Positions 1-12,781 of a DNA stretch of 12,781 nt are shown here, piece by piece. Source of the stretch: Candidatus Helarchaeota ASGARD archaeon Hel_GB_B (lineage in GTDB: Archaea > Asgardarchaeota > Lokiarchaeia > Helarchaeales > HEL-GB-B). Under the pieces are notes generated by a model. That model did not search any database. It had not been told where the DNA came from and saw only the letters and a program-made list of their open reading frames with translations. Both the position numbers and the translations under genes were made by a program. The stretch's first letter is position 1. Each line of letters starts with the position of its first letter. The stretch is from NCBI GenBank assembly GCA_005191425.1, contig SUPR01000095.1, forward strand, positions 1 through 12,781, read 5' to 3'.

Positions 1-2
1 AG

Positions 3-134
3 ACATTACTCGATGTCCATGTTGCTGATATCATAATTCCAAATATTGCATTGGTAAAGGATTTTAAATCCAAAAGACATCCAACAATTAATGCTATAAA
101 ATTTTTCGGTTTAAATCCACCTTATTATCTTTAA
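3..134 (+). CDS. Possible 3' end of a gene entering from the left edge (partial, product unknown)
   Basis: Frame 3 is open from the edge and reads TLLDVHVADIIIPNIALVKDFKSKRHPTINAIKFFGLNPPYYL*, with TAA at 132-134. GC is higher than in the AT-rich intergenic tract that follows. No family recognised. Confidence 0.5.
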   Translation, partial: TLLDVHVADIIIPNIALVKDFKSKRHPTINAIKFFGLNPPYYL

Positions 135-284
135 AAAAATTAAATTACTATTTTCCTTTAATTTTTTAATCTAATTGTTTAATTTATAATAAGTTTTAAA
201 ATTGTTTAATAAAAAAATTCGAGTTCTTTTCCAAAATATGAAACTTTGATAAAATTAAAGGGATTAATAATTTAATACCTTATA

Positions 285-300
285 AGAAACCTTTTTAAAG
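285..300 (+). promoter_or_regulatory. Candidate archaeal BRE/TATA promoter for the Fe-S gene
   Basis: AGAAACC-TTTTTAAAG resembles a purine-rich BRE followed by a TATA box, about 90 nt upstream of the ATG at 389. Weak evidence in DNA this AT-rich. Confidence 0.25.
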
Positions 301-388
301 GAATGTTTTTATTCATAATAGATTTAAATAGTAGATAACATAATTTATACACTCATGAATGTGAAATATTCGGTTTTTTGTGATTTAA

Positions 389-1531
389 ATGTCCCAAGAA
401 GATAAAGACAAATATTATAAAAAAATTAGAGACGCTTTAATGTTACCTAAGGGCAATAAAGATGTTTTAAAAATTATTAAATTCTGGTTTACTCCTGATG
501 AAGCAAAAATTGTTTCTATTTTTAAGACAGCAATGCTTTCTTCTTATTCTTTAGAAAAAATTGTAAAAAAAACTAAAGAGCCTGAAAAAAAGGTCAAAGA
601 GATTTTAGAAAACCTTGCAAAAAAAGGGCTTGTATTCACATGGTTTAATAAAAAATCAAACGAAAAAATGTATACAATTCCCATGTTATTTCCAGGTCTT
701 TTCGAATGGTATTTTGCTAGCAAGCATAATGATGATAATGAACTAAAAATGGCTGCAAAAATATTCAAACCATTAGAAGATAGCTTCATATCATTCGCTT
801 CAAATTATCCTATATCTCGAGTCGCTCCAAGCATCAAATCGATTGAAAAAACTTTGGAAATTAACGAACAAGTCGAAATAGGAAAATCACAAGTTATGCT
901 TTTTGAAGATGTCAGAAAAATACTTGAAAATTCTAAAAGTATTGCTGTTATGGCATGTCCATGTAGAGTATTCCATGGAATTCTTGGAGATTCATGTGGA
1001 AAACCTATTGATGTTTGTATTAATTTAAATTCGTCAGCTGATTACGTAGTTAGAGAAGGTATTGGCAGAAAATTAACTATAGATGAAGCTATTGAAATAC
1101 TAAAGATGTCTGAAAAAGAGGGACTTGTACATATTATCAATAATCAATCTGATAAACATTCCTTTATTTGTAATTGCTGTGGTTGCTGTTGCGGATTTCT
1201 AGGAAATGCTAACAAATATAAGTTGGTCGATAAAATGGTCGCAAAATCTAACTACTTCCCAAGAATAGATCGAGAAATTTGTAAGTTATGTAAGACATGC
1301 GTTAAAAATTGTCCTGTAAATGCAATGTTTCTAAATTATGGAAATAAGGAAGACCAGTCCGATACCCAAATATTTGTTAGAGAAGATCTTTGTATTGGAT
1401 GTGGTGTTTGTGCTGCTAACTGTCCAACAAACGCTATATCTATGGAAAAAATCCGAAATATTACTGAAAAAGACCTTGAAAATCAATTATGGGAAGCTGG
1501 CGCTCGAAGTAGAGCTGAAAAAATTTTTTAG
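389..1531 (+). CDS. Multi-cluster iron-sulfur protein: N-terminal winged-helix-like region, Cys-rich core, C-terminal 2x[4Fe-4S] ferredoxin domain
   Basis: Two CxxCxxCxxxCP motifs (CKLCKTCVKNCP, CIGCGVCAANCP). Central ACPCR...C...C and ICNCCGCCC motifs. N-terminal SLEKIVKKTKEPEKKVKEILENLAKKGLVF has an HTH/wing pattern. Confidence 0.9.
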   Translation: MSQEDKDKYYKKIRDALMLPKGNKDVLKIIKFWFTPDEAKIVSIFKTAMLSSYSLEKIVKKTKEPEKKVKEILENLAKKGLVFTWFNKKSNEKMYTIPMLFPGLFEWYFASKHNDDNELKMAAKIFKPLEDSFISFASNYPISRVAPSIKSIEKTLEINEQVEIGKSQVMLFEDVRKILENSKSIAVMACPCRVFHGILGDSCGKPIDVCINLNSSADYVVREGIGRKLTIDEAIEILKMSEKEGLVHIINNQSDKHSFICNCCGCCCGFLGNANKYKLVDKMVAKSNYFPRIDREICKLCKTCVKNCPVNAMFLNYGNKEDQSDTQIFVREDLCIGCGVCAANCPTNAISMEKIRNITEKDLENQLWEAGARSRAEKIF

Positions 1532-1845
1532 ACAAATTTTTATGTTTTTTCCCAAGTAATTTACGAATTTTCTAAAAAATTCTAATTTTTTATATCTAAT
1601 AGTATTTCAAATTATTTTTAACTTATTATTAACATTTAATTTTACCCTTTTAATAAATTTATTCGGTCTATTTTAACTAAATCCGATATAATTTAGTCTA
1701 ATAATTTTAAAAAAACTAGTTGAACTCCAATTTAATTTTGTATATTTAATTTTATTTCAAAAATACAGAAATATTAATATTTACTAATGGAGATACTATT
1801 TCAAAAAGTATTTTAATTTCATGTTTTTTATAGGGTTTTAAATAA

Positions 1846-2445
1846 ATGGCATCTGCTAAAAATAGGGAAGAAATAAGAGAAAAATTGATCAAAAGTTATG
1901 ATTTACTAATTAACTTAATAAAAAAATTTCTTACAGATAAAGTAGATGTAAATATCAATGATATGGACTCTCAACTTTTAATCAGTAAATTAACAGCTTA
2001 TATTGATAGTTTTCAAGTCTCTAAAATTCAAGGACTAAGGATGTTTGTTAAACATATTAAAAATGGATTTACTCCCACTGAAAAAGAAGCCGAAAGATTC
2101 ATTAAACAAATTGAGGAATTGTCCGAAATTTTCGATCCGTCCAAACCTGAAAAAATTAAACGAATTGTTGAGATTATCCAATCAGTAACCGAAAATATAA
2201 TAAAATATTCTTATGAAGAATGGGCTAAAAGTCATTCTAAAACACTAGTAGAAACTGCAAAGCGTATCCAGCGAGTCACAGAATATATGGCTAATTTAAA
2301 TGATCTTGATGGTATTTATAATTATTACCTAAATTTAGTCAAAGATTTCGAAGATTCTAAAATTGGAAAATTATTATCTACTTATAATAAAAACGAATTT
2401 AAATCTGAGTTCAATAAAGTCCAAGAAATTTACTTTATGAAATAA
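1846..2445 (+). CDS. Hypothetical protein, soluble, predicted all-alpha
   Basis: 199-aa ORF with ATG start and amphipathic, charged helical composition. Convergent with the RmlD-like gene across a 24-nt gap. No recognisable motif. Confidence 0.8.
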   Translation: MASAKNREEIREKLIKSYDLLINLIKKFLTDKVDVNINDMDSQLLISKLTAYIDSFQVSKIQGLRMFVKHIKNGFTPTEKEAERFIKQIEELSEIFDPSKPEKIKRIVEIIQSVTENIIKYSYEEWAKSHSKTLVETAKRIQRVTEYMANLNDLDGIYNYYLNLVKDFEDSKIGKLLSTYNKNEFKSEFNKVQEIYFMK

Positions 2446-2469
2446 TATTTTAAATTTTTAATTTGATTT

Positions 2470-3399
2470 TTAAATGTATATTAATGGATTTTTTTTGTCT
2501 AAAAGATTTTTATTATAGGTCTTCTTCATAAACTCAAGTCCTGACTCTATATCTAGCAACTTTGATTTTAAATTAACTAGAGATTTATGAATTCCTAAAG
2601 ACAGGTCAGGCCCTCTTAGTTTACTCCAATTATAATTTGAAGCCCGGTCTTCTATTATTAACTCTGGATTTAATTTAAAAACTTCCGCCACTTTTTTTAA
2701 AAAACCAAAATGCGATATCCTTTCACTTCCGGCTAAATTAAAAATTCCGTCTATATTTCGATAACATAATTCAATAATTCCTTCAATTAAATTATTTACG
2801 AAAACTGGTGTAAAAAAAATGTCTTTATATCCTTTAATTTGTCTGCCATTTTCCAGGTTTGATAATATCTTAACAATAAAATTATATTTTGATCTGTTTA
2901 CTAAATCTAAACCATAAAAAAATGTCCGAATTATATTATATTTTAATTTTGAATCTTGAACTACTTGTTCTCCTAACAATTTAGTTTTTCCATAGACTGT
3001 TATTGGGTTCGGAATATCATATTCTGCATAATAGCCAAGTTTTCCATTAAAAACATGGTCTGTAGATATATAAATTATTTTTGAATTTATTTCTTTTGCA
3101 GCATCACAAATATTCTGTGTGCCCATTACATTTACTTCATATGTTAGTTCAGGTAATTTTTCGCAAAATGATATTTGCGTCATGGCTGCGGTGTGAATTA
3201 TAATTTTCGGTTGTATTTTCCTAATTATATTGAATACTTCTTCTCGATTTTTAATATCTAAATAATGCGTTTCAATACCGTCCATTTCAAATGAATTACT
3301 ATAATATGTAGTATGGACTTCAAAAAAACTTGACATTATCTTAGTTAAATTTCCACCTAATAGTCCACTTCCACCTGTTATTAAAATTCTTTGTTTCAT
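2470..3399 (-). CDS. rfbD: dTDP-4-dehydrorhamnose reductase family protein (extended SDR, RmlD/RfbD-like)
   Basis: ILITGGSGLLG Rossmann motif, IIHTAA, YISTDHVFNG, catalytic YGKTK (YxxxK), and the D...TP and G.FNLAG motifs of the RmlD substrate-binding region. Substrate is not proven. Confidence 0.85.
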   Translation of the reverse strand: MKQRILITGGSGLLGGNLTKIMSSFFEVHTTYYSNSFEMDGIETHYLDIKNREEVFNIIRKIQPKIIIHTAAMTQISFCEKLPELTYEVNVMGTQNICDAAKEINSKIIYISTDHVFNGKLGYYAEYDIPNPITVYGKTKLLGEQVVQDSKLKYNIIRTFFYGLDLVNRSKYNFIVKILSNLENGRQIKGYKDIFFTPVFVNNLIEGIIELCYRNIDGIFNLAGSERISHFGFLKKVAEVFKLNPELIIEDRASNYNWSKLRGPDLSLGIHKSLVNLKSKLLDIESGLEFMKKTYNKNLLDKKNPLIYI

Positions 3400-3503
3400 T
3401 TTTATATGACCATTCCAGTTGTTATCTCTTAATTAAAACAAAATTTATTTTTTAATTCATAATCAAATTTTTTTCTTTTTATTATGAATTTTTGTTATAC
3501 TTC

Positions 3504-3541
3504 GAATTTGTAAAATATTTTTGAAAGTTCTTTACAAATTC
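3504..3541. repeat. 11-bp perfect inverted repeat with 16-nt spacer
   Basis: GAATTTGTAAA (3504-3514) and TTTACAAATTC (3531-3541) in the intergenic region between the GTPase stop and the rfbD start. Confidence 0.6.
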
Positions 3542-3680
3542 TTACCATTAAATTGAAATAGAATTATTTTCTTATAATATTTCAAAAACTTAGATATTTA
3601 GAGTTGAATTAGAAATAGTTTTTATTCTATATTGCTAATTTAAATGGATAAAATAAAAAAAGATTGATTAAATATTCTTT

Positions 3681-4814
3681 TTAGGGTTTAATGTCTTCTA
3701 TAAATGCGAGTCCTTCATTATACCTACTAAATAATTTATTACTTATGTCTAAAAGGAGGTCTGCCTTTTCTTGATATCCCAATACTTTACTTATTTCTGA
3801 TGCCTGTTTTATTATATCCGAAGCTTCTAATATTCTACCTTGATTTAATAAAACCCCAGCTTTTTCCAATAATTTTATTCTATTATCTTCTTGAAATTTT
3901 TCGCTTATGAATTCAGTCCTACTTGCAACAACTCGTGCAGTCTTTGCTATAATTGTAAGTATAGATTCTTGGTAATCTGGATCAATTGCTATCATCTCAT
4001 ATGTTGGGTATCCTAACATTTTTTCCACTTCCTTTGCCGGCATTGCATCGGGCAAGTCTTGTTTATTTGCAATTATTGACACAGCTGCATCTGGTGTTTC
4101 TTTTTCGATAAGATTAACAAAAAACCTTGATTCTAATATATTTTGCCTAGTAGAATCTGTAATTAATATTACAATGTCACTTCCCTTAATAAATTTAGCC
4201 CAAACAGAAGCAAATCTGACCTGCCCCGCTGTATCCCACAAATAAAACGGAATATTTGATTTAGATTTCTCACCTTTTTTTCCTAACCCCAAACGACACT
4301 CTGTAATATAGCCTGTTATAGTTGGAATATGTCTCTTCGGTAGTTCTAGTCCTTGTATTAATTTTGTAATTGTTGTTTTCCCTACTCCTGAAAATCCTAT
4401 TAATGAAACTTTTGGCCTTAAGTTCTCTAATGCTTCTTCAGCGTATTTATCAAATTCTTCAAATTGTTGTAAATTAATTTCAAATGGATCAATTCTCGTA
4501 ATCTGTTCACCATAATTTTTAACAAATCGGTCTCTTAATACTGCAATTTCTTCTGTAATACTTTCATCAGTATCTGTTCTATCAAGCAGAAGGAAAATGT
4601 AAAGGTTATATTTTTTTTCTGTAGTATATCCTAATTTATAATTCATTAAATTTAATATTTCTACATATACATCCTTTTTTAGATTTGATTCATAGTCTAT
4701 AATTGAATGAGCAAGGGACATAACTGTCTCTTCAGGTAATGAATACGCATATGTCCGTGGGAATACCAAATTATGCCCAACAAAGATCATGAGTTTTCGT
4801 AAAATTGTTTCCAC
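3681..4814 (-). CDS. Small GTPase (Arf/Rab-like, Asgard type) with N-terminal longin-like domain and C-terminal helical bundle
   Basis: G1 GFSGVGKT (aa 140-147), G2 PTI, G3 WDTAGQ (193-198), G4 NKQD followed by Arf-like LPDAM (250-258). It has a 130-aa N-terminal extension and a roughly 80-aa C-terminal extension. GTG start. Confidence 0.92.
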   Translation of the reverse strand: METILRKLMIFVGHNLVFPRTYAYSLPEETVMSLAHSIIDYESNLKKDVYVEILNLMNYKLGYTTEKKYNLYIFLLLDRTDTDESITEEIAVLRDRFVKNYGEQITRIDPFEINLQQFEEFDKYAEEALENLRPKVSLIGFSGVGKTTITKLIQGLELPKRHIPTITGYITECRLGLGKKGEKSKSNIPFYLWDTAGQVRFASVWAKFIKGSDIVILITDSTRQNILESRFFVNLIEKETPDAAVSIIANKQDLPDAMPAKEVEKMLGYPTYEMIAIDPDYQESILTIIAKTARVVASRTEFISEKFQEDNRIKLLEKAGVLLNQGRILEASDIIKQASEISKVLGYQEKADLLLDISNKLFSRYNEGLAFIEDIKP

Positions 4815-4927
4815 GTCCTTTAATTCATTTTTAAAATGTAATCTCTTTTATTCTATTCATTTCTTAAATTGTATTAATTTTCAAATGAGTCACGTTTGAA
4901 TTATATTTAATTATTAAATTTTTATCT

Positions 4928-6061
4928 TTATTGATTTTTATCACTATTATTTTTAATACTTTTATTGTCTTTTTTAACAATTAAACCGACAATTTTGTTG
5001 ATTATCCATTCTAATCCAAGCATATAATTTAATTTTTTCCAAATTATTAACCAAATACTAATAAGTATGAATACACTGAAGGATAAAGTGAGGTATAAGT
5101 ATAAATTCATGTTAGTTAAAAAAAAACCATTTAAAAAAAAGGAGTCAAATAAAGGCGTCAGAAAAATTAAGCCAAAATGAATATAATAGACAGAAAAAGA
5201 GACATTTCCATATTCCACAACCAAATTCTTAGAAAAATCTATAATTTTGTTTTTTAATTTAAAATTCCGATAAAATGCTATAAGTAAAAAGATTAAATAT
5301 AGACCAATATTTTCCATTATATTTGATCCAAAATGGCTGAAATAGTCCGGATGACTGAAAAAATGAAAATAAGTGGCTCCAGAAATAAAAAGTATTAATG
5401 CTGGTGTCTGTATTTTTTTCAAAAAGCTAACATTAATTCCATTTTTGTCCACCTTAATTAATAATCTACCAAGTAGAAACCCCATACAATAATAAAAAAC
5501 CCATGGAAAAAAGGCAAATCCACCAAATACTGATGTATAACACAAAAACCACAAAATTGGAGTCTGAGTTAAATAATATATATAACCAATAAAGAAACTT
5601 AAAATTGTAAAACTCAATATGATTATGTTAGAATATTTAAATTGGTCTAATAAGTAAATTATAATCATTCCTAACCCTATAATTTTAAAAATATTCCAAG
5701 TCTGAAATGAAGTGGTCAGACCAACATACCCTGCAAATAAGATACTGAGTAATGTAGCAAAACCAAAAATAAGAAATGCTTTTAAAATTGTTTCTTTCGC
5801 AACAAATACTTTATTATAACTTTCTCGTTTTTTTAGAAAATAAACAAAACTATATCCTGATATTAAAAGAAAATTCGGTGCTATAATTCCACCTAAATTC
5901 GCTAACAAAAATTCTATTATTCCATGAGTAGTATTATAATAATAAAAAGAAAAGTGATAAAAAATCATTAAAATTATAAAAAATCCACGCACATAATCTA
6001 GATATGGATATCTATTTTTTTTTCTTAATATAATATTTGGTTCGTTTTTATTTACTGTCAT
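4928..6061 (-). CDS. Multi-pass membrane acyltransferase-like protein (DUF1624 / HGSNAT catalytic domain / acyltransferase-3 superfamily)
   Basis: N-terminal RYPYLDYVRGFFIILMIFYH signature, about ten hydrophobic segments, FPW motif, SFSVYYIH and C-terminal GLEW motifs. Confidence 0.8.
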   Translation of the reverse strand: MTVNKNEPNIILRKKNRYPYLDYVRGFFIILMIFYHFSFYYYNTTHGIIEFLLANLGGIIAPNFLLISGYSFVYFLKKRESYNKVFVAKETILKAFLIFGFATLLSILFAGYVGLTTSFQTWNIFKIIGLGMIIIYLLDQFKYSNIIILSFTILSFFIGYIYYLTQTPILWFLCYTSVFGGFAFFPWVFYYCMGFLLGRLLIKVDKNGINVSFLKKIQTPALILFISGATYFHFFSHPDYFSHFGSNIMENIGLYLIFLLIAFYRNFKLKNKIIDFSKNLVVEYGNVSFSVYYIHFGLIFLTPLFDSFFLNGFFLTNMNLYLYLTLSFSVFILISIWLIIWKKLNYMLGLEWIINKIVGLIVKKDNKSIKNNSDKNQ

Positions 6062-6186
6062 AATGTTCCCTTTTGTAATTATCTAATTTAGTTATTTTAT
6101 TAAAAAATTAATTGTTGATAATGATTTTTAATTGTATTTACATTTTGGATATTATTATCACTTGTAAATAAAATTTAAAATTTATT

Positions 6187-6214
6187 ATTTTTTTACTGTA
6201 ATTTTTTTACTGAA
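6187..6214. repeat. 14-bp tandem duplication
   Basis: ATTTTTTTACTGTA followed directly by ATTTTTTTACTGAA, one mismatch, intergenic. Confidence 0.5.
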
Positions 6215-6269
6215 ATCAATATAAATATTAAATTTCATATTTATTTTAGTGTTATCAAAAAAGTAGTAA

Positions 6270-7982
6270 TCATACTCCTTTAAATGCAGACTTTTTTAAA
6301 GAATAGACTTGTCCCCAGCCACTTGCTATTAGAATTTTTTTTAAAAAAATGTTGTCAATCGAAAATCTATCGTCCATATTTTTAAATGCGATTCCGATGT
6401 TATTTAATATTTCAATGACTTTAAAATAGGCATCATCCCTTGAAAATATCTTAAAATCTACTGACTTATAGAATATCTTACAACGTAATATCGCAATTTG
6501 CTCAATTATATATTTTTTATACTCAATTTTTATATCTTCATTCCAATTCTTTAAAAATTTGAATTCTATTTTTTCTAAATAAATATTTTTTAAAATATTA
6601 TTCCAATAACTGTTTGCCATTTTTAAATAAAAAGCACGAAGATGAAAAATTAAATTAGTGTCCATATTTGATAAATTCAAATCAATTAAAAGGTTAATTA
6701 AAACTTCGTTAAAAAAATCAAAACCAGAATAAGAAAAATATTTAAGCAAATCGTTAATTAAATCTTCACTAATATTTATGTTTTTAAATTCTGAAGAATC
6801 TTCTAATTCAAGGTTTTTATTTATTATATTTCTAATTTCTTCTGTTAGAGATCTTCCTATGTTGTATTCAAATTCTTTAAAATTTTTATATACTCTTGGT
6901 ATTTTTTCATAATTATTATTAATGAATTTAAATTTAATTAGACTGTAAAACGAGGTAAACTCGGAATTGAATCCACCAACGGACTTTAAAATTGATTCAA
7001 AAAAATTTTGAATGCCCACATTTAATAAATAACTTTTATTTTTTAGTAATAAATCTAAAATCAAACAAATTAAATCATTGGTATCTTGTTCATTATTATG
7101 GATTATAGATATTATTTCTTTAAGATTCTCCAGACTCCTTTTAAATTCGTTGTTTTTCTTAGAATATTCTTCATCTAAAATTTTCATAAATTTTTCAAAT
7201 TGAAATGAGAATAAATAATCATCAGGTGCATTTATTCTTTTAAAATAATGATCTAATAGGACATACGAAAAATTATCTAATAATTTTGGAGTAAATTTTC
7301 TTATTTTTATTATTTCAAAAATTCCCTCAAGATCACCTGATTGGACAAATTTAGTAAATATTTTTTTTATTAGTCTAATTGGAATGAATTCACTGAATTT
7401 TATTATGATTTTCAATTCAGGAATTAGGTCATAATCTAAATAAATTTCAATTGTAGTATTAATGTTGCCTGCAAAAAACATCGCAAGACCTGCTCTTTTT
7501 ATATCATTGTTCGCTTTAAAATACAGGTACAATTTGAACAATTTTTTTTTCAATCTTTTATTATCGAAGTTCCTATCAAAATCTGTTATTATCTCTTCAT
7601 TCAAGGTATCAATTTTACAGAAAAAGATATATAAAGCTCCTATCGGATCAATTTTTGAGTATTTTTTTAAATCATTGATATTTATTGAATCATTTTGGAA
7701 TTTCTTAAAATGTAAAATCATTTTTATTTTTCGTTTTAATATAAAATAACCTATAATAATTGGAAATATTGGCATGATAATAACAAAAATCATCGGAAGA
7801 ATATCTGAAATACGCATGTAATTCAAATTTAATAAAGAAATTATAATTAATAATATGATTATTCCTATTGAAATGCTTAATATAAATTTAAAATGCTTAT
7901 AAATTGGTAAATTTTTAATTTTACCATTGTTTTTTTTGATCTCGCTTATCCTAATTTCCTCCTGAATTATGTTTAAAGACAA
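6270..7982 (-). CDS. Hypothetical membrane protein: two N-terminal TM helices and a large helical soluble domain
   Basis: 570-aa ORF. Hydrophobic segments at aa ~33-53 and ~61-82, flanked by Lys-rich stretches. The track start (TTG 7982) overlaps the upstream gene; the true start may be near 7949. Confidence 0.8.
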   Translation of the reverse strand: MSLNIIQEEIRISEIKKNNGKIKNLPIYKHFKFILSISIGIIILLIIISLLNLNYMRISDILPMIFVIIMPIFPIIIGYFILKRKIKMILHFKKFQNDSININDLKKYSKIDPIGALYIFFCKIDTLNEEIITDFDRNFDNKRLKKKLFKLYLYFKANNDIKRAGLAMFFAGNINTTIEIYLDYDLIPELKIIIKFSEFIPIRLIKKIFTKFVQSGDLEGIFEIIKIRKFTPKLLDNFSYVLLDHYFKRINAPDDYLFSFQFEKFMKILDEEYSKKNNEFKRSLENLKEIISIIHNNEQDTNDLICLILDLLLKNKSYLLNVGIQNFFESILKSVGGFNSEFTSFYSLIKFKFINNNYEKIPRVYKNFKEFEYNIGRSLTEEIRNIINKNLELEDSSEFKNINISEDLINDLLKYFSYSGFDFFNEVLINLLIDLNLSNMDTNLIFHLRAFYLKMANSYWNNILKNIYLEKIEFKFLKNWNEDIKIEYKKYIIEQIAILRCKIFYKSVDFKIFSRDDAYFKVIEILNNIGIAFKNMDDRFSIDNIFLKKILIASGWGQVYSLKKSAFKGV

Positions 7983-9165
7983 GTTTAATTAATGACTGAC
8001 GCTTGTAAACTATTAATAAAAAAATCGAAATAAAAGTTGTACCAACAATACTCACCAGAATTATTATAATACCCGGAATAGATTGGAAAATACCTAATAC
8101 TTCTAATTTATATAGATTTCCATAATATTTACCATCTTTATAAGTTGTTGAAAATTGAAATTCATAAGTTCCTTGAGGTAAATTCAATTTGATATTTTCA
8201 ATTGAACTAACATTTTGTAATATAATTGATTGAAATGGGATGTTATTTAAATAAATTGTAAAATGGACAGTAAGAGTTTCATTAAACCCTAATGGTCTGA
8301 AATTTATCACAGCAAATTGGGTTCCAAAATGTATCGGAACATAATAGACTTCTATATATGGTCCAAGAAAAAATTCCCCTGGTATTCCATCATAAAGTTG
8401 GGCATGCTGTGTATAACCAAAAAAGTCATGTGAATAGCTTGCACTTTTATTATATGTATAATTAAAAGCTTCTTCTAATGTAACTTTTTCATCGCCGTTT
8501 ACATCACCATTTAAATTATAATATGCGTCCAAGAAAAATGCAGTAAAGATACCGTGTTTTAAAAAGAATTGATCTTCAATACTACTTTCAGATCTGCCAC
8601 ATGCACTAATAATAATTCTATTAGGTTCTTCTAATGAATCAATTAGTCCACCACTATAACATGAATCGAATAGTGCAATCAATTTTGAACAGTTTATTTG
8701 GTCAAAAAAGCTTTTTAATTCATATTCATCAATATCGCCATTAATACTCCAATCATATGGGACAATTGAAGTATCTGAGCCGTTTTTATCACCATGTCCT
8801 GAAAAAAAGAAAAAGAAATAATCATTATTATTACATCTATTTGAAATCCAATTAATTTGAGCTTCAATATTATTTTTAGTTGCTTGAGAATTTATTAAAA
8901 TTTTAACATTCTCTTTTGGAAAATTTTGGTTTATTAACCATGATTTGATAGCCATAGCATCATTATCTGAGTAAAAAAGGTCATTCTGAAAACCTGGATA
9001 ATCTGAAATACCAATTATTAAAGCCCATCTGTTAATATTAGTGTTAATATTAAAATTTAATGAGTTATCTAGTTTTAATCCTGGTTCTATATTAAAATTA
9101 AAAAGCACAATGAAAAATATTATTAAAATTAAAGATGCCCTTTTATATTTACCCATTAAATGCAC
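7951..9165 (-). CDS. Caspase-family cysteine peptidase (C14, ortho/metacaspase type) with signal peptide/anchor and C-terminal TM helix
   Basis: RWALIIGISDY strand, DLFYSDNDA, FFFSGHG (His124), LFDSCYSGG (Cys169), RIIISAC and GIFT motifs, plus a D.NGD..VTLEEAF.Y tail. Hydrophobic N-terminus and C-terminal TM (~363-387) followed by KRQ. ATG at 9156 is an alternative start. Confidence 0.92.
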   Translation of the reverse strand: MHLMGKYKRASLILIIFFIVLFNFNIEPGLKLDNSLNFNINTNINRWALIIGISDYPGFQNDLFYSDNDAMAIKSWLINQNFPKENVKILINSQATKNNIEAQINWISNRCNNNDYFFFFFSGHGDKNGSDTSIVPYDWSINGDIDEYELKSFFDQINCSKLIALFDSCYSGGLIDSLEEPNRIIISACGRSESSIEDQFFLKHGIFTAFFLDAYYNLNGDVNGDEKVTLEEAFNYTYNKSASYSHDFFGYTQHAQLYDGIPGEFFLGPYIEVYYVPIHFGTQFAVINFRPLGFNETLTVHFTIYLNNIPFQSIILQNVSSIENIKLNLPQGTYEFQFSTTYKDGKYYGNLYKLEVLGIFQSIPGIIIILVSIVGTTFISIFLLIVYKRQSLIKLVFKHNSGGN

Positions 9166-9169
9166 ACGA

Positions 9170-9937
9170 TCATCTATTTTTTCTTATAATTTTTAATAAC
9201 TCGTCTAATTTAAATGTATAATCTGAAACTATTTTAAAATCTTTGATTTCATAAGCCAAATCTATAATTGATTTATATAATTCAATAACTGTATCAATAT
9301 TTTTAACTTGAAGTTCGGTGCTGGCTTTTCTAATTAAGCGTTGAATTAAAGCTTTATTCTCTTCTATATACTGGATACTGGCTTCTTCTATAGATTGAAG
9401 GTCTGCAGAGTATGCATTGGTAAGGACAGTTTCAATCTCGAAAACTAATTCATATATTTTTTTAGGGTTATTTACGTCCCAATTTGTGTATGATGGAACT
9501 TTTTGGAGAAAATCTTCCATAGAACTAAATTTTTCAGTAATATTGCTAGAAGTTGTAATAATTGGGCGATCAGGATAATTAGTATAATCAATTGTAAATA
9601 TAAAATGCGTATCTAAAGTAATTGAGAGATAAACTTTAGCTTTAGTAATTGTTTCTTCAAAGTCAGTTTGAAAATAATACATTAAATCTCGAGCCTGCTC
9701 TGCGAGTCCCGTATCTTTTTTTGTTGCTGCCGAAATGCCTACTTTCTCTTTGTATTGGGCGATTTTAGCTAAAATTTCTCTTAATTCATCTTGCAACTTT
9801 TCTTTCCTTTGTTTAAACTCCGGCAAACTAATTGTAGCTTGTTCTAGCTGCTTTTTAAGTGAGTTTACTTCTCCCACTAACTGTGTAACTCTTATTTTTA
9901 ATTGTTTTACTTTATTTGCTATATCTTCGTTGCTCAT
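9170..9937 (-). CDS. Coiled-coil + probable E2/UEV/RWD-like domain + C-terminal helical hairpin protein, with no cysteine
   Basis: Heptad pattern at aa 1-65. aa ~78-175 reads helix, strands, FIFTIDYTNYPDRPII (YPxxP of the UBC-like fold), then W...P..I.EL..EI..L. GGTGG Shine-Dalgarno-like motif upstream of the ATG. The ORF is secure; the fold call is inference. Confidence 0.65.
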   Translation of the reverse strand: MSNEDIANKVKQLKIRVTQLVGEVNSLKKQLEQATISLPEFKQRKEKLQDELREILAKIAQYKEKVGISAATKKDTGLAEQARDLMYYFQTDFEETITKAKVYLSITLDTHFIFTIDYTNYPDRPIITTSSNITEKFSSMEDFLQKVPSYTNWDVNNPKKIYELVFEIETVLTNAYSADLQSIEEASIQYIEENKALIQRLIRKASTELQVKNIDTVIELYKSIIDLAYEIKDFKIVSDYTFKLDELLKIIRKNR

Positions 9938-9984
9938 TAAACCACCAAATAATTAAAAAGTCATCATTTTTGTTCTATTTAACA

Positions 9985-10002
9985 CTTATTATTAACTTTT
10001 GG
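9985..10002 (-). promoter_or_regulatory. Candidate BRE/TATA promoter for the three-gene cluster
   Basis: Minus-strand CCAAAAG-TTAATAATAAG about 50-60 nt upstream of the ATG at 9937. Weak in this base composition. Confidence 0.25.
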
Positions 10003-10184
10003 TTTTTTTAATTATAAATAAATTTATTATTGAAGGTCGCTTTTGCAGATTTTGTTTAAATTCGGTTTATTTAGAAATATAAATAGATCGATGTATTATT
10101 AGAATTTTTAAGGATTAAAGATGATATGTATTAATGTATAAAAAGAATTACTAATAAAGATTAGTATAATGCAGGTAATGAGAT

Positions 10185-10490
10185 ATGTTGGTAAAAGAAG
10201 AAATTTTAAGAAGAATAAGAGAAAATAAGGAAAAGATAAAATCATTTTGGGTTAAAAAAATTGGTATTTTTGGATCCGTGGCAAGAAATGAGATAACTGA
10301 AAAAAGTGATATTGATGTAGTTGTAGAATTTGAGAAAGGTAAAGCCACATTTAAGAATGTTTGTGGACTTATCGATTTTCTTGAAAATCTTTTTGGCAGA
10401 GAGGTTGATATTTTAACACCTGATGGGATTGAAGCGATAAGATTGGAACATGTGAAAAAAGAAATAAAAAAATGTGTTGAGTATGCATAA
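10185..10490 (+). CDS. mntA: Minimal nucleotidyltransferase (MNT) antitoxin of the MntA-HepT type
   Basis: 101 aa. IGIFGSVARNEITEKSDIDVVVEF carries an exact GS-x10-DxD motif, followed by FLENLFGREVDILT. Confidence 0.92.
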   Translation: MLVKEEILRRIRENKEKIKSFWVKKIGIFGSVARNEITEKSDIDVVVEFEKGKATFKNVCGLIDFLENLFGREVDILTPDGIEAIRLEHVKKEIKKCVEYA

Positions 10491-10542
10491 ACGAGATAAT
10501 AAGGAATATATAATATATGTAAAAATATTTTTACATAATTGA
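10483..10542 (+). pseudogene. Truncated HEPN (DUF86/HepT-like) toxin remnant
   Basis: ATG overlaps the MNT stop (ATGCATAA). It reads MHKRDNKEYI, resembling the usual M-x-KRD-x-x-Y-L start of DUF86 toxins, then drifts and stops after 19 codons. No RxxxxH motif in any downstream frame. Confidence 0.6.
10516..10537. repeat. Perfect 22-bp palindrome
   Basis: TATGTAAAAAT|ATTTTTACATA, 11 contiguous complementary pairs with no spacer. Confidence 0.9.
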
Positions 10543-10600
10543 TGTATTATATTGATATATGTTTAAAAAGAATGAAATATTTAAAAAAATATAATAATAA

Positions 10601-10924
10601 ATGGTGGATAATTAACTGAAATGTAAATATATTATTCCGGATACAATCCATAAATTAATATTGAAAGAAAGAGGCGAAAACGGAAATATATGTATGCTGA
10701 ACGATCCTGAAAAAATTGATTTCGTAAGATTAAAGGTTTCCTATAATGGAAAATTCGGGATATGATCATTCTATTTGAAAATTAATTTTGATGGGATCCT
10801 GGAAATTCAATTTAAAGATATAGCGTATGGCAAAGTATTAATTAATGCTCTCGCAAATACTTTGATTAACGGCGATGAACCTGATGGGAATTTAAATAAA
10901 GAATTGGATGACCAATTCTCAATA
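10601..10924 (+). pseudogene. Degraded gene of unknown family with two in-frame stops
   Basis: One frame reads MVDN*LKCKYIIPDTIHKLILKERGENGNICMLNDPEKIDFVRLKVSYNGKFGI*SFYLKINFDGILEIQFKDIAYGKVLINALANTLINGDEPDGNLNKELDDQFS, with TAA at 10613-10615 and TGA at 10763-10765. The track ORF 10775..10984 is its distal part. Confidence 0.5.
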
Positions 10925-11356
10925 CCATATCGTATTCCAAATTTTAGTTCCATTTGGATAAAATTTTACGATAAGAAAATCTGAAAGTCCAGCCTCATAA
11001 TTTGTAGTTGATCTACAAACATAAATAAAGCCATCTATATCTATTGTTATGTCATTTCCCGTCTCATAATTTCCATTTCCATAAGAAATAGTCCTCCCAG
11101 TAGCATAAATATATTGATTATCACTTAAAGCTAATTTAATAATGTAATTACTGTAAATCCCACCCCAACTAATATTCCATAGAAAATAATTAGTATTCTT
11201 TTCTAAAATCTGAATATCTATAGAATTCTCTGCTCTCTTCTAGATTATATTGGGATATATTAAACGCGCTAAAAAGCCGAATACCATAAAAATTATTAAA
11301 AATATCGTTATCACTCTTTTATCTTTTTCTATGGTCATCTCTATCATTATTTCCAT
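10919..11356 (-). pseudogene. Pseudogene of a secreted beta-propeller repeat (SBBP-like) protein
   Basis: Manual translation from ATG 11356 (or 11338) gives a signal-like KRVITIFLIIFMVFGFL, a TAG at 11242-11240, then in the same frame WNISWGG...LSDNQYIYATGRTISYGNG-NYETGNDITIDIDGFIYVCRSTTNYEAGLSDFLIVKFYPNGTKIWNTIW, ending at TGA 10921-10919. Confidence 0.8.
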
Positions 11357-11450
11357 CAACCTACTTTTATTATTAACTCAAATTAACATTCATATTATAA
11401 TATTAAAAATAATTTTTATAGAAAATTTATTTTTTAATACCATCTTTTTC

Positions 11451-12491
11451 CTATTCAGTTTCAATTTTCTTTTTTGCCATTAATTCAAATCCCACCGCAT
11501 TAGAAAAAATATGGTCTTCAACGACAATTATTCTATCAAGGTCTTCTATCAAATTGTTAGTTAATATTAGCATTTCTATTTCATTCCAAAAAATCGGGAC
11601 TGCCTCCCCCGTAATAATATAATATTCTATTTCTGCATCTGGTGGTAAGAAATTCAAAATTTTTCTTATACTATCCACAATTTCTTGCGAAATTTGTCTG
11701 ATAAAATGTTCTTTCACATCACTAATATTATATCTTTTTCCTGCAATTACTATGTCGTCATTTTTCTCCTTCAAGTTTTTGATGATGGAAAGTGGTTTGA
11801 TTATTTGGTTTGTGTGTTGTTGTAATGATTGACAAATTTTATTAGCTAAAACAAACAATGAAGCATCTGTTAAATTTGCTGATGCATTTTTTATAATTCT
11901 CCCCTCAAAAATTGTCATTATTTCGGTTAAGAGATCTAACGAAATTACAAGTGCATTTATTGCTTTTAAATTATGATATTTATGGACGTGATAATAATAA
12001 GTCCCAAATGCTTCTGGCATCACCATTACTTTTTTAATAACCTTATGTATTGTTAAAATCTCTTTAGTAGTTTCATTTTTTATTTTTATGGAAATTTCAC
12101 CTTTTAATTTTCCACTTAATTCTTTCATTTTATCTATACTTGTTGATAGAGGGACACCAATCCCTAAGACTATCTCTTCTCCGTCCATTTTTGATATAAG
12201 CGGAATACCTGCTTTTATTAATTTAAATACATCATCAATTTTATCTAATCTTCCTTGGTCCATAATAAAATGTTTTATATCACTCTGTAATCTTGCTAAT
12301 TCTCCAATATAATATTCTTTTTTCTCATCTATTAATACTAAATTATTTATCCAACTTTTATCAGTAGCAAATCCTTCCCACCCTTCAAGCGGGGCACCAA
12401 TAATACTTGGAAATGCTACCTTTTGGTCATCACATGTAAACTTAAGGTATCCGCCTATATCTATTCCAATTGTAAGAGTTATTTTTACCAC
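11451..12491 (-). CDS. Actin-fold ATPase-like protein (ParM/StbA / Ta0583-like), divergent
   Basis: IGIDIG..K phosphate-1, AFPSIIG, YYIGELA, LGIGVP, VMPEAFGTY connect-1, IITG adenosine region and NAVGF connect-2, in the ParM-family order. Confidence 0.85.
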   Translation of the reverse strand: MVKITLTIGIDIGGYLKFTCDDQKVAFPSIIGAPLEGWEGFATDKSWINNLVLIDEKKEYYIGELARLQSDIKHFIMDQGRLDKIDDVFKLIKAGIPLISKMDGEEIVLGIGVPLSTSIDKMKELSGKLKGEISIKIKNETTKEILTIHKVIKKVMVMPEAFGTYYYHVHKYHNLKAINALVISLDLLTEIMTIFEGRIIKNASANLTDASLFVLANKICQSLQQHTNQIIKPLSIIKNLKEKNDDIVIAGKRYNISDVKEHFIRQISQEIVDSIRKILNFLPPDAEIEYYIITGEAVPIFWNEIEMLILTNNLIEDLDRIIVVEDHIFSNAVGFELMAKKKIETE

Positions 12492-12687
12492 CTCGGTAAA
12501 ATTATCTTATCACATCTGCAAAGAAATTAATCATTTAATTATGAATTTTTTGTTCGATGCATTTCAAATTATCTGTTTAACATTTTTTTTAATTCATTTT
12601 AAAATAGTTATTATCTATTCTCTTTAATATAATAATCTGAAAAATATTGGAATTATAAAACTAAAGTTTTGTTTATTATTCAAAATT

Positions 12688-12700
12688 AAAAGCGTTTATA
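12688..12700 (+). promoter_or_regulatory. Candidate BRE/TATA for a gene beyond the right edge
   Basis: AAAAGCG-TTTATA, pointing out of the window. The target gene is not visible. Confidence 0.2.
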
Positions 12701-12733
12701 CCACCCGTGATATTATTAGTTATTTTTAAAACA

Positions 12734-12780
12734 ATTGAAAATAATTCAATGATTTAATTATGTTTTTATTGAAAATAATT
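12734..12780. repeat. 13-bp direct repeat, 34-bp period
   Basis: ATTGAAAATAATT at 12734-12746 and 12768-12780. The first copy lies within the dyad ATTGAA-AATAA-TTCAAT. Confidence 0.55.
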
Positions 12781-12781
12781 A

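Follow-up and report, generated by a model that had tools for sequence, protein, structure and literature searches.

A tightly spaced array of UBC-fold, caspase-like and membrane solenoid genes near an actin-like gene in a Helarchaeota genome

ParM/ParR-type segregation cassettes and the crenactin-arcadin cluster are actin-like systems in which the gene for an actin-fold ATPase is followed directly by that for a small non-enzymatic partner, which in ParM/ParR is a ribbon-helix-helix DNA binder. A coiled coil joined to an RWD domain is the architecture used by eukaryotic kinetochore proteins, which couple cargo to polymers. The crenactin-arcadin cluster is mentioned in PMC10936438. UBC folds devoid of the catalytic cysteine and flanked by helical hairpins are found in Asgard and eukaryotic ESCRT-I UEV-Vps23 (TSG101/Vps23) and in VPS37A; the published Helarchaeial UEV-Vps23, of 258 aa, has its UEV domain first (bioRxiv 10.1101/2023.07.25.550441), and the order in ESCRT-I Vps23 is UEV, stalk and steadiness box. 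Among proteases of the C14 family, prokaryotic orthocaspases and secreted or surface C14 proteins share a p20-type domain, a His-Cys dyad and a DSCxSG motif; surface-type domains such as PKD occur in many of the archaeal and bacterial homologs, and bacterial gasdermin-caspase operons place a C14 gene beside its partners. Here we analyse a locus of the archaeon Hel_GB_B that resembles each of these systems in part. All coordinates refer to the window, the whole 12,781-nt stretch of DNA that was analysed.

Gene organization and distribution of the array

The core of the locus consists of three co-oriented genes on the minus strand with almost no spacing, as the first-pass annotation of this DNA had described: gene A (9170..9937, 255 aa), gene B (7951..9165, 404 aa) and gene C (6270..7982, 570 aa). 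The stop codon of A (9170-9172) lies 4 nt from the start of B if translation begins at the GTG at 9165, and 13 nt from it if the ATG at 9156 is used. The stop codon of B (7951-7953), which had been thought to abut or overlap the next gene, is located within C, and the reading frames give an overlap of 32 nt between the 3′ end of B and the TTG start of C (7951..7982, minus strand). The first in-frame ATG of C corresponds to Met56, past the conserved first transmembrane (TM) helix, so that the TTG at 7982 is the sole common start (ATG, GTG or TTG) that retains this helix. The array is set off from its surroundings by a gap of 247 nt preceding A and one of 208 nt following C. The same-strand arrangement and very short or overlapping junctions are those expected of an operon. 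In the relatives, the B-C junctions measure +16, +70 and -4 nt (-32 nt here), with an overlap also in G001, and the A-B gap is very short in four of six genomes (4-13 nt here and 10, 11 and 6 nt in L013, L018 and L031, the last of which combines 6 nt with the B-C junction of -4 nt) and larger in L014 and G001 (142 and 179 nt, respectively). A scan with promoter and terminator models returned counts at the level of shuffled sequence, the models being bacterial and not applicable to an archaeon, and searches of the window for Rfam families and tRNAs gave no matches. The sequencing runs listed for the stretch 6270-9937 are all DNA metagenomes, from hydrothermal vents and marine sediment, and none is of RNA.

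On the downstream side, the array is followed by a gene for an Acyltransferase_3/HGSNAT-like membrane protein (4928..6061, minus strand) and one for a small GTPase with a Roc/Arf/Ras-like G domain and N- and C-terminal extensions (3681..4814, minus strand), both assigned by Pfam. Orthologs of the GTPase (73-81% identity) directly follow C in L013, L014 and G001; the acyltransferase gene stands between the two only in this genome and has no counterpart in these three. Six further contigs, which all belong to a single shallow Helarchaeota-like clade, have A-B-C in this order with the small GTPase behind it, and two of them (L013 and L014) carry the full series ALP1-A-B-C-GTPase, ALP1 being an actin-like gene described below. 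The expectation that the three genes stay adjacent in Asgard genomes held for close relatives, and failed for more distant ones, in which A is present without adjacent B or C: A-B-C was restricted to genomes in which the identity of A is 64% or more. Even within the clade this synteny adds little, because the 12-kb neighbourhood is collinear throughout, including the unrelated genes for an Fe-S protein, an RmlD-like protein and a 199-aa protein. Orthologs of A (13 in total) were detected in 12 of the 400 Asgard genomes that were searched, and beyond the shallow clade A adjoins a gene for a ParM-like actin (ALP_N), never B or C; at least 10 more distant genomes have A and ALP1 without an ortholog of B, C or the GTPase. 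B and C, for their part, are confined to the shallow clade and occur together wherever the contig allows. Identity to the relatives falls from 84% for the Fe-S protein, through 60-70% for ALP1 and 64-70% for A, to 47-56% for B and 29-37% for C; judged by these values, C and B are much faster-evolving than their neighbours.

The UBC-fold protein and its actin-like neighbour

Protein A, predicted to be cytoplasmic, comprises a helical hairpin or coiled coil (residues 3-65), a UEV/RWD-like UBC fold (residues 70-177; 9407..9730, minus strand) and three C-terminal helices (residues 180-254). The central domain, delimited by ortholog alignment, models and fold searches, has a conserved YP(D/E)RP flap and an NW motif and is without the catalytic Cys; the entire protein contains no cysteine. 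Foldseek comparison of the AF2 model (pLDDT 78) returned E2 and UEV proteins as the best matches, and VIA-align placed the UEV-like domain of VPS37A on top (Z 10.4, rmsd 2.8 over 102 residues), although in these model comparisons E2 (Z 9.8) and the RWD domain of GCN2 (Z 9.2) are in a statistical tie with it. Of the earlier designation of A as UEV-like, the Cys-less UBC fold thus stands on the model, whereas sequence membership in Pfam UEV does not: no ortholog of A matches Pfam UEV, RWD or UQ_con, UEV (PF05743) and Vps23_core (PF09454) gave no match to A or its 12 orthologs at E values up to 1, and the Pfam scan of the same proteins returned no family at all, including DNA-binding ones. The domain does match paralogous domains of the same genome that match Pfam RWD/UQ_con and adjoin genes for ThiF E1 and RING proteins. 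A search of PDB sequences with the A profile yielded coiled-coil noise only, and PADLOC an insignificant coiled-coil match. Two candidate relationships were rejected, namely a C-terminal helical module common to A and the GTPase (nothing significant in BLASTP, best E 0.76) and homology of A to the partner of a second actin-like protein, ALP2 (HHalign probability only 4%).

ALP1 (11451..12491, minus strand) is a ParM-like actin-fold protein (ALP_N, PF17989, E 1.7e-11) whose phosphate-2 motif, SLDLLTE, is deviant and conserved. Among 15 loci of the relatives, there are about 14 (L013, L014, L015, L016, L018, L031, G004, G005, G006, G029, G187, G189, G190 and G243, with a variant in G188) in which A lies downstream of ALP1 at 3-144 nt or overlaps it; an actin-fold ATPase gene is directly followed by a candidate adaptor gene as in ParMRC. 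Most of these loci also include the divergently oriented ALP2 gene, paired with a separate partner about 400 aa long. An ALP match was obtained in all 10 A-bearing genomes tested, the present one (G000) excluded; G003 was searched and none was found, and in G001 the match is an ALP2-like paralogue only, which does not adjoin A. In the present genome alone, an MNT-type nucleotidyltransferase gene (10185..10490, plus strand; PF01909, E 3.6e-16; PADLOC PDC-S09) and about 1 kb of non-coding DNA stand between ALP1 and A; no relative examined has the nucleotidyltransferase gene at this place. Complex prediction for ALP1 and A gave a score of 0.37 against 0.01 for the best control, rated as weak support, with run-to-run contact agreement of at least 0% and partner pLDDT of at least 76. 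Of 80 solved complexes 58 reached the mark, as did 2 of 110 mismatched pairs, and passes at or below 0.60 comprise only 7 of the 80 solved complexes and both mismatches. The pair departs from ParM/ParR in its partner, A combining a coiled coil with a Cys-less UBC fold instead of a ribbon-helix-helix. Positions 9900-11500 of the window contain no centromere-like or iteron-like repeats, only short pairs at chance level, and the genes surrounding the ALP1-A loci examined look chromosomal.

The predicted surface protease and the membrane solenoid

The product of B matches Peptidase_C14 (PF00656) with an E value of 1.9e-18 and 67.5 bits (cut-off 21.4) and, from this match, its orthologs and the distribution of hydropathy and charge, is predicted to be a type-I membrane protease. 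A signal-like N-terminus, basic and followed by a hydrophobic segment, precedes the C14 domain, a C-terminal domain that appears beta-rich from its sequence, a TM helix followed by YKRQ, and a basic tail of the form YK+xNxxK; there are six N-X-S/T sequons. This layout, with the catalytic domain predicted outside, agrees with the description of B as a surface-anchored caspase. The catalytic residues His124 (SGHG motif; 8794..8796, minus strand) and Cys169 (DSCxSGG motif; 8659..8661, minus strand), the latter being the C169 of the first-pass annotation, are invariant in the alignment of 7 full-length orthologs (46-56% identity), as are Y387, K388 and K394 of the predicted cytoplasmic tail. An Asp precedes the catalytic Cys, and B may therefore prefer Arg or Lys rather than Asp at P1. 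B has the p20-type domain, the dyad and the DSCxSG motif of the prokaryotic orthocaspases; what sets it apart from other C14 proteins is a compact type-I layout known from only about seven full-length sequences, with the orphan C invariably the next gene.

C had been described as a two-TM helical protein, and hydropathy and the AF2 model (pLDDT 80.6, pTM 0.71) agree: a basic N-terminus is followed by a TM hairpin (about residues 27-84) that has basic segments on both sides and whose short outer loop is conserved (NLNY..D), and then by an alpha-solenoid of about 470 aa predicted to be cytoplasmic. The family appears isolated. A profile HMM search recovered only 8 representative clusters, all close, among 1.84 billion; Pfam, NCBIfam and PADLOC gave no match, Foldseek against PDB and AFDB found only generic ARM/TPR/PPR-like solenoids (TM < 0.25), and an Atlas feature search gave no usable match. 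The partnership of protease and substrate that had been drawn from gasdermin-caspase operons does not fit this arrangement, since the catalytic domain of B is predicted to be extracellular, whereas A and the 470-aa domain of C are predicted to be cytoplasmic; such a topology would hold the active site of B apart from both A and the solenoid. The likeness to these operons is limited to a C14 gene beside uncharacterised partners: Pfam and the models reveal no gasdermin-like protein, and the protease has a UBC-fold protein on one side and an all-helical two-TM solenoid on the other.

A proposed composite locus and its alternatives

The reading that we favour, at roughly even confidence, is that of a composite locus, in which a filament and adaptor unit formed by ALP1 and A has been joined by a lineage-specific, translationally coupled membrane pair, B and C. 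The older unit would consist of ALP1 and, directly downstream, A, which may bind ALP1 as the adaptor or regulator of its filament. The younger one, restricted to a single Helarchaeota-like clade, would combine the outward-facing, orthocaspase-like B with C as a membrane scaffold. The two proteins are probably produced together, given that the genes overlap or are almost contiguous, and they may associate through the TM helix and conserved basic tail of B and the TM hairpin and solenoid of C; substrates of B would then be surface or extracellular proteins, neither A nor the cytoplasmic domain of C. In the clade ancestor, this pair and the small GTPase would have been appended behind A, giving ALP1-A-B-C-GTPase, and in the present genome two insertions, MNT upstream of A and the acyltransferase downstream of C, would have loosened the ends and left A-B-C as a tight core. 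Several observations count against two separate units. The very short A-B gaps in four of six genomes argue that A is co-transcribed with B and C and may work with them, A-B-C remains contiguous in G000 and G001 although ALP1 is separated in the former and was not found upstream in the latter, the score of the ALP1-A complex is weak, and no domain that binds filaments or DNA is recognised in A. One alternative is a single cytoskeleton-to-surface module, in which the solenoid of C would dock A, and hence the ALP1 filament, to the membrane and hold B through its TM helix and tail; the neighbouring GTPase would switch a cytoplasmic filament system, which in turn would position or regulate the protease at the surface. 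The co-directional genes, which are as tightly packed in L031 and L018 as here, the complete gene order in L013 and L014, the invariant tail residues of B, which suggest a cytoplasmic contact, and the solenoid fold of C, of a type that serves as docking scaffold, all accord with such a module. We nevertheless regard it as rather unlikely in view of the more distant genomes in which A and ALP1 do without B, C and the GTPase, the wide A-B gaps in L014 and G001, and the unrelated acyltransferase gene that separates C from the GTPase here.

The proposal made in the first-pass annotation, a trans-membrane proteolytic signalling or cargo-sorting module with A as a ubiquitin-binding adaptor of the UEV type, draws on the tight spacing of A-B-C, on the Cys-less UBC fold with VPS37A of ESCRT-I as its top structural match, and on a genome that encodes a ubiquitin system (ThiF E1, RWD/E2-like and RING genes). 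Yet the VPS37A match is shared with E2 and RWD domains, no link of A to ubiquitin was found, and A is not the ESCRT-I UEV-Vps23 of this genome, which sits with Snf7 genes in the ESCRT cluster of another contig (C128). In profile scans of the genome, UEV and Vps23_core both match C128 and neither matches the window, Vps23_core also matching C122 above the cut-off and C160 weakly. Although similar in size to the Helarchaeial UEV-Vps23, A differs from it in carrying its coiled coil ahead of the UBC fold and the helices, in giving no Pfam UEV or Vps23_core signal and in lying outside any ESCRT or ubiquitin cluster: its neighbours are ALP_N, the caspase, the orphan gene and the GTPase, and the constant one among them is the actin-like gene. 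We therefore consider this proposal improbable. Much the same low probability applies to the idea that B and C, with or without the GTPase, form a fast-evolving conflict or defence module, a caspase effector with a repeat-protein sensor, placed behind A by chance. The low identities of C (29-37%) and B (47-56%) against 60-84% for the neighbours, homologs in which a caspase domain is fused with TPR-type repeats or lies next to them (for example P0053), the nearby MNT gene as a candidate defence gene and a match of B to the generic PADLOC 'caspase' model (E 1.1e-16) speak for it. Known abortive-infection caspases, however, are intracellular and the protease domain of B is predicted to be extracellular; B scores 38 bits against a cut-off of 140 bits in the EACC1-associated caspase model, Pfam reveals no gasdermin-like or other toxin partner, and PADLOC matched no described defence system, the generic hit to B being the only one among B, C, the GTPase and ALP1.

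In line with the statement of the first-pass annotation that the combination is not recognised from any described system, full-text paper searches, PADLOC and NCBIfam yielded no description of it, and the paper searches yielded none of either unit and nothing specific on an Asgard pair of ALP and RWD/UEV-like protein or an Asgard surface caspase module. A bolder view, to which we attach little probability, is that ALP1-A together with ALP2 and its 400-aa partner constitutes an undescribed Asgard cytomotive filament system with a coiled-coil and RWD/UEV-like cargo adaptor, which in the Helarchaeota-like clade would be wired to the membrane via C and B, with a small GTPase in control. The B-C pair would be a compact case in which a caspase-like protease at the surface is tied to a scaffold in the cytoplasm, its general importance being limited by a very narrow distribution. 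The roots of the eukaryotic cytoskeleton, trafficking and ubiquitin systems are a reason for studying Asgard archaea, and the present locus indicates that a Cys-less UBC fold need not mean a function in ESCRT or ubiquitin pathways: the constant partner of this one is a ParM-like actin. Should A indeed be a filament adaptor, it would put the UBC/RWD fold to a new use in the cytoskeletons of prokaryotes and offer a testable parallel to the eukaryotic coiled-coil-RWD adaptors.

Gene layout and its conservation among relatives

The window is contig C179 of the 3.5-Mb, 93.7% complete Hel_GB_B genome (G000); its GC content is about 25%, and its nearest database proteins are labeled Helarchaeota, Lokiarchaeota or Promethearchaeota. 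Three genes on the minus strand encode a UBC-fold protein (A, 9170-9937, ORF of 255 aa), a C14 surface protease (B, 7951-9165, ORF of 404 aa) and a two-TM solenoid protein (C, 6270-7982, ORF of 570 aa). The stop codon of A lies 4 nt upstream of a GTG and 13 nt upstream of an ATG start of B, and C begins at a TTG (7982), the sole ATG, GTG or TTG retaining its conserved first TM helix, which results in a 32-nt overlap with B. With gaps of 247 and 208 nt flanking the cluster, the tight, co-oriented packing described for 6270-9937 in the first-pass annotation is confirmed, and the three genes are probably carried on a single transcript in G000.

The same-genus genome G001 retains A, B (split at a contig end) and C, and in five more contigs from relatives the order A-B-C-GTPase is present wholly or in part, depending on where the contig stops: it is complete in L013 and L014, L018 breaks off after B and L031 inside C, and L030 begins at B. 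In these contigs, A is 64-70% identical to its counterpart in the window. Adjacency of the trio is borne out for close relatives but not beyond them: nothing resembling B or C is found downstream of A in more distant genomes. Furthermore, in the longer contigs (G001, L013, L014), unrelated flanking genes are also collinear (those for an Fe-S protein, a 199-aa protein, an RmlD-like protein and the GTPase), so that at this depth gene order alone cannot tell an operon from an inherited neighborhood. Junction spacing is more telling: B-C junctions measure -32, +16, +70 and -4 nt, with an overlap in G001, and A-B gaps are 4-13, 10, 11 and 6 nt, but 142 nt in L014 and 179 nt in G001. Identity to the relatives is 84% for the Fe-S protein, 73-81% for the GTPase, 60-70% for ALP1 (the ParM-like actin gene discussed below) and A, 47-56% for B and 29-37% for C.

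In the window, an acyltransferase gene (4928-6061, minus strand) is inserted between C and the GTPase gene (3681-4814, minus strand). The latter encodes a small GTPase extended at both its N- and C-terminus and has many paralogs in G000, including on contigs C4, C142, C92, C131 and C109, and each of five related genomes searched yielded several matches at 30-43% identity; the ortholog located behind C (73-81% identity) is confined to the shallow clade.

Protein A and actin-like genes

No Pfam family matches A. An AF2 model built from 13 orthologs (pLDDT 78) comprises a helical hairpin (residues 3-65), an alpha/four-strand-beta/alpha domain (70-177) and three C-terminal helices (180-254). The top Foldseek matches are E2 and UEV structures; in VIA-align, residues 70-177 match the UEV-like domain of VPS37A (Z 10.4, rmsd 2.8, 102 residues) as well as E2s (at Z 9.8-9.0) and RWD domains (at Z 9.2-8.9); as judged from the model, the three are effectively tied. 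A contains no cysteine. By sequence, its domain matches G000 proteins with Pfam RWD/UQ_con domains that adjoin genes for ThiF E1 and RING proteins. Its closest G000 relatives are the UBC-like domains of two ubiquitin-system gene pairs: in one (C178:7607-10256), an RWD/E2-like plus Prok-RING protein is encoded next to a ThiF E1, and in the other (C152:12852-15160), an RWD protein next to a RING/zinc-ribbon protein. In a contig of a distant relative (GCA_019058355), a 430-aa paralog (L016:1726-3018; 32% identity over 133 aa) lies directly 3' of A, indicating that the gene was duplicated in tandem there.

Of 400 Asgard genomes searched with a profile of A, 12 contain an ortholog, and these 12 belong without exception to the class of the window. 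In about 14 of the 15 loci with upstream sequence, A is located 3-144 nt downstream of, or overlaps, ALP1, a ParM-like ALP_N actin gene (11451-12491 in the window). The predicted complex of ALP1 and A received weak support, scoring 0.37 against 0.01 for the best control. In the reference set for this measure, 58 of 80 solved complexes and 2 of 110 mismatched pairs attained the mark; just 7 of those 80, as well as both mismatches, did so with a score of 0.60 or below. Runs agreed in their contacts at a rate of at least 0%, and the partners had a pLDDT of 76 or more. The deviant phosphate-2 motif of ALP1, SLDLLTE (S, L, D, T and E invariant), and its adenosine motif, I(T/S/A)GE (GE invariant), conserved in 8 orthologs, suggest a stable variant more than decay.

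A second, divergently oriented ALP gene (ALP2), accompanied by a partner gene encoding about 400 aa, is usual at A-ALP1 loci. This helical partner (G000 C160:33614-34855, equivalent to L023:3615-4856, minus strand; orthologs at L014:2232-3467, L018:172-1431, L024:12986-14170 and L027:3609-4808) carries an almost invariant C-terminal peptide, RPKLDDM(L/I)DS(I/V)(I/V)V(C/S)E, which could be a ParR-like actin-binding tail. A similar KLD(D/E)xL motif is present in the final helix of A orthologs; HHalign detected no homology between the partner and A.

In the window, an opposite-strand MNT-type nucleotidyltransferase gene (10185-10490, plus strand) parts ALP1 from A, along with roughly 1 kb of non-coding DNA, an arrangement seen in no relative examined; it probably explains why the first-pass annotation did not link ALP1 to A. 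The MNT gene is solo (PADLOC candidate PDC-S09), and no intact HEPN partner was found within 9938-11450. At 10879-10908, 30 nt from the 3' part of this gene appear again with 70% identity, possibly as a remnant of a second copy, and GC skew reaches +0.58 across 10001-10500.

The surface protease and the membrane solenoid

B belongs to Peptidase_C14 (Pfam E 1.9e-18), and its His124 and Cys169 are invariant in the alignment of orthologs, about seven of which are full-length. Its N-terminus is basic and includes a hydrophobic segment, and the protein has six N-X-S/T sequons, a C-terminal TM helix and a conserved basic tail. On these features, B is predicted to be a type-I protein with an extracellular protease domain. 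C starts with a basic segment, followed by a TM hairpin whose short outer loop is conserved and by an alpha-solenoid of about 470 aa (AF2, pLDDT 80.6, pTM 0.71), which in fold searches resembles generic ARM/TPR/PPR repeats only. Its extracellular part is a loop of about 9 residues without a conserved basic residue. Out of 1.84 billion representative clusters, no more than 8 belong to this family. The composition of C is extreme (GC1 0.27, GC2 0.19; N, I, K, F or Y make up 52% of residues) and its GC3 resembles that of neighboring genes; fast drift in an AT-rich genome fits this better than foreign origin.

Two proposed units at one locus

The first-pass annotation proposed A-B-C as a possible proteolytic signaling, defense or cargo-sorting operon, with A as a ubiquitin-system adaptor. 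The UEV-like designation holds for the fold and fails for the family: neither Pfam UEV nor Vps23_core matches A. G000 has its own UEV-Vps23 elsewhere, a 268-aa ORF on contig C128 that exceeds the cut-offs for both families and adjoins two Snf7 genes. Moreover, in the published Helarchaeial UEV-Vps23 the stalk and steadiness box come after an N-terminal UEV domain (bioRxiv 10.1101/2023.07.25.550441), whereas A begins with a hairpin, and no ubiquitin or ESCRT gene adjoins A in any locus examined. The adaptor role is therefore very unlikely.

A gasdermin-type pairing of protease and substrate does not fit the predicted topology: the active site of B is placed outside, A would be a soluble cytoplasmic protein, and the loop is the only part of C exposed on the outside. 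Neither neighbor resembles a gasdermin. PADLOC matched the locus to no described defense system, returning a generic caspase match only, and B scores 38 bits against the EACC1-type caspase model, whose cut-off is 140 bits; a conflict system is likewise very unlikely. Somewhat less remote, yet still unlikely, is an integrated module in which A would be physically coupled to C or B and would link the ALP filament to them.

Instead, the locus most likely consists of two units, ALP1-A and B-C. The parts are of known kinds (orthocaspase, UBC fold, solenoid and ParM-like actin); full-text literature searches returned no description of the ALP1-A pairing or the A-B-C array. Adjacency at order to class level and co-occurrence, along with the weakly supported complex model, point to the first unit, in which ALP1 would form a filament with A as its adaptor or regulator. 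Overlapping genes, strict co-occurrence and the conserved tail of B argue for the second, a translationally coupled membrane pair in which the TM hairpin and solenoid of C may hold the tail-anchored surface protease. Together with the GTPase, the B-C unit would have been appended to the ALP1-A unit in this clade.
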